DNA from: a virus
Lineage: Duplodnaviria > Caudoviricetes
Direction: 5' to 3' (one strand)
Length of the DNA stretch: 53,627 nt
IMG/VR virus record: IMGVR_UViG_3300012984_000020
Coordinates: 1-53,627 of that record
Shown: piece by piece, positions 1-53,627 of the stretch
Position numbering within the stretch: position 1 is the first letter of the stretch
Layout of the letters: the number at the start of each line of letters is the position of its first letter
Notes under the pieces: generated by a model
Told to the model about the DNA's origin: nothing
What the model saw: only the letters and a program-made list of their open reading frames with translations
Databases searched by the model: none
Made by a program: the position numbers and the translations under genes

Positions 1-943
1 CAATCCCGACGTGGCGTTCGATACGGCATGGAAATACATGCAGGTCGGCCCGCTGCAGCGGCTGATGCCGGGCGGGGCGATCGTCATGATCGGCACGCGC
101 TGGGGCAAGAAAGACCCCATCGGACGCGCCTTGTCGTGGGCGCAGGAGAACGCCGAGAGCCTGCCCTGGAACGAGGTGCGGTTCCCGGCCATCCTCCCCA
201 GCGGGAAGAGCTTGTGGCCCGAGCAGTGGCCCGTCGAGCAGCTGCTCGCCAAGAAGGCCGGCATGCAGCCCCAGTACTGGGCGGCCCAGTACGTGCAGGA
301 GCCGCACCATGAAGAAGGGGCTCTCCTGAAACGCGACTGGTGGCAGCTGTGGCCCAAGGACAAGCCACCGGCCGTGCACTACGTGATCCAGTCGTGGGAC
401 ACGGCGCACGACACCAAGACGACCAACGATTACAGCGCGTGCACGACCTGGGGTGTGTGGTTCAACGAGATCACCAACCGGGACGAGATCATCCTGATGG
501 ATGCCATCCGCGGCCGGTGGGAGTTTCCGCAGCTGAAGGAGAAGGCCCAGGCCCACTACAGGGACTGGGAGCCGGACGAACTCATCATCGAGAAGAAGGC
601 ATCAGGCGGCCCGCTGATACAGGAGTTCCGCCAGGGCGGTACGCCGGTGACGGAGGTCACGCCCAGTCGCGGCAAGGCCGGCACGTCTAACGATAAGCGT
701 GCACGGACCAACGCGGTCGCGCCGATCTTCGCTGACAAGATGGTCTGGGCGCCCGACCGGCGCTGGGCCAGCGAGGTCATCGAGGAGTGCAGCGAGTTCC
801 CCTACGGCGAGTTCGACGACAGGCACGACACGGTCACGCAGGCCATCCAGCGCTTCCGCAACGGCGGGTTCCTGCGCCTGTCCACCGACCCCCGAGACGA
901 CGAGGATGCGCTCACACGCCGCAGGCGGCGAGAATACTACTGA
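1..943 (+). CDS. terL: Terminase large subunit, 5'-truncated (end of ATPase domain plus nuclease domain)
   Basis: Motifs 'IVMIGTRW', 'LWPEQW', 'QSWDTA', 'DYSACTTWGV', 'IEKKASG' and 'FPYGEFDDRHD' are typical of the TerL C-terminal RNase H-like nuclease. The frame is open from the window edge and the gene precedes the portal. Confidence 0.92.
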   Translation, partial: NPDVAFDTAWKYMQVGPLQRLMPGGAIVMIGTRWGKKDPIGRALSWAQENAESLPWNEVRFPAILPSGKSLWPEQWPVEQLLAKKAGMQPQYWAAQYVQEPHHEEGALLKRDWWQLWPKDKPPAVHYVIQSWDTAHDTKTTNDYSACTTWGVWFNEITNRDEIILMDAIRGRWEFPQLKEKAQAHYRDWEPDELIIEKKASGGPLIQEFRQGGTPVTEVTPSRGKAGTSNDKRARTNAVAPIFADKMVWAPDRRWASEVIEECSEFPYGEFDDRHDTVTQAIQRFRNGGFLRLSTDPRDDEDALTRRRRREYY

Positions 944-969
944 GCCGCCCTCACCCCCAGGAGCCAACC

Positions 970-3546
970 ATGAACGTCGCCAAAAGCCTTTCTCTTGCCC
1001 CACAGGGCCTGTCCGCGCTCGCACCTGCGGCCAACGACGAGCCGCTGATCGAGATCGAGATCGTCGATGAAGCGGACTCGGACGACCCGGAGAGTGATGC
1101 CTTGGCGGCCGCGGCTGCGGCCTTGGAGCCCCCTGCGTTCGGCGACAACCTGCTCGACCTGATCGACGACCAAGACCTGTCGCGCCTCAACGGCGAGATG
1201 GATCAGTGGGTTGATGAGGACCGGCGCAGCCGGCAGGACTGGGAGGACACCTACCGCGAGGGTCTGAAACTGCTGGGCCTCAAGTACGAGGAGCGCATGG
1301 ACCCGTGGGAGAACGCCTGCGGCGTCACGCACCCCATGATTACCGAGGCGGTGGTGCGCTTCCAGTCCGAGACCATCATGGAGACCTTCCCCGCGGCCGG
1401 GCCGGTCGCCATCAAGATCATCGGGGAAGAAACACTACAGAAGAAAGAGGCCGGCGCGCGCGTCAAGGCCGAGATGAACTACCAGCTGACCGAGAAGATG
1501 ATCGAGTTCCGCAGCGAGCACGAGAAGATGCTGTGGAACTTGTCACCCGTCGGCTGCGCGTTCAAGAAGGTCTACTTCGACCCGATGCTGGGCCGGCAGG
1601 CCAGCACCTTCGTGCCGGCCGAGGACATCATCATGCCCTACGGTGCATCGAACGTGTATTCGGCTGAGCGCGTGACGCACCGCATGCGCAAGACCGAGAC
1701 CGAGATGGAGGCGCTGATCGCCGCGGGCTTCTACAGCGACAAGGCCATGCTTGGCACGCCCATGCGCATCTTGGACGAGATTCAGGAGGCCAAGGACAAG
1801 GAGACCGGCTTCAGCAACCTCACGTCCGAGGGCTACGAGGTCTATGAGATGCAGGTCTCGATGGTGTTCGAGGGCCTGGAGGAAGACGACCTGCCGCGGC
1901 CCTACGTCATCAGCAAGATTCGCGGCGGCGACATGCTGTCGATCCGCCGGAACTGGGAGGAGAACGACAAGCTGCCGCTGCGCCGCCAGCACTTCGTCCA
2001 GTACGACTACATCCCCGGCTTCGGCCCCTACGGTTACGGCCTGTTCCACCTGATCGGTGGGTATGCCAAGTCGGCCACCAGCCTGCTGCGCCAGCTGATC
2101 GACGCCGGCACGCTCAGCAACCTCCCCGGTGGCTTGAAGACCAAAGGTCTCAGGATTAAGGGGGACGACGTGCCCATCTCCCCCGGCGAGTGGCGCGACG
2201 TGGACATCCCCTCGGGTGTGCTCAAGGACAACGTGATGCCGCTCCCCTACAAGGAGCCCAGCATCGTGCTGGCGGGCCTGTTGGACAAGCTGATCGAGGA
2301 CGGCCGGCGGCTGCCGGGCACGGCCGACATGAAGATCAGCGACATGTCCGCACAGACCCCGGTGGGCACCACGCTGGCCCTGCTGGAGCGCCAGCTGAAG
2401 GTGATGTCCGCCGTCCAGGCCCGCACGCACAACAGCCTCAAGATCGAGTTGAAGCTCATCAAGGGCGTCATCCGCGACAGCGGCGACGACGACTACAGCT
2501 ACGAGACGACGGCGCCGGTGCCGGGCTCCAAGCAGGCCGACTTCATGCTGGTGGACATCATCCCGGTGAGCGACCCGAGCGCCGCCACGATGAGCCAGCG
2601 GGTCGTGCAGTACCAAGCCGCCATCCAGCTGTCGGCCCAGGCCCCGCAGGTCTACGACCTCCCCGAGTTGCACCGCGGCATGCTGGAGGTGCTGGGCATC
2701 AAGAACGCCGCCAAGCTGGTGCCGCTCAAGCAGGAGGCCGTGCCGACGGACCCGGTCAGCGAGAACATGAACGTGCTGATGGGCAAGCCCGTCAAGGCGT
2801 TCATGCCCCAGGATCACGGTGCCCACCTCGCCGTGCACCAAGCCATGCTGCAAGACCCGGTGGTCATGCAGTCGCTGGGCCAGAACCCGCAGGCCCCGAT
2901 GCTGATGCAGGCCATGCAGGCGCACATCGCCGAGCACGTCGCCTACCAGTACCGCCAGCAGGTCGAGCAGGCGATGGGTCAGCCGCTGCCCGATCCGGGT
3001 CAAGCGATGGCCCCAGAACAAGAACAAGCTCTCGCGGCTGCAATGGCACAAGCAGCGCAACAAGTGGCGCAGCAGCACCAGCAGCAGGCCCAGGCCCAGC
3101 AGGCGCAGCAACAGCAGCAAGACCCGATGTACCAGCTGCAGGTGCGCGCGCTGGATCAGCGCGATCGGGAGCTTGGAATCAAGGAAAACGAGATGAAGGT
3201 CAAGGCCACCAACATGGCCGACCAGACCGAGCTTGGCGAGAAGAAGCTGGCCGTGGACGCCGCCGACAAGGCCGACAAGATCGACCTCCAGGCCGCGAAG
3301 CTGCGGCAGGCCGGCGAGCTTGGCGAGCAGCAGGTCGAGGTCAAGGCCCTGCAGGTGGGCATGATGGGCCGCGCCCAGGATCAGCAGCTGCTGGCCCAGG
3401 ACCGGGCGAACGCCGAGCGCGAGGTCAACGAGATGCAGGCCGAGCACGACGCCAACGACATCGGCGAGAGCGGTGGCCCGGCGCCGACCAAGAAGCCAGC
3501 CGAGCCGGCCGAGCCCGCAGCCCCGGCTGAAGGAGCGGCCGAATGA
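970..3546 (+). CDS. Portal protein (P22-like, long Gln-rich C-terminal barrel)
   Basis: ATG 970 after AGGAG. Motifs 'PWENACGVTHP', 'FKKVYFDP', 'LLRQLIDAGTLSNLPGG', 'PLPYKEPS'. Located after terL; Gln-rich coiled C-terminus. Confidence 0.88.
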   Translation: MNVAKSLSLAPQGLSALAPAANDEPLIEIEIVDEADSDDPESDALAAAAAALEPPAFGDNLLDLIDDQDLSRLNGEMDQWVDEDRRSRQDWEDTYREGLKLLGLKYEERMDPWENACGVTHPMITEAVVRFQSETIMETFPAAGPVAIKIIGEETLQKKEAGARVKAEMNYQLTEKMIEFRSEHEKMLWNLSPVGCAFKKVYFDPMLGRQASTFVPAEDIIMPYGASNVYSAERVTHRMRKTETEMEALIAAGFYSDKAMLGTPMRILDEIQEAKDKETGFSNLTSEGYEVYEMQVSMVFEGLEEDDLPRPYVISKIRGGDMLSIRRNWEENDKLPLRRQHFVQYDYIPGFGPYGYGLFHLIGGYAKSATSLLRQLIDAGTLSNLPGGLKTKGLRIKGDDVPISPGEWRDVDIPSGVLKDNVMPLPYKEPSIVLAGLLDKLIEDGRRLPGTADMKISDMSAQTPVGTTLALLERQLKVMSAVQARTHNSLKIELKLIKGVIRDSGDDDYSYETTAPVPGSKQADFMLVDIIPVSDPSAATMSQRVVQYQAAIQLSAQAPQVYDLPELHRGMLEVLGIKNAAKLVPLKQEAVPTDPVSENMNVLMGKPVKAFMPQDHGAHLAVHQAMLQDPVVMQSLGQNPQAPMLMQAMQAHIAEHVAYQYRQQVEQAMGQPLPDPGQAMAPEQEQALAAAMAQAAQQVAQQHQQQAQAQQAQQQQQDPMYQLQVRALDQRDRELGIKENEMKVKATNMADQTELGEKKLAVDAADKADKIDLQAAKLRQAGELGEQQVEVKALQVGMMGRAQDQQLLAQDRANAEREVNEMQAEHDANDIGESGGPAPTKKPAEPAEPAAPAEGAAE

Positions 3547-3758
3547 AGGATCAGCCACCGCGCAACGGTGCAGAATTACACAACGCGCTGAAGGAGGAAA
3601 TCCAGATGCGCGCAGATGCTTTGGTCCGCGGTTCGCCGAAGGACTATGCGGAGTATCAAAAACTCGTCGGGGTGATCTCGGGTCTAAGCCTCGCCGAGCA
3701 AATGCTGAAAGACCTGCTGGAAAGAGACAACGATGACGACGGTTATAGCCCCACCTGA
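3543..3758 (+). CDS. Small head-module protein
   Basis: ATGA overlap with the portal stop; 71-aa helical protein ('DYAEYQKLVGVISGL'). Confidence 0.7.
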   Translation: MKDQPPRNGAELHNALKEEIQMRADALVRGSPKDYAEYQKLVGVISGLSLAEQMLKDLLERDNDDDGYSPT

Positions 3759-4164
3759 AGGACTGATTCTCCCGCCCGGGATTCAACGCATCAACGAGCC
3801 CGACGCCGACGCCACCGACGAGCAGAAGGCCAGTGCGCTGCCGGTGCCCACCGGCTTCCGCATCCTGTGCATCGTGCCCGCCGCCAAGGACGTGCACGAC
3901 GACTCGGTGATCCTGAAGGCTAAGCAGACGATGGAGGACGAGGAGAGCGGCACCACGGTGCTGTTCGTGCTCGCCGTCGGTCCTGACGCCTACAAAGACC
4001 CGGCGCGCTTCCCCAGCGGGCCGTGGTGCAAGGCCGGCGACTTCATCTTGGTGCGGCGCTACGCCGGCACCAAGTTCAAGATTTTCGGCAAACGCTTCAG
4101 GGTCATCAACGATGACCAAGTCGAGTGTGTCGTGTCCGATCCCCGTGGCGTTGAAGGAGCATAA
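3733..4164 (+). CDS. groES: GroES/Cpn10-like co-chaperonin
   Basis: 'PTGFRILC...VLAVGPDAY...CKAGDFILVRRYAGTKF...RVINDDQVECVV' follows the Cpn10 pattern. Confidence 0.85.
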   Translation: MTTVIAPPEGLILPPGIQRINEPDADATDEQKASALPVPTGFRILCIVPAAKDVHDDSVILKAKQTMEDEESGTTVLFVLAVGPDAYKDPARFPSGPWCKAGDFILVRRYAGTKFKIFGKRFRVINDDQVECVVSDPRGVEGA

Positions 4165-4166
4165 CC

Positions 4167-5153
4167 ATGCCGAACCCCAAGCAAGACGATGACGAAGAGA
4201 TCACCATCATCGACGGTGCTGATGGCACTCACCGGGCCAACGGCAAGGCCGCGGCCGCCGAGGACGAGATCGAGATCATCGATGACACCCCCGAGAAGGA
4301 CCGGGGTCGCAAGCCCCTGGACCGCGAGGTCAAAGACCCGGATGACGAGGAACTGGCCCAGTACTCGGCCGGCGTCAAGGGCCGCATCAGCGAGTTGACG
4401 CATGCACGGCACGATGAACGGCGTGCAAGGGAGGCGGCAGAACGGGAACGGGATGAAGCCGTCCGTGCCTCCCAGGCCCTGCTGGCGCAGAACCGCCAGC
4501 TGGCCCAGCGCACGACCAACGGCGAGACCCACCTCATCGCCGCGTCCAAGGCGGCCGCCGAGGCGGCAGTCGAGGCCGCGCGCGGGAAGCTGCGTGCCGC
4601 CAAGGAGGCGTTCGATACCGACGCCGAGATGGCCGCCAACGAGGAACTGCTGGAGGCCAAGATCAGGGTGCGCGAGGTCGAGCGCTTCAAGCCGCCCCCT
4701 GTACAGAAGGCCGAGGATGTTGTACAACTCGCGCCTATACAGGCCCAGTCTGACCCGGTTGACCAAAAGACGCTGCGCTGGCAGGCAAAAAACCAGTGGT
4801 TCGGGACAGACGGCAACGAGGAAATGACCAGCTTCGCGCTCGGGCTTCATCAGAAGCTCGTGAAAGCCGGCGTTGATCCTCGCTCTGACGAGTACTTCCA
4901 GAAAGTCGATGGCCGACTGCACGAGGTCTTCCCCGATTTCTTCGGCGAGAAGGCAGCGCGCGACGAGCCCGACGACCGCTCCCAGCAGCGCACCCAACAG
5001 CGCACCAGCCCCGTGGCCTCCGCGTCACGTTCGGCAGCAGGTGTGACCAAAGTCCGGCTTACCCAGTCGCAACTCTCGCTGGCTAAGAAGTTCGGCATCA
5101 CACCCCAACAATATGCGCAAGAAGTCGCCAAACTGGAGCAGAAAAATGGCTGA
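4167..5153 (+). CDS. Capsid scaffolding protein (putative)
   Basis: Acidic N-terminus, long coiled coil, 'WQAKNQWFG', C-terminal 'VRLTQSQLSLAKKFGITPQQYA'. Lies between portal and capsid genes. Confidence 0.7.
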   Translation: MPNPKQDDDEEITIIDGADGTHRANGKAAAAEDEIEIIDDTPEKDRGRKPLDREVKDPDDEELAQYSAGVKGRISELTHARHDERRAREAAERERDEAVRASQALLAQNRQLAQRTTNGETHLIAASKAAAEAAVEAARGKLRAAKEAFDTDAEMAANEELLEAKIRVREVERFKPPPVQKAEDVVQLAPIQAQSDPVDQKTLRWQAKNQWFGTDGNEEMTSFALGLHQKLVKAGVDPRSDEYFQKVDGRLHEVFPDFFGEKAARDEPDDRSQQRTQQRTSPVASASRSAAGVTKVRLTQSQLSLAKKFGITPQQYAQEVAKLEQKNG

Positions 5154-5598
5154 AACTCGTACCCCCCGCGAGCAAGACACTCGCGCAGAAGAAGCTCGTG
5201 AGGAGTCCTACATCCCCCCGAGCACCTTGCCAGTGCCGAACCCCGAACCAGGGTTCAGCTTTCACTGGGTTGCCACGCACGTTTTGGGCGCGGCGGACCC
5301 CACCAACGTCAGCATGAAGCTGCGCGACGGTTGGGTGCCGGTGAAGGCAGCAGACCATCCCGAGATGCAGATCGCCGGCAGTGCCGGCAGCGGCAACATC
5401 GAGATCGGTGGGCTGATGCTGTGCAAGATGCCCACGAAACGGTATCTGGCCCGCAAGGCTTACTACGAGGCGCAAGCCCGTCAGCAGATGCAGTCGGTGG
5501 ACACGGCTCTCATGAAGAACAACGACCCTCGCATGCCCATCTTCGTGGAACGCAAGTCCAAGACGACGCGCGGCGAGACTTTCGGCAACGGCTCTTAA
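5146..5598 (+). CDS. Head-module protein of unknown function
   Basis: ATG 5146 overlaps the scaffold end; 'KLRDGWVPVKA...IEIGGLMLCKMP'. Confidence 0.7.
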   Translation: MAETRTPREQDTRAEEAREESYIPPSTLPVPNPEPGFSFHWVATHVLGAADPTNVSMKLRDGWVPVKAADHPEMQIAGSAGSGNIEIGGLMLCKMPTKRYLARKAYYEAQARQQMQSVDTALMKNNDPRMPIFVERKSKTTRGETFGNGS

Positions 5599-5610
5599 AG
5601 GAGACAGTCA

Positions 5611-6216
5611 ATGTCTGCTATTGCTACCCCCTACGGGCTTCGCCCCGTAAAGCGCATGGACGGCCTGCCCTATGCCGGCGCTGTCAGCGAGTTCGAGATC
5701 AACCCCGCGGGTCATGCGAACAACATCTTCAACGGCTCCATCGTGGCGCTGGACACCAATGGCTACATCGTCCTGATGACGGCCACGGGTGCTGACGCTG
5801 CGGCGAACGCATTCCCGGCCGGCACCATCGGTGTCGCCGTCGGTTTCGAGTTCGTCAACGCACAGGGCCAGCTGCAGTTCTCGCAGTACTACCCGGCCAA
5901 CTACGTCGCCCCCGTGGGCACGAAGATCAAGGCCAAGGTGGTTGCCGACCCCGACGTGCTGTTCCAGGGTCAGATGGACGGCCCGGCGCTGCAAGCATCG
6001 CTTGCCGCCAATACGTTCCTGGCCGCGGGTCAGACCTCGGCCTCGGGTAACGTGCGCACCGGCAATTCCAACGCAGCGTTGGAATCGACGGTCATCACGG
6101 GTGCCGCTGGCTTCCGTGTCGTCGCGCTCCTCTCGCCGCCAACCGACGCCTTCGGCGACGTGCTGGTGAAGTTCAACCCCGGCCAGCACAGCTATCTCAA
6201 CGCTGTCGGCATCTGA
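5611..6216 (+). CDS. Capsid decoration/auxiliary protein (putative)
   Basis: Strong SD (AAGGAG), beta-rich 201 aa, directly upstream of the major capsid gene. Confidence 0.6.
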   Translation: MSAIATPYGLRPVKRMDGLPYAGAVSEFEINPAGHANNIFNGSIVALDTNGYIVLMTATGADAAANAFPAGTIGVAVGFEFVNAQGQLQFSQYYPANYVAPVGTKIKAKVVADPDVLFQGQMDGPALQASLAANTFLAAGQTSASGNVRTGNSNAALESTVITGAAGFRVVALLSPPTDAFGDVLVKFNPGQHSYLNAVGI

Positions 6217-6228
6217 GGAGCACGCATC

Positions 6229-7158
6229 ATGGCAATCTCTCGTGCACAACTCATGAAGGAACTGCTCCCCGGGCTGAACGCCTTGTTCGGCCTGGAGTAC
6301 AAGCAGTATGCTGAAGAGCACAAGGAAATCTTCGACACCGAAAGCTCCGAGCGTTCGTTCGAGGAAGAAGTGAAGCTGTCGGGCTTCGGCGCCGCCCCGG
6401 TCAAGGCCGAAGGTGATGCGCTGTCGTACGACAACGCACAGGAAGCCTTCACGGCTCGATACGTCCACGAGACGATCGCGCTGGGCTTCAGCATCACGGA
6501 AGAAGCGGTCGAAGACAACCTCTATGACTCGCTGTCGGCGCGCTACACCAAGGCGCTGGCCCGTGCGATGGCCTACACCAAGCAGGTCAAGGCCGCGGCC
6601 GTGCTGAACAACGGCTTCAACGGCAACTTCGCTGGTGGCGACGGCGTCTCGCTGTTCGGCAACAACGCGGCGCTGGCCCGCGTCGGGCACCCGCTGGTGG
6701 GTGGTGGCGTCAACTTCAACAGCCCGCCGGTTGGCGTGGACCTGAACGAGACCGCGGTCGAGTCGGCGATCATCCAGATCGCAGCCTGGACCGATGAGCG
6801 CGGCCTGCTGATCGCAGCCAAGCCCCGCAAGATGATCGTGCCGCCGGGCCAGATGTTCAATGCTACGCGGCTGCTGCAGTCCGAGGGCCGCACCGCGACC
6901 GCGGACAACGACATCAACGCGATCCGCAATCTGTCGGCGATCCCCGGTGGCTATGGTGTGAACCACTTCCTGATGGACCCGAACAACTGGTTCATCAAGA
7001 CCGACGTGCCCAACGGCCTGAAGCACTTCAACCGTGTGGCGCTGAAGACCGGCATGGACGAGGACTTCGACACCGGCAACTGCCGCTACAAGGCCCGCGA
7101 GCGCTACAGTTTTGGTTGGTCGGACCCACTCGGAATCTGGGGCAGTAACCCAGCATAA
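6229..7158 (+). CDS. Major capsid protein (HK97 fold, Mu gpT-like)
   Basis: 'MAISRAQLMKELLPGLNALFG', 'SERSFEEEV', 'YKARERYSFGWSDP'. Strong SD, strongly biased codons, followed by a terminator. Confidence 0.9.
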   Translation: MAISRAQLMKELLPGLNALFGLEYKQYAEEHKEIFDTESSERSFEEEVKLSGFGAAPVKAEGDALSYDNAQEAFTARYVHETIALGFSITEEAVEDNLYDSLSARYTKALARAMAYTKQVKAAAVLNNGFNGNFAGGDGVSLFGNNAALARVGHPLVGGGVNFNSPPVGVDLNETAVESAIIQIAAWTDERGLLIAAKPRKMIVPPGQMFNATRLLQSEGRTATADNDINAIRNLSAIPGGYGVNHFLMDPNNWFIKTDVPNGLKHFNRVALKTGMDEDFDTGNCRYKARERYSFGWSDPLGIWGSNPA

Positions 7159-7175
7159 CAGGCTTTTAGCCCTGT

Positions 7176-7201
7176 AAAAGCCCCCGAATAGGGGGCTTTT
7201 T
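7176..7201 (+). terminator. Rho-independent terminator after the capsid gene (possibly bidirectional)
   Basis: AAAAGCCCCC-GAATA-GGGGGCTTTTT. Confidence 0.85.
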
Positions 7202-7213
7202 AACGTCCGTTTG

Positions 7214-7249
7214 TGTTACTATGTAGGCTGAACCACTTGGAGCCTACGT
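7214..7249 (+). promoter_or_regulatory. Extended -10 promoter plus SD/start-sequestering hairpin of the endonuclease gene
   Basis: TGtTACTAT at 7214-7222. The stem ATGTAGGCT (7221-7229)/AGCCTACGT (7241-7249) overlaps the GGAG SD and the GTG start. Confidence 0.55.
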
Positions 7250-8096
7250 GCACGTCATCTATCAAATCACCTGCACCGCGAACGGCAAGTTTTACATCGG
7301 CAGCACGGTCAACAAGGCCCAGCGTTGGAAGAAGCATCGCGGCGATCTCCGCAAGGGCATCCACAAGAACCGCAACATGCAGGCGTCGTGGAGCAAGTAC
7401 GGCGAAGATGCGTTCGTCTTCGTTGTGGTCGAGGAGGTGGCCGACCCGGTGCAGCTGATGGCAGCCGAACAGCGCCGGCTGGACGTATGCGTCGGCGATC
7501 CGCAGTGTTTCAACCACAACAAGTTCGCTGACGCACCGATGCGGGGGCTTTCTGGGCCAGACACGCCGAATTACGGGCGGCACTGGCCGCCCGAGGTGCG
7601 CGCCAAGATCAGCGCCAGTCTCAGCGGTGAGAAGCATCCGAACTGGGGTAAAGAGGCATCGCCCGAGGTGCGCGCAGCGCTCGCCAAAGCCAACGAGACA
7701 AACCCCTGGCGCGGCGCGGAGCACACCCCCGAGGCCAAGGCGAAGATCGGCGAAGCTGGCCGTGGCCGCCCTCAGTCGCTGCAGACACGCGCCAAGCGCA
7801 GCGCCACGCTGCAGGGGCATGAGGTCAGCACGCTGACGCGGTTGAAGATCAGCCAGTCGCTGCAGGGCGAGGGCAACTTCTGGTACGGCAAGAAGCGCGG
7901 CGCCGAGTTCAGCGCCAAGGTGTCCCGCCCCATCGTCGCCACCAACCCCGCCGGCTTGGAGTTCACCTATCCGAGCATCACGCGGCTGCGCGAGGTGCTG
8001 GACATGACGCCGACGACGATCAACCGGGCTTTGAAGGCGGGCGAACCCTTGACACGCGGGCCGCGATCGGGCTGGAGCTTCCGGTACGCGACGTAG
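7248..8096 (+). CDS. Free-standing GIY-YIG homing endonuclease with NUMOD3 repeats
   Basis: N-terminal 'VIYQITCTANGKFYIGS...RWKKH'. NUMOD3-like units 'RAKISASLSGEKHPNWGK' and 'RLKISQSLQGEGNFWYGKK'; C-terminal HTH-like segment. Confidence 0.9.
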   Translation: MHVIYQITCTANGKFYIGSTVNKAQRWKKHRGDLRKGIHKNRNMQASWSKYGEDAFVFVVVEEVADPVQLMAAEQRRLDVCVGDPQCFNHNKFADAPMRGLSGPDTPNYGRHWPPEVRAKISASLSGEKHPNWGKEASPEVRAALAKANETNPWRGAEHTPEAKAKIGEAGRGRPQSLQTRAKRSATLQGHEVSTLTRLKISQSLQGEGNFWYGKKRGAEFSAKVSRPIVATNPAGLEFTYPSITRLREVLDMTPTTINRALKAGEPLTRGPRSGWSFRYAT

Positions 8097-8117
8097 GGGC
8101 GTACACTCGGCGCGTTA

Positions 8118-8195
8118 CCGGGAATACACACCATCACGCCACGACTGGCCCGGCAGACGACATGCAGACGGGCGTGCATCACTCGCATGTGAGGA
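8118..8195 (+). ncRNA. Candidate structured RNA (chained pseudoknots) in a 5' leader
   Basis: Interleaved stems CCGGG(8118-22)/CCCGG(8149-53), CACGCC(8135-40)/GGCGTG(8171-76), ACATGC(8160-65)/GCATGT(8185-90). The last abuts the SD GAGGA. Confidence 0.5.
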
Positions 8196-8199
8196 AACT

Positions 8200-8460
8200 A
8201 TGAGCCGCACAACCTTCTCAGGGCCTATTCGCTCGCTCGCCGGATTCGAGGGTCAAATCCTCCCGCCAGCCAGCGGTGGCGTTGCCGGCCCCGGTGTCAT
8301 CTTCACCGCCGTCCCCTCCGCCAGCCTGCCCGCACCCACCCCGGCCCTGGCCGGCGGCGTGATGATGGTGTTCGACAACGGCGCGGGCAACAATGAATGG
8401 TGCCTCGTCATCTGCACCGGCGCGGCGTGGGTGACGGCCACCGGCCAAGCGCTGACATAA
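8200..8460 (+). CDS. Small virion protein, putative head fibre/decoration with a 'TTFSGP' N-terminus
   Basis: SD GAGGA; N-terminus MSRTTFSGPI; C-terminal 'LVICTGAAWV'. Confidence 0.6.
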   Translation: MSRTTFSGPIRSLAGFEGQILPPASGGVAGPGVIFTAVPSASLPAPTPALAGGVMMVFDNGAGNNEWCLVICTGAAWVTATGQALT

Positions 8461-8470
8461 GGGGGTCCGC

Positions 8471-8746
8471 ATGGACACCGAAGTCACAGCCGTACGCATT
8501 GCCGGCGTTGCCAGCGGCCCGCTCTTTACGGGCCGCACCCGGCTCAAGGGCGTCGTCTTCTGCGCCACCGGCGCGGGCCAGCTGGAACTGCGCGACGGCA
8601 TCACCAACGCAGGCCCGGTGAAGCTGCTGCTCGATGTCGTGGCCGGCACGGGTGACGTGCAGATTCCCGGCGGCATCGTCTTCAAGGACGGCGTCTACGC
8701 CACCAGCAGCGGCCTGTTCGTCTCGGCCAACCTCTTGCTCGGCTAG
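8471..8746 (+). CDS. Small structural protein
   Basis: 'RTRLKGV...QIPGGIVFKDGVY'; late-operon position. Confidence 0.65.
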   Translation: MDTEVTAVRIAGVASGPLFTGRTRLKGVVFCATGAGQLELRDGITNAGPVKLLLDVVAGTGDVQIPGGIVFKDGVYATSSGLFVSANLLLG

Positions 8747-8755
8747 GAGCGCATC

Positions 8756-9454
8756 ATGCCCAACAAATTCGTCGGCCACGGCCCGTATCACTACGCCAAG
8801 GGCGGAGAAGTTCGCCGCGAACTGAAGTTCATGGAGGACAAGGGTGCACCCAAGTCCATGATCGCGGCCGAGAAGAAGGAGCACGGCATCGGCAAGAAGT
8901 TCGCCGACGGCGGCGTCACCGAAGGCCCGAACGCCAACATTGACGACGACACCCGTGCACGCGCGATGGCGATGATCGAGGCACGGAACAAGCCCCCGCC
9001 CGAGCAGGCCCCGCCGGAAGCCGCTGCCCAGGCGCCGGCTCCGCGGCCGCGTCCCCGCCCTGCACGTCCGCCGCAGGCGTCCTATAGCAACGAGGGTCGC
9101 GGTGGCGCGCGCCCGGCACCGCAGACGCCGCCGATCACCCCCGAGCGCGCCGCGGCCGCCGAGGCGATCGCAAGCGCCATGTCGCCCGAGCGGGCGCAGA
9201 TGATGGCCGCGAAGCGGGCGCAGCAACAGAAGGTCATCGCCGAGGCCGCGCACATCGCAGCCATTCAGGACAGCATGCGCAAGGCCAACGCCGCACCAGC
9301 GGCTGCAGCTGCGCCGCAGGCCCGCCAGCAGCCCTACATGCCCGCCGCGCCGTCGAACCAGATTCCCGGCATGCGGCAGGCCCCGGGCATGGCCGCCGGC
9401 GGCAGCATCGACGGCTGCGCAACGCGCGGCAAGACGCGCGCCCGCAGGGGGTAG
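8756..9454 (+). CDS. Low-complexity putative internal virion protein with three [FYM]AxGG motifs
   Basis: YAKGG, FADGG and MAAGG; C-terminal 'GGSIDGCATRGKTR'; TAGGAG SD. Confidence 0.7.
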   Translation: MPNKFVGHGPYHYAKGGEVRRELKFMEDKGAPKSMIAAEKKEHGIGKKFADGGVTEGPNANIDDDTRARAMAMIEARNKPPPEQAPPEAAAQAPAPRPRPRPARPPQASYSNEGRGGARPAPQTPPITPERAAAAEAIASAMSPERAQMMAAKRAQQQKVIAEAAHIAAIQDSMRKANAAPAAAAAPQARQQPYMPAAPSNQIPGMRQAPGMAAGGSIDGCATRGKTRARRG

Positions 9455-9457
9455 GCC

Positions 9458-10135
9458 GTGGCGACTTCAGGCGCAGCGGACTTCAACCTCGAACTCCTCG
9501 ACATCATCGAAGAGGCGGGCGAGCGCTGTGGCGTCGAGATTCGTGCCGGCCATCAGGTCCGCACGGCCCGGCGCAGCCTGAACCTGCTGCTGATCGAGTG
9601 GGCCAACCGGGGCCTGAACCTGTGGACCCTGGAGAAGCACGAGATCACGCTGATCCCGGGCCAGGACACCTACCAGCTGCCGGCCGACACGGTCGATCTG
9701 CTGGAGACGGTGCTGCGCACCGGCACGGGTAGCAGTCAGACCGACATCACGTTGAACCGCATCAGCGCCTCGGTCTACACGACGATCCCGAACAAGACGA
9801 GCACGAGCCGGCCGTACCAGCTGTGGGTCGATCGGCAGATCACGCCGCGCGTGGTGCTGTGGCCGGTGCCGGACAACAGCACGCCGTACACGCTGGTGAC
9901 GTGGCGCCTGCGCCGCCTGCAGAACGCCGGCCAGGGCCTGAACACGCAGGACATCCCGTTCCGCTTCCTGCCCGCGCTGATCGCCGGGCTGGCGTACCAC
10001 ATGTCGCTGAAGTTCCCCGAGGGTCTGCCCCGGATGACGGCGCTGAAGGTGCAGTACGACGACGCCTGGGGGCTGGCAAGCGACGAGGACCGTGAGAAGG
10101 CGCCTGTGCGCTTCGTACCGAGGATTTGCTCGTGA
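9458..10135 (+). CDS. Head-tail adaptor (putative)
   Basis: 'DIIEEAGERCG...ARRSLNLLLIEWANRGLNLWT...LWPVPD...RFLPALIAGLAY' resembles podovirus adaptor proteins. Confidence 0.65.
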   Translation: MATSGAADFNLELLDIIEEAGERCGVEIRAGHQVRTARRSLNLLLIEWANRGLNLWTLEKHEITLIPGQDTYQLPADTVDLLETVLRTGTGSSQTDITLNRISASVYTTIPNKTSTSRPYQLWVDRQITPRVVLWPVPDNSTPYTLVTWRLRRLQNAGQGLNTQDIPFRFLPALIAGLAYHMSLKFPEGLPRMTALKVQYDDAWGLASDEDREKAPVRFVPRICS

Positions 10136-10431
10136 GCGGCCCCTACGCATCAGGCCGACGCGCGTGGGGCATCTGCGACCGCTGCGGCTTCCGCTACCGG
10201 CTGCGGCTGCTGAAGACCGAAACCGTGCGAGGCAGGCCCAACAACACGATGGTGTGCCCGACCTGCTGGGACAGCGATCACCCGCAGAATTGGCAGGGTG
10301 TGTACCCGATCTTCGATCCGCAGGCGCTGCGCAACCCGCGGCCGGACAATGCGCTCGCTGCATCGCGCGTGCTGAACCCCGACCCGGTGCCGAACCCTGT
10401 CCCGCCGATCACGGCGCCCGAGATTCCATAG
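10132..10431 (+). CDS. Small zinc-binding protein (CxxC...CxxC)
   Basis: GTGA overlap; 'ICDRCGFRY...VCPTCWD.HPQ...DPQALRNPRPD'. Confidence 0.7.
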   Translation: MSGPYASGRRAWGICDRCGFRYRLRLLKTETVRGRPNNTMVCPTCWDSDHPQNWQGVYPIFDPQALRNPRPDNALAASRVLNPDPVPNPVPPITAPEIP

Positions 10432-10440
10432 GAGCCCAGC

Positions 10441-10770
10441 ATGGCACTCACACGCGACAATCTGCCCAAGGAGATGACCCCGTTCGGCAAGGGCGCCAAG
10501 AAGGCCAAGCCCTTCGGCGGCGCGGCTCCGAAGGCCAACCCGTTCGCGGCCAAGGACGCTGCTGCAGCGCCGGCCAAGAAGGGCAAGAAGCCGTTCGGCT
10601 TCGCCGGTGGCGGCACCATTCCCGCCTTCGACACGCCCACGCACAAGGCTGCGATGGCGTCGAACCCGCCGACGAACAACCCTCTCGATGACGGCAAACC
10701 GTCGGGCGGCGGGCAGGCGCGCGGCGGTGGTGCGGCCACCAAGGGCAAGAAGTTCCGCGGGACGTTCTAA
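10441..10770 (+). CDS. Small basic putative internal virion protein
   Basis: Lys/Ala-rich with FAGGG and C-terminal 'RGGGAATKG'; TAGGAG SD. Confidence 0.65.
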   Translation: MALTRDNLPKEMTPFGKGAKKAKPFGGAAPKANPFAAKDAAAAPAKKGKKPFGFAGGGTIPAFDTPTHKAAMASNPPTNNPLDDGKPSGGGQARGGGAATKGKKFRGTF

Positions 10771-10773
10771 GTC

Positions 10774-11406
10774 ATGGACTACATCGAGCTTTGCGAGGGG
10801 GTGGTCAGCACGATCGGCAATGAGTTCGATCAGGCTGACCTCGATCGCTTCGCGCAGCAGGCCGAGCAGAAGATTTACAACGCCGTGCAGATTCCAGCGT
10901 TGCGCAAGAACATGACGAGCAACATCACGCCGGGCAGCCCGTATGTGACGCTGCCGCAGGACTTCCTCTACCCCTACTCGCTGGCCGTGATCGAGCCGAC
11001 GACGGGCGAGTACGTGTATCTGACCAACAAGGACGTGAACTACCTGCGGGAGATGTTCCCAGCGCCGCAGGACATGAATCGGCCGCGTGTGTATGCGCAG
11101 TTCGATGCCGATACGCTGATCGTGGCACCGTCGCCGGACCTCGCTTACAAGGTCGAGCTTCACTTCGGCTTCTACCCCGAGTCGATCGTCACGGCGGGCA
11201 CGACGTGGCTGAGCGAGAACTTCGACTCGACGCTGTTGAATGGCATGCTGGTCGAGGCCGCGCGCTTCATCAAGGAAGAGGCGGATGTGCTGGCGACTTA
11301 CAACACAATGTTCATTGATTCAATGTCGCTGCTCAAGCAGCTTGGTGACGGCAAGATGCGGCAGGACACCTTCCGCACCCCACAGGTAAAGGACACAGTG
11401 CGATGA
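10774..11406 (+). CDS. Tail tubular/adaptor protein (putative)
   Basis: 'AEQKIYN...LRKN...VAPSPD.AY.VELH...TTWLSEN...LLNGMLVEA'; position among connector genes. Confidence 0.6.
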   Translation: MDYIELCEGVVSTIGNEFDQADLDRFAQQAEQKIYNAVQIPALRKNMTSNITPGSPYVTLPQDFLYPYSLAVIEPTTGEYVYLTNKDVNYLREMFPAPQDMNRPRVYAQFDADTLIVAPSPDLAYKVELHFGFYPESIVTAGTTWLSENFDSTLLNGMLVEAARFIKEEADVLATYNTMFIDSMSLLKQLGDGKMRQDTFRTPQVKDTVR

Positions 11407-11981
11407 ACAAGTCAAAAGCTCAAGACCTCGTGTCTGCGTCGATGGTGATGGGCGCGCGCGACACGGAACTCGTTTCCGCGCAGGGCTACTACACGCTGGA
11501 GTGCTTCGACCGCGACGGCAACCACAAGTGGACGATCACCGAGGCGGCCAACCTCGTGGTGAACGGCGGCCTCAAGGATATGTGCGACAAGTACTTCCTC
11601 GGCGCGGCCTACACCGCGGCGTGGTTCTTGGGCCTGTACGGGCCGGCGGCCACGAACAACCCGGCGCCCGGCGATACGGCCAACGCGCACCCGGGCTGGG
11701 TCGAGGTCACGCCCTACAGCAATGCCACACGGCCGGCTGTGGTGTTCACGCCGGCGTCGAACGGGAACCCCGCGATCATCTCGAATGTCGCCTCGCCGGC
11801 GGTGTTCAACATCGACAACATCGGCGTCGTCGGCGGCGCGTTCCTGATCTCGAACAACGCCAAGGGCGGCGTGGCCGGTGTACTGTTCTCGGCGGCCGAT
11901 CTGCAGGCTCCGGGCGACCGTGGTGTGGCCGGCGGCGACATCATCAACGGCACGTACCGCTTCGAGCTTTCGGCGATCTAA
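11403..11981 (+). CDS. Tail-associated structural protein
   Basis: ATGA overlap; 'NLVVNGG...WFLGL...GAFL...GVLFSA'; beta-rich. Confidence 0.6.
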   Translation: MNKSKAQDLVSASMVMGARDTELVSAQGYYTLECFDRDGNHKWTITEAANLVVNGGLKDMCDKYFLGAAYTAAWFLGLYGPAATNNPAPGDTANAHPGWVEVTPYSNATRPAVVFTPASNGNPAIISNVASPAVFNIDNIGVVGGAFLISNNAKGGVAGVLFSAADLQAPGDRGVAGGDIINGTYRFELSAI

Positions 11982-11991
11982 GCGAGACATC

Positions 11992-12672
11992 ATGGCATGG
12001 GGATCAGGCGGCTGGGGATCGGGACCGTGGAGCACTGAGATATGCGCCGTGGTCGAGACCGCGGGCGCCCGAGATGTCCCCAGCGCCATCCCTGAGTATC
12101 CGGCGCTCGTCGTCGAGCAGGCCGGCGCGCACGATGTCCCCGCCATCACGCTGTCGATGCCGGTGGGTGTGGTCGAGGCGGCAGCTGCGCACGATCTGGC
12201 GCCGGGCTTCGGCGGCATCGCCACCTTCATCCTGACCGAGCGCGCGGGTATCACCGACGAGCTTGGTGTGATCCAGTTCGGCGGGGTGGACATTCTTGAG
12301 CACGTCGGCATCCACGACCAACTTATCGGCCTGCCGGTGTTCCTGGGCGCGGTCATCGAGAAGGCCGGCGCGCATGAGACGCTGGGCTTCATCGGCACCT
12401 ACCTCGTGAACGTCATCGAGCACGTCGGCGCGAGAGACACACCGGGGCTCGCAGCCAGCACGTTCAGCTTCGGCCTCACCGAGCGCGCGACGGCACACGA
12501 CATGCCGCGCGTGGGGGTCGAGACAGGTGTCTTGGTCATCGAGCGGGCCGGCGCGCATGATGCGGGATCGGCCCTGACCGACCTGTGGGTGCCGGTGGAC
12601 GACAGCGCGCCGGGCATCTGGGTGCCGGTCAACGACAATCCGACGAGCCCCTGGCTGCCGGTCACACCTTGA
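11992..12672 (+). CDS. Repeat-containing structural protein (about 19-aa E-x-A-G-A-H-D repeats)
   Basis: N-terminal 'WGSGGWGSGPW', nine spaced repeats, C-terminal 'WVPV' repeats. Confidence 0.65.
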   Translation: MAWGSGGWGSGPWSTEICAVVETAGARDVPSAIPEYPALVVEQAGAHDVPAITLSMPVGVVEAAAAHDLAPGFGGIATFILTERAGITDELGVIQFGGVDILEHVGIHDQLIGLPVFLGAVIEKAGAHETLGFIGTYLVNVIEHVGARDTPGLAASTFSFGLTERATAHDMPRVGVETGVLVIERAGAHDAGSALTDLWVPVDDSAPGIWVPVNDNPTSPWLPVTP

Positions 12673-12684
12673 GGAGCACACAAC

Positions 12685-14886
12685 ATGCCCAGTTCATACA
12701 CCCCCCTCCTGCGCCTCACGCTGCCCGCTGACGGCGAGCTTGTCGGCACCTGGGGGCAGACGGTCAATAACGGCATCACGTCGCTGGAAGAGGCTGCCAT
12801 CGCGGGCACCGCCAACGTGGCGCTGGTCGATGCCGACTATGTGATGTCCGTCGCCAACGGTGCGGCCGACGTGGCGCGCAACGCGGTGGTGCGCTTCACC
12901 GGCGCACTCACGGCCCAGCGCAACATCACCGTGCCGTCGAGTAGCAAGACCTACATCATCCGCAACAACACCACGGGTGGGTTCGGTCTGCAGGTCAAGA
13001 CCGCGGCCGGCACAGGCGTGGTCGTGCCGGCCGGCAGCTCGATGCTGCTCTACTGCGACGGTGCCAACGTCATGCAGGCGGTGGACTCCAGCGGCACGCA
13101 GAAATTCGCCGACGGCACTGCGGCCTTGCCGGGTATCGCGTTCGCCGCGCAGCCGAACCTGGGCCTGTTCCGGCCGGGGGCGGATGTGTTGGGGTTCAGC
13201 ACGGCCGGCACCGAGCGCATGCGGATCGACGCAGGCGGCGATGTTGGCATTAGCGCAATACCATCAAGCCTTGGTGGAAATATCACAACGCTTTCAATTC
13301 GTGGGAAAGCCAACGCACGCGGCGGCGGCATTCGCCTGCCGACCTTGGACGGCTCGCAAGAGGGCACTATTTATCAGGCCGATGGGCTACTTACGCTCGG
13401 CACAATATCTGCGCACCCGATCCAATTAATTAGCGGTAATGTAGAGCGCATGCGGGTTGATACGGCAGGCAATGTCGGTATCGGGACTACCGTCCCGTCC
13501 GCAATTGCGGCATCGCGTCTTCTGCAAATCGTTCCGCCAGATTACACAACGCAAGACGCAGAAGCGCAGATTTTTGCAGCCGGCGCATGGTTTCGTGCCA
13601 ACTCAAGCAGCAACAGTGGCGGCGGCTACGGCGGTTTTCAGTTTTACCAAAATAGCGTCAAGCGTTTCGGTATTGTTGCCCTCGGTGCGGGTGTAGACAC
13701 CATGCTGTTTACAATCGGTAGCGCCGGTACTGAGCGTATGCGGATCGATGCGGCCGGGAAGGTCGGTATCGGGACGACTACCCCCGATTGCCTACTGCAA
13801 GTTATGGCTGCTGGCGTGGCAATTCCTGCCGCTACCCGGGTGCTACGAGCCCACATTGGCGGTGCGTCTACTTGGGGCGCAAATGGCCGTGAAGAAATTG
13901 GTATCGGCTATTCAGGTATCGGCTCAGAGTTTATGGGCGCTGATAACTGGGATACGGTCTTTACGGCCGGCACTTCTACGCAGTTCACAAATGGTATACA
14001 ACCGATTCAGTTGCGGCTTACATCAGTCGGTAATTTGGTTCAAGGTGGTGTCGGTTCTAGCTGGTGGGGTGGCCGCAAAGGTATTCAGCTCGTCGGTAGT
14101 AACGGTAATGGCGATGCGTCGTTTGTATGCTCCCCGGGCACCATCAACTATATGGCGCTTGGATCGAACTACTACTTCGATCCTGCTGTATCGACAAGGT
14201 ATGTCGGAGGGGGTACGGCAACACGTTATGAGCAAGGTAATGGTGTACACAGCTGGAGTACGGCCCCTGGCGGCACGCCTGACGCTCCGTTGACATTTGC
14301 CGAGTCAATGCGCATTGATTCCACTGGTAGGTTGCTTCTTGGCACTACGACTAGCCCAGGCAATTTTAAGATGGATATAGCGCACGATGGGGGCGGATCA
14401 AACGGTGTGGCTATTAGGGATACCGGCGGTGTTGGCTCACCAACTTCGCTCAGCATACTTACGCGCATTTCAGACGCTGGTACTGCGGTAGCCATAGATG
14501 CAGCTGGTACTGGACAAGTGTTCAAGATACAGCGTAACGGCAATGTCTTTAACCTTAATAACGCGTATGGATCGTTGTCGGATGTGAAGCTGAAAGAGAA
14601 CATCACTGATGCCACACCAAAACTTGATACTTTGAGTTTGGTGCGCGTCGTCAACTACAACTTAAAAGCAGATGCAGACAAAGCAAAACAAATCGGCATG
14701 ATTGCACAAGAGCTGGAATTGCTATTTCCAGGGCTCGTCGAGGAAGTGCCTGACGTTGAGCTTGTAGATGGTGAGCGCGTACTGCTCGGGACGGCTACAA
14801 AGGCCATCAAGTACAGCGTATTCATTCCGATTTTGGTTAAGGCTGTACAGGAACTTGCTGCTCGCGTGGCCCAACTGGAGCACTGA
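12685..14886 (+). CDS. Tail fibre/receptor-binding protein with C-terminal intramolecular chaperone (peptidase S74-like)
   Basis: N-terminal anchor 'GELVGTWGQTVN'; repeated 'ERMRID..G.VGIGT' units; C-terminal 'SDVKLKENI...IGMIAQE...LVKAVQEL'. Confidence 0.88.
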   Translation: MPSSYTPLLRLTLPADGELVGTWGQTVNNGITSLEEAAIAGTANVALVDADYVMSVANGAADVARNAVVRFTGALTAQRNITVPSSSKTYIIRNNTTGGFGLQVKTAAGTGVVVPAGSSMLLYCDGANVMQAVDSSGTQKFADGTAALPGIAFAAQPNLGLFRPGADVLGFSTAGTERMRIDAGGDVGISAIPSSLGGNITTLSIRGKANARGGGIRLPTLDGSQEGTIYQADGLLTLGTISAHPIQLISGNVERMRVDTAGNVGIGTTVPSAIAASRLLQIVPPDYTTQDAEAQIFAAGAWFRANSSSNSGGGYGGFQFYQNSVKRFGIVALGAGVDTMLFTIGSAGTERMRIDAAGKVGIGTTTPDCLLQVMAAGVAIPAATRVLRAHIGGASTWGANGREEIGIGYSGIGSEFMGADNWDTVFTAGTSTQFTNGIQPIQLRLTSVGNLVQGGVGSSWWGGRKGIQLVGSNGNGDASFVCSPGTINYMALGSNYYFDPAVSTRYVGGGTATRYEQGNGVHSWSTAPGGTPDAPLTFAESMRIDSTGRLLLGTTTSPGNFKMDIAHDGGGSNGVAIRDTGGVGSPTSLSILTRISDAGTAVAIDAAGTGQVFKIQRNGNVFNLNNAYGSLSDVKLKENITDATPKLDTLSLVRVVNYNLKADADKAKQIGMIAQELELLFPGLVEEVPDVELVDGERVLLGTATKAIKYSVFIPILVKAVQELAARVAQLEH

Positions 14887-14887
14887 C

Positions 14888-15268
14888 ATGCCCGCAAAGT
14901 CCAAAGCACAGGCGCGGCTGATGCAGGCCGTTGCCCATAACCCTGAGTTCGCCAAGAAGGTGGGTATCTCGCAGAAGGTCGGCCGCGAGTTTGCGGCCGC
15001 CGAGGGCGGCGAGGTGCCGACGGAGAACATCTTCAAACGCTACGAGAACCGGCAGCGCGAAGCCATCGACGCGCAGACAGCTGGCAAATCCTCGGAATCG
15101 AATCCTATGGTGCCGCGCACGCTGAGCCGGGGCGATGCGCCTTCGGCGGCCGAGCGGGCGAAGTCCGAGGCGGGGCTCGCGGCCGTGCTGAAAAAGCGCG
15201 GCTTTGCCGGTGGCGGAAGTATCGATGGCTGCGCTTCGCGCGGCAAAACGCGCGCACAGCGCAGATAG
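14888..15268 (+). CDS. Small putative internal virion protein
   Basis: 'MPAKSKAQARLMQAVAHNPEFAKKVGI'; ends in 'FAGGGSIDGCASRGKTR'. Confidence 0.7.
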   Translation: MPAKSKAQARLMQAVAHNPEFAKKVGISQKVGREFAAAEGGEVPTENIFKRYENRQREAIDAQTAGKSSESNPMVPRTLSRGDAPSAAERAKSEAGLAAVLKKRGFAGGGSIDGCASRGKTRAQRR

Positions 15269-15277
15269 GAACCCACC

Positions 15278-15475
15278 ATGAACCTCATCAACCTGCTTGT
15301 CACGATCATCGTCATAGCGCTGATATTCGGCCTTGTCTGGTGGGTGCTGGGGCAGATGCCTTTGCCCGAACCGTTCCGCATGGTCATCAACGTCGTGCTG
15401 GGCCTGATCTGCATCCTCGTGCTGCTCGGGCTGGTATTTGGCGGTATCAACCTCCCCTCAATCAACCTGCGCTGA
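15278..15475 (+). CDS. Two-TM small membrane protein (Thivi_2564-like; holin candidate)
   Basis: Two hydrophobic helices joined by 'QMPLPEPF'. Confidence 0.65.
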   Translation: MNLINLLVTIIVIALIFGLVWWVLGQMPLPEPFRMVINVVLGLICILVLLGLVFGGINLPSINLR

Positions 15476-15486
15476 AAGGTCACATC

Positions 15487-15825
15487 ATGGAATATCGGAT
15501 CGTGCATTTGAAGGCATCGCGTGCCACCGGCCAAGTCATCGAGGCCCACTGGACGCTGACGCACGAGGAGAACGGCTTCGTCGCATCGCGCTATGGCTCT
15601 GTGCCGATCACGCCGGAGCCGACGCCGCTGCTGTACGCCGGCCTCGATGAAGGCGTTGCCATCGAGCGTGTCAAGGACGCGCTGGGCGAGGACACAATCA
15701 ACGCGATGGAAGAGGCCCTGGTTGCCGAGGTCGCGCGCCTGCAGAATCCCACGACGATCGAGGGTCTGCCTTGGGCTCCTCCGCCGCCCCCGGCGCCTGC
15801 TCCCGAGCCAGCCCCGGCGCCATAA
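15487..15825 (+). CDS. Tail-fibre-associated protein (putative)
   Basis: 'VIEAHWTL...YGSV...VKDALG...GLPW'; located near the fibre gene. Confidence 0.55.
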   Translation: MEYRIVHLKASRATGQVIEAHWTLTHEENGFVASRYGSVPITPEPTPLLYAGLDEGVAIERVKDALGEDTINAMEEALVAEVARLQNPTTIEGLPWAPPPPPAPAPEPAPAP

Positions 15826-15870
15826 TCCCTCGGCGCACATTGCGCAACCCACCCACAACGGAGCCATCTG

Positions 15871-16131
15871 ATGCTTACCTTCACCGTCACCGAACAACAA
15901 GCCGACCAAATCCTGAACGCGCTCGGCCAGCGCCCCTACATCGAGTCCGTCGGCCTGATTGGCGTGCTGATGCAGCAGGCGCAGGAGCAACAGCAGGCGA
16001 ACCAGCAGCAGGCCCAGCAAGCGAAGACCCGGGTGATCGATCGGCCGGTTGATGCTGCCGAGTCGAATCGCGTCGGCGAGGCCATCGGCAATGTGCCGCA
16101 GGCCGTCAACGGCTTGGATCAGCACGCCTAG
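15871..16131 (+). CDS. Hypothetical protein
   Basis: 'ILNALGQRPYIE...LI' motif; GGAG SD. Confidence 0.55.
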   Translation: MLTFTVTEQQADQILNALGQRPYIESVGLIGVLMQQAQEQQQANQQQAQQAKTRVIDRPVDAAESNRVGEAIGNVPQAVNGLDQHA

Positions 16132-16140
16132 GAGCCCATC

Positions 16141-16734
16141 ATGGCCGCAACGCACTACTCGGGTCCACTCATCGTCGGCGGCAAGCAACTCGCCACGGTG
16201 GACCCGTTGACGGGCGTTGCGTCATGGTTGGCCGTTGAGGGCGAGTACCGCTCCCTCGTGCTACAGACCGGCGGGCCGGCGGCGGATGTGCCGCGCAACG
16301 TGACCTACGGCGCCGGCGGCGTGTCCAGCACGGGCATCGTCAGCGTGGCGGCCACGGGCGAGATCGACATCCTGAAGGCCGCGGCGATCATGTTCAAGAC
16401 GCGGTTGCGCGCCGGCCGCATCGGCGCGGCCGGTGTCTCGATCCTCATCATCTGGGGTGAGGTGTCCACCGACGGCGGTGTCATCTGGACGCCACTGCCC
16501 AACGTGTCTTCCATCAATCTCAGCGTGGCGACCGACACGATCACGTTCGCCGACATCGTGCCGTTGACGGTGCTGCCCGGCTACAAGTTCCGCATCCGCT
16601 TCGCGCGGTCGAGCCTGGGCGACAACTCGGGCGATCTGACGCCACAGGCACAGCCTGCGGGCCTGAATTTCATCGGGGCCGTACCCAGCGCCTACATGTC
16701 CATTTATCGCTTCACATCGCCGCCAACGCCATGA
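16141..16734 (+). CDS. Putative virion decoration protein with a 'THYSGP' N-terminus
   Basis: TAGGAG SD; N-terminus MAATHYSGPL; beta-rich C-terminal domain. Confidence 0.55.
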   Translation: MAATHYSGPLIVGGKQLATVDPLTGVASWLAVEGEYRSLVLQTGGPAADVPRNVTYGAGGVSSTGIVSVAATGEIDILKAAAIMFKTRLRAGRIGAAGVSILIIWGEVSTDGGVIWTPLPNVSSINLSVATDTITFADIVPLTVLPGYKFRIRFARSSLGDNSGDLTPQAQPAGLNFIGAVPSAYMSIYRFTSPPTP

Positions 16735-16913
16735 ATCGCCATCTGCCCGCGGTCATCGCGGCGCTCGTCACGAGTGCCGTGATCGCGGGTGCCGCCTTCA
16801 TGTACGAGGGCCGGCATGTGCGCGCTGTGGTGACGACCAAGCTGGAGGTGATGGAAGCAGCTGTCAAGGCGCTTGAAGAGCGGGTACTTGCGCTCGAACG
16901 CGCAAAGAAGTAG
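16731..16913 (+). CDS. Small single-TM coiled-coil protein (lysis-related candidate)
   Basis: ATGA overlap; N-terminal hydrophobic helix followed by a heptad coil. Confidence 0.5.
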   Translation: MNRHLPAVIAALVTSAVIAGAAFMYEGRHVRAVVTTKLEVMEAAVKALEERVLALERAKK

Positions 16914-16921
16914 GAGCCCCC

Positions 16922-18865
16922 ATGCCATTGACCGACGTAAAGCTGCGCCCAGGCATCAACCGCGAAGGCACGTCGTCGGCCGTCGAGGGCACATGGAACG
17001 AGGGCAACAACGTCCGCTTCCGCGGCGGTGCGCCCGAGAAGATCGGCGGCTGGGTGTTCGACCCCTCGCCGCTCGATCCGGCCGCACTGGCGCCGCCGTT
17101 CGGCAAGTTCTGGGGCATCGCGCGGCACCTCTTCAACTGGCTGACGCTGGCGCGCTACAACATGCTGGGCATCGGCACCCACATGAAGTACTACATCCAG
17201 AACGGCCTGGGCGGTGTCTTCTACGACGTGACGCCGATCGCCTCCACGACGCTGGCGGGCGACGTGACTTTCGTGGCAACCAACGGCAGCAACCAGCTGC
17301 ATGTGCTGGATGTGTCGAGCGTCACGAACGTGGGCGACTTCGTGACTTTCAGCGGCGCGGCGGGCCTGGGTGGCAACATCACGGCGGCCGTCCTGAACCG
17401 CGAGTACGTCATCACTGGGCTCGTCGGCCCGAATGAGTACATCGTCACGACGCCGGTGCTGGCGAACGCGCTGGACGTGGGCAACGGCGGCGCAGCCGTG
17501 GTGGGGACTTACCAGCTGCCGATCGGCCTGCCGGTGTTTGTGCCCGGCGTCGGCTGGGGTGCTGGTGGCTGGGGCGGTGTCACCGGCGGCGTGCTGTCGG
17601 GTTGGGGTGCTGCTGCGCCGCTGCCGACGGCGGTGGGCCTGCAGCCGCGGCTGTGGTCGGCCGCTAACTTCGGTGAGCGCCTGCTCGCCAACCCACGCGG
17701 CGGCGGCCTGTACCTGTGGACGCCGAACGTGGACCCCAGCATCGTCGATCGCATGGTGCTGCTGACCGGCGGCGACACGCCCACGAAGCTCAATCAGGTG
17801 CTGGTGTCGGACGCCTCGCGCTTCGTGCTGGCCTTCGGTGCCAACGACTACGGCGCGCTGGAGCAAGACCCGATGCTGGTGCGCTGGTCCGATCAGGAGT
17901 CGTACACCGAGTGGACGCCGTCGGCGACCAATCAGGCCGGCAGCTACCGGCTCAGCCGCGGCTCGGTCATCATCGGCGCCGTGCAGACGCGCCAAGAGGT
18001 GCTGGTGTGGACCGACGCGGCGCTCTACTCGATGCAGTACCAGGGGCCGCCGTTCGTGTGGAGCACGAACATCCTGGCCGACAACATCTCGATCCTCGGC
18101 CCCAACGCCGCGATCGCGGTCAACAACATCACCTACTGGATGGGCGTGGACAAGTTCTACGTCTACAACGGCCGTGTGGACACGCTGCCCTGCTCGCTGC
18201 TGCGCTTCATCTTCAGCGATCTCAGCGAGGCGAACGGCTTCCAAGTGCATGCCGGCCACAACGAGGCGTTCAATGAAATCTGGTGGTTCTACTGCCGTGA
18301 AGGTAGCGACAAGATCGATCGCTTCGTGATCTTCAACTATCTGGAGAACGCGTGGAGCTACGGTGACGTGTCGCGCACCGCGTGGCTCGACAGTCCGCTG
18401 CGCGAGCGGCCGATGTCCACCACGCAGGGCAACCAGCTGGTCTACCACGAGCAGGGCACGGATGACGCGGAAACGCCCACGCCGATCGCTATCCTGGCGC
18501 ACATCAAGTCGGCGCCGGTCGATCTCGACGACGGCCAACGCTTCTCCTTCATCCGGCGCATGCAGCCGGATGTGTCGTTCAACGGCTCGCAGGTCGATGC
18601 GCCGGCGGTGCGCTTCTCGCTGCACGCGCGGGTGGCGCCGGGCGCGCGTTACCGTGGGCTGCAGCAAAAGCCGGTCACGAGCGCGCAGAACTACATGTCC
18701 GGCGGCGGCCCGTCGAAGCAGTTTCTGGTGCAGGAGTTCACGCCGGAAATCTACCCGCGGCTGCGCGGCCAGCAGGTGCAGTTCACGATCGAGTCAGACA
18801 CGCTCGGCGTGGCGTGGCAGCTGGGCATCATGCGCTGGGATGTCCGGCCGGACGGGCGCAAATGA
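16922..18865 (+). CDS. Tail nozzle/stabilisation protein (P22 gp10-like, putative)
   Basis: 647 aa, beta-propeller-like; 'VRFRGGAPEKIGGW', 'VRWSDQE', 'FNEIWWFY', 'DVRPDGRK'. Confidence 0.7.
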   Translation: MPLTDVKLRPGINREGTSSAVEGTWNEGNNVRFRGGAPEKIGGWVFDPSPLDPAALAPPFGKFWGIARHLFNWLTLARYNMLGIGTHMKYYIQNGLGGVFYDVTPIASTTLAGDVTFVATNGSNQLHVLDVSSVTNVGDFVTFSGAAGLGGNITAAVLNREYVITGLVGPNEYIVTTPVLANALDVGNGGAAVVGTYQLPIGLPVFVPGVGWGAGGWGGVTGGVLSGWGAAAPLPTAVGLQPRLWSAANFGERLLANPRGGGLYLWTPNVDPSIVDRMVLLTGGDTPTKLNQVLVSDASRFVLAFGANDYGALEQDPMLVRWSDQESYTEWTPSATNQAGSYRLSRGSVIIGAVQTRQEVLVWTDAALYSMQYQGPPFVWSTNILADNISILGPNAAIAVNNITYWMGVDKFYVYNGRVDTLPCSLLRFIFSDLSEANGFQVHAGHNEAFNEIWWFYCREGSDKIDRFVIFNYLENAWSYGDVSRTAWLDSPLRERPMSTTQGNQLVYHEQGTDDAETPTPIAILAHIKSAPVDLDDGQRFSFIRRMQPDVSFNGSQVDAPAVRFSLHARVAPGARYRGLQQKPVTSAQNYMSGGGPSKQFLVQEFTPEIYPRLRGQQVQFTIESDTLGVAWQLGIMRWDVRPDGRK

Positions 18866-19533
18866 GCTTCCTGCGCAACCCCACTCCGCCGCGGCTGCCG
18901 GACCCGGAGAACGACATCAGCCCACGCGCGTGGGCTGCGTTGTTGCAGGCCCTGCGCCTGTATTTCGAGCAGCTGAACAACTTCACCCAGGCGCTGCTGG
19001 GCCGCAACGGCGGGCAGTTCTTGGAGGTGCCGACGGCGACCTTCTACGCGGACGTGGATCAGGTGCTGGCCGCGGCCACGCCGACGGCGGTATCCGTGCC
19101 TTTGATGCTGAACATGCAGGGCTTCACGCACCCCACGGCGTCGAAGATTCAGGCCGACCTCTCGGGCACCTACAGCATCCGCGGCACGCTCAGCGTGCGC
19201 AGCGCCGATGCAGCGCCGCAGTCGTTCAAGGTCTGGTATCGCAAGAATCTACTCGATCGGCCGCTGTCCACCATCGAGGTGACGGTGCCGGCCGGCGGCA
19301 CGATGACGGTGCCGGTGCACTATCTCGGCGACCTTTTGCCGACGGATACCTTCGAGATAATGGTCAGCAGCGCCTCGGCCAACGTCCGGCTGTACGCCCC
19401 GCCGCTCGCCGGCTTGGTGCCGCGCGGCGCGGCCGCCCGCATCGATGTCGTGTTCGAGTCCAACGACAGCACGGCCGGCGTCACGTCGGCGTTGTTCCGT
19501 ACCAAGAAGCTCGTCGTCGAGCCTGCCCCATAG
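18862..19533 (+). CDS. Tail protein (putative)
   Basis: ATGA overlap; 'PPRLP...LRLYFEQL' then a C1q/TNF-like beta region. Confidence 0.55.
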   Translation: MSFLRNPTPPRLPDPENDISPRAWAALLQALRLYFEQLNNFTQALLGRNGGQFLEVPTATFYADVDQVLAAATPTAVSVPLMLNMQGFTHPTASKIQADLSGTYSIRGTLSVRSADAAPQSFKVWYRKNLLDRPLSTIEVTVPAGGTMTVPVHYLGDLLPTDTFEIMVSSASANVRLYAPPLAGLVPRGAAARIDVVFESNDSTAGVTSALFRTKKLVVEPAP

Positions 19534-19542
19534 GAGCCCAAT

Positions 19543-21573
19543 ATGAGCCTTCAACATCTCGCGCAGCGCGTGCGCGCACAGGGCCGCCACGGCGACACCG
19601 AGCTTGTCCATATGGCACCCAGCGAGGTGGCCGGGCTGCACAAGCTCGCGCGGGCGATGGGTGAGTGCGGCCTGTCTGTGAATCCCGAGACCGGGCTGCA
19701 CGAGGCGTTCAGCCTCAAGAGCCTGCTGCCCAGCATCGTCGGCGCAGCGGTGAACTACTTCGTGCCCGGCGCAGGCGCGCTCGGTGGTGCGCTGGCTGGC
19801 GCTGCCGTTGGCGGGTATCAGGCGCGCAAGGGCGGCGGCGAGAACACGCTGGCTGGGATGATCTCGGGCGGCATGGGTGGCTATGGCGCGGCGCAGTTGG
19901 CGCAGGGTTTTGGCGCGGCCGCGCAGCAGGGGCTGACGGGCGCGGCGAAACAAGCCCTTGGCGAGATGCCCGAGCCACTGAGTGAAGCGGCGAAACAGCA
20001 GACAGCGCAGGCCATTCAGGACCGGACTGCGCAGCTGGCGCAGCAGGCCAGCTTCCTCGACAAAGCCAAGGCGGGCATCAGCGCGCTGATGACACCCGAG
20101 GGGCGTGAGGCAGCGAACAAGGCTGCGGGCGGCAACCCGTTGCAGTCGCTTGGCCGTGCGGCCCTGCCGCTGGGGATGGTCGATCCGGTGGATCAGCAGG
20201 CGCAAGCGGCCGCGCATCGCCCGGGAGGCAACTACACGTCGCCATACGCTGGCAAGCAGGGCAAATGGGTCTACGACAAGGATGTGCTGCGCTGGATTCC
20301 GGGCTCGGCCGAGGGAGGTGTCGTGGGCTATGACGCGGGCGGCCCGATAAACGGCGAGAACGTCACTGACGAGGGCGTCTGGAACTTCCTGTTTGCAGGT
20401 GGCGAAGACCCGCGTGTGCAGACTCGCCAGCAGAAGCTGGAACCGCGTGCGCGGGCACCGGTGTCGGCCCCGGGCGAAGGCGGCGCACCGGGTGGTCTGG
20501 GCGGGCCGTCAGGTAACTCTGGTGGCACGGGCGGCTTCGGCGGCATGGGCGGCGCCAGCATGAGTGGCGACTATGCGGCTTGGAACCCAGGTACTACGGG
20601 CGGCGCTGTTGGTGACATCGGCCAGGGCGCGGGCTCGGTCTCAGGTGATGCGGGCTTGTCTGCCGACACGATCGAGAATATTGGCAGCGGCATCGGGCTG
20701 GTGGCAGGCATCCCCGGCGTTGGCACGATCCTCGACAAGACGGGCGCGGCGCAGGCGGCTTCGGACTATCTGGCTGGGCTGGCAGGACAGAGCAACCGTG
20801 ACAGCGTGGCAGCGGTCAGTCCCGACCCAGGCGCGAGCGTGAACCCGATCGACAAGTGGGCGTCCGAGGCATCGCGGGTGGACAACGCGCCATTGCGGGG
20901 TGAAGTGCAGGGCACGACGGCTGCCGACACCGGCGCTTGGGGCACCAACGGCGGCGCTGCAGCTGCAGCTGGCGCCCAGGCTGCAGCGGACGCGCTAGCG
21001 AACGGGGCATCGGATGCCGAGGCCGCTGCGATTGGACAGGCGATGGCGGATGCAGTCATTGGTAGCGGCGCCGGGAATGCCGAGGAGCCGCAGGTGTCGG
21101 AAGCACCGCAGCCGGACTACAGCCAGCTGACGTTCGATCGTACCGAGTTGGGCTACGGCTTCGGCCCGGACATGACGGGCACGAGTCGGAAGAACGCCAG
21201 CTACGAGGACGGCGGCGTCGTGGCGCTGCAGTCCGGCGGCTTCGTCTTCCCGGCCGACGTGGTGTCGGCGCTGGGCGCTGGCAGCAGCGGTGCGGGCTTG
21301 AAGGTGCTGTTTGACCGCTTCGGCGCGCAGCCGGTGGACGGCGAAGGCCACGGCCAGAGTGATGACGTGGAAGCTACGATCGACGGCCAGCAGCCGGCGC
21401 GGGTCGCGCGCGACGAGGCCGTGCTCAGTGCCGAGCAAGTGGCGAAGATCGGTGGCGGCGATCCGAAGAAGGGCGCCAAGAAGCTGTACGACATGATGAC
21501 GAAGGTGCGCAAGCAGGCCACCGGCTCGCCCAAGCAAATGCGCGTCGTCAACACAAACAAGGTGCTGTCATGA
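19543..21573 (+). CDS. Internal virion (ejection) protein, putative
   Basis: 'GRHGDTELVH...NPETGL.EAF', glycine-zipper segment, Gly/Ala-rich core, C-terminal 'GGFVFPADVVS...GQSDD' domain. Confidence 0.65.
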   Translation: MSLQHLAQRVRAQGRHGDTELVHMAPSEVAGLHKLARAMGECGLSVNPETGLHEAFSLKSLLPSIVGAAVNYFVPGAGALGGALAGAAVGGYQARKGGGENTLAGMISGGMGGYGAAQLAQGFGAAAQQGLTGAAKQALGEMPEPLSEAAKQQTAQAIQDRTAQLAQQASFLDKAKAGISALMTPEGREAANKAAGGNPLQSLGRAALPLGMVDPVDQQAQAAAHRPGGNYTSPYAGKQGKWVYDKDVLRWIPGSAEGGVVGYDAGGPINGENVTDEGVWNFLFAGGEDPRVQTRQQKLEPRARAPVSAPGEGGAPGGLGGPSGNSGGTGGFGGMGGASMSGDYAAWNPGTTGGAVGDIGQGAGSVSGDAGLSADTIENIGSGIGLVAGIPGVGTILDKTGAAQAASDYLAGLAGQSNRDSVAAVSPDPGASVNPIDKWASEASRVDNAPLRGEVQGTTAADTGAWGTNGGAAAAAGAQAAADALANGASDAEAAAIGQAMADAVIGSGAGNAEEPQVSEAPQPDYSQLTFDRTELGYGFGPDMTGTSRKNASYEDGGVVALQSGGFVFPADVVSALGAGSSGAGLKVLFDRFGAQPVDGEGHGQSDDVEATIDGQQPARVARDEAVLSAEQVAKIGGGDPKKGAKKLYDMMTKVRKQATGSPKQMRVVNTNKVLS

Positions 21574-24209
21574 ACTCTGCACTCCGCTTGAAGCTCAAGA
21601 AGCCCGTCATGCGTTACGCCGCTGGCGGCACGCCGAAGAAGCCCGGCTATGCCGACGGCGGCACCACGACCTACAGCACGAACATCCCCGAAGCGGCGAT
21701 GCCGGCGTATTCGGACTTGATCGCCAATGCCGGCCAGCTGACTGACCCGAACAACCCGAACGCGGCCTATCAGCCGTACCAGGGCGACCGGCAAGCGACA
21801 TCCACGCCGCTGCAAAACCAGAGCTACGCCGGTGTGGCTGGTATGCAGACGAACCCGTACTCGCAACAGGCTGGTGGCCTCGCGGGGTTGTACGCGGGTC
21901 AGGCGGGCAATTTGAGCTACGGCCCCAACTCGTTCAGCACCTACGGCAGCGGCCCGCAGCAGGTCTCGGCTGGCGCTGGCCCGCAGCAGACGAGCACCAC
22001 GTCGTTCACGCAGCCCGGCACGGCCGGCGCCTACATGAACCCGTACATGCAGGCCGTGGTGGACACGCAGAAGCGCGAGGCTGTCCGCTCGGACGATGTC
22101 GCGCGCACGGGCCGGCAGGCCCAGGCCGTCGGCGCCGGCGCGTACGGCGGCAGCCGGCAGGCCATCATGGAGTCCGAGGCGAACCGGAACCTGCAGACGC
22201 GGCTGGGCGACATCCAGACGGCGGGCTCGGATGCGGCCTACAAGCAGGCGCAGGCGCAGTTCAACACCGAGCAGGGCCTGGGCCTGCAGTCGCAGCTGGG
22301 CAACCAGCAGGCGGCGCTGACCTACGGGGGCCAGCAGCTGCAGGCCGGGCTGGGCAACCAGAACGCAGGGCTGCAGTTCGGCAACCAATACCTCGACGCG
22401 CAGCGCCTGGGCGAAGCGTCCAAGCAGTTCGGCGCGACCTACGGGCTGCAGGGCCTGCAGACGGGCATCCAGGGCGCGACAGCGCAGGGCAACCTGGGCC
22501 AGAACCTGTTCAACCAGCAGAGCGACATCTACGGCCTGCAGAACACCGCCGGCACGCAGCAGCAACAGCAGGTGCAGTCGGGGCTCGATCAGAAGTATCA
22601 GGAGTACCTGAACCAGCGGAACTATCCGTATCAGCAGCTGGGCTTCATGTCCGACATCCTGCGCGGCACGCAAGGCACGACGAGCAGCGTCTACAAGCAA
22701 GAGGCGCAGCCGTCGAACCTGCAGAACATCATCGGCCTCGGCACGGCCCTGGCCGGCATCGGCAAGGCCAAGGGCGGTTCGATCGAGGGCGGGCTGGCGT
22801 CGATCGCGCCGGCCAGCGTGGGCGACTTCGCTGATGGTGGCATCGTGGGCTTCGCGGAAGGGACCGACAAGTACGGCGTGCCGTACAGCGGTGAGGCAGC
22901 AAGCGCCGATGCGCAGACAGCTGCAGATCGCGCAATGTTCGGTCGCTGGTGGACTGGCGCCAAAGATGCAGGCGAACGCACCGCGGCGGCCGCTGCTGAT
23001 CTTGCGACGATGGTGCCGCGCGGGCTCGCGGGTGCATACGACACGGCGGTTGTGCGGCCGATGCGGGCGGCTGGGCTGCCGGCTGCCTATCTCAGCGGAC
23101 ACCTGACACCGAAAGGGGCCAGCACGCTCTCCATGACGCCGTACTACGACCTCATCCGCGAGCGCGATCCACAGGAGCCGGACGCAGCACCAGCTGCAGC
23201 GCCGGCCAAGCCCGGTGAGACGGAACTGTCGGCGATCGAGAAGAAGCCGCCGGAAGAGGATCAGTACGGTCTGGGTAAGCTGTTCGCACGGCTGGGCAGC
23301 AGCGCAGCCGTGTCCGCCGGCCCGGCGCCGACGATGGCCGGCATGCGCAAGGACATGGACACCGCGGGCTACGACCCGGCCGCTTACGAACTGCAGGCCA
23401 CTGGCGCCTCGAACAAGCTGGCCGACGTGCAGCGCGCCAGCGCGCAGAAGTACGAGCAGAACCTGCAGGAACTGCACGCCTCGCTGGGCGAGCTTGGTGC
23501 TGGCCGCGAGGCGTCGATCAACCGCCAGAAGGGCGAGATGGCCGGGCGCGAGACCGACCTGAAGAACAACGCGCTGCTGAAGGCGGGCTTGTCGATCCTG
23601 GCCGCGCCCCCGGGCGGCGGTGCCTTCGCGGCGATCGCGCGCGGCGCGCTGCCGGTGCTGGAGCAGTATGGCGTCGATGTGGACAAGCTGCGCAAGGAGA
23701 AGTACGACCTCGACGAGAAGATGGACTTGCTGCAGGAGGCACGCCGGGCCGAGAAGGGCCTGCGCGGCAAGGAACTGTTGGAAGCGCGGAAGGCCACCAG
23801 CGCGATCGAGGAGGCCGCCCAGCAGCGCCTGTACGGCATCAGCACCACGCTCGGCGCCGAGAAGTACATGAACAAGCCCAAGGAACTGTTCAACGCCTAC
23901 ACCAAGGCGTTCGACAGCTGGCAGAACCGCGACGTGCAGGCGCGGCTCGGTAGCTCCAGCAACAGCATGCGGCTGGGCCTCGCGCAGATCGCGGCTGGTG
24001 GTGTGGGTGGCGGCGGCAAGCCGATGACGGCTGCGCAGCGTGTGACGGCGGTGAACGCTGCAGCGGATGACATCCGCAAAGCCTACCCGACGATGGCGAA
24101 GGACGAGGTGCTGCGGCAGGCTGCCGACTTCGTCGAGCGCTACCAGCGCCCCGGCGCCACGACGCCGGCAGCCCGCGCGGGCTTTAGCATGAGCATGACC
24201 GAAGACTAG
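21570..24209 (+). CDS. Internal virion (DNA ejection/pilot) protein, putative
   Basis: 'YMNPYMQAVVD', 'GAYGGSRQAI', Gln/Gly-rich; four AxGG motifs. Confidence 0.7.
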   Translation: MNSALRLKLKKPVMRYAAGGTPKKPGYADGGTTTYSTNIPEAAMPAYSDLIANAGQLTDPNNPNAAYQPYQGDRQATSTPLQNQSYAGVAGMQTNPYSQQAGGLAGLYAGQAGNLSYGPNSFSTYGSGPQQVSAGAGPQQTSTTSFTQPGTAGAYMNPYMQAVVDTQKREAVRSDDVARTGRQAQAVGAGAYGGSRQAIMESEANRNLQTRLGDIQTAGSDAAYKQAQAQFNTEQGLGLQSQLGNQQAALTYGGQQLQAGLGNQNAGLQFGNQYLDAQRLGEASKQFGATYGLQGLQTGIQGATAQGNLGQNLFNQQSDIYGLQNTAGTQQQQQVQSGLDQKYQEYLNQRNYPYQQLGFMSDILRGTQGTTSSVYKQEAQPSNLQNIIGLGTALAGIGKAKGGSIEGGLASIAPASVGDFADGGIVGFAEGTDKYGVPYSGEAASADAQTAADRAMFGRWWTGAKDAGERTAAAAADLATMVPRGLAGAYDTAVVRPMRAAGLPAAYLSGHLTPKGASTLSMTPYYDLIRERDPQEPDAAPAAAPAKPGETELSAIEKKPPEEDQYGLGKLFARLGSSAAVSAGPAPTMAGMRKDMDTAGYDPAAYELQATGASNKLADVQRASAQKYEQNLQELHASLGELGAGREASINRQKGEMAGRETDLKNNALLKAGLSILAAPPGGGAFAAIARGALPVLEQYGVDVDKLRKEKYDLDEKMDLLQEARRAEKGLRGKELLEARKATSAIEEAAQQRLYGISTTLGAEKYMNKPKELFNAYTKAFDSWQNRDVQARLGSSSNSMRLGLAQIAAGGVGGGGKPMTAAQRVTAVNAAADDIRKAYPTMAKDEVLRQAADFVERYQRPGATTPAARAGFSMSMTED

Positions 24210-24218
24210 GAACCCGCT

Positions 24219-27200
24219 ATGCCCACCTATCACCTGACGGCGCCGAACGGTCGCACGTACCGGATGCAAGGCCCGCCAGGGCTGTCGCAGGACGACGTGA
24301 TCGATCACGTCCTGAAGCTGGACCCGGAAGCCGGCAAGGCCCCGCCAGCGCCCAAGACGGGCCTGGGTGCGGCGTTCCAGTCCGGCGCCGAGAACATGTG
24401 GTCGTCGGGCAAGGCAGCGGTCAAGGGTCTGTTCGGCGACACGCAGGAGGCTGCTGCCGAGGCGCTTGCTGCAGAAAAACTGCAGCAACAGAAGTATGAC
24501 CCCCAGATCGGGCTGGAGCGGCTGGGCAAGGTCTACGACGAGAAGGGCCTGCTGGCCGCCGGTTCCGAGTTGATCGGACAGGCCGGGCGCGGCATCGCCC
24601 AGTCGTTGCCCGAGATGGGCGGCATGGCCGCTGGCGCGCGGCTGGGTGCGATGGCAGGTAGCGCGATTGCTCCAGGCGTCGGCACGGTCATCGGTGGTAT
24701 CGGCGGCGGCATCCTGGGCGGCCTGCTTCCACAGACCGGCCGGAACCTCGCCACGCAGCAGGAGGCCACCCCCGGGCAGGTGAGCTACGGCAAGGCCGCG
24801 GCTGCCGGCACCGCCCAGGCCGCGCTGGAAGAAGTGGCACCGATGCTGCTCATGGGCAAACGTGTCGCCGGAAAGCTGTTCGGCGATGACATCGCGCAGG
24901 TGATCGGCAAGCTCGGTCCCGAGGCGGCGGAGAAGGTGGCCGCCCGGCGCCTGTCAACGACGGTCGCGCGCGGCGCGGCGGAGGGTGCTGCTGGCGAGGC
25001 CACCACGGAGGTGATGCAGCAGGCCCTGGAGCGGCTGCAGGCGGGCCAGCCCCTGCTGGACAGCGAGGCGCTGAAAGCCTACGGCGAGGCCGCCTACGGT
25101 GGCGCGATCGCTGGCGCACCGCTGAGCGGCGCCGGCCAAGCGTGGGATCGCGCTGGTGCGCAGCGGCAGGTGGCGGACACCGAGCAGGCCGCCCAGCAGG
25201 CCCAGGCCGCCCAGCAGGCCCAGGCCCAGACGGCGGCCGAGCAGGCAGCTGCGCAGGCCGAGGAAGAGCGCCGCGCGCGGCCGGAGTATGCCGCCAAGGT
25301 GGCCGAGGACTATGCCGCCTACGAGCAGCAGAAGAAGGCACTGCTGGCCCAGCGCAAGGCGCTGCTGGCCGAGAAGACCGACGCCGGCTATGCCGCGGCG
25401 AAGGATGTCGAGGCGGCCCTGCGCGAGCACGTCGCACAAGGCAAGCCGCTGCTGGCCGAGTTCAATGCCGCGTTCACGACGCCAGAAGCGCGGGCAGCAG
25501 CGCTTGCGGGTCCGGCGGCTGTGGTCGCGCCGCCCGGTGCACCGGAGGGCATGCTGTTCCAGCCCGAGGGCAACCCGCAGCAGGGCCAGCGCATTCAGGA
25601 ACTGCAGGCGCAGATCGCCGAGTACGAAGACACGTTGCCGAAGGAAGAGGCGCTGGCGCAGGAGATGATGCGCCAGGACAAGCTCGACCAAGCGCTTGCG
25701 GCCGGCGAGACTTTGGCTGCTCGCGCGAAAGCACATAAGGAAGCTCAGAAGGAGCTGTACAAGCTCGCGCCTGCGCTGAAGGCGGATGCCAAGACGGCTG
25801 CCGCCGCCGCTGCCACCGCTGATGCCGAGGCCCAGACACTGCAGGCGCTCAACACGGAGCAGACGCAGGGGCAGATCACGGCGCTGACATCGCAGATAGC
25901 CAAGCTGATGAAGAGCGCCAACACCAAGCAGTTGCCGAAGGTAGCGGAGGCGAAGGCCGAGATCGAGCGCCTGCAGGGGCTGCTGGACGCGCAGGCACAG
26001 CAGCGGAACGCCGGCTATGACGAGAACCTGTTCCAGCTGGATGAGCGCCTGCAGGGTGAAGAGAAGCAGCTGGAGGGCGAGTGGAACGCCGCTGCTGATG
26101 CGCACGATCGCGGCAAGCGCGTGCAGGCCGTCGCGGATCGCCGGCTGGAGAAGCACGCCGACGCCTTCTCGGCCGATCTGGCTGCCGAAGACGAGGCGGC
26201 CGATCGCGCCGCGGCGGCCCAGGCCACCGAGCAGGGCTTCGCCAACATGTTCGCCACTAAGGAGCGCTCGGGCATGCTCGACGCGCTGGCGAAGGACACC
26301 AGCGAAGACGCCCGGCTGTTGCGTGCGATGGGCAAGCCGCTGCGTGGCGAAGGTGGTGCGATCGTCGAGTCGCTGGCGAACCTGCCGGCCGACAAGCGCC
26401 CCGATGCTGCACGGGCGCTGCAGTCCCACGCCAAGGAGGTCGTGAAGGCGTTGCACGCCGATCTGGCCCAGGCCCGCAAGACGGGCGACACCGAGCGTGC
26501 GCAGGGCTTCATCGAGGCGATCCGCTCAGTGGCGGCGATGCAGAAGGAGACGCAGGGCCGCGCGCACTACATGGCCGACTTCTACAACCTCACGGCGCCG
26601 TTGGTGAAGGGTGTCGTGCGCGGTGCGCAAGATGTGGTCGGCACGCCGGCACCCGAGGCCGGCACCGAGTCAGCACGTCGGGCCAGCGCCGGCCACCACT
26701 ATCAGGTGATGCAGGACTTGGAGAAGCGCTATGCCGGCGTGAAGGGCCTGCGCGAGACCACAGCGATGCAGCAGGTGGCTGATGAAGGCACGGAGGTGCA
26801 CGAGCCGCTGCCCGAGGAAGGACTGAGCAAGGAGACGATGCCTGTGGCGCCGGCTGCCGAGCAAGGCAATGTCGCGCGCGCCGACGAGCAGGGCCAGGGC
26901 CGGCTGTTCATCCCCGAGGCAGGGCCAGCACCGACGGCGGACACACCGCGGCAACTGCTGCGCCAGCGCGTCGATAAGCTGCTGGCAATGCCGGGGCTGA
27001 CCGGACACGCCCGCGTGCGTCTGAAGCAGGCCGCCGACATCCTGGGCAGCGCCGCGCCACACGCAGCGGACATCGCGCAACCCCGTCCGAAGGGCATCCA
27101 CAAGGATGTGGTGATGGCCCCGAAGACCGTGTCGAAGGCCCAGCTGGCGCAGATCACGAACATGGTCGAGCAGGCCGAGAAGGGCGGCGGGCGCCCCGGC

Positions 27201-30200
27201 ACCGTGCCGACAGGCGCGAAGGCCAGCGCTGCGGCCGGCAGGACGCTGCCCGAGACCGAGCGCGTGCCGACGCGGCGCCTGGAACTGGAGACGGTCGCGG
27301 AAGAGACTGCGCATCCCGACGCGCAGCCGGACCTGTTCCACACGATGCACGCCGGCCGCACTACGCCAGCTAATTTCCAACGAGCACTAGACACCGGCGC
27401 GCTGCCGTCCACGCGGGCCACGACGCCCGCTCAACGGAAGAAGCACGCCGCAGCTGCAGCCAAGGCCCCGCTACCCGTGCCGCAGCCGCTCGCGGCGTCC
27501 AGCAACGTCGAGGAAACCAAGGCGCGGATCATGGAGTTGCAGCAGCAGATCAATAAGGTCCGCGCAGACAACCCCGTCGTCAAGGGCGAGAGCCTGAGTG
27601 TGCAGGCCGAGCAACGCAAGCAACAGACGGCGGCGTTGAAGCCGTGGCTGGAAGCTATGCGTGCTGCCGTGGCGCACCGGCGCACGTTGCTGAAGAAGGT
27701 CGGTCGTCCGAACGCCGAGGTCACAGCACCTGTGCCGACGGATGCCCAGCGCCGCGCGGCCGCGGCCGGCACCACGGCCGAGGAATACACCAAGCGCACC
27801 GGCGACAAGGTGACGCGTGTGAGCGCACGCCAGGACGAGGGCGGCATCGAGTTGACCTCGGACGCTGTGGACGAGGTCATCAGCACCGCCAAGGCCGTGC
27901 CCGGCGTCACGAACGCGGACGTGCGGGACACGTTCGACAAGGTCAGCAAGTACCGCACGGCGCGGGCCTTCTCGTCTGAGGGCAACAAGATCGTGAAGGC
28001 ACTGGAGGTGCTGGCCGACGACATGCGCGCGTTCCGGGGCAAGAACCCCGGCGGCATCATGCCGCGCAAGCACCGCGCAAGCTACAACTCGGCCGTGTTG
28101 GAGAAGGCCCACCTCGCTGCGCAGCTGAAGGAGACGCCGAGCGCCGACGCGCGCGCCACGGTGATGGCACGCCAGGATGTCGTGGACAAGCACCTCGCCT
28201 ACCTCAACCGGCAACGCACGGCGCTGGCCGCTGATCCGCAGTACCGCGAGATGCAGCGCAAGGCCGCGCTGCTGCAGCTGAAGAGCGACCTGATCGTGCA
28301 GCAGAAGGCTGCCGTCGAGGCCGCCGAGGGCTACCAGCCGGCGACGAAAGAGATCGTCAAGGCGGGTGTCGAGGAAGGTGTGCTGGAGCCGGTCGAGCCG
28401 GCCACCAAGATGGGCACCGACGAGCCAGCCACGCGCATGGCCGTCGCCAAGGCAGCCAAGCCACAGAAGACGGGCTTCCAGAGCAAGGGCGCACCGCCGA
28501 CGGCGGCCCAGGTGAAGGCGGCCGAGCGCATCACTGGCACCCGGCGGGCCACGGACGACGTGCTGCGCCAAGCAAAGGCCGAGAAGGGCGCCAAAGCAAA
28601 AGCGCTGGCTGCCGAGGCCGTTGACTGGGAAGGCGAGGGCGGCCGCGCGGCGGAGCCCCTGAACTCTGCCGAGGCCGCCAAGCTGACGCCAGCGGAGGCG
28701 CTGAAGCTGATGCAGGAGGTCGCACGTCGGCGTGCTTCGGTGCTCAACAAGGAAGAACGCGAGCACGCCCCTGCGCCGGTCACTTGGCTGACCTTGGAAG
28801 AGGCGCAGCATCTGGCTGACCGCGATCTCCAGGGCCTGCTGGATAAGCTATCAAAGACGGCCAGTTCGCCGATCGCGCGTGCACTGGCGACGAAGCTGAA
28901 GGCGCTGACCAAGGATACGAAGCTGCGCATGTACAAGGCGCTGACTGGTCCGAAGGGCGCGCAAGGCACCTTCGACACCGAGACGAACGAGATCGCTATC
29001 TACCTGTCGGGCGCATCGCAGGAGACGGTGATGCACGAGGCGGTGCACGCGGCCACGGTGCATGCGCTGCGCGCTTACGAGAAGGACTTGACGCCCGACC
29101 AGCGCAACGCACGCAAGGAGTTGAAGCGGCTGTTCGCGCTGTTGGAGAAAGACAAGGCGTTCGAGAACGAGTACGGCATGGAGGACATCTTCGAGTTCGC
29201 TTCGGAGGTCATGACCAACGAGAGCCTGCGCGCCAAGATCGATGCCAAGAAGCCGAACCTATGGCGCCGGCTGGTCAATGCGTTCATGCAGCTGTGGGGT
29301 GCGGACCCGAAGCAGGCGGCGAGCGCCGACGCGATGGCGCTGGTGGAGCGCCTGTTCCAGAACTCACGCCCGCTGACGGAGGCGGAGATCGCCGAGATCG
29401 CAGCGCTGCGTGCTGAGCATGAAGCGAAGGAAGGTCGCGGCAAGACGGTCCTGGCTGCTGCCGCCCGGCCAGCTTCATCGTCCGCCACCCCCGCACTCGA
29501 CGAGTTCAGCCGCTCGCTGACGGCCAAGCCGCGCGCTGGTGGCGTGCGTGCCTTCATGAAGGACTCCAACGCCGGCCTCGCTGCCGAGTACGCCGCGGTG
29601 GACATGCGCGCGCCGCTGATGAAGGCGCTGTCCAAGGGCGACAAGGCGCAGTACATGCAGGGCCAGTACTACATCCGCAAGGCCGACGCGCGCATGGCCC
29701 AGGTCGGCGCCTCGCTGCTCAATGGCACGCTGCAGCTGAAGAAGGACGCCAAGGGCAACCACATCGTCGAGGCCACCGGCAAGACCTCGGGCCGGGACGT
29801 GTTCGACGCGATCGACGCACTGCCCGGTGCTACGCCCGAGGCCAAGTACGCGCTGGCGCAGTCGTATCTGGTGGCGCAGCGCGCGGCCAACAAGGGCTGG
29901 GACAAGCTGGGCTGGGAGACGAGCGCTGCGAATCAGGCGCTGGGCGAGCGGGCGCTGAAAGAGGCCGACGCCAACCCGGCGCTCAAGAAGCAGCTGGAGA
30001 ACGTGCGCAAGGTCTACAACGACTACAACCAGGGCATGATCCAGTTCCTCGCGGACACCGGCGCGATCTCCAAGAAGCTGGCGAGCGATCTCACCAAGGA
30101 CGGCGACTATGTGCCGTTCTATCGCGTCGGCGAGTCCGGCGCCGCCGAGCTTGTGATGGGCGAGAACACGCACATCCGTGTCGGGGACGTGCGCAAGCAG

Positions 30201-32066
30201 CCCTACCTGCAGGAACTCAAGGGCGACGACACCAAGCTGCTGCCGCTGAGCGAAGCGATCATGCGCAACACCATGCTGCTGACCGACATGGGCCTGCGCA
30301 ATCTGGCGACCAAGAACATCGCCTACTCGCTGCAGGACATGAGCAAGGCCGCCGGCGTCAACAAGATTCGCCCAGGCAAGGCGCCAGCCGGGCCTGATGT
30401 CGTCGCATTCAAGCAGGACGGCGAGGACTACTGGATGCGCGTCACCTCGGCCAACACGCCGTTCGAGGGCATCCCGTCTGAACTGCTGGTGCAGTCGCTG
30501 GAGGGTTCGCACAGCATGCTGACTGGCATGGGCAAGGTGGCTGGTGCGTTCAGCAATCTGCTGCGCTCTGGCGTCACCCGCACGCCGGCCTACCTGCTGC
30601 GCCAACTGATCCGCGATCCGATGTCGGCGTCGTTCACGGCCGGGATCAACCGCGGGCCGGTCATGGCGATGCTGGAGTCGATGCGCGAGTTCGTCTCGCA
30701 GATGCGCGGCACGAGCGCCACGGGCAATGCGTTGCTGCGCAAGGGCGTGACCCAGAGCGGCATCTTCAACGGCACGGCCGAGGACATGGAGAAGTTCGCG
30801 CTGCAGATGGCAGGCGGCGAGCAGCCGGCCTACAAGAAGCTCTTCGCCGCGGCCGACCGCGCTGCGATGGCTGCGGACGCAGCTACGCGTGCACAAGTCT
30901 ACGACGATACGCTGCGCAAGACCGGGTCCGAGATGGAGGCTGAACTGGCCGCCATCGAGATGATGAACTTCACCAAGCGCGGCGCGAGCCCGACGGTGCA
31001 GTACGCCACGCGGATGATCCCGTTCATGAACGCGCAGATTCAGTCGCTCAATGTGCTCGCCAAGGCGTTCCGTGGTAACGCCACGATGGAGGAGAAGCTG
31101 CAGATCAAGCAGAAGTTCTTCAAGAACGCAATGGGGCTTGCCGCCTTCTCGCTGGTCTACGCCGCGGGTATGGAGGACGACGAGGACTACAAGAACGCCT
31201 CGGCGTTCGAGCGCATGAGCAACTTCTTTCTGCCGACGCCGGGCGGGACCATCAAGGTGCCGATCCCGTACGAGGTGGGCTTCTTGTTCAAAGTGCTGCC
31301 CGAGATGATGATGCGCGGGCTCCAGGGCAAGCTCGACACGACCGACTGGGAGGCGTTCCGCGGCAGCCTGCTGGGCATGGTCCCCGGCGGCACGAGCATG
31401 GGCATGCCACAGATGATCGCGCCGGTCCTGCAGTCGGTGTCCAACCGGGACGCGTTCGGCAACAAGATCGAGACCGAGGAGCAGCTGAAGCTCGCCAAGG
31501 GTGAGCGCCGCAGCGACACCACGTCCGAGGCGGCTGTCGCGCTGTCCGGCCTGATGAGCGCCGTGCTGCCCGAGTCGATGCAGCTAAGCGGGCCGAAGAT
31601 CGAGCATCTGGTGCGCGGCTACGTCGGCGGCTTCCCGGTGGCCGTCGCCGGCATGGTCGATCAGTTCCTGCCCGACAGCAACAAGCCCGAGCGCATGGCT
31701 TCCCAGAACCCGATCTACGGCGCATTCGTTCCCAAGAACGTCGGCACCGGGCCGGTCTCCAGCGGCTACGCGGCGCTGAACAGCATCGAGCAGGTGAACG
31801 CCACGCTGGCGCATCTGCGCGAGGAGGAGCCCGAGCGGGCCGAGGCGTACGCCCAGGAGCACGTCGGCGAGATCAGCGCCAAGGGCGCGGCCGACGCCTT
31901 CAAGCAGCAGCTGAAGGGGCTCAAGGAGCAGCAGAAAGGCATCATGCAGGACAAGGCGATGCTGGCGGCCGACAAGCGCAAGGCTATCGACGATCTCGCC
32001 CGGCTGCGCAACACGCTGGCGCGGGACTTCACGGAGAACGTGAGGGCGTTGGCTACTTCACCGTGA
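24219..32066 (+). CDS. Giant (2615 aa) polyvalent ejection protein with a zincin-like HExxH domain and LPD38-like C-terminus
   Basis: Glycine-zipper N-region, long coiled coils, 'VMHEAVHAAT...EFASE' at about 29030, C-terminal 'IPFMNAQIQ...KVPIPYEVG..FK..PE'. Confidence 0.75.
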   Translation: MPTYHLTAPNGRTYRMQGPPGLSQDDVIDHVLKLDPEAGKAPPAPKTGLGAAFQSGAENMWSSGKAAVKGLFGDTQEAAAEALAAEKLQQQKYDPQIGLERLGKVYDEKGLLAAGSELIGQAGRGIAQSLPEMGGMAAGARLGAMAGSAIAPGVGTVIGGIGGGILGGLLPQTGRNLATQQEATPGQVSYGKAAAAGTAQAALEEVAPMLLMGKRVAGKLFGDDIAQVIGKLGPEAAEKVAARRLSTTVARGAAEGAAGEATTEVMQQALERLQAGQPLLDSEALKAYGEAAYGGAIAGAPLSGAGQAWDRAGAQRQVADTEQAAQQAQAAQQAQAQTAAEQAAAQAEEERRARPEYAAKVAEDYAAYEQQKKALLAQRKALLAEKTDAGYAAAKDVEAALREHVAQGKPLLAEFNAAFTTPEARAAALAGPAAVVAPPGAPEGMLFQPEGNPQQGQRIQELQAQIAEYEDTLPKEEALAQEMMRQDKLDQALAAGETLAARAKAHKEAQKELYKLAPALKADAKTAAAAAATADAEAQTLQALNTEQTQGQITALTSQIAKLMKSANTKQLPKVAEAKAEIERLQGLLDAQAQQRNAGYDENLFQLDERLQGEEKQLEGEWNAAADAHDRGKRVQAVADRRLEKHADAFSADLAAEDEAADRAAAAQATEQGFANMFATKERSGMLDALAKDTSEDARLLRAMGKPLRGEGGAIVESLANLPADKRPDAARALQSHAKEVVKALHADLAQARKTGDTERAQGFIEAIRSVAAMQKETQGRAHYMADFYNLTAPLVKGVVRGAQDVVGTPAPEAGTESARRASAGHHYQVMQDLEKRYAGVKGLRETTAMQQVADEGTEVHEPLPEEGLSKETMPVAPAAEQGNVARADEQGQGRLFIPEAGPAPTADTPRQLLRQRVDKLLAMPGLTGHARVRLKQAADILGSAAPHAADIAQPRPKGIHKDVVMAPKTVSKAQLAQITNMVEQAEKGGGRPGTVPTGAKASAAAGRTLPETERVPTRRLELETVAEETAHPDAQPDLFHTMHAGRTTPANFQRALDTGALPSTRATTPAQRKKHAAAAAKAPLPVPQPLAASSNVEETKARIMELQQQINKVRADNPVVKGESLSVQAEQRKQQTAALKPWLEAMRAAVAHRRTLLKKVGRPNAEVTAPVPTDAQRRAAAAGTTAEEYTKRTGDKVTRVSARQDEGGIELTSDAVDEVISTAKAVPGVTNADVRDTFDKVSKYRTARAFSSEGNKIVKALEVLADDMRAFRGKNPGGIMPRKHRASYNSAVLEKAHLAAQLKETPSADARATVMARQDVVDKHLAYLNRQRTALAADPQYREMQRKAALLQLKSDLIVQQKAAVEAAEGYQPATKEIVKAGVEEGVLEPVEPATKMGTDEPATRMAVAKAAKPQKTGFQSKGAPPTAAQVKAAERITGTRRATDDVLRQAKAEKGAKAKALAAEAVDWEGEGGRAAEPLNSAEAAKLTPAEALKLMQEVARRRASVLNKEEREHAPAPVTWLTLEEAQHLADRDLQGLLDKLSKTASSPIARALATKLKALTKDTKLRMYKALTGPKGAQGTFDTETNEIAIYLSGASQETVMHEAVHAATVHALRAYEKDLTPDQRNARKELKRLFALLEKDKAFENEYGMEDIFEFASEVMTNESLRAKIDAKKPNLWRRLVNAFMQLWGADPKQAASADAMALVERLFQNSRPLTEAEIAEIAALRAEHEAKEGRGKTVLAAAARPASSSATPALDEFSRSLTAKPRAGGVRAFMKDSNAGLAAEYAAVDMRAPLMKALSKGDKAQYMQGQYYIRKADARMAQVGASLLNGTLQLKKDAKGNHIVEATGKTSGRDVFDAIDALPGATPEAKYALAQSYLVAQRAANKGWDKLGWETSAANQALGERALKEADANPALKKQLENVRKVYNDYNQGMIQFLADTGAISKKLASDLTKDGDYVPFYRVGESGAAELVMGENTHIRVGDVRKQPYLQELKGDDTKLLPLSEAIMRNTMLLTDMGLRNLATKNIAYSLQDMSKAAGVNKIRPGKAPAGPDVVAFKQDGEDYWMRVTSANTPFEGIPSELLVQSLEGSHSMLTGMGKVAGAFSNLLRSGVTRTPAYLLRQLIRDPMSASFTAGINRGPVMAMLESMREFVSQMRGTSATGNALLRKGVTQSGIFNGTAEDMEKFALQMAGGEQPAYKKLFAAADRAAMAADAATRAQVYDDTLRKTGSEMEAELAAIEMMNFTKRGASPTVQYATRMIPFMNAQIQSLNVLAKAFRGNATMEEKLQIKQKFFKNAMGLAAFSLVYAAGMEDDEDYKNASAFERMSNFFLPTPGGTIKVPIPYEVGFLFKVLPEMMMRGLQGKLDTTDWEAFRGSLLGMVPGGTSMGMPQMIAPVLQSVSNRDAFGNKIETEEQLKLAKGERRSDTTSEAAVALSGLMSAVLPESMQLSGPKIEHLVRGYVGGFPVAVAGMVDQFLPDSNKPERMASQNPIYGAFVPKNVGTGPVSSGYAALNSIEQVNATLAHLREEEPERAEAYAQEHVGEISAKGAADAFKQQLKGLKEQQKGIMQDKAMLAADKRKAIDDLARLRNTLARDFTENVRALATSP

Positions 32067-32295
32067 ACATCACCCCGAGCATGCCTTTGAAGATGCAGGC
32101 TCGGGCCTTCACGTTGATGCGCCGTCCAGGCGTTTCCCGGGCCGTACGGAGCCCTTCGGCCATCAGGACATAGGGCGACAAGGTCGGGACGAAAAAAGAG
32201 CCCACAGCCCGCTGGTGCCACAGCCAGCCGTGGGTTGACGCCACGCCCAGGCGCCGCCCCCTATGAGGCGTGGGCCGGGGCGTTGGTCGAGGCAT
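32053..32295 (-). CDS. Small hypothetical protein
   Basis: 'GSFFVPTL...GMLGVMF'; overlaps the primase end and, convergently, the giant gene stop. Confidence 0.5.
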   Translation of the reverse strand: MPRPTPRPTPHRGRRLGVASTHGWLWHQRAVGSFFVPTLSPYVLMAEGLRTARETPGRRINVKARACIFKGMLGVMFTVK

Positions 32296-35182
32296 AGATG
32301 ATCTGCAGGCAGCGGGTGGTGCTGGCTGCCATTGACGTGCCGCGGAACAGGTCGATCGCCCGCTCCTGCACGACGGCGTTGTGGGACAGGTCGTCCTTCA
32401 ACGCGGTGTAGCTCCAGTTGCGCATGCTGCAGTACTTCTTCAGCGCCGTCACATCCAGATAGGTGCAGACCTGTCCTGGGCTCATCTCCAGTTCGATGCG
32501 CCCCACGACCTTGCCGCGCGCCGAGTCCGGCAGCGCGATGCTCAGCCCGTTGTTGGAGATCGAGCTTGCGACCGAGCCAGCCTTGCCCACCTTCACGAAC
32601 ATGCCATTGAACTCGCGCAGGAAGCTGGAGACCACATCGTTGGCCGTCATCAGGTTGGAGTCGATCAGGCTGCGGGTCCGCTCGATAAGCCCCGTCAAGA
32701 ACGCCATCACGCGCCGCACGTCGATCGCGCAGATGTTGGCGAACTTCGGACCCAGCAGGGTCGCGGCGGTGATGATCGCGGCGCAGCCGGCCACCCAGTA
32801 GCGCTCGGAATCAATCGCGTTGATCTGCTTGCGCCAGCCGTCCAAGACGGTGGCGAACAGCGCCTTGGCACGCGACATATTGCGCACCAGCCAGTCGGCG
32901 AACATCGGGCCGGCGTGCCCGTAGTTGCTGTTGAGCAGCTGCATGATGTCGCGCTCGTGCTCGTTGAAGTCGATCTTGGTCTCGCAGCGCCACTCAAGGA
33001 AGCGCTGCACCTCGCCGTTGCTGGAGGTGTCCCTGGCGCCGAGCATGTGCTCCAGCACCGGGCTGTTGCTGGTGATGAAGGCCAGCCCGTTCCACGTCAT
33101 GTTGTCGTTCAACTCGGCATTGGCGCTGCTGGAGCCCTTCAGCTTGTGTTGGCCCTGCGCATAGTCGAACAGGAACTTCGGTATCCACTCCATCTCGGTC
33201 GAGCGGTTCTTGGCCGTCACTTCATCCACCAGCAGGGGCAGGCCGCCTAGCAGGCCAGCGCGCTGCAGCATGGTGTTCTCGGACGTGTTGGGCACCACGA
33301 TCAGGCGCTTGCCGCCCCAGGTGCTACGCGCGATTGACAGCGCCAGGGACTTGCCCACGCCGGACTCGCGCGATGTCGCATGGAAGGTCATCGCGTCGGC
33401 GCCGTTGTTCGCCCAGGCCATCAGGGGCGAGGCGAAGCCGATCAGCGCCAGGGACACCACGTCGTAGCAGCCCTTGTTGCACAGCATGGTCAGCACGCGC
33501 TGCCAGTTGCTGAAGGTGCCGGCGGGCTGCATGCCCTCGATCAGATTGTTCAGGCGATTGGACACGAACGTGTACTCGCCGGCCGGCGAGAGGATGCGCT
33601 CGCCGCAGGCGAAACTCTCGTCCGGCTGCCACCCGTATTTGGCTGGCACGCGCAGCGAGGTGTTGGCGGTGCTGGCTTCCATCGCGCAGGCGCGGACGTA
33701 GTTGAAGACGTGCACGTCGTTGCCGGCGCCGAAGGCCGCGAAGATGTTCTGCTTCGCCAGTTCCTTGATGGTGTCGTCCTTGCTCGCCAGCGCGCGCATC
33801 GGTATGGCGATGAAGTGCTGCTCGGTGGCGCTCACCACACGGCAGAAGCGCGCGCAATAGGAGTCGTCCTCTTGCATGACGCTGTGCAGGTAGAAGATGA
33901 ACGGGATGATCGGGATCAGGTCGTTGCCGTCGTCGTTGCTGACGGTGCGGCAGGTGGCGGTCTTGCTGAAAGCGAAGCCCGAGGGCAGCGCAGGCAGCGC
34001 TGGCGTGGTGGCCGTGGCCGCGATCGGGGCCGGCAGGGGGATGGCCCGGCCGATCGGCAGCGGGTTGGTGATCTTGCCAGCGTGCGGGCAGCCGGCGCAG
34101 CCGCCCGGGTTGATGGAGTCGATGGCGCTGCAGGACAGCGGCCCCTTCAGTTCGGCCCACTTCTTCTGAAAGCGCTCCTCGGTGTACGGGTGCCACGAAC
34201 TGATCTCGCGGCCGGCGGTCTCGCCCTCGGTGGTGCACTTCGCCAGGGACAGCATCGCGCGCCACATAGGCTCCATGCCGTCGGCCGCCGCGTTCTGTGC
34301 GAAGTAGCGGACCTGCGCGCACCCGTTGCCGTCGGCCGCCAACGATCGCTGCAGTAGCTTGTCGAAGCTGCTGTCTACGTGCTGCACCAGGGCCTTGCCT
34401 ACGGCGGGTGCATCAGCAGCCACGGGTGGCTTGCCGGGCAGCGCCAGCGCATTCGCCACGGGCCGCTTGCCGGGGATGCCGTTGACGATCGAGGTCTGCG
34501 TCAGCGCGTGGTTGCCGTTGATCGGCGCGAAGGCGCCAAGCTCGGACATCTGGGGCAGTAGCGCATCGATGTCGTCGAACTCGAACACGTCGCCAGCCTG
34601 CTTCACCGAGGCCGGCTTCGGCGGGTCGTACTTCTGGTTCATCGTGCCGGGCATGCGCATCACGCGCGCGGCGTCGGCGGTGACTGGCGCATCGATCAGC
34701 AACTTGTGCTTGACTGCGGTGCGTTTCAGGCGCTCAGCCAGCGGCTGCCACTCGGCCACCGGGATGTCCTCGCTCAGCGGCCAGTAGACATGCACGCCAC
34801 CGCCCGAGTCGATCAGCCACGGCTGGCCTAGCTTGTCCAGGCCGGTCTCCTGCAGGAACTCGTGCAGCGCCGCGACGGCCTCGCGCTTGGTCTTGTAGAT
34901 GGCGCGCTTGCCGTCCTTGGTCCGGCCTGTCTCGCTGATGTCGAGATCGAAGAAGAAGCTGCGCAGATACTCGGCATTGGCAACGGTGCGGCTGCCGCGC
35001 TCGGCGAAACTGGCCGTGGCGAAGTAGGTGTTGAACCCGTCGGCGTCGAAGATGCGGGCCTTCTCGATGGCCTCGCTGATGCTGGTGACGTATCTGTGCT
35101 GCTTGTACTTGGTTGAAATCTCGCAGATGCAGTAGAAGCCGGTGGAAGGCAGGACGGCCGTCAGGAAGCTACGCGCGTCCAT
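32261..35182 (-). CDS. AEP-type primase fused to a DUF927-like helicase
   Basis: AEP motifs 'FFDLDI', 'DSGGGVHVYW', 'ARVMRMPGT'; Cys cluster 'CAGCPH'; Walker A 'SGVGKS' and Walker B 'LLVDE'. Confidence 0.85.
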   Translation of the reverse strand: MDARSFLTAVLPSTGFYCICEISTKYKQHRYVTSISEAIEKARIFDADGFNTYFATASFAERGSRTVANAEYLRSFFFDLDISETGRTKDGKRAIYKTKREAVAALHEFLQETGLDKLGQPWLIDSGGGVHVYWPLSEDIPVAEWQPLAERLKRTAVKHKLLIDAPVTADAARVMRMPGTMNQKYDPPKPASVKQAGDVFEFDDIDALLPQMSELGAFAPINGNHALTQTSIVNGIPGKRPVANALALPGKPPVAADAPAVGKALVQHVDSSFDKLLQRSLAADGNGCAQVRYFAQNAAADGMEPMWRAMLSLAKCTTEGETAGREISSWHPYTEERFQKKWAELKGPLSCSAIDSINPGGCAGCPHAGKITNPLPIGRAIPLPAPIAATATTPALPALPSGFAFSKTATCRTVSNDDGNDLIPIIPFIFYLHSVMQEDDSYCARFCRVVSATEQHFIAIPMRALASKDDTIKELAKQNIFAAFGAGNDVHVFNYVRACAMEASTANTSLRVPAKYGWQPDESFACGERILSPAGEYTFVSNRLNNLIEGMQPAGTFSNWQRVLTMLCNKGCYDVVSLALIGFASPLMAWANNGADAMTFHATSRESGVGKSLALSIARSTWGGKRLIVVPNTSENTMLQRAGLLGGLPLLVDEVTAKNRSTEMEWIPKFLFDYAQGQHKLKGSSSANAELNDNMTWNGLAFITSNSPVLEHMLGARDTSSNGEVQRFLEWRCETKIDFNEHERDIMQLLNSNYGHAGPMFADWLVRNMSRAKALFATVLDGWRKQINAIDSERYWVAGCAAIITAATLLGPKFANICAIDVRRVMAFLTGLIERTRSLIDSNLMTANDVVSSFLREFNGMFVKVGKAGSVASSISNNGLSIALPDSARGKVVGRIELEMSPGQVCTYLDVTALKKYCSMRNWSYTALKDDLSHNAVVQERAIDLFRGTSMAASTTRCLQIIYASTNAPAHAS

Positions 35183-35384
35183 AGGGCTTGCCCTCGGGAA
35201 CTGCTGCGGGGACATGGCGATCAGCCACGTACGGATTTTTCCAGCTGCGCTTTGCGTGCTTACTCAGCCTATCTACGGCGTTCAGCTGCCACTCCAGCGG
35301 CAGCGGGCCGTTCAAGAGTTCGGCGTCTGCGATGCGGATGAACTCTTCGTCGGAGATGCTGTGGGGATTTGGAAGGCTTGACAT
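35169..35384 (-). CDS. Hypothetical protein
   Basis: 71-aa ORF overlapping the primase start; 'SISDEEFIR...LPLEWQ'. Confidence 0.55.
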   Translation of the reverse strand: MSSLPNPHSISDEEFIRIADAELLNGPLPLEWQLNAVDRLSKHAKRSWKNPYVADRHVPAAVPEGKPYGRA

Positions 35385-35635
35385 GCTTGGCTCCAGGCAG
35401 CGGCCGCGGTGGGCGCTTCGGTCAGGATGGTGGTCAGGCGAGTCACAGCGCTGCGGTAGGCGTTGGACACTTGGTTCCCGTAGAACCAGCTGTAGATCGT
35501 GGCGCGGGTGGCGCCGGTCAGCTTGGCGATGCGCACGATCGGGAAGTCCAGGCGGATGGCGGCGCGGCCCAGCTGGGGGCCGAGCGTGTCGCCGCCCGTC
35601 TTCACGGCATCACGGACGTGTTTGCGGTATTTCAT
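35312..35635 (-). CDS. Helix-turn-helix protein
   Basis: 'IVRIAKLTGATRATIYSWFYG' HTH signature. Confidence 0.7.
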   Translation of the reverse strand: MKYRKHVRDAVKTGGDTLGPQLGRAAIRLDFPIVRIAKLTGATRATIYSWFYGNQVSNAYRSAVTRLTTILTEAPTAAAAWSQACQAFQIPTASPTKSSSASQTPNS

Positions 35636-35646
35636 GGGGGTTCCAA

Positions 35647-35666
35647 GCCCCCGCCGAAGCGGGGGC
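35647..35666 (-). terminator. UUCG hairpin after the SSB gene (weak terminator or stabiliser)
   Basis: GCCCCCGC-TTCG-GCGGGGGC on the minus strand; poor U-tract. Confidence 0.5.
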
Positions 35667-35675
35667 ATAGAGGGA

Positions 35676-36725
35676 CTAATCGTCCCAGGCGTCGAGGATG
35701 TCGGCCAGCGCGCCGGTGGCGACGGCCGGCGGCTCAGCCGGGCCAGATGCCTTCAGCACGGGTTCCGGCTCGGGCGCCGGTGCCGGGGCGGGCGTCTGGG
35801 CAGCGCCAGCAGCACCGTTGGAGGCAGCGGCCGGCGTGCGGCGGCGCTTCGGCGGGGCGGCCGGCGGCTCGGCCGGCTCAGCAGCAGGTGCAGGCGCTGC
35901 AGCGCGGCGCGGCGGCGGTGCGGGCGGCTCTTCCTCCTCGACCGGGGCAGGCGCCGGCTTCGGCGCGGCTGCAGGACGCTGGCCGGGCATGTTGGCCGGG
36001 GCCGTCACACCATCCATCGCGGCCGGCGTCAGCATGATCGCCTTCTGGGCCTCGGCGCTGGCGCCGGCTTCGCGGCACAGGTCGAACTCGTCCTGCTCCA
36101 GCCAGCGCATCGCCTTGAAGAACAGCTTGGGCGACTCGCTCTTGGTGTCGAACTTCAGGCGCGTCACCAGCATGGTCGGGTCGATGCCCTGCGCGGTCAG
36201 CCAGCGTGCGTACTCCTGCAGCGGCCGGTTGTCGCCGTCGGCCTTGCCGAACAGGCTCAGCGCGGGCAGGCTCAGCTGCATCACGTCGCCTTCCAGATCG
36301 TTCGCCAGCACGATTGCAACGCGTTGGGAGTAGCGGCATGCACGGCTGTCGCCTTGGCCCGAGCCCTTGACGTTCTGCGGGCAGGTGGCGCAGCTGGCCG
36401 ACTGCTTGTGCGGCGAGGCCGGATCGGGCACGTCGCCGTTCTGGCTCTGGCAGTCGGGCGCGGCCGGGTTCTCGGGATCGTACTTCGCCATGTAGAAGGT
36501 GCGGCTCACCTTCGGCGCGGCGGCCACGATGACGACATCGAGGTAGCGCTCCTCGATCGCAGCAAGCTCCTTGCCTTCCACGATCAGTCGGAACACGCCG
36601 CCCTTGATGGACAGGCGCGGGCCGGTTTGCCCGCCGCCGGCCAGGGCCAGGGCAGTTGCGGAGATACCCACCGTGCGCAGGTGCGCCGGCAGTTGTCCAG
36701 GGTTGAAAACGGCTACTTGGTTCAC
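35676..36725 (-). CDS. Single-stranded DNA-binding protein (putative)
   Basis: 'RLSIKGGVFR', 'CATCPQNVKGSG..SRACR', Pro/Ala linker, acidic aromatic tail 'ILDAWDD'. Confidence 0.7.
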   Translation of the reverse strand: MNQVAVFNPGQLPAHLRTVGISATALALAGGGQTGPRLSIKGGVFRLIVEGKELAAIEERYLDVVIVAAAPKVSRTFYMAKYDPENPAAPDCQSQNGDVPDPASPHKQSASCATCPQNVKGSGQGDSRACRYSQRVAIVLANDLEGDVMQLSLPALSLFGKADGDNRPLQEYARWLTAQGIDPTMLVTRLKFDTKSESPKLFFKAMRWLEQDEFDLCREAGASAEAQKAIMLTPAAMDGVTAPANMPGQRPAAAPKPAPAPVEEEEPPAPPPRRAAAPAPAAEPAEPPAAPPKRRRTPAAASNGAAGAAQTPAPAPAPEPEPVLKASGPAEPPAVATGALADILDAWDD

Positions 36726-36752
36726 TTGCTTTTCTCCAGGGTGAGTGACTGC

Positions 36753-37187
36753 CTACTTGGCAGTGGGGCGGCGCACGGTAACGGTGATCTCCGAAACCGA
36801 ACTGAGTCCCGGCGGCGCTGCGTCGGGGTGATTTTCGAGGTAGGTCTGCATGTTCCCTTGGGCCACACGCTTCTCCAGCAGGGCCACGTCGCCGGTGGCG
36901 ATGACGAACTTGCCGAAGGCGTCCCAGTCGTCAGCGTAATATCGCGTCTTCTGGCCGAGCATGATCGTGCCGTGGGTTGTCTTCACGGAAGTGATGTCGG
37001 GGCCGAGCGCCTTGACCTGATCCTTCATGGCGCCAGTGACAGTCGCCATCTGCAGCTTGACGTTCTCGACCTCGCTCTCGTAGACGCGCGTCAGTTCCTG
37101 TACGTGGTCGCGCATCTTGATGTACATCTTCGCCAGTCGGTCGAGCGGTATCTCGACAGCAGCGACGGGGGTTTGTTCTTCACTCAT
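36753..37187 (-). CDS. Replication-module protein of unknown function
   Basis: 'YIKMRD...SVKTTHGT...DWDAF...LLEKRV...PPGL'; AAGGAG SD. Confidence 0.7.
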   Translation of the reverse strand: MSEEQTPVAAVEIPLDRLAKMYIKMRDHVQELTRVYESEVENVKLQMATVTGAMKDQVKALGPDITSVKTTHGTIMLGQKTRYYADDWDAFGKFVIATGDVALLEKRVAQGNMQTYLENHPDAAPPGLSSVSEITVTVRRPTAK

Positions 37188-37217
37188 CAGGACTCCTTGA
37201 GGGTCATGGCCTATCGG

Positions 37218-37234
37218 TTGTGTAAGATTATACA
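37218..37234 (-). promoter_or_regulatory. Promoter/operator, copy 1 of the 17-bp repeat TGTATAATCTTACACAA
   Basis: Contains a perfect TATAAT; identical to 50406-50422. Confidence 0.6.
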
Positions 37235-37270
37235 TTAGAAATCGGCGTGAGGATCAAGAGCGTACTACCT

Positions 37271-38827
37271 TCACTCCGCCATCACGTCGTCGAACATGCC
37301 AGAGAGTTGGTAACTCTCCTCCACACGTCCTGCCAAGCGCTGAAAGGCCACGCGCTCCGCAGGGCTGTTCTGGATGTGCGTCACCGTGACCTTGTCGGCC
37401 ACCTGCCCCTGGCGATCTGAGCGGGCGATGCACTGAATGTAATGCTCAACGCTGTCCATCGGGCCGTAGAAGACCACGGCATCAGCACGGGTCAACGTCA
37501 ATCCATGCGCCGTCGTGCGCGGCTGCATCACCAGCCCGTCGAGTTCGTCTGTGTGCTGGAACTGGTTGACGATGTCGTTGCGCTTGGACTGCGGCACGCT
37601 GCCGTCGATGATGGCGACGTTGAAGCCGTGCTTGGACAGGAACTCGTGCAAGCGGTTGATGACCGCGGTGTTGACGGCGAACACGAGGAACTTGTTGCTC
37701 GCCTCGCGTACTACCTCCAGCAACACGTTCAGCCGTGGCGCGGCGTCGAACTCGATGACATCGCCGTCGTCGGTGCGCACGGACCCGGCGGAAATCTGCA
37801 GCAGCTTGCCCACCATGATGGCCTTGTTGACGGCGCTGATCTTCTCGCCGGCCGCCGTCGCCACCATCTGATCCTTCATCAGCTTGTAGTACTTGGCCTG
37901 TTGCGCCGACATCGGCACGTCGCGCGTCTCGATGATGACCGGCGGCAAGTCCAGGCATTGCTTCTTGCTGAAGCGTATTGCCGGTTGCAGCACGGCGTGC
38001 ACGAGGTCTTTGGCGTTGGGCCGCGGCACCCACTTGAACGTGCTGACCTTGAGCATCACCTTGTCCTTCCAGGCGCCCTTGTAGGCCGGCACGCTGGCGG
38101 GGTTCACGAGCTTGGCAAGGCCGTACGCCTGCTCGGGCGACTGCGCGGCCGGTGTGCCCGTCATCATCCACAGGAGGGTGTGGGGTTTCAGCAGCGCGTG
38201 CAACACCTTCCAGCGCATCGTTGTCGCGTTTGAATAGGCAGTGGCCTCGTCCACGATGATGAGGTCGAAGCGCCCGTCCTTCTTGACGGTCTCGGCGATC
38301 AGCGCCAGCCCGTCGTAGTTCACGATGACGAACTCGTAGCCCTGCTTGACGGCCTCGACGCGGCGCTTGGCGTCGGAGTGGTGCGCCACGACTGCGCTGC
38401 GGTGGATGATGCTCTTGTTGAAGTCGTTCATCCAGGCGCTGTGCATGATGGACACGGGGCACACGATCAGCACGCGCCGCACATGGCCCTGCGTCATTAG
38501 GTAGTCGGCCGCCCATAGCGCGCTCAGCGTCTTGCCCGTGCCCGCGTCGTTGAGCACGAAGCAGCGGCGGTGGATCGTGGTGAAGTCCGATGTGTCGCGC
38601 TGGTGGCTCATCGGCTTGTAGCGCCCCGGCCAGCCGTAGTCCTTGCGGATCGGCGACGGCGCATCGGCGATGCCGAGGTTGCGCAACACACGCACCTCGT
38701 CGAGCCCCCACTTCACATAGACGTTGTACCCACCAGGGATAGCCTCGACGTGCTTGTGCGGGATGACACTGAATCTGTCGGCGTTACGCACCTTCAGGTG
38801 CAACGCCTTGTTGTTCACGATTTGCAT
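37271..38827 (-). CDS. SNF2-family helicase
   Basis: 'DAGTGKT', 'IIVDEAT', 'MTGTP', 'HGLTLT', 'QCIARSDRQGQ'. Confidence 0.9.
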   Translation of the reverse strand: MQIVNNKALHLKVRNADRFSVIPHKHVEAIPGGYNVYVKWGLDEVRVLRNLGIADAPSPIRKDYGWPGRYKPMSHQRDTSDFTTIHRRCFVLNDAGTGKTLSALWAADYLMTQGHVRRVLIVCPVSIMHSAWMNDFNKSIIHRSAVVAHHSDAKRRVEAVKQGYEFVIVNYDGLALIAETVKKDGRFDLIIVDEATAYSNATTMRWKVLHALLKPHTLLWMMTGTPAAQSPEQAYGLAKLVNPASVPAYKGAWKDKVMLKVSTFKWVPRPNAKDLVHAVLQPAIRFSKKQCLDLPPVIIETRDVPMSAQQAKYYKLMKDQMVATAAGEKISAVNKAIMVGKLLQISAGSVRTDDGDVIEFDAAPRLNVLLEVVREASNKFLVFAVNTAVINRLHEFLSKHGFNVAIIDGSVPQSKRNDIVNQFQHTDELDGLVMQPRTTAHGLTLTRADAVVFYGPMDSVEHYIQCIARSDRQGQVADKVTVTHIQNSPAERVAFQRLAGRVEESYQLSGMFDDVMAE

Positions 38828-38841
38828 AGGGCCTCTAAAAG

Positions 38842-38880
38842 AAAAAAGGGCCAGCACCCGCTTTCGAGAGATGCTGGCCC
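38842..38880 (-). terminator. Rho-independent terminator upstream of the helicase gene
   Basis: Minus strand GGGCCAGCATCTCTC-GAAA-GCGGGTGCTGGCCC-TTTTTT. Confidence 0.75.
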
Positions 38881-38892
38881 GCCGGTAACTGA

Positions 38893-38907
38893 GGGAGGGA
38901 GGGAGGG
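38893..38907 (+). repeat. (GGGA)n tract with four G-triplets
   Basis: GGGAGGGAGGGAGGG, enclosed by a 9-bp inverted repeat (38877-38885/38917-38925). Confidence 0.85.
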
Positions 38908-38943
38908 AGGAGAAAGCCGGCGGGCACGGACCCTGGAAAAGTG

Positions 38944-39147
38944 TCAGTCCTTGAACGCGTCGATGCGGTCGCCGAGGATGCAGCTGTAGTGCAGCATATG
39001 GATGGCCTGATGGTGCAGGCGCACCTGCTCAGCGCTATCGGTAGCGGCGAAGACTGGCGAGCCGATGAACGCGTTCAGCGCTTCACGCTTGACATCGAGA
39101 TCGGCCTTCTCTTCGACGACACGCTGCTGGTAGGGCATGAGGGTCAT
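38944..39147 (-). CDS. crAss001_48-like small helical protein
   Basis: 'YQQRVVEEKADL..K..AL..FI......EQ..L..Q...M..Y..IL..RI..F' pattern. Confidence 0.7.
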   Translation of the reverse strand: MTLMPYQQRVVEEKADLDVKREALNAFIGSPVFAATDSAEQVRLHHQAIHMLHYSCILGDRIDAFKD

Positions 39148-39740
39148 ACGAGCTTCCGACGAGTTGCTGCCAGCGCGAACAGGCCCAGGCCAGCAAGCGC
39201 AAGAGATGCGGGCTCGGGCACTTGCGTGACGATGAACGGGTCAGGGCTGCCGGGCGGGAGAAACGTCATGTTCTGCGACAGCAGCGAGCCTTGCTTGTCA
39301 CCCGCGTCGTTTAGGAAGCGCAGCTTCAGGTGCGGCGTGTGCAGCGCGTCCAGCGCCAGCGAGCCGCCGGTCAGGTCGATCGTGAATGTCATGTCATTGG
39401 TCAACGCGATCGGAGGCGCTGCGTCGAAGCAGACGCCACCGCTGTCGCCACCGCTGCAGCCATTGGCATTCAGTTCGTTGGGCGAGTACACCCAGTTGCC
39501 CGGGGTCAGCGTACCGCCGGTCGGATCGAAGCCCAGGTCTTTGAAGCCCAGGTTGTCCAGCTTCGTGGCCGGACCCCAGTCGCCCGTGGCGTCCAGCGCG
39601 CCCTTGATGCGCAGCGTGAAGCTGTTGCTGTCGGTCTGGTTGAAACCAAACAGCACGCCTTGTTCGGCGTAGATGAACGTGGGCGCGGCCTGTGCGCTGA
39701 ACGCCAGCGCCGCGAGTACGGTGAGAAACACTTTCTTCAT
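39144..39740 (-). CDS. PEP-CTERM sorting-domain protein 1
   Basis: Signal peptide 'MKKVFLTVLAALAFSAQA'; C-terminal 'VPEPASLALAGLGLFALAATRRKLV' (VPEP, TM helix, basic cluster). Confidence 0.93.
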   Translation of the reverse strand: MKKVFLTVLAALAFSAQAAPTFIYAEQGVLFGFNQTDSNSFTLRIKGALDATGDWGPATKLDNLGFKDLGFDPTGGTLTPGNWVYSPNELNANGCSGGDSGGVCFDAAPPIALTNDMTFTIDLTGGSLALDALHTPHLKLRFLNDAGDKQGSLLSQNMTFLPPGSPDPFIVTQVPEPASLALAGLGLFALAATRRKLV

Positions 39741-39749
39741 GATGACTCC

Positions 39750-39899
39750 TTAAAAGCGTTTGTACCGAGAGTTGTTCCCGGTGGATCGGTTGGACTTCGG
39801 GTTCGGCCGCTTCTGATGCGGCGCGTAGCTGCGCTTGCTACGCGACCCCGACGAGCCGCCCCCGAGGAGCAGCGCAGCGAGTAGCTTGAAAAAACCCAT
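39750..39899 (-). CDS. Small basic peptide with a hydrophobic N-terminus (49 aa)
   Basis: MGFFKLLAALLLGGGSSG...RYKRF; fills the gap between the acb2-like and PEP-CTERM genes. Confidence 0.45.
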   Translation of the reverse strand: MGFFKLLAALLLGGGSSGSRSKRSYAPHQKRPNPKSNRSTGNNSRYKRF

Positions 39900-39906
39900 G
39901 CGCGCC

Positions 39907-40284
39907 TCAGAAGTTTTGGGGTTGAGCGATGCCGCGGACGACTTCCATGAAGCCCTGCTGCAGATGCGTGGCGCCGATGGACACCCAGCGCTGGTCGAGA
40001 GGCGGAGGCAGCAGGCCGCTTGCGCCGGGGCCGGGTGGCGTCCCGTGGGGGTGCAGGCGCAGCTTGGCGATGAACGCGCCGACCTGTTCGCCCAGCGCCT
40101 TGGCCTCGTTGATGAGCGCAAGCTCCTCGGGGCTCAGGTCGCGGTACGTGATGAGCACGCGCTTGGCTGCGGACTCGTAGACTTCTTTGGCGTCGGTGCG
40201 CAGGGCCGGGTCGAGGTTCGCCATGACGACCTCTTCACCGGCACGAATCTGTGCCGCTTGGATTTGTTGGGTCAGGTCGCTCAT
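39907..40284 (-). CDS. acb2: Acb2-like anti-CBASS cyclic-oligonucleotide sponge
   Basis: 'YRDLSPEELALINEAKALG...QRWVSIGATHLQQGFMEVVRGIAQPQNF' follows the Acb2 pattern (YRDLS..E...K; RW..IG.T..Q.G.M...R.IAQP..F). ATGA-coupled start at 40284. Confidence 0.85.
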   Translation of the reverse strand: MSDLTQQIQAAQIRAGEEVVMANLDPALRTDAKEVYESAAKRVLITYRDLSPEELALINEAKALGEQVGAFIAKLRLHPHGTPPGPGASGLLPPPLDQRWVSIGATHLQQGFMEVVRGIAQPQNF

Positions 40285-40790
40285 ACGAAGCTCGCTACGG
40301 TGACGACGACCATCTTGAGATCGCGGATGCGCACAGGTTCGAGGAACACCTCGTGATCGCTCTTGGCCGCGGCCTTCTTGTCGATGGTCTGCATACGCAG
40401 TGCGTTGTGCGTCTTCAGTAGTTCGGCGATCGGCACCTCGAAGAACAACTCCTGATCGGTTAGATCGGTCAGCTGCTCCTCGCCGGTATGGAGGACGCGC
40501 TTGTTCAGCGGGAGGCGTTCGTCGGTGTCGGCGATGAAGACCTTGACGATGCGGACAGGTGTTGGCATGACGGGTTTCACTTTCTGGGTTTCGGAATCGA
40601 CGTAGGCTTGCGCAGGGCCGGGTTGCAGGCGCCGCGGCTCGCCGATCTGCAGGCCCTGCGCTTGCGCGAGTCCGCGCTTCGCCAAGTAGTCGGCCTGATC
40701 GCTCTGCTTCGGCGCGGGCGGCATCTGGTTGAACATCGGCTCCACGACGCTGGTGCTGTACGCCGCGCCGCTGATGGTCGGCAGTTCCAT
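40281..40790 (-). CDS. Hypothetical phage protein
   Basis: 'RIVKVFIAD...LTDLTDQELFFE...LEPVRIRDLKMVVVTVA'; coupled to its neighbours. Confidence 0.7.
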   Translation of the reverse strand: MELPTISGAAYSTSVVEPMFNQMPPAPKQSDQADYLAKRGLAQAQGLQIGEPRRLQPGPAQAYVDSETQKVKPVMPTPVRIVKVFIADTDERLPLNKRVLHTGEEQLTDLTDQELFFEVPIAELLKTHNALRMQTIDKKAAAKSDHEVFLEPVRIRDLKMVVVTVASFV

Positions 40791-40972
40791 CAGTCGGTCC
40801 CGCCTTCAGGCACCGACGGCGCCGGGGGCTGGTTCTCGGCGTACTGCAGAGAGGTGGCCGCTTGCGCCAGCGCCAGTGCGCCTTGCGCATACTGCGCCGC
40901 GTCGTAGCCATTGGTGCCGGCGACGGCCTTGTCCGCCAGCGCCTCGGCTGCTGCGATCAGTTTTGCATTCAT
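40790..40972 (-). CDS. Small hypothetical protein
   Basis: GGAG SD; 'AAQYAQGALALAQA'. Confidence 0.55.
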   Translation of the reverse strand: MNAKLIAAAEALADKAVAGTNGYDAAQYAQGALALAQAATSLQYAENQPPAPSVPEGGTD

Positions 40973-40974
40973 GT

Positions 40975-41172
40975 TTACTCCATCCATTCATCAATGAGGT
41001 TGGCGATACGCGTGACTTCCAGCGGCGGGCCGCTGATGGTGAAGTCGCTGAAGCACAAGCCCCAGTCCTCGGTCCAGAAGATCAGCGGGTTCCCCTTACA
41101 CAACAGCGTCAGCAGCTTGCGCACGCCGCGGCGCGAGAAGAGGCTTGCACGGATGTGCTGGGTGTCCACCAT
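40975..41172 (-). CDS. Small hypothetical protein
   Basis: Tightly packed ORF in the operon. Confidence 0.45.
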   Translation of the reverse strand: MVDTQHIRASLFSRRGVRKLLTLLCKGNPLIFWTEDWGLCFSDFTISGPPLEVTRIANLIDEWME

Positions 41173-41357
41173 CACGCGGCCTTGCTGCGCTTGCGCTTCA
41201 CCGGCACCGGGGGCAGCAGCTTCGCAGCGGCACGGATGCCGGCGCTCAGGTTGCCGTCGCCTGCGTACCGCAGCAGGTCGGCCGTCTCGGTTGGCATGGA
41301 CACGTTGAAGCGCTCCACAGGTGCCTTACCGATCAGGGCCTTGGTTGTCTTAGTCAT
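41172..41357 (-). CDS. Ribbon-helix-helix-like DNA-binding protein
   Basis: 'ERFNVSMPTETADLLRYAGDGNLSAGIRAA' has a beta-alpha-alpha pattern. Confidence 0.55.
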   Translation of the reverse strand: MTKTTKALIGKAPVERFNVSMPTETADLLRYAGDGNLSAGIRAAAKLLPPVPVKRKRSKAA

Positions 41358-41466
41358 CAAGCAAGTCTCCTACGTCGATACCGCCGCCCAGTTTCCAGCA
41401 CAACCAGAACAGGAAGGCGACGAAGCCCATCAAGCCCACGATCACCAGCACCGTGAGCGCATCCAC
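41350..41466 (-). CDS. Small membrane peptide (38 aa)
   Basis: GTG start overlaps the upstream TAG; single TM helix. Confidence 0.45.
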   Translation of the reverse strand: MDALTVLVIVGLMGFVAFLFWLCWKLGGGIDVGDLLDD

Positions 41467-41600
41467 TACGGCGTGTCCTTGTCCGACAGGCGCTTGCCGA
41501 TCGCCTCGAACCACTTGCCGATCGTGCCGTACGTCTTGCCGATCCACAGGCCGAGGTAGAAGCACGCGATCATGAACAGGATGAGGATGAAGTCAACCAT
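41466..41600 (-). CDS. Small membrane peptide (44 aa)
   Basis: AGGAG SD; MVDFILILFMIACFYLGLWIGK...; too short for the ORF track. Confidence 0.55.
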   Translation of the reverse strand: MVDFILILFMIACFYLGLWIGKTYGTIGKWFEAIGKRLSDKDTP

Positions 41601-41611
41601 GAAGGTCTCCT

Positions 41612-41632
41612 GAAGAGGGGGCCGAAGCCCCC
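41612..41632 (-). terminator. UUCG hairpin/terminator after the vWA gene
   Basis: Minus strand GGGGGC-TTCG-GCCCCC-TCTTC. Confidence 0.55.
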
Positions 41633-41638
41633 GGTGGA

Positions 41639-42253
41639 TCAGCCGTCGATGGCAGCCAGGATCAGTTCAGCCGTCGAAGCGAACGCATCGACTTCGGCAA
41701 CCGTCTTGGCGTCAACGATATCGAACTTGGCGCCCTTCAGGTTGTCGTCCAAGTCCTGCAGGAACTTGGTGGCGTACTTGTCGTCGCCGACCTGCACGAA
41801 CAGCACCGTGCACGCGTCATCGCTGACTTGGCTGTTGGCTTGGTTCAGGATGACCTTCTTCACGGCTTCTGCGTCGTCCGGCACGCCGTCGGTGTACACG
41901 ACGATGAAGTCCTTCTTGGCGCTCTTGCCGGCCATGCTGAACGCCTTGGTCAGCGCCTCGGCCAGCGGCGTGCCGCCGCGCGGTGCCAAGTCCTTGAAGA
42001 TATCCAGCGCGTTGGCTTCGGTGACGTTCTCCCAGGCAGCGATGTTGCCGCCCAGCTGAACCATGCCGATGCCGTCGCTGTCGATCTGCGAGATGTCGCG
42101 GATCAGCGTGCGTAGGGACTCCTGCATGGCAGTCCAGCGGGTCGGGGAGGTGGTGCCGGCCTTGTTGGGCTCAGCCATCGAGCCGCTGGTGTCAACGACG
42201 GCGATGAAGTCGAACTCGGAAAGGCGCGCGATTGCGTTTGCGTCGAGGGTCAT
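41639..42253 (-). CDS. Stand-alone von Willebrand factor A (vWA) domain protein
   Basis: MIDAS 'VVDTSGSM', 'GGTPLAEAL', 'VYTDGVPD', 'FVQVGDD...FLQDLDD...FDIVD'. Confidence 0.88.
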   Translation of the reverse strand: MTLDANAIARLSEFDFIAVVDTSGSMAEPNKAGTTSPTRWTAMQESLRTLIRDISQIDSDGIGMVQLGGNIAAWENVTEANALDIFKDLAPRGGTPLAEALTKAFSMAGKSAKKDFIVVYTDGVPDDAEAVKKVILNQANSQVSDDACTVLFVQVGDDKYATKFLQDLDDNLKGAKFDIVDAKTVAEVDAFASTAELILAAIDG

Positions 42254-42300
42254 TGCAGTTCCTATCAGGTGGTTGATCCCGGCTCCGTGCCGGTGATCGC

Positions 42301-42328
42301 AGTATACACACGACTTGTGTATACACAA
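42301..42328 (-). promoter_or_regulatory. Promoter with overlapping palindromic operator upstream of the vWA gene
   Basis: -10 TATACT; inverted repeat GTATACACA-N5-TGTGTATAC and palindrome TTGTGTATACACAA (42315-42328). Confidence 0.65.
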
Positions 42329-42336
42329 CAAATTTT

Positions 42337-42426
42337 TTAATCGCCGTCCAACAGCCACTTCCAGATCACCACAATGATGACGATCGTGACGAGCGTCAGC
42401 ACCCAGTCGATTTGTGCTTCTGTCAT
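42337..42426 (-). CDS. Small membrane peptide (29 aa)
   Basis: ATGA overlap with the HNH stop; MTEAQIDWVLTLVTIVIIVVIWKWLLDGD. Confidence 0.5.
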   Translation of the reverse strand: MTEAQIDWVLTLVTIVIIVVIWKWLLDGD

Positions 42427-42695
42427 TTGACGTTCGGAACTTTGTACGACTTCTTGCCCTTGCGCCATGCCCGGTTCTCGGCCGGCGACTGCACGCCCAG
42501 GTTGCTCGGCGCGTTACCGCCGCCGTTGTCCAGTGCTGTCTTGTGGATCACGTCCTTGCCGTCGCCGATGGGCGAGGCGCCCGACTTTATCGCAGCCCGC
42601 TGCGCGGCCTTGCGCTTGGTCTGCGCCTTGACCTGCGCCGGGGTGTCGTTGTAGGCGTGTTGGTACGCCAGCTTGGCCTTGGTGGATTTAGGCAT
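42423..42695 (-). CDS. Small HNH-like endonuclease
   Basis: 'DGKDVIHK..L..GGGN..SNL.V.S..ENR'. Confidence 0.7.
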   Translation of the reverse strand: MPKSTKAKLAYQHAYNDTPAQVKAQTKRKAAQRAAIKSGASPIGDGKDVIHKTALDNGGGNAPSNLGVQSPAENRAWRKGKKSYKVPNVK

Positions 42696-42698
42696 GGT

Positions 42699-43058
42699 TC
42701 ACTCCTTCCCGTAGTCCGGGTGCTTGCGGTTCATGTGGGCAGCGAGTTGCTTGAAGCTGCGCTTGCAGCAGGGGCACACGCCGTGCGAGATGCGCTTGCG
42801 CAAGCGCTCCGTCTCGGCCTGCGCCGCGGTGGCTTGCTGGGCGAGGCGCGTCTTCTCGATCTCGGCCGCGCTGAGCGCCTTGCGCAGCTTGTCGGCCTCG
42901 CTCGCGCCGGGGAAGTTCTGCGTGTGTCCGCTCGGGCAGTAGAAGCTGCGGTGCGACTCGCGCAGCGAGCGCTCAAGCGCTTCGCTCAGCACGATCGGTG
43001 CGCCGCAGCTGCAGCAGTCGAGCAGGTTCAGTTTGAGGTTGATCTCGATGGTTTCCAT
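42699..43058 (-). CDS. Zinc-finger/coiled-coil protein
   Basis: 'CCSCG', 'FYCPSGH', coiled coil, C-terminal 'CPCCKRSF..L..HM..KH'. Confidence 0.7.
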   Translation of the reverse strand: METIEINLKLNLLDCCSCGAPIVLSEALERSLRESHRSFYCPSGHTQNFPGASEADKLRKALSAAEIEKTRLAQQATAAQAETERLRKRISHGVCPCCKRSFKQLAAHMNRKHPDYGKE

Positions 43059-43720
43059 TACCTGATCCCCTGGAATTCGCACGTCGTCACTTCGCAGTAC
43101 TTCTTGCACAACCCGTTCTGCTTGGGCGGCCAATGGTTGCTGGCGATCGACGCCTCGATGGCGCCAGAGCGCTCGCGCCAGCGCCACCACAACTGCTCGG
43201 CTTGGTGGCGCTTCACCTTGTGTTTCGCCACTGTGCCCTTGAGCACGAATAGTAAGCCGCCGGACACGCTCTGCACAGTCGGGAAATGCTGGAAGATCAT
43301 CAGCGCCATGAGCAGTAGCTGATCGGTGTCTGGGTACTTGTCGCCACCAGACTTGTAGTCGTAGCAGCGCGCCGTGGTGCGGTCGGGCGAGAGGATGATG
43401 AGGTCGGCCACGCCGCGCACCCAGCAGTCCTTGGCGAAGAAGTCACAGGGCGTGAGGTCTTCCTTCAGGCCCATCTTCCACTCGCACAGCTTGTCGCCCG
43501 GCATGGCCTTGAGCGAGTCCATGATCGGCTGCATGAACTTGAAGTCCTTGCCGAGCGGGGTGTTGTAGAGGATGAAGTGCTCGGCCTGCTTGTGCAGTTC
43601 CGTGCCGTACAGGTTCGAGGCGTTGTCCTGCTTGGGGAAGTGCTTGAGTATCTTGACCTCGTGGAACTTCCGGCGGCACGTCTCGTAGTCCTTGATGGTG
43701 GAATATGACCAAGTCAGCAT
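43058..43720 (-). CDS. PD-(D/E)xK exonuclease (RecB/Cas4-like)
   Basis: 'WSYS...C', 'GTELH', 'RGVADL', 'DYKSG', 'QL', terminal 'LCKKYCEVTTC'. Confidence 0.85.
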   Translation of the reverse strand: MLTWSYSTIKDYETCRRKFHEVKILKHFPKQDNASNLYGTELHKQAEHFILYNTPLGKDFKFMQPIMDSLKAMPGDKLCEWKMGLKEDLTPCDFFAKDCWVRGVADLIILSPDRTTARCYDYKSGGDKYPDTDQLLLMALMIFQHFPTVQSVSGGLLFVLKGTVAKHKVKRHQAEQLWWRWRERSGAIEASIASNHWPPKQNGLCKKYCEVTTCEFQGIR

Positions 43721-43806
43721 GTCTTCTCCTTCTCTCGCTTCAGACAGACGTGGCACTTCTTGCCGCCGTTGCGCCAGCAGTAGCAGCGCATCTGGTATGC
43801 CTTCAT
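43714..43806 (-). CDS. Cys-rich micro-ORF (30 aa)
   Basis: GGAGG SD; MKAYQMRCYCWRNGGKKCHVCLKREKEKTC; overlaps the nuclease start. Confidence 0.45.
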   Translation of the reverse strand: MKAYQMRCYCWRNGGKKCHVCLKREKEKTC

Positions 43807-43817
43807 GATGCCTCCAT

Positions 43818-43845
43818 AAAAAAGCCCCCAGCCTACGCTGGGGGC
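43818..43845 (-). terminator. Rho-independent terminator of PEP-CTERM gene 2
   Basis: Minus strand GCCCCCAGC-GTAG-GCTGGGGGC-TTTTTT. Confidence 0.85.
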
Positions 43846-43864
43846 CATGCCATTCAGACGCGAT

Positions 43865-44476
43865 TTAAGCGGCCTTGCGGCGACGAACGACGCCGGCAGC
43901 CATCAGGCCCAGTCCGACCAGCGCCAACGACGCAGGCTCGGGCACATTGGACTCGTTCACCTGCAGGTTGCCGGTGTAGCTGGCCGGCTGGTTGCCAGCG
44001 AGGCCAGAGATCGTGCCGGTGATGCTGAAGGCGTACCGGCCGGCGGCCAGATCGGTGAAGTCGATCACCGTGGCGTAGGCCGGGTTGGTGAACCCGTCCG
44101 CAATCATGGCGCCGGGGGTCAGCGCCGAGCACAGACCGCCTACCGTCGGCCCGTTCGGCGCGCAATTGCTGCCCGTCACGCTGAACAGCTGCACATCGAA
44201 GTTCGAGATGTTTCCGATCGGCAGGAAGATCGCGTTGACGGACGCGGCGCCGGCTGGGTTGATGTCGAAGACCCACCAATTCGTGAAGGCACCATTGAAG
44301 CCGGTCGTAGCGTTTCCGAAGGTGCTGTTGTCGTCGGTGAGCGGGCTGTGGGTGCCGAGGTAGGTGCCCGGCTGGCCCTGCAGGTACGCGCAGTTGTTGC
44401 AGACCACACCGGCCGAGGCCGCGGCGGACATCGCCAGCATGGCAAGCGCGCCGAGGAAAGATTTGAGCTTGAGCAT
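43865..44476 (-). CDS. PEP-CTERM sorting-domain protein 2 (FxDxF-like)
   Basis: Signal peptide 'MLKLKSFLGALAMLAMSAAASA'; 'FTNWWVF', 'LAAGRYAFSITG', 'SYTGNL'; C-terminal 'VPEPASLALVGLGLMAAGVVRRRKAA'; AGGAG SD. Confidence 0.93.
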   Translation of the reverse strand: MLKLKSFLGALAMLAMSAAASAGVVCNNCAYLQGQPGTYLGTHSPLTDDNSTFGNATTGFNGAFTNWWVFDINPAGAASVNAIFLPIGNISNFDVQLFSVTGSNCAPNGPTVGGLCSALTPGAMIADGFTNPAYATVIDFTDLAAGRYAFSITGTISGLAGNQPASYTGNLQVNESNVPEPASLALVGLGLMAAGVVRRRKAA

Positions 44477-44528
44477 GTGAACTCCTAGGAGGTTGACGGG
44501 ACGGGGAAAACCCCCGCTGACTATACAA

Positions 44529-44544
44529 AGCAAGCATCTTGCCG
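44529..44544 (-). promoter_or_regulatory. Sigma54 (-24/-12) promoter
   Basis: Minus strand CGGCAAGATGCTTGCT versus consensus TGGCACGNNNNTTGCW; exact GG-N10-GC spacing. Confidence 0.75.
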
Positions 44545-44552
44545 CCGTTATG

Positions 44553-44565
44553 GATCAATGACTTG
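44553..44565 (+). promoter_or_regulatory. IHF-like binding site
   Basis: GATCAATGACTTG versus WATCAANNNNTTR (one mismatch); lies between the enhancer and the sigma54 site. Confidence 0.55.
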
Positions 44566-44575
44566 CGGAGGGTGG

Positions 44576-44592
44576 TGTAAAGAAATCCGACA
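44576..44592. promoter_or_regulatory. Enhancer-binding-protein site TGT-N11-ACA (PEP-CTERM-box-like)
   Basis: TGT-AAAGAAATCCG-ACA, about 40 bp upstream of the -24 element. Confidence 0.6.
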
Positions 44593-45030
44593 TCAAAACG
44601 GCAGCGGGTCCAGCATCAGCGTGTCGCACCCGTCGCCGCAGTCGATGGCGAAGTGGCACGCAATCTCGACGGCAGTGACCGCGCTCTTGCCCAGGTACAT
44701 CGCTGCCTCGGCGAAGTCGCGCCCGCTGCCCCACGCGGCGCATTTGTTCTCGTAGATCATCGGGTAGGGCGCTGCGTCGTAGACGTGGATGCCCTTCTCG
44801 TTGATGACGATCAGCGTGGCCTTGTCCTCGCGCGCCTTGGCCGGGAACTTCTCCGGGTCAGCGCCGGCCTTATGCCACTCACGTATCTCGATGCCCACAT
44901 CCCACACGCCAGTGATGCCGTACAGCTGGTTGTTGTGCTTCTCGATCTTCGTGCAGGTGTGGCGCAAGCCGGCGCTGGTGACGCGCTTGTCGGCCGCCAG
45001 CACGCTGCCGTCCCAACAGATTACAGACAT
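44593..45030 (-). CDS. HslV/proteasome-beta-like Ntn hydrolase
   Basis: '(M)SVICWDGSVLAADKRVT...KI...G..G...AAWGSGRDFA.AAM.LG.SA..AV..A'. Confidence 0.7.
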   Translation of the reverse strand: MSVICWDGSVLAADKRVTSAGLRHTCTKIEKHNNQLYGITGVWDVGIEIREWHKAGADPEKFPAKAREDKATLIVINEKGIHVYDAAPYPMIYENKCAAWGSGRDFAEAAMYLGKSAVTAVEIACHFAIDCGDGCDTLMLDPLPF

Positions 45031-45032
45031 GA

Positions 45033-45218
45033 TTACTCCCCCACCATGAGCGAGTGCGCAACGATCTCGCACTTGGTGACGAAGTACTCGGCGCCGTCGT
45101 CGCTGTCCATCCACTCCTTGAGCACTTCGCCCATGTGGTCGGACGTGCTGGTGATCTCGGTGGTGGACTCGATCCCGTCGCCGGGGTCAACCATGTAGGT
45201 GATCTTGAAAGTCGTCAT
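45033..45218 (-). CDS. Small acidic hypothetical protein
   Basis: ATGA coupling; 61 aa, Asp/Glu-rich. Confidence 0.5.
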   Translation of the reverse strand: MTTFKITYMVDPGDGIESTTEITSTSDHMGEVLKEWMDSDDGAEYFVTKCEIVAHSLMVGE

Positions 45219-45526
45219 GTCGTTGGCTCCTCTTCAAACCGCGCCGTGCGGATCATCTCCTCCAGCAGCAGACCGAACTGGGTGACGAACTTCTCGTCGT
45301 AGGCCAGCTTGTGCCCCATCGTCATGAGCACGGCGTGGGTGGACTCATGCCAGAACGTCTTCTGTTGTTCGAGCGCGCTGCGTGCCCGGTCGCGCGCCTT
45401 GTCGAAGATGACGATCTGCTTGGGCACCGCGGTGCCGGCGTAGTGGCGCGGGTGCAGCGCCGCGCGCTTGACCGTCCACTTGCGCCGGCGCAAGCGGAAG
45501 GAGGTTGGGATCGGGTGTGTGCTCAT
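45215..45526 (-). CDS. Minimal zincin-like (HExxH) protein
   Basis: 'TFWHESTHAVL......DEKFV'; AAGGAG SD. Confidence 0.65.
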   Translation of the reverse strand: MSTHPIPTSFRLRRRKWTVKRAALHPRHYAGTAVPKQIVIFDKARDRARSALEQQKTFWHESTHAVLMTMGHKLAYDEKFVTQFGLLLEEMIRTARFEEEPTT

Positions 45527-45543
45527 TGCTTCTCCTTGGGGTG

Positions 45544-47550
45544 CTATTGCTTGGCCTCGCCGTAGCGGGCGTGCGCGCCACCATCAGCAGCCAGCGGGAT
45601 GCCGGGCATGTAGGTGGGCTCCTTTGTCATCTGCCGCAGCACCCACGGCAGGGCCTTGTCCTTGTCCTGCACGCGGGCCAGTGCGTTCAGTTCGTCGTGC
45701 ACCGTCATCACGATCGGCAGGCGCTCGCTCACGCGGATCATGCCGTCGGCCATCACCAGCCGCGCCAGTCCTTGCGTGACGTTGTTGCAGATCACGCCGG
45801 GGTGAATCTTGACGCGCGCCTTGCCCTTCATGTAGGTGTACTCGACGCGGCCGCGCTCGTCGAACGCCTTCTCCAGCCCGGGGTACAGAATCTGCATCCC
45901 GTTGGGCAGCGTGATGGCGCCCTTGCTGAAGGTCAGGCACTTGTAGGTCTCCACCTCGCCGCGGTGCAGGCAGTTCTCCAGCATGCCGCCCAGCACCTTC
46001 CAGAACTTCGTCACCGGCTCAGCGGCCGCGCGGTAGCGCTCGATGATCTCCTTCGCCACGATGCAGTGGATCAGCAGTTCATCCATCGTGCAGCTGTGCG
46101 CGATGGTGTGCACCTGCTTCATGTGCCAGTCGTTGTTCAGGAACCGCTGCGCAGTCGCTGCGCTGATGCCCATGAGCTTGGCGTCGGCCTTGGTGTACAT
46201 CCGCGGCGGGGCGCCGAGGAAGCCTGTCAGAAGCTGCTGGGCGAACGAGCGCCACCCCAGCATGTACCCAGCCCCCAGCAGGGCCGACTTTGCGCTCTGA
46301 CGTAGCAGCGGGTGCGTCTCCTTGGTCATGCCCGGCACGCCGAACATGATGGCACCGAACTCGGCGTAGGCATCCCGGCCCGAGCGGAAGATGTCCAGCA
46401 GGTCCATGTAGTCGGCCAGCCATGCCAGCACGCGCGGCTCGATCTGCGACAAGTCACCCACCACGCAGACGTAGCCCTCGGGGGCCATGATCGCCTTGCG
46501 CAGCCGGCTGCCGCGCTTCATGTTCTGCATGTTGATGTTGCTGCCCTTCGCCGCCTGCCACCGGCCAGGGCCTGCGCCCCAGTAGTTCAGCGGGATGGGC
46601 AGCGCGCCACGCTGCGCGATCTCCAGCAGCCGGTGCGCCCGCGTGCGGCCCTGTGTGGACTTCACGTTGAGGCGCGCGTTGCACAGCAGGGCCACGTCCT
46701 CGTTGTCGCCGTTGAGCAGCTGCTGGAACATCGCGTCGGTCTTGGCGAACGCGAAGATCATCTTGCCCTCGGCCTTGCCCTTGGCCGAGGGCGATGGCTT
46801 CATCGGCGGGTCGATGTCGAACTGGCGCAGGATGGTGGCAAAGATGTCGTTGCTGGCAAGCTCGGACTCGGTGCGGTTGCAGCGAGCCAGCGCCAGCGCC
46901 AGCGCCCCCTCCTCGTCCGCGATCGCCTCGCCGAGCAGCTTGCTGTCCAGCACCAGCTGGGGCTTGGTGTACATCTTGATCGTCATGTCGATCAGCTTCA
47001 GTTCCGACGGCGGGAACTTCGGCAGCATGCGCTTGAACAACTCGATCGCCAGCCATGTGTCGTGCCGGCAGTAGCGCGCCAGCGCCTCCTCGATGGCGAA
47101 CGGGAGGTCTTCGTCGAGGATGTTCTCCGTTGACTCCAGGCCGTCCATCTTCGGCGGCAGACCGTAGCGCTCGGCCAGGGTCTTCAGGCTGTTGCCGGCC
47201 TCGACCCCGTGCAGTGCCCGGCCCATGCTCAGCGTGTCGAACACGAACGCGGGGTGCACGTCGTGGCGCCAGCACAGTGCGGCCACATCGAACGCCGCGT
47301 TCTGCGCGATCAGCGCTGTCCTGCTCCAGTCGATACTGTCGAAGAACGCCTGCAGGCCATTGCGCCTCACCCACACCTCATGATGCTCGCCGGTCACGGG
47401 ATCGAGCACCGACCACGACAGGCCCCACAACTTGAAGCGCGGGTCGCGCAGGTACTCCTCCATCGTCTGACAGGAGAAGCCCAGGCCGATGGCCCGGCCC
47501 CAGGTTGACTCGATGTCGAGTCCGATGATTCGATCAAATGGCTTCGGCAT
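45544..47550 (-). CDS. polA: DNA polymerase family A (3'-5' exonuclease plus polymerase)
   Basis: Exo motifs 'LDIES', 'QNAAFD', 'YCRHD'; motif A 'DLSQIEPR', motif B 'RQSAKSALLGAGY', motif C 'VHDEL'. Confidence 0.93.
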   Translation of the reverse strand: MPKPFDRIIGLDIESTWGRAIGLGFSCQTMEEYLRDPRFKLWGLSWSVLDPVTGEHHEVWVRRNGLQAFFDSIDWSRTALIAQNAAFDVAALCWRHDVHPAFVFDTLSMGRALHGVEAGNSLKTLAERYGLPPKMDGLESTENILDEDLPFAIEEALARYCRHDTWLAIELFKRMLPKFPPSELKLIDMTIKMYTKPQLVLDSKLLGEAIADEEGALALALARCNRTESELASNDIFATILRQFDIDPPMKPSPSAKGKAEGKMIFAFAKTDAMFQQLLNGDNEDVALLCNARLNVKSTQGRTRAHRLLEIAQRGALPIPLNYWGAGPGRWQAAKGSNINMQNMKRGSRLRKAIMAPEGYVCVVGDLSQIEPRVLAWLADYMDLLDIFRSGRDAYAEFGAIMFGVPGMTKETHPLLRQSAKSALLGAGYMLGWRSFAQQLLTGFLGAPPRMYTKADAKLMGISAATAQRFLNNDWHMKQVHTIAHSCTMDELLIHCIVAKEIIERYRAAAEPVTKFWKVLGGMLENCLHRGEVETYKCLTFSKGAITLPNGMQILYPGLEKAFDERGRVEYTYMKGKARVKIHPGVICNNVTQGLARLVMADGMIRVSERLPIVMTVHDELNALARVQDKDKALPWVLRQMTKEPTYMPGIPLAADGGAHARYGEAKQ

Positions 47551-47962
47551 TTGCTTGCTCCCTGATGTCCTCAATGAGTCGGCCGAGGTGGTTGGTGCCA
47601 TTGCCCTTGCACACGCCCCAGAACGTATCGCCCCAGGTGTTGCCCTCGATGATGCGTGCATCGCCGGTGTCGAGCAGCTTCTGGCGCATCTCAGGGATGG
47701 CGAACTTCTGCAGGAGAAGTCGGCGCATGACCTCCAGCTTGATCGTGTCCCAGTCGTCGCGCTTCGTGACGAACCCGCCCAGGCGCTTTGCCGCACCGGG
47801 CGAAGCGGTGTCGCGGATGCCTTTGCGCTCGCCCGGGTCTAGCGTCTTCGCCGCTTGGTAGGCGTGCTCGACGGTGGGGTATGTCTCGCCGTCCATCAGC
47901 ACAGGCGCGGGCCAGAAGTTCGACAGCCAGCGGTGTGGCCCCAGGAATTCCTTGATGTCCAT
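47534..47962 (-). CDS. NADAR (YbiA-like) family protein
   Basis: 'WLSNFWPAP...YPTVEHAYQAAK...AKRLG...DWD...M...KF...LLDTG...IIEGNTWGDTFWGV...G.NHLG.L'. Confidence 0.9.
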   Translation of the reverse strand: MDIKEFLGPHRWLSNFWPAPVLMDGETYPTVEHAYQAAKTLDPGERKGIRDTASPGAAKRLGGFVTKRDDWDTIKLEVMRRLLLQKFAIPEMRQKLLDTGDARIIEGNTWGDTFWGVCKGNGTNHLGRLIEDIREQANAEAI

Positions 47963-47963
47963 C

Positions 47964-48254
47964 TCAATGTGTCCTCGTTGGGTCTGTGTTGGAAGCTGCG
48001 GCAGCATAGGCAGCGCGCGCAGCCATGAAATTACACATCATCTCCTCGACCGTCTCCACGCCGCAGTTGATGGCGTGCATCAGCACGGGCTCGATCTCGG
48101 CGTCGTCGGCGCTCGGCAGCGTGTGGATGAAAAAACCCTGCAGCCTCTCGTTGGCGATGACGTGCACCAAGTGCATGAAGATGTGCTGCAGCACCTCGCG
48201 CTTCTCTTCGGGCAGCCCCTGGATCACGCGGGTCATGTGGTCTTCGGCGTTCAT
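47964..48254 (-). CDS. Hypothetical protein
   Basis: ATGA coupling; 96 aa. Confidence 0.55.
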   Translation of the reverse strand: MNAEDHMTRVIQGLPEEKREVLQHIFMHLVHVIANERLQGFFIHTLPSADDAEIEPVLMHAINCGVETVEEMMCNFMAARAAYAAAASNTDPTRTH

Positions 48255-48544
48255 GCTTTGGCTCCCTTCGGGCGCGTCATGGCCTCGATCTTCAGCAGCG
48301 CTTGGTGCGCGTCGTTCACCGCCGAGCGTGCCGCGTCGAGCTTGGCGATGCCACGCGTGCGCAGGTGGTTGTAGGCCATGTCCCAGGTGTCGTGATATTG
48401 GTCGGTGTCCGACATCTTCACGACCTTGCGTTCGTGGCGCTGCTTGTTCCAGTCGAACACGATGACGCACGTCTTCGCCGTCTCGCTGACGAACTCGACG
48501 GTTTCGATGCGGTCGCTGTAGGCGCTGGTCTTGTACTTGTTCAT
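48251..48544 (-). CDS. Hypothetical protein
   Basis: ATGA coupling at both ends; 'SETAKT...YHDTW..A'. Confidence 0.6.
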   Translation of the reverse strand: MNKYKTSAYSDRIETVEFVSETAKTCVIVFDWNKQRHERKVVKMSDTDQYHDTWDMAYNHLRTRGIAKLDAARSAVNDAHQALLKIEAMTRPKGAKA

Positions 48545-48948
48545 TTCTTCTTCCCCTTGATGACCTTCACGTCGCTGTCGTCCGCCTGTGGCGGCGGTGC
48601 CGGCCAGTAGCTGAGTCCCGTGTTGATCGGTTGTTGCTTCAGGCGCCGGCGCAACACCTCGATTGCTGTGGCTATACGTTCCACGTTGCCATCGTGGATC
48701 AACAGCGCCACGCCGCCCGCCGCGATGAATTCCTCCGCATGCTCGGTCTGCAGGCGCGTCGGCTTCTCCTTGTCGTCGCGCTTCGCTTCGATGCCCAGGT
48801 AGGCGCCATCCACGCAGCAGACGAAGTCGAAGTTGCCCGACTTGCCATAGCCGTGCGTGGCCGGCATGTCGAAGGGCACGTTGCGCAAGCGCAGCACCTT
48901 CTTGATCCGATCCTTGACGGACTCCTCTTTGGTTCGTTCAGTTGACAT
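48541..48948 (-). CDS. VRR-NUC-like nuclease (resolvase candidate)
   Basis: 'E..VK..IK..L', 'GYGKSGNFDFVCC..G.YLGIEAK....PT.LQ......AGG.AL'. Confidence 0.8.
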   Translation of the reverse strand: MSTERTKEESVKDRIKKVLRLRNVPFDMPATHGYGKSGNFDFVCCVDGAYLGIEAKRDDKEKPTRLQTEHAEEFIAAGGVALLIHDGNVERIATAIEVLRRRLKQQPINTGLSYWPAPPPQADDSDVKVIKGKKK

Positions 48949-49165
48949 TGAGCAAGTCCTTCGCGCGCAGTGTGCGCATGATGCCGTGAAACGCGTTGTC
49001 CATCGAGCGGATGTCTGATGGCGTGATGCTGGTGAAGTAGCGGATCGTGCGGCCCTCAAGCTCGCAGTCGATCGCCATTGAACTGCTACGTCTGACGACG
49101 CAGACGATCTTCACGCCTTCGTCCTCCAGGCGTTTGAAGAGTGCCTTGTGCCACTTGGATGTCAT
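48938..49165 (-). CDS. Hypothetical protein
   Basis: AAGGAG SD; 'SITPSDIRS..N' motif. Confidence 0.6.
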   Translation of the reverse strand: MTSKWHKALFKRLEDEGVKIVCVVRRSSSMAIDCELEGRTIRYFTSITPSDIRSMDNAFHGIMRTLRAKDLLNVN

Positions 49166-49434
49166 GAGGTCTCCTTCACGAGTTCAAAGACGTGCATCAC
49201 GAGCATGCCGCCCTTGAGGTGGGCCGTGCCGTGGTACTTCATCGGGGCGCTGGGGATCGGGTGTCCGGTGCCGAACAGGATGAAGCGGCGTGTCTCCATC
49301 TGCCGCTCGTCGGGGTCAACGAGCGCCCACAGGCACACGTTCTCGACTTGCTCGCGCACCTGCAGCACCTCGGCGCCGACGGGCATGGTGATGACGCCGT
49401 TGTCGGGCACGGGGTATTTGTAGATGACTTTCAT
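49162..49434 (-). CDS. Small phage protein of unknown function
   Basis: 'IYKYP.....ITMPVGAEVL.V..Q....LWALVD......RRF...GTGH....YHGT.....LVMHVFE'. Confidence 0.7.
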   Translation of the reverse strand: MKVIYKYPVPDNGVITMPVGAEVLQVREQVENVCLWALVDPDERQMETRRFILFGTGHPIPSAPMKYHGTAHLKGGMLVMHVFELVKETS

Positions 49435-49442
49435 GGGGTTCC

Positions 49443-50393
49443 TCACAGGTCGAATTGGTTGCGCAGTTCATTGACTGCCTTGCGCACGTCCTCGCGCTTG
49501 GCGTAGTCATCGCGCAGGGTCTGCGCCGTCGTGCCGCCCAGCGCCTTCTCCAGCGCGGCCGCGGCCTTGTCGATGGTGTGGCCCTGCAGCGCCGGCAGCG
49601 ACTTCACCAGCGAGCACAGGTCGTAGGCGTTGGTGACGAGCGTGTCATGGAAGCGCTTCTGCTTGAAGTCGCCGGTCTTCAGGTCGGTCTCCGACACCAG
49701 TCTGTCCGCCATGCGCTCCAGATGGTCGCTGACGCGCTTGGTGATGTCCGCCAGCATGGCGGCCTCGCGGCTGGAGTTGGTGCGCGTCAGGCTGGCCTGC
49801 AGTTCGGCCAGCGCGTCGTTGCCCACGTCCACGCGGAAGTCGCCGGTGCTGGGCACGGGCTCGATGTCGAGCGACACATTGAACTTGCTGGCGATCTCGC
49901 TGGCCGACGGGAAGTCGTCGCGCTTGAACATCGCGCCCAGCGCCATCGCCTGCGCTGTGATGAGGCCCGGGTAGATGGCGATGAACGCCTCGACCTGGGC
50001 ATTGAACTCGGCCATCAGCATGCGGATGTTCTTGTCGAACTCCATCAGCTTGAGCGTGGGCAGCAGGCGCTGGCCGGCATCCGTCCAGGGGAACGTGTTG
50101 TCGTAGACGTAGTTGCGCATGCGCGTGGCGATCTTCGCTATGTCTTCCAGTTCCGGCCGACCGGCCAGCAGGTTCTTGTTCACGCGCGCGGCGCCCTTGG
50201 ACTTGGCGCCCTTCGACGCCTCGACCTCGTCGGACACGCCTCTGTCCAGCTTGCGGGCGGTCCACTGGGACACGCCGAGGGTGACGAGGACGGAGCAGGC
50301 GTTCAGGTTCAGAGTGTGGTTCATGGTGTTTCCTTTGGGGGTGGTGGGGGTTGCGGTTGCGAGGACTTCAGAGAGACGTTGTTCGAGGGACAT
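49443..50393 (-). CDS. Helical phage protein (DUF3150-like); alternative in-frame start at 50324
   Basis: 'SQWTARKLD', 'RVNKNLL', 'TFPWTDAGQRLLP', 'LGAMFKRDDFP', 'GDFRVD'. Confidence 0.75.
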   Translation of the reverse strand: MSLEQRLSEVLATATPTTPKGNTMNHTLNLNACSVLVTLGVSQWTARKLDRGVSDEVEASKGAKSKGAARVNKNLLAGRPELEDIAKIATRMRNYVYDNTFPWTDAGQRLLPTLKLMEFDKNIRMLMAEFNAQVEAFIAIYPGLITAQAMALGAMFKRDDFPSASEIASKFNVSLDIEPVPSTGDFRVDVGNDALAELQASLTRTNSSREAAMLADITKRVSDHLERMADRLVSETDLKTGDFKQKRFHDTLVTNAYDLCSLVKSLPALQGHTIDKAAAALEKALGGTTAQTLRDDYAKREDVRKAVNELRNQFDL

Positions 50394-50405
50394 GGGGGTA
50401 CTCCT

Positions 50406-50422
50406 TTGTGTAAGATTATACA
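50406..50422 (-). promoter_or_regulatory. Promoter/operator, copy 2 of the 17-bp repeat TGTATAATCTTACACAA
   Basis: Identical to 37218-37234; the TAA of TATAAT is also the upstream stop codon. Confidence 0.6.
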
Positions 50423-51021
50423 ACAGGTTTCTTGAGGTCGCTGACCTCGTCGATGATGAGGACATCCGCCCGCTTGCCGGTCAGGGGCTTGCCGGGGATG
50501 GCCGACCCGCTGCCCTGGAAGCTGGACACGAGCGTGGCGCCAGCGGCATTCTGTCGCGTCTGCGTGGCGTTGGCGCCGGCCACGCGCCGCATGTTCAGCA
50601 TGTGCATGAACGCCTCGGCCGTGCGCCGCGCCTCGTCGATCACGACCGGGTCGGTCAGCACCGTGCCCTTCTCGACCGGCATGTGCGCGACGAACACCAG
50701 CCGGAACGACGCGGCCTGTCCGACCACTTGGTTGTAGCCCAGCTGCAGGATGTAGTGCGCGCCACCGAACAGGCTGCCGACGACGCGTGCCTCGTCCAGC
50801 GCTGGCCCTGTCCAGTTGCCCTCCAGCACCTTGGACGTGGCGACACGCACGGGGACAAGCGCCTCCAGTTTCGTGATGCTGTTCATCTGCAGCGCGCGCT
50901 GCTCGGGCGCTGGGGGTATCTGTTTCTCTCGATTGATTTTCATGATCTCTTGCTCAAATTTGCGGGTTAATGCCTTATCGACGCGTACAGCTGCGGCGAC
51001 GATGTCTTCGTCGTTAATCAC
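50416..51021 (-). CDS. Hypothetical protein
   Basis: GTG start after AAGGAG; GTGA overlap with the upstream stop. Confidence 0.55.
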   Translation of the reverse strand: MINDEDIVAAAVRVDKALTRKFEQEIMKINREKQIPPAPEQRALQMNSITKLEALVPVRVATSKVLEGNWTGPALDEARVVGSLFGGAHYILQLGYNQVVGQAASFRLVFVAHMPVEKGTVLTDPVVIDEARRTAEAFMHMLNMRRVAGANATQTRQNAAGATLVSSFQGSGSAIPGKPLTGKRADVLIIDEVSDLKKPVV

Positions 51022-52202
51022 AAGCTCTCCTTGGAGATGCGCAGCACCTTCCCCCGCGCCGGCTGGAACCGATACCCACCGACGACGCCCCACAGCAGCG
51101 GGCCGGACGGGCACTCGAACTTGTCCTCCACCATGCCGTCGGTCAGCATGATCGTGGCCTGCGGCTTCATCTGCTTCTCACGCATGTAGCGGGCCACGAC
51201 GGACACCGTGGTGCCCCCGCCACCCTTGGCCTGCAGCTTCTTGTCCATCTGCCCATAGTCGTTGGGCTTGAACACCTGCACGCCGGCCACCTTGGTGTCC
51301 CACCAAATCACTGTCACTGATAAGGGTTGGAGTTGCTCGCACACCCTGCCGATCTCGCCGAAGATGCGTGCGTAGTAGCGGCGCATGGACCCCGAGGTGT
51401 CACAGGCCACGACGAGATCACCGGCCGCCTCGCTGTAGTGCGACGGCAGCGCGATGTCTAGTGGTGCGAACAGCTTGTTGCGCGGGCACCAGCGCGAGAG
51501 TTCATCGCCCTCGATGTGCTCCTGCAGGAACTGCTGCATGGGGTCGCGCCAGTTCGTCTCGGTCGTCTCGAACCCGCCGAGCGATGCAGCGCCGGCGCCC
51601 TCCCCGCGCAGCCGGGCCGAGATGATCTCGCCCTGCACACGCGCGTCGTTGAGCATCGCCTCCTCGGCCTGCGCTGCCTCCGGGTCGCCTTCCCCTGCTT
51701 CGCGCTGCTCGTGCTTGTCCATCGGCTTCTTGGACTCGCCCGGCTGCTTGTTCTTGATGAGGTCGGCGAGGACTTCCAAACAACTCCAGTTCCTGTACCG
51801 CTCATCGATCAGCGGCGGGATGTCCGTCGGGCGCTGCACGAAGCCGCGGCCCTTGTCCATCTCCTCCACCATCAGGTTGACGACGTAGTCTGTCGCTTGG
51901 TTGGCCTCGTCGGGGTGCGCCTTGAACTCGGCGTTGTAGGCCGTGCAATGCTGGAGCAGCTTGTGGCACTGCTCGTGCGCCACGACGTAGCGCAGCTGCC
52001 CTCTGTTCAGGCCCTGCGTGATCCACGCCTCGTTGTAGGTGCAGTCCAGCCCGTTGGTCTTGGCCGTCGGCACGTCCATCCCAGCGATGTGCACGTTGCC
52101 CACCTGGGTGACAGCGCCGATGCGGCTGAACTCAGGGTCGCCCATCAGATCGAGGTGGACGACGGAGATGCGCTCGCGCGCGGTGAGTATGTCGTAGCTC
52201 AT
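51018..52202 (-). CDS. DUF2201-like metallopeptidase fused to a vWA domain
   Basis: 'PTAKTNG', 'VAHEQCHKLLQH', 'ANQATDYVVN'; MIDAS 'CDTSGSM', 'WWDT', 'GGGGT', 'LTDG'. Confidence 0.85.
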   Translation of the reverse strand: MSYDILTARERISVVHLDLMGDPEFSRIGAVTQVGNVHIAGMDVPTAKTNGLDCTYNEAWITQGLNRGQLRYVVAHEQCHKLLQHCTAYNAEFKAHPDEANQATDYVVNLMVEEMDKGRGFVQRPTDIPPLIDERYRNWSCLEVLADLIKNKQPGESKKPMDKHEQREAGEGDPEAAQAEEAMLNDARVQGEIISARLRGEGAGAASLGGFETTETNWRDPMQQFLQEHIEGDELSRWCPRNKLFAPLDIALPSHYSEAAGDLVVACDTSGSMRRYYARIFGEIGRVCEQLQPLSVTVIWWDTKVAGVQVFKPNDYGQMDKKLQAKGGGGTTVSVVARYMREKQMKPQATIMLTDGMVEDKFECPSGPLLWGVVGGYRFQPARGKVLRISKESL

Positions 52203-52450
52203 ACGTTTCTTCCCATGTATTCGAGGTTGAACCATTCGCCGTTATCGGTCAGCACCGAGTAGCCCGTGTTGTTGCCAAAGAGATAGCGCTTCTTCTCAGG
52301 CGCCCAGATGAACTTGCTGTGCAGCGGGCCTTCGCCCAGCCGCAGCAGCATGTTGTTCGCCTGCTTGCAAATCTCCTCGGCATGCGCGTCGTCGCGCGGC
52401 TTCTCCAGTTCGATCCAGACACGGTTTGGTGGGTGTTTCTTGCTTGTCAT
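52199..52450 (-). CDS. Hypothetical protein
   Basis: AAGGAG SD; ATGA coupling downstream. Confidence 0.6.
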   Translation of the reverse strand: MTSKKHPPNRVWIELEKPRDDAHAEEICKQANNMLLRLGEGPLHSKFIWAPEKKRYLFGNNTGYSVLTDNGEWFNLEYMGRNV

Positions 52451-52460
52451 GTCGTTCTCC

Positions 52461-53588
52461 TTAACGAGCGTTGAGGACGCGCAGGCTCTGGGTGAGCGTC
52501 TGCGTGAAGGTAGCCGAGCGTGCGAACACGCCCATCTTCTTGGAGTTGTTGGACACGTTCTTGGTGAACAGCAGCCGCGCCTCACCGGGCATGCGGTTCA
52601 TGTACTGCGAGACCGCCTCCGCTGCGCCCGAGTCCTGCGTCTTGGTGATGAGTTGGAAGGCCAGCATCACGCGAGCGCCGGCGTTGTCGGGGATGAACGT
52701 GCCCATCGGGTCGTGGCAGATCGCACCGAAGGAGGGGAGAGACCTACCAAATCTCACGTAGGCCATGAGCAAGGCCGTGAACGCCCGGCCGATGGTGCCG
52801 TTGATGGCCGCCGTCAGCGTGTGCTCGTCCAGGCTGCCCCCTCGGTTGAGGATGTCGCTGGTGGCGTGCAGCGAGCGCGGCGTGGCCCACTTGTCCTGCA
52901 CGGCGCGGGGGTTGAAGATGTACGGGTTGGTCCGCGCCAAGTCCTGCCCGGCCTTGGCCGCGCCAGCTTCGTAGTCCGTGAAGGACTCGAACACCTGCGG
53001 GTACTCGTTCACACAAGCGATGACGGCCGGATGCAGGCCGCGCGGGATGGCGAACTGATCGATCCATTCCTGCGCCGTCGGCTTGCGCAGCGTCACGTCG
53101 ATCAGACGGTCGCGCAGGTGGGCCTGCATGCTGTCGCCCAGGCCCTCGGCGCCCAGGTTCGTGCAGGCAAACACGATGCTGCCCACCGGCATGTGGTAGT
53201 CGCCGATGCGGTGCTCGTACAGGATGGGCGCCAGCGCGTCCTTGATGGACTGCTTGGCCTTCGCTACTTCATCCAGGCAGATGACGATCGGCTTGCTGCC
53301 GTCGATGCCCTTGCGGTTGCCGTTGTGCACACCGAAGCGCTCGTTGGGAAGCTCGCGCGACACGCCGGCCTCACGGTCGAGGTCGGGCACCCAGATGCTG
53401 CCATCGCTCAGCTGGGTGCAGTCCACCGGGTTCACGACGTGGTGGTCTTTGAAGGCGTCGTCCTCGGCCAGCGCGTACAGCATCGAGGTCTTGCCGATGC
53501 CGCTCTCGCCTTGGACGAGGATCGTTCTGTCCATGCCGACGGCTTTGATGAGGTCGAGGGTCTGGACGGAGTTGAGGGTCAGTTTCAT
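52461..53588 (-). CDS. MoxR/dynein-related AAA+ ATPase
   Basis: Walker A 'GESGIGKT', Walker B 'ICLDE', sensor 'ACTN', Arg finger 'LRDR', 'TPRS'. Confidence 0.88.
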   Translation of the reverse strand: MKLTLNSVQTLDLIKAVGMDRTILVQGESGIGKTSMLYALAEDDAFKDHHVVNPVDCTQLSDGSIWVPDLDREAGVSRELPNERFGVHNGNRKGIDGSKPIVICLDEVAKAKQSIKDALAPILYEHRIGDYHMPVGSIVFACTNLGAEGLGDSMQAHLRDRLIDVTLRKPTAQEWIDQFAIPRGLHPAVIACVNEYPQVFESFTDYEAGAAKAGQDLARTNPYIFNPRAVQDKWATPRSLHATSDILNRGGSLDEHTLTAAINGTIGRAFTALLMAYVRFGRSLPSFGAICHDPMGTFIPDNAGARVMLAFQLITKTQDSGAAEAVSQYMNRMPGEARLLFTKNVSNNSKKMGVFARSATFTQTLTQSLRVLNAR

Positions 53589-53601
53589 GGTCTTCTTTCA
53601 G

Positions 53602-53622
53602 AAAAAAGCCGGCAGTGCCGGC
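53602..53622 (-). terminator. Rho-independent terminator upstream of the AAA+ gene
   Basis: Minus strand GCCGGC-ACT-GCCGGC-TTTTTT. Confidence 0.65.
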
Positions 53623-53627
53623 GAGGG

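Follow-up and report, generated by a model that had tools for sequence, protein, structure and literature searches.

The window analysed here is a 53,627-nucleotide stretch of DNA from a virus of the Caudoviricetes (IMG/VR record IMGVR_UViG_3300012984_000020, positions 1 to 53,627), in which a leader RNA of ~80 nt occupies positions 8118-8195 of the plus strand. Three plus-strand genes surround it: a major capsid protein gene at 6229..7158 (Pfam Phage_capsid_4, E 9.9e-09; Mu-like_gpT, E 1.4e-04), a GIY-YIG/NUMOD3 homing-type endonuclease gene at 7248..8096 (Pfam NUMOD3, E 3e-21; GIY-YIG, E 3.1e-11) and, at 8200..8460, a gene for an 86-aa protein of the cement or decoration type with the N-terminal anchor MSRTTFSGPIRSLAGFEG. 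The leader ends at the Shine-Dalgarno (SD) sequence GAGGA (8191-8195) of this last gene, whose ATG start codon lies at 8200. The original prediction placed the leader after the capsid gene, which agrees with the usual neighbourhood: of 149 loci, 137 have a capsid-gene homologue ahead of the motif in the same orientation, 11 were too short and one was without. In the window, the endonuclease gene sits directly upstream. This gene is an insertion between the capsid gene and the motif and lies outside the RNA element. The end of the capsid gene and the start codon of the cement-protein gene are 112-237 nt apart in most relatives, and the spacing exceeds 260 nt in 32 of 137 loci. Of ten inserted ORFs tested, six have nuclease domains (GIY-YIG/NUMOD3, endonuclease VII and a restriction-type fold).

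The gene at 8200..8460 is assigned by homology to the capsid cement or decoration proteins and would be regulated in cis. The homologous position in the cultured phage DSL-LC04 is annotated 'cement protein', a 12-sequence profile of ~150-aa relatives matches the Pam1 cement protein 7eel_H (E 0.0022), and the top matches of a predicted fold model are capsid entries containing cement proteins; on this basis the ~150-aa relatives are cement proteins of the Pam1/GP4 type. The GP4 capsid is described as containing 540 capsid and 540 cement proteins (PMC9698820), and the cement proteins gpD and A4 gp25 as using anchor arms (PMC12002296). Conservation in the family is limited to the first ~16 residues, the C-terminal parts being dissimilar and 55 to 294 aa long, and the N-terminal ~30 residues are modelled as unstructured (pLDDT about 52). 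Neither Pfam nor PHROGs has a family for the 86-aa protein, including its C-terminal part, phmmer searches of the PDB with this protein and that of DSL-LC04 returned nothing meaningful, and tblastn of the 86-aa protein against isolate phages returned no match.

Three interleaved stems in the strand order a-b-a'-c-b'-c' had been predicted for the leader and can be read directly from the sequence: helix a pairs CCGGG (8118-8122) with CCCGG (a', 8149-8153), the core of helix b pairs CACGCC (8135-8140) with GGCGTG (b', 8171-8176), and helix c pairs ACAUGC (8160-8165) with GCAUGU (c', 8185-8190). In family alignments helix b extends to 8135-8142 and 8170-8176 (GGGCGUG), with the pair C8142:G8170 added and A8141 bulged. 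The short CTG/CAG stem (8145-8147 and 8154-8156) that was said to flank a' and present it in a loop is also present, as part of a hairpin d (8143-8158) in which GACUG and CAGAC form G8143-C8158, an A8144.A8157 mismatch, C8145-G8156, U8146-A8155 and G8147-C8154 around a 6-nt loop made up of G8148 and a'. As had been noted, c' abuts the SD; what the original prediction missed is helix e (8182-8193), a hairpin of 3 bp in which CUC (8182-8184) pairs with GAG (8191-8193), the first three bases of the SD, and the 6-nt loop is c' itself. With both hairpins included the strand order becomes a-b-d-a'-d'-c-b'-e-c'-e'. An AGAC element (8166-8169), conserved in relatives, forms the junction between c and b', and GAC occurs at 8143-8145, 8156-8158 and 8167-8169. 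The five helices are thereby predicted to fold into a double loop-docking pseudoknot, in which helix b would close a junction lined by the three conserved GAC elements, hairpin d would offer a' to the 5'-terminal strand a, and hairpin e would offer c' to strand c of the junction. A search of the window for the core pattern gives a single match, with 0 expected, and the motif is present as a single copy per locus, with one in the whole 53.6-kb record.

Of 5000 dinucleotide shuffles of positions 8108-8199, only 2 produced chained perfect stems with minimum lengths of 5, 6 and 6 bp; similar chains occur in 14 of 2328 natural 92-nt windows of the same record, and the single sequence is therefore weak evidence for the motif. 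The nested minimum-energy fold of 8097-8205 is unremarkable (z +0.38, with 124 of 200 shuffles folding equally well or better), a result that is uninformative because nested folding cannot model pseudoknots. As judged from sequence comparison, it is the relatives and not the single sequence that settle the reality of the motif.

In a MAFFT alignment of 147 distinct sequences, fitted to no structure, 82.9% of cells in the proposed helices were paired, compared with 65.6% after shuffling and 22-41% in slid registers, and the covariation score of 0.463 (0.196 shuffled) was reached by none of 500 shuffles. A 78-sequence alignment, comprising 75 representatives picked at <80% identity and three further loci and based on a model of helices b and d only, gave a score of 0.776 versus 0.200; these figures are to be read with the relatedness of the sequences compared and the fitting of two alignments to part of the structure in mind. 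Helix a, to which the 78-sequence alignment was not fitted, was paired in 97.9% of its cells with both sides changing in four of five pairs, and an exact complement was found in 146 of 150 sequences (control mean 1.3). For helix b, 94.7% of cells were paired and all eight pairs changed on both sides in the same alignment, while an ungapped comparison from the GAC anchors gave 8.33 of 10 positions paired versus 4.77 in controls. Helix d was paired in 99.4% of cells, its middle pair being U-A in 40, A-U in 23 and C-G in 15 of the 78 sequences and 69/57/22, in the same order, with one mismatch in the set of 150. The hairpin d stem is longer at locus L031.

Helices c and e are supported by anchor-based tests. 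A 6-nt complement for helix c was found in 138 of 150 sequences (control mean 16.1, maximum 23) and comprised more than 30 sequence types; 85.1% of cells were paired in alignment A3, which was itself fitted to c. For helix e, 372 of 411 cells were paired compared with 62.8% with shuffled partners (maximum 68.6%), the types being CUC/GAG (49), CUU/AAG (25), GUG/CAC (24) and CUU/GAG (12), and the case for this helix rests on such counts because a model of helices b, d and e (R3) left the GUG/CAC class out of register for e and c. A subfamily lacking c:c' (L112, L113, L119, L124 and L172) was read by eye as having a 5-7 bp hairpin around the SD instead. All stems thus covary, and overwhelmingly so, in the regions upstream of homologous genes, where covariation had been proposed as the check on the prediction.

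Helices a, b and d contain 43 G.U against nine A.C combinations, which identifies the conserved molecule as sense-strand RNA. This bears on the idea that conservation acts on the DNA, as the target of homing endonucleases or as a recombination joint between the capsid and cement genes, an idea consistent with the extended capsid-to-cement distances and the nuclease domains of the inserted ORFs. We consider it scarcely credible, as the compensatory changes in five helices and the excess of G.U are signatures of single-stranded sense RNA, and a DNA target would keep its sequence and not its pairing. It is more likely that the endonucleases exploit a sequence conserved for the sake of the RNA.

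The motif was identified in at least 190 viral contigs. Of 73 viral loci found through the protein, 72 have it ahead of the homologous gene, and among the matches listed for the RNA pattern alone 119 of 120 stretches proved to be genuine motifs with an SD and a start codon behind them; nearly all of these stretches go on to encode M..TTF.GP, with a few cut by the end of the contig. The statement in the original prediction that similar leaders precede 'TTFSGP' genes in related uncultured phages was thus borne out. Two loci keep an intact motif before a gene with another N-terminus, M.(I/L)STTQSIW (L179, 65-67 bits; L083, 59-64 bits). Conversely, L001, whose protein is 81% identical, has kept the anchor and lost the motif to a second endonuclease gene, the motif is absent from Pag-Yong1, and no more than a remnant of it is left in Roseobacter phage CRP-901. 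It can be dispensed with in these three relatives, which counts against the explanation that we favour below. The cultured carrier, phage DSL-LC04, was found by blastn with a second motif variant; one other variant gave no match in isolate phages. A pattern scan of genome contigs produced, among the 80 matches listed, 74 that are chance occurrences by model R1 and six real ones on MAG contigs assigned to Chitinophagales, Ignavibacteria, Spirochaetaceae and Gammaproteobacteria and, weakly, to Bdellovibrionales and Granulosicoccus. These contigs may be binned phage DNA, and no conclusion about hosts is therefore drawn.

Comparison with Rfam 15 gave no match for this conserved pseudoknotted RNA: no family reached its gathering score in the whole window, none was found at E up to 10 in 7900-8400, and there were no matches in 17 diverse motif-bearing loci (111,342 bases). 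The comparison covers Mu-gpT-DE, pistol, hatchet, twister, hammerhead and HDV-like RNAs and the known riboswitch classes. Mu-gpT-DE, a metagenomic RNA motif located downstream of Mu gpT-like major head genes, is similar in its setting, the capsid gene of the window having a weak Mu-like_gpT match, and is set apart from the present motif by covariance-model score alone (in the window and the 17 loci). A full-text literature search found no description of the motif; the supplementary alignments of the 8495 unnamed candidate RNAs that PMC10690425 predicted from IMG/VR were outside its reach, and the motif may be listed, nameless, among them. The Minerva preprint and PMC9004378 are unrelated to it.

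About a dozen bases of the junction are invariant. The G and A of AGAC are so in 37 sequences found through the protein alone; in pattern-found loci conservation of AGAC is imposed by the search pattern itself. An alternative partner of strand a, termed a'', is present in 66 of 145 sequences (control mean 10.9, maximum 18) and overlaps b at its 5' end. In 83 of 137 sequences the 3' strand of helix e overlaps the SD, an SD-like tetramer beginning 0-1 nt inside it. The start codon is about 9-17 nt further on. The layout of a riboswitch is therefore present, with a covarying aptamer-like fold and an expression platform that involves the SD in these 83 sequences. The GAC-lined junction could be an aptamer for a small molecule or ion, with c and e hiding or freeing the SD, and a'' would permit two conformations. 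PreQ1-II and SAM-II are small SD-sequestering pseudoknot riboswitches with conserved junction bases, which the leader resembles in its size, pseudoknots, invariant junction bases and last helix containing SD bases. They differ from it in that the leader precedes a structural gene and has no Rfam match. A small-molecule or ion switch is nevertheless quite improbable in our estimation, since a virion structural protein has no metabolic link to a ligand, a'' is missing in over half of the family and no Rfam riboswitch family was matched.

The layout of a protein operator is present as well, in that the cement-protein gene has a structured leader whose 3' end is the SD. The SD could be held in helix e by unassembled cement protein binding with its N-terminal anchor, or by unassembled capsid protein, until capsid assembly draws the protein off and relieves repression, as T4 gp32 and S15 act on their own leaders. 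We regard this as unlikely, although several observations point towards it: the locus is conserved only in the leader RNA and in the first ~16 residues of the protein, the two occur together in 72 of the 73 loci found through the protein and in nearly every one of the 119 listed motifs found by pattern, the invariant junction bases suit a specific binding surface, and the N-terminal residues modelled as unstructured would fit an anchor arm. Against it, L179 and L083 retain the motif with a different N-terminus and L001 retains the anchor without the motif. Precedents for autogenous control by leader pseudoknots are described in PMC3014915, namely T4 gene 32 and E. coli rpsO (S15), in which, as proposed here, translation initiation is controlled in cis by a pseudoknot in the leader of one gene. 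Each of them has a single H-type pseudoknot, that of gene 32 lying 67 nt before the start codon, whereas the present motif has five helices and two loop-docking pseudoknots that reach into the SD, and shares no sequence or family relation with them; according to PMC10690425, Rfam has no gene 32 model.

Upstream of helix a, the hexamer TACACT (8102-8107) had been suggested as a -10 element that would start the transcript just before the first stem. It is -10-like, and the close relatives L003 and L015 share GCGTACACT in this region, and of 143 family sequences 72 have a TANNNT hexamer whose end lies 7-9 nt from helix a, compared with about three sequences per other position; a -35-like TTGACA is also present in 21 of the 83 sequences that have the hexamer 6-11 nt upstream. 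In the window, however, the hexamer lies 10 nt from helix a, a spacing found in 8 of 143 sequences, and a promoter scan found no sigma-70-type promoter in the window; TACACT is a weak -10 placed outside the modal distance. Roughly one locus in ten has, in place of a promoter, a GC stem and T run resembling a terminator directly against helix a (13 of 143 sequences have a run of at least four T within 14 nt of it), so that the argument for a 5'-terminal position of the motif fails for those loci.

Such positions, right after a transcription start or a leaky terminator and at the head of a long operon, would also suit an element acting on transcription, in which the nascent RNA binds RNA polymerase and promotes read-through of the terminators of the structural operon. 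The put RNAs of phage HK022 are comparable antiterminator RNAs, and bases and fold are both conserved in the present motif. This is a highly improbable reading, as the motif keeps a short, constant spacing from the SD and start codon and helix e pairs SD bases; both features point to translation, and an antiterminator needs neither.

A new class of self-cleaving ribozyme could likewise trim the message at or near helix a, leaving a defined 5'-OH end and acting as an 'insulator', such that transcripts from the own promoter and those reading through the capsid terminator obtain the same end. Phage genomes are rich in small ribozymes, the fold is compact (~80 nt) and pseudoknotted with invariant junction bases, the element separates a gene with very high expression from the next one, and some loci have the motif directly after a terminator. 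HDV-like ribozymes have nested double pseudoknots in the order P1-P2-P3-P3'-P1'-P4-P4'-P2', cleave at a G.U at the base of P1 and need no upstream sequence. The motif is similar to them in size, and no conserved sequence is needed 5' of helix a, but its strand order is another, and among 78 sequences helix a opens with a C-G pair in 74, with U-A in two and with U-G in two. In pistol ribozymes a 5' hairpin has a 6-nt loop fully paired to a downstream strand enclosed by P2, and P3 follows; in the motif the docking hairpins d and e pair with strands 5' of themselves, and inside helix b the hairpin precedes the docking strand. Self-cleavage is accordingly given a very small chance, no Rfam ribozyme family having been matched and, with a promoter 7-9 nt upstream, the reaction removing just 0-3 nt.

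We judge it somewhat more probable than otherwise that 8118-8195 is a cis-acting structured 5' leader that gates ribosome access, buries the 5' end of the message and thereby sets the yield of cement protein. In most phages, transcription would start 0-3 nt before helix a from the -10 placed 7-9 nt upstream, so that the 5' end would be tucked into the fold. The buried end may in turn protect the mRNA against 5'-end-dependent decay. Flavivirus exoribonuclease-resistant RNAs also join two pseudoknots to a three-way junction, and one of the two secures the 5' end. The arrangement of partners is another in the present motif, where a hairpin loop takes up the 5' end and a junction strand the 3' tail; its hosts, moreover, are bacteria. 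At the other end, the folded leader would gate access of the 30S subunit to the ribosome-binding site, since e and c must open before the SD pairs with 16S rRNA. The overlap of e with the SD, and the SD hairpin of the subfamily lacking c:c', speak for an involvement of this site. Occlusion may be slight, since helix e is 3 bp long and, among sequences of the GUG/CAC class, the SD is found immediately 3' of it. The combined effect of gating and 5' protection would be to fix how much cement protein is made relative to the product of the capsid gene just upstream, and the gate would be either constitutive or operated by a protein or ligand. The equal numbers of the two proteins in the GP4 capsid speak for a need to control their dosage. 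Sequestration of the SD or AUG in a helix is described in PMC3014915 for the T4 genes e, soc, 49 and I-TevI, of which soc is a capsid decoration gene, and the resemblance extends to the placing of SD bases in a helix before a late gene. The T4 version is a plain hairpin that long early transcripts alone can form, a late promoter within the hairpin allowing it to be bypassed, whereas the present motif would lie wholly downstream of its promoter and is conserved together with its tertiary pairings.

Gating or 5' protection needs no dozen invariant junction bases, which hints at a specific ligand, protein or chemistry. We tentatively raise a further reading, which is improbable though worth stating, that the motif is a new sensing RNA whose GAC-lined junction binds a partner or, at lower odds, a new self-cleaving ribozyme that insulates the message from the capsid transcript. 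The most attractive partner would be cement protein not yet assembled, recognised by its conserved N-terminal anchor, or capsid protein in its free form; if this were true, the assembly state of the capsid would throttle translation of the cement protein.

Whichever mechanism applies, the motif is a widespread phage RNA with an unusually dense set of tertiary pairings, five helices and two pseudoknots being fitted into about 80 nt, and to our knowledge regulatory RNAs are hardly known before virion structural genes. As alignments, covariance models and the cultured carrier DSL-LC04 are in hand, it is well placed as a candidate new riboswitch, ribozyme or protein operator. Several homing endonuclease families have colonised the conserved spacer that it marks, and it offers phage biologists a handle on the proportion of capsid to cement protein.

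The bases of the leader read in the window as the original prediction had described them for 8102-8200, including the stems, their flanks, the Shine-Dalgarno (SD) sequence and the start codon. On the plus strand, helix a pairs CCGGG (8118-8122) with CCCGG (a', 8149-8153), helix b pairs CACGCC (8135-8140) with GGCGTG (b', 8171-8176) and helix c pairs ACATGC (8160-8165) with GCATGT (c', 8185-8190), followed by the SD sequence GAGGA (8191-8195) and the ATG of the cement-protein gene (8200). CTG and CAG on either side of a' (hairpin d) and the three GAC elements are also present. The motif occurs once in the 53,627-base IMG/VR virus record, which has an estimated completeness of 84%. Chains of perfect stems of at least 5, 6 and 6 bp arose in two of 5000 dinucleotide shuffles of 8108-8199 and, by the same rule, in 14 of 2328 natural 92-nt windows of the record, which show how frequent such chains are in GC-rich phage DNA. 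Interleaved three-stem chains were seen, for example, in windows starting at 9247, 16469 and 25025 on the plus strand, and at 415 and 3635 on the minus strand (counted along the reverse complement). The nested minimum-energy fold of the motif region is ordinary (z +0.38; 124 of 200 shuffles fold at least equally well). Because natural windows yield the same chain and the fold energy is ordinary, a single sequence is insufficient and the evidence must come from relatives.

Searching with the 86-aa protein encoded downstream gave 73 viral loci, 72 of which carry the same architecture, with differing letters, in the 120 nt upstream (three of these are clipped by the contig end); L001 is the only protein-found locus without the motif in that interval. 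A 27-letter core pattern, scanned without reference to the protein, returned at least 120 stretches; among the 120 matches listed, all but one (119) prove to be the motif with an SD sequence and start codon after it, and the exception is a chance match within a coding region. M..TTF.GP is encoded by nearly all of the 119 and M.(I/L)STTQSIW by two, and a few are clipped by a contig end. In pattern-found loci the search itself dictates the GAC elements and portions of d and a', so how conserved these are was judged solely from 37 protein-found sequences; there, the AC of the first GAC, every base of the second and the GA of the third never vary. Planktothrix phage Pag-Yong1 has a capsid gene 72.5% identical and a 'minor capsid protein' starting MSTTLFPAPV; its spacer (L195:4404-4507) holds GC-rich hairpins and lacks the motif.

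Covariation of the three stems among homologues, the check proposed with the original prediction, was found for a, b and c in both alignment-free anchor tests and alignments. For helix a, 146 of 150 sequences have, upstream, an exact complement to the five final loop bases (control mean 1.3, maximum 6), in 12-13 types; for helix c, the complement lies downstream in 138 of 150 (control 16.1, maximum 23), in more than 30 types. Helix b, read ungapped outward from the GAC anchors, is paired at 8.33 of 10 positions against 4.77 (maximum 5.09) with partners swapped between sequences, and the middle pair of d (n = 150) is U-A in 69, A-U in 57, C-G in 22 and mismatched in one. A MAFFT alignment of 147 sequences, fitted to nothing, is 82.9% paired versus 65.6% when shuffled, with slid registers at 22-41%, and its covariation of 0.463 (versus 0.196) was reached by none of 500 shuffles, a count that is not a probability because the aligned sequences are related. 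An alignment of 78 sequences fitted to b and d gave 97.9% pairing for a (four of five pairs changing on both sides), 94.7% for b (eight of eight) and 99.4% for d, while one of 78 fitted to a and c gave 99.2% for a and 85.1% for c, and RNAalifold recovered helices a and c from the latter. The many independent pair types seen at each position speak against inheritance alone. G.U outnumbers A.C in helices a, b and d by 43 to 9, so the pairing belongs to the coding-strand RNA rather than to DNA or the antisense strand.

The three bases on each side of c' pair mutually as a fifth helix, e (CUC 8182-8184 with GAG 8191-8193, plus strand), so that hairpin e presents c' in a 6-nt loop, as d presents a'. 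Its types are CUC/GAG (49), CUU/AAG (25), GUG/CAC (24), CUU/GAG (12) and rarer others; 372 of 411 cells are paired, compared with 62.8% (maximum 68.6%) with shuffled partners, and 114 of 137 sequences form the complete set of three pairs. These are our own counts, as the model fitted to b, d and e misaligned the GUG/CAC class. The SD sequence opens with the 3' strand of e, and in 83 of 137 sequences an SD-like tetramer begins at an offset of 0-1 nt within that strand. One subfamily (L112, L113, L119, L124 and L172) retains a, b and d, but AAnGCCA stands where c would be and c' is missing; by eye, a 5-7 bp hairpin surrounds the SD sequence instead. Roseobacter phage CRP-901 (L317:2440-2500) retains only a remnant, resembling this subfamily with hairpin d deleted, which neither motif model matches.

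Upstream, the gap between the end of a TANNNT hexamer and helix a is 7 nt in 22 of 143 sequences, 8 nt in 18 and 9 nt in 32, against about three at other offsets. Of the 83 sequences whose hexamer lies 6-11 nt away, 21 contain a -35 element resembling TTGACA as well; from the placement of the hexamer, transcription would start 0-3 nt ahead of helix a. The window has TACACT 10 nt upstream of helix a, as is common to close relatives, and a promoter scan of the window called no promoter. In 13 of 143 sequences a T run, typically following a GC-rich stem, abuts helix a instead. An extra copy of a' (a''), situated 3-6 nt downstream of a where it overlaps the 5' end of b, was observed in 66 of 145 (control mean 10.9, maximum 18), mostly in the CCGGG family (carriers include L026, L005, L034, L038 and L152; the window has none), and would allow an alternative 5' hairpin competing with the a:a' pseudoknot.

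The leader had been assigned to a post-capsid operon, and the major capsid gene (6229-7158; Phage_capsid_4, weak Mu-like gpT) does lie upstream, but a GIY-YIG/NUMOD3 homing-type endonuclease gene (7248-8096), ending 6 nt ahead of the motif, intervenes; an SU10-type adaptor gene follows at 9458-10135. Capsid-gene homologues precede the motif in 137 of 149 loci, with 112-237 nt from capsid-gene end to cement-protein start codon in 105 and 283-1788 nt in 32. Six of ten ORFs tested from the long spacers have nuclease domains (GIY-YIG/NUMOD3, endonuclease VII or a restriction-type fold), and two further inserted ORFs show HNH-like motifs by eye. Free-standing endonuclease genes thus collect in this spacer as a hot spot, the places concerned being the window (7248-8096), L001:442-1200, L044:780-1364, L083:414-1052 and the spacers of L016, L020, L021, L099 and L108. 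At L001 a second GIY-YIG gene, its stop overlapping the downstream gene's start, has taken the place of the motif, and the conserved motif DNA may be a homing target of the spacer endonucleases. L044 and L083 share one 65,464-base viral contig carrying two capsid-endonuclease-motif-cement modules with differing cement-protein N-termini; either an assembly that fused or concatenated two related phages or a genuine duplication could account for this.

In the lake isolate phage DSL-LC04 the motif (44.6 bits, E 2e-13) occupies a spacer that bears no annotation, ahead of a gene labelled 'cement protein' and starting MATTTFSGPVKAG. A profile of twelve relatives of ~150 aa matches the Pam1 cement protein 7eel_H (E 0.0022), and AlphaFold models them (pLDDT 70.7) as a beta sandwich whose first ~30 residues are unstructured; for this model Foldseek ranked GP4, KHP30 and Pam1 capsid entries first (TM 0.61/0.65 to 7eel_H). 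The GP4 capsid has 540 capsid and 540 cement proteins, according to PMC9698820. The window's 86-aa protein, of a short subfamily, matched no family or structure. Only the first ~16 residues (M..TTFSGPV.S.NGF) are shared across all loci (window 8200-8460, L002-L193), the C-terminal remainder being unrelated in sequence and variable in length (55 to 294 aa), and these proteins look like a common capsid anchor with exchangeable outer domains. 

The motif is real and well supported: a five-helix sense-strand RNA is fixed relative to the SD sequence and start codon of one gene, with SD bases in its last helix. No description was found in the literature searched, although it could be among the unnamed candidates of PMC10690425. 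The dozen invariant junction bases and optional a'' argue for something more specific than gating, and four alternatives were kept for that reason. A protein-operated operator is unlikely, and obligatory control by the conserved N-terminal peptide is disfavoured by L179 and L083, where the motif stands ahead of a protein whose N-terminus is different, and by L001, which retains the peptide without the motif. A comparison with Rfam had been suggested as a check on novelty; none of the Rfam 15 families, Mu-gpT-DE, the small ribozymes and the riboswitch classes among them, matches the window or 17 diverse motif loci. A riboswitch is rated improbable and a ribozyme more so, and a put-like antiterminator seems the most doubtful of the four. 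HDV-like and pistol architectures are ruled out by strand order. The nearest likeness in function is to T4 and ribosomal-protein-operon leader pseudoknots and SD-masking helices, as described in PMC3014915. The likeliest reading overall is that the fold gates 30S binding and tucks away the 5' end; it would thereby set how strongly the cement-protein message is translated, and how long it lasts, compared with the message for the capsid protein. The SD hairpin replacing c:c' in the subfamily fits such gating.

Follow-up and report, generated by a model that had tools for sequence, protein, structure and literature searches.

A compact proteobacterial PEP-CTERM regulatory cassette upstream of a PEP-CTERM protein gene in an apparently virulent phage

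Introduction

A gene for a PEP-CTERM protein in a phage genome is preceded by a shortened form of the control region that bacteria use for floc and biofilm coat proteins, which probably couples the phage gene to the aggregation state of its host. The genome is a linear IMG/VR virus record of 53,627 bp with an estimated completeness of 84%; the whole stretch was analysed and is called the window below. We put the chance that the gene receives input from host RpoN and PrsR at roughly two in three. If the cassette works as read, a gene of a lytic-type phage would stand under a host two-component system and an enhancer-dependent sigma factor, a form of signal-gated control that is seldom reported for phage genes, and phage infection would be linked to the PEP-CTERM/exosortase floc pathway. 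The unit, 775 bp long, is best explained as an accessory, "moron-like" transcription unit set among the replication genes of a phage that has terminal repeats and is lytic in type, and as bearing a shortened but complete proteobacterial PEP-CTERM regulatory cassette.

The bacterial control region is outlined in passages of Haft et al. (2006; PMC1569441). Motif 1, found upstream of PEP-CTERM genes, is 17 nt long and ends in TTTACA, while motif 2 is of the sigma54 type, with an average of 71 nt (range 23-221) between its end and the start codon; the phylogenetic profile of the DNA motif is given there as matching exactly that of PrsR/PrsK/PrsT. According to the relevant portions of PMC9850573, PepA in Aquincola (pepA of Aquincola tertiaricarbonis) is RpoN-dependent with a mapped start site, and the PEP-CTERM/exosortase pathway is required for floc formation in activated-sludge bacteria. 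The first-pass annotation of the window knew of no described phage system of this kind. The literature on phage PEP-CTERM, exosortase, sigma54 and morons agrees with it: searches for PEP-CTERM or exosortase together with phage or virus returned no description of a phage PEP-CTERM gene or PrsR cassette.

The phage and its PEP-CTERM gene

The plus-strand half of the window encodes a truncated large terminase, a portal, a major head protein, a tail fibre and structural proteins, together with a 2615-aa protein that carries an LPD38 domain. The minus-strand half is a replication module with primase/helicase, SNF2 helicase, VWA protein, PD-(D/E)XK nuclease, proteasome-like protein, family A DNA polymerase and HNH endonucleases. 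In the polymerase, identity to the closest cultured phages (Pseudomonas KPP25-like and Rhizobium phages) is only about 28%. Complete genomes exist for two relatives, contig L013 (64.7 kb, with direct terminal repeats) and contig L009 (67.9 kb). Since neither a tyrosine integrase nor a serine recombinase/resolvase was matched in the window or in any of three relatives of 98-100% completeness, the phage group looks virulent, or lytic in type. The exosortase family (PF09721) likewise gave no match in these four genomes, so the phage must depend on the sorting machinery of its host. No match to Sigma54_activat above the cut-off was obtained in the same set, and neither PrsK nor PrsR is encoded in the window genome alongside the PEP-CTERM gene. 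A sub-threshold Sigma54_activat match at 53406-53546, considered as a candidate phage-encoded activator, was set aside; its reading frame is only a generic AAA ATPase.

The gene, its product and its transcript features lie on the minus strand:

43865-44476, minus strand: PEP-CTERM protein gene, 203 aa, with signal-like residues 1-22, a beta-sandwich domain and a sorting tail
43868-43945, minus strand: PEP-CTERM sorting tail, residues 178-203, of the form VPEP-hydrophobic-RRRK
44482-44486, minus strand: ribosome-binding site AGGAG, 5 nt before the ATG, read from the sequence
44501-44517, minus strand: hairpin GCGGGGGUUUUCCCCGU in the 5' leader, where the transcript is predicted to begin, a six-pair stem in the minimum-energy fold
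43815-43846, minus strand: intrinsic terminator closing the unit, a 10-pair stem (43846-43823) followed by a T run

This gene had been annotated from the letters alone as encoding a signal peptide and a VPEP-TM-RRR tail and as having its own terminator, and profile and folding analyses bear this out. The protein scores 30.9 bits against PF07589 (cut-off 20.7) and 25.6 bits against TIGR02595 (cut-off 16). Its N-terminus, MLKLKSFLGALAMLAMSAAASA followed by G, has the character of a signal peptide both in sequence and in the helix spanning residues 3-15 of the AlphaFold model. The terminator folds at -25.5 kcal/mol (z -2.7), a value equalled by 2 of 200 shuffles. The fold energy of the leader hairpin is unremarkable (z -0.9), and a near-identical hairpin sequence stands at the equivalent place in L013.

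In the AlphaFold model (pLDDT 86.3), a beta-sandwich is flanked by the signal-like helix and a C-terminal helix. Foldseek returned generic beta-sandwich binding modules only, among them pre-peptidase/collagen-binding domains, an enterotoxin claudin-binding domain and the phiX174 spike. With query TM-scores as low as 0.27-0.43 and matches this generic, a specific function cannot be derived from the fold search. A role in surface-layer binding or adhesion is plausible from the modelled fold; receptor masking and the other roles that have been suggested for the protein are speculation. The best-scoring named family is the FxDxF family of PEP-CTERM proteins (NF038126), which the protein matches over profile positions 22-164 of 165 at 48.4 bits, below the cut-off of 50, and which makes it a distant relative rather than a member.

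A compact enhancer, IHF and sigma54 arrangement

The elements predicted to control the gene follow in order from the upstream side:

44576-44592, minus strand: PEP-CTERM box TGTCGGATTTCTTTACA, the predicted PrsR enhancer (Haft motif 1), placed by matrix score and by alignment A2
44553-44565, plus strand (reverse relative to the gene): IHF-like site GATCAATGACTTG, 8 nt upstream of the promoter 16-mer
44529-44544, minus strand: sigma54-type -24/-12 promoter CGGCAAGATGCTTGCT, its GG occupying 44543-44542 and its GC 44531-44530
44517-44518, minus strand: transcription start, predicted from sigma54 promoter geometry to lie about 12 nt past the -12 GC

Scoring of these elements relied on a bacterial reference set. 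The Telluria-like family (FxDxF-family and other PEP-CTERM genes) was tried and given up as a reference; since only 1 of its 44 upstream regions (L056) carries the cassette, PepA-family PEP-CTERM genes from 301 Burkholderiales genomes were chosen instead, giving 28 parsed upstream regions. The box TGTCGGnnTTTTTTACA followed by TGGCAYG-N4-TTGCT occurs in 21 of the 28. Matrices were built de novo from 20 of these 21 cassettes, the one excluded having its promoter 243 nt from the start codon. There is some circularity in this design, as the regular expression used to choose the bacterial training sites also fits the window site; about 0.04 chance matches to the expression are expected in the searched bacterial regions, as estimated from base odds, and the independent motif description in the passages of Haft et al. 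agrees with it.

The enhancer is the specific element of the set. A TGT-N11-ACA enhancer had been proposed at 44576-44592, and it was recovered exactly there, at 29.0 bits compared with a bacterial leave-one-out median of 27.3 and minimum of 13.7 (20 cassettes). It ranks first in the window, the runner-up reaching 15.5 bits, and its score was attained in 0 of 200 shuffles, whose best site had 22.0 bits. The runner-up (50409-50425) stands 17 nt ahead of a start codon, overlapping TTGTATAAT, and is no cassette. As in Haft motif 1, the window box is 17 nt long with TTTACA at its end and stands in non-coding DNA upstream of a PEP-CTERM gene, and it differs at a single base from the box of either of the bacterial pepA genes L133 and L142. 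The box begins at the base next to the stop codon of the upstream gene, and for this reason the intergenic region comes to only 116 nt in total; in bacterial PEP-CTERM cassettes it typically exceeds 200.

The promoter is persuasive only in context, as judged from the shuffle scores of box, promoter and composite. The sigma54 site has the correct GG-N10-GC register, agrees with 10 of 12 consensus positions and retains GG/GC and TTGCT, and it lies 52 nt from the start codon in the window (34-89 nt in the bacterial cassettes, 23-221 nt in the published range). The first-pass annotation was right about its position, and had proposed scoring the region with a matrix from betaproteobacterial PEP-CTERM genes; when this is done with the Burkholderiales set, the box scores at the bacterial level, but the sigma54 site reaches only 9.6 bits, less than the lowest of the 20 bacterial promoters (11.4). 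The site ranks sixth in the window, and its score is reached in 199 of 200 shuffles. Sigma54 consensus matches with at most two mismatches are not enriched in the window, with 4 observed against 13.6 expected. By itself, then, the site is within chance on its sequence, and it becomes convincing only as part of the cassette; box and promoter taken together were equalled in 0 of 200 shuffles.

The weakness of this element is one reason to consider that the cassette is a relic, or redundant, and that the gene is expressed mainly via phage early/middle transcripts or from a sigma70 -10-like element. We regard this as unlikely, although several observations favour it. There is no terminator between the upstream phage gene and the unit, so read-through from upstream phage genes is possible. 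A -10-like TATAGT (within TTGTATAGT) overlaps the -12 element of the sigma54 site; the 9-mer class of TTGTATAGT is over-represented across the window, with 5 copies where 0.5 would be expected and one copy 17 nt before another gene start at 50392. Set against these are the box score, which is on a par with the bacterial median, the lack of conservation of TATAGT in L013 and L017, and a consensus sigma70 scan of 43500-45000, which gave no promoter. The proposal that the gene is under host RpoN/PrsR control thus stands as far as the input is concerned, which the conserved cassette makes likely; its second half, that this control acts in place of the phage cascade, is weakened by the possible read-through, the TATAGT element and the poor promoter.

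Spacing relative to the bacterial cassette

The IHF-like site was found where it had been placed and differs by one mismatch from WATCAANNNNTTR, a match with a chance of 0.004 in a shuffled 31-nt spacer. The IHF sites of L013 and L017 agree with it in orientation and in the offset of 8 nt, and have no mismatch (shuffle P 0.001 and 0.0005, respectively). The bacterial site is also reversed and lies 18-19 nt before the promoter in 10 of the 14 cassettes of the 78-81 class; 8 of these 10 have at most one mismatch. The start-to-start distances from box to promoter are as follows:

Phage family: 48 bp in the window, 58 bp in L013 and L017, 80 bp in L038
Bacteria: 78-81 bp (14 cassettes), 91-92 bp (2), 101 bp (2), 112-115 bp (3)
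Other viral cassettes: 46, 58-60, 67-68 and 78-81 bp

These distance classes step by about one helical turn. Together with the IHF offset of 8 rather than 18-19 nt, this indicates from sequence comparison that the phage cassette is the bacterial cassette minus whole turns on either side of the IHF site. Order, orientation and helical phase of the three elements are thus those of the bacterial PEP-CTERM cassette, as the first reading of the window had held for the order. The compact 48- and 58-bp forms would provide a natural test of the minimal length of an enhancer-IHF-sigma54 arrangement at kept helical phase.

The 31-nt spacer between box and promoter in the window is one below the minimum of the range stated in the passages of Haft et al. 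(32-92, mean 62.8), and bacterial cassettes with spacers of 30 nt and 41-42 nt do occur. A compact pattern with a 22-46-nt spacer gave 13 matches in the 301 bacterial genomes, compared with 1 in the control; two of these are followed by PEP-CTERM genes (spacer 41), and four by small genes of other kinds (L283-L286). A first composite pattern, GTCG-N7-TTTAC-N{25,55}-TGG-N8-TTGC, had been uninformative in 201 Burkholderiales genomes (11 matches, 10 in the reversed control), as its spacer range missed the usual bacterial spacing. Its one good-looking match (L121) falls in coding DNA and has no PEP-CTERM gene downstream.

The four small genes bear on a further possibility, namely that the cassette is functional but read by another host sigma54 activator, or by PrsR under conditions unrelated to floc. 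A short-spaced box that also precedes non-PEP-CTERM genes in bacteria would fit with this, as would the statement in the accessible text of PMC1569441 that the signal of PrsK is not known. We nevertheless think it quite improbable, given that the window box matches those upstream of PepA-family genes, to within one base in the two cases mentioned above, and that the DNA motif in the account of Haft et al. follows the PrsR/PrsK/PrsT profile so exactly.

Conservation and movement of the unit among related phages

The 203-aa protein has 46 homologues, all on metagenomic or viral contigs, and none in 50,697 records of cultured phages. In GTDB species representatives, only the C-terminal tail or a short stretch at residues 61-85 is matched, and the family profile (A1) scores no higher than 48.8 bits in the 301 Burkholderiales genomes, compared with 200-345 within the viral/metagenomic family. 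From these distributions, the protein family is, at the level of sequence, a phage-associated clade and distant kin of the FxDxF-family proteins.

Conservation of the three elements in related phages had been suggested as a check on the cassette, and the answer is divided. All three are kept in L013 and L017, but among 24 distinct upstream regions of the family only four (window, L013, L017 and L038) carry the cassette, and in the other 20 the best box score is at most 7.7 bits. L013 and L017 are clear relatives of the window phage (polymerase 76%, SNF2 79%, PD-(D/E)XK 64-85% and VWA 78% identical), and their PEP-CTERM proteins are about 50% and about 81-83% identical, respectively, to that of the window. 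When the window, L013 and L017 are aligned with two short cassettes from bacteria (A2), the invariant columns are GTCG, TTTAC, the IHF core, GGC and TTGC, and few others. The unit occupies different slots: in the window it stands between the genes for the proteasome-like protein and the PD-(D/E)XK nuclease, in L013 it follows the orf90 homologue, and in L017 it follows the VWA gene. This pattern suggests that cassette and gene move as one unit among related phages. No counterpart of the window terminator was found downstream of the L013 and L017 genes.

These comparisons cut both ways for a redundant cassette. Its absence from 20 of 24 family loci, and the consensus sigma70 promoter that stands upstream of the L019 gene, are what a dispensable control region would predict; against this, the functional positions are invariant in L013 and L017 despite protein identity of about 50% and a relocated unit. 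In the protein tree, the window, L017 and L038 fall in a supported clade with L007 and L019, and L013 branches deeper; upstream of the L007 gene is a different, repeated motif. As loci with the cassette, with the repeated motif and with the sigma70 promoter share one supported clade, and L013 lies outside it, promoters have evidently been swapped more than once in this family, as far as the upstream sequences tell.

In L017 the disparity between box (29.9 bits) and promoter (6.2 bits) is even larger than in the window. A very high box score next to a weak promoter could point to a decoy, in which the box on the replicating phage genome would titrate PrsR and damp the host matrix programme, expression of the gene being secondary. 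This is very improbable in our view: a decoy would have no use for an IHF site, GGC and TTGC that are kept in fixed phase, and each genome has a single box.

Two wastewater runs labelled RNA-Seq contain pieces of contigs from relatives, which, at 151-183 nt, are too limited to give start sites or strand.

Proposed mechanism and comparison with known systems

Under the reading that we favour, namely control by host RpoN and PrsR, phosphorylated PrsR of the host would bind the box at 44576-44592, IHF would bend the DNA at 44553-44565, and PrsR would activate the host sigma54 RNA polymerase at 44529-44544. A transcript would run from near 44517 to the terminator at 43846-43815. Sec would export the product, which would be retained through its C-terminal helix and passed on to the host exosortase. 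With this mechanism, the beta-sandwich module would join the exopolysaccharide or floc layer of the host only when the PEP-CTERM programme of the host is on.

The arrangement resembles the cassette described in the passages of PMC1569441 in its 17-nt TTTACA box, its IHF-type site in the spacer and its GG/GC promoter, and also in being a single-gene unit, 52 nt from promoter to start, with a signal-peptide and PEP-CTERM product. It differs in having a spacer of 31 instead of about 62 nt, with the IHF site one turn nearer the promoter, and in lying in a phage genome, with a weaker promoter and with no PrsK/PrsR or exosortase in the same genome.

Morons, familiar from lambdoid phages and HK97, are accessory genes that lie between conserved phage genes and bring a promoter and a terminator of their own. 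Likewise, the unit in the window has its own predicted promoter and terminator and sits in a variable slot between conserved genes. Unlike morons, however, it is carried by a phage that looks virulent and would have an enhancer-dependent promoter, and its terminator was not found at the L013 and L017 loci. A phage promoter of the host sigma54 type has a precedent in Pseudomonas phage YuA (PMC10914365), for which the passage concerned reports a sigma54-like promoter alone and, within that passage, makes no mention of an enhancer box, an IHF site, a two-component regulon or an exosortase substrate.

Cassettes in other viruses

The box might also serve as a sequence tag for assigning uncultured phages to PrsK/PrsR-positive hosts. 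IMG/VR was scanned twice with the box-spacer-promoter pattern, yielding 41 and 73 stretches, and 26 of 113 parsed matches (22 of them distinct) precede a reading frame with signal peptide and PEP-CTERM tail. It is tempting, at somewhat less than even odds, to see in these at least 22 cassettes and the window family a general and so far undescribed class of accessory units in phages that depend on an enhancer for expression. With the same reserve, phages of floc- and biofilm-forming Proteobacteria may use helically phased, short PrsR-box/(IHF)/sigma54 cassettes to sense aggregation and to gate exosortase substrates. If true, phages, including apparently virulent ones, would write their own proteins into the exopolysaccharide coat of the host.

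Possible kinship of the other cassette-bearing contigs with the window phage was considered and rejected; tblastx gave only short matches of low identity, so these contigs are unrelated to it. The proteins behind the other viral cassettes have only the sorting tail in common with the 203-aa protein. Where flanks were sampled, they consist of phage genes: primase and integrase in one case, RecT and tail fibre in another, and tape measure and sheath, terminase, and tail fibre in others.

Leader hairpin and candidate phage promoters

The window and L013, a related phage that carries a family gene behind a compact cassette, have in common a hairpin, GCGGGGG-YTTT-CCCCGT (window 44501-44517; L013 3958-3974), which in both phages lies where the transcript is predicted to begin. 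The L013 copy is followed by a T-rich tail and was flagged as terminator-like.

Sequence analysis of the window further revealed an enrichment of TTGTATAAT-like 9-mers, with five occurrences versus 0.5 expected (0 of 100 shuffles). The following three are all inside the replication module:

50415-50423, minus strand, TTGTATAAT-like 9-mer
44520-44528, minus strand, TTGTATAAT-like 9-mer
37227-37235, minus strand, TTGTATAAT-like 9-mer

One such 9-mer is found 17 nt upstream of the ATG at 50392. These 9-mers are candidates for the -10 element of the phage's own promoters, read by the host.

Second PEP-CTERM gene

The window encodes a second PEP-CTERM protein:

39144-39740, minus strand, PEP-CTERM gene, 198 aa (PF07589, 31.8 bits; TIGR02595, 17.0 with a cut-off of 16)

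This gene is preceded by a small ORF, from which it is separated by a 10-nt gap, and it lacks both a box and a sigma54 site. Its product shares 30% identity over 197 aa with a cassette-driven PEP-CTERM ORF of L237, a viral contig unrelated to the window phage.

Upstream regions of other loci

Other homologues of the main PEP-CTERM protein are found behind different upstream regions. In the low-GC relative L003/L007, a near-identical motif of ~25 nt precedes both the PEP-CTERM gene and the VWA gene that follows it, and may be a phage-specific promoter or RNA element:

L003/L007 2950-2975, CCGTGCCAATGCGGAACATTGG-like repeated motif
L003/L007 3700-3725, CCGTGCCAATGCGGAACATTGG-like repeated motif

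At L019 (1-93), a consensus sigma70 promoter (TTGACA, 17 nt, TACAAT) takes the place of the cassette upstream of the family member. At L029 (3700-3930), on a 39.5-kb contig, the end of another PEP-CTERM gene is immediately upstream of the family member, indicating tandem occurrence.

In four bacterial genomes (G304, G263, G074 and G128; loci L283-L286), good PEP-CTERM boxes and sigma54 promoters, with short spacers of 30 or 42 nt, precede small genes of 111-128 aa that are not PEP-CTERM genes, and thus the bacterial regulon may extend beyond PEP-CTERM proteins. Bacterial genes of the distantly related FxDxF family (L043, L045, L046 and L049) lack the sigma54 cassette and share a conserved leader of ~90 nt (…GCTTTGCTAGCATGAAG…CCCCGATTCTTGATAACCAAG…), which may be another regulatory element.

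Other genes of the window

7248-8096, plus strand, GIY-YIG-type homing endonuclease, adjoining the head genes
44593-45033, minus strand, proteasome-subunit-like protein (PF00227, 24.6 bits)
47534-48007, minus strand, NADAR-domain protein
52308-53627, plus strand, long ORF overlapping the next
52461-53588, minus strand, long ORF with weak, sub-threshold similarity to AAA ATPases

Of the overlapping pair, the minus-strand ORF is probably the real gene.
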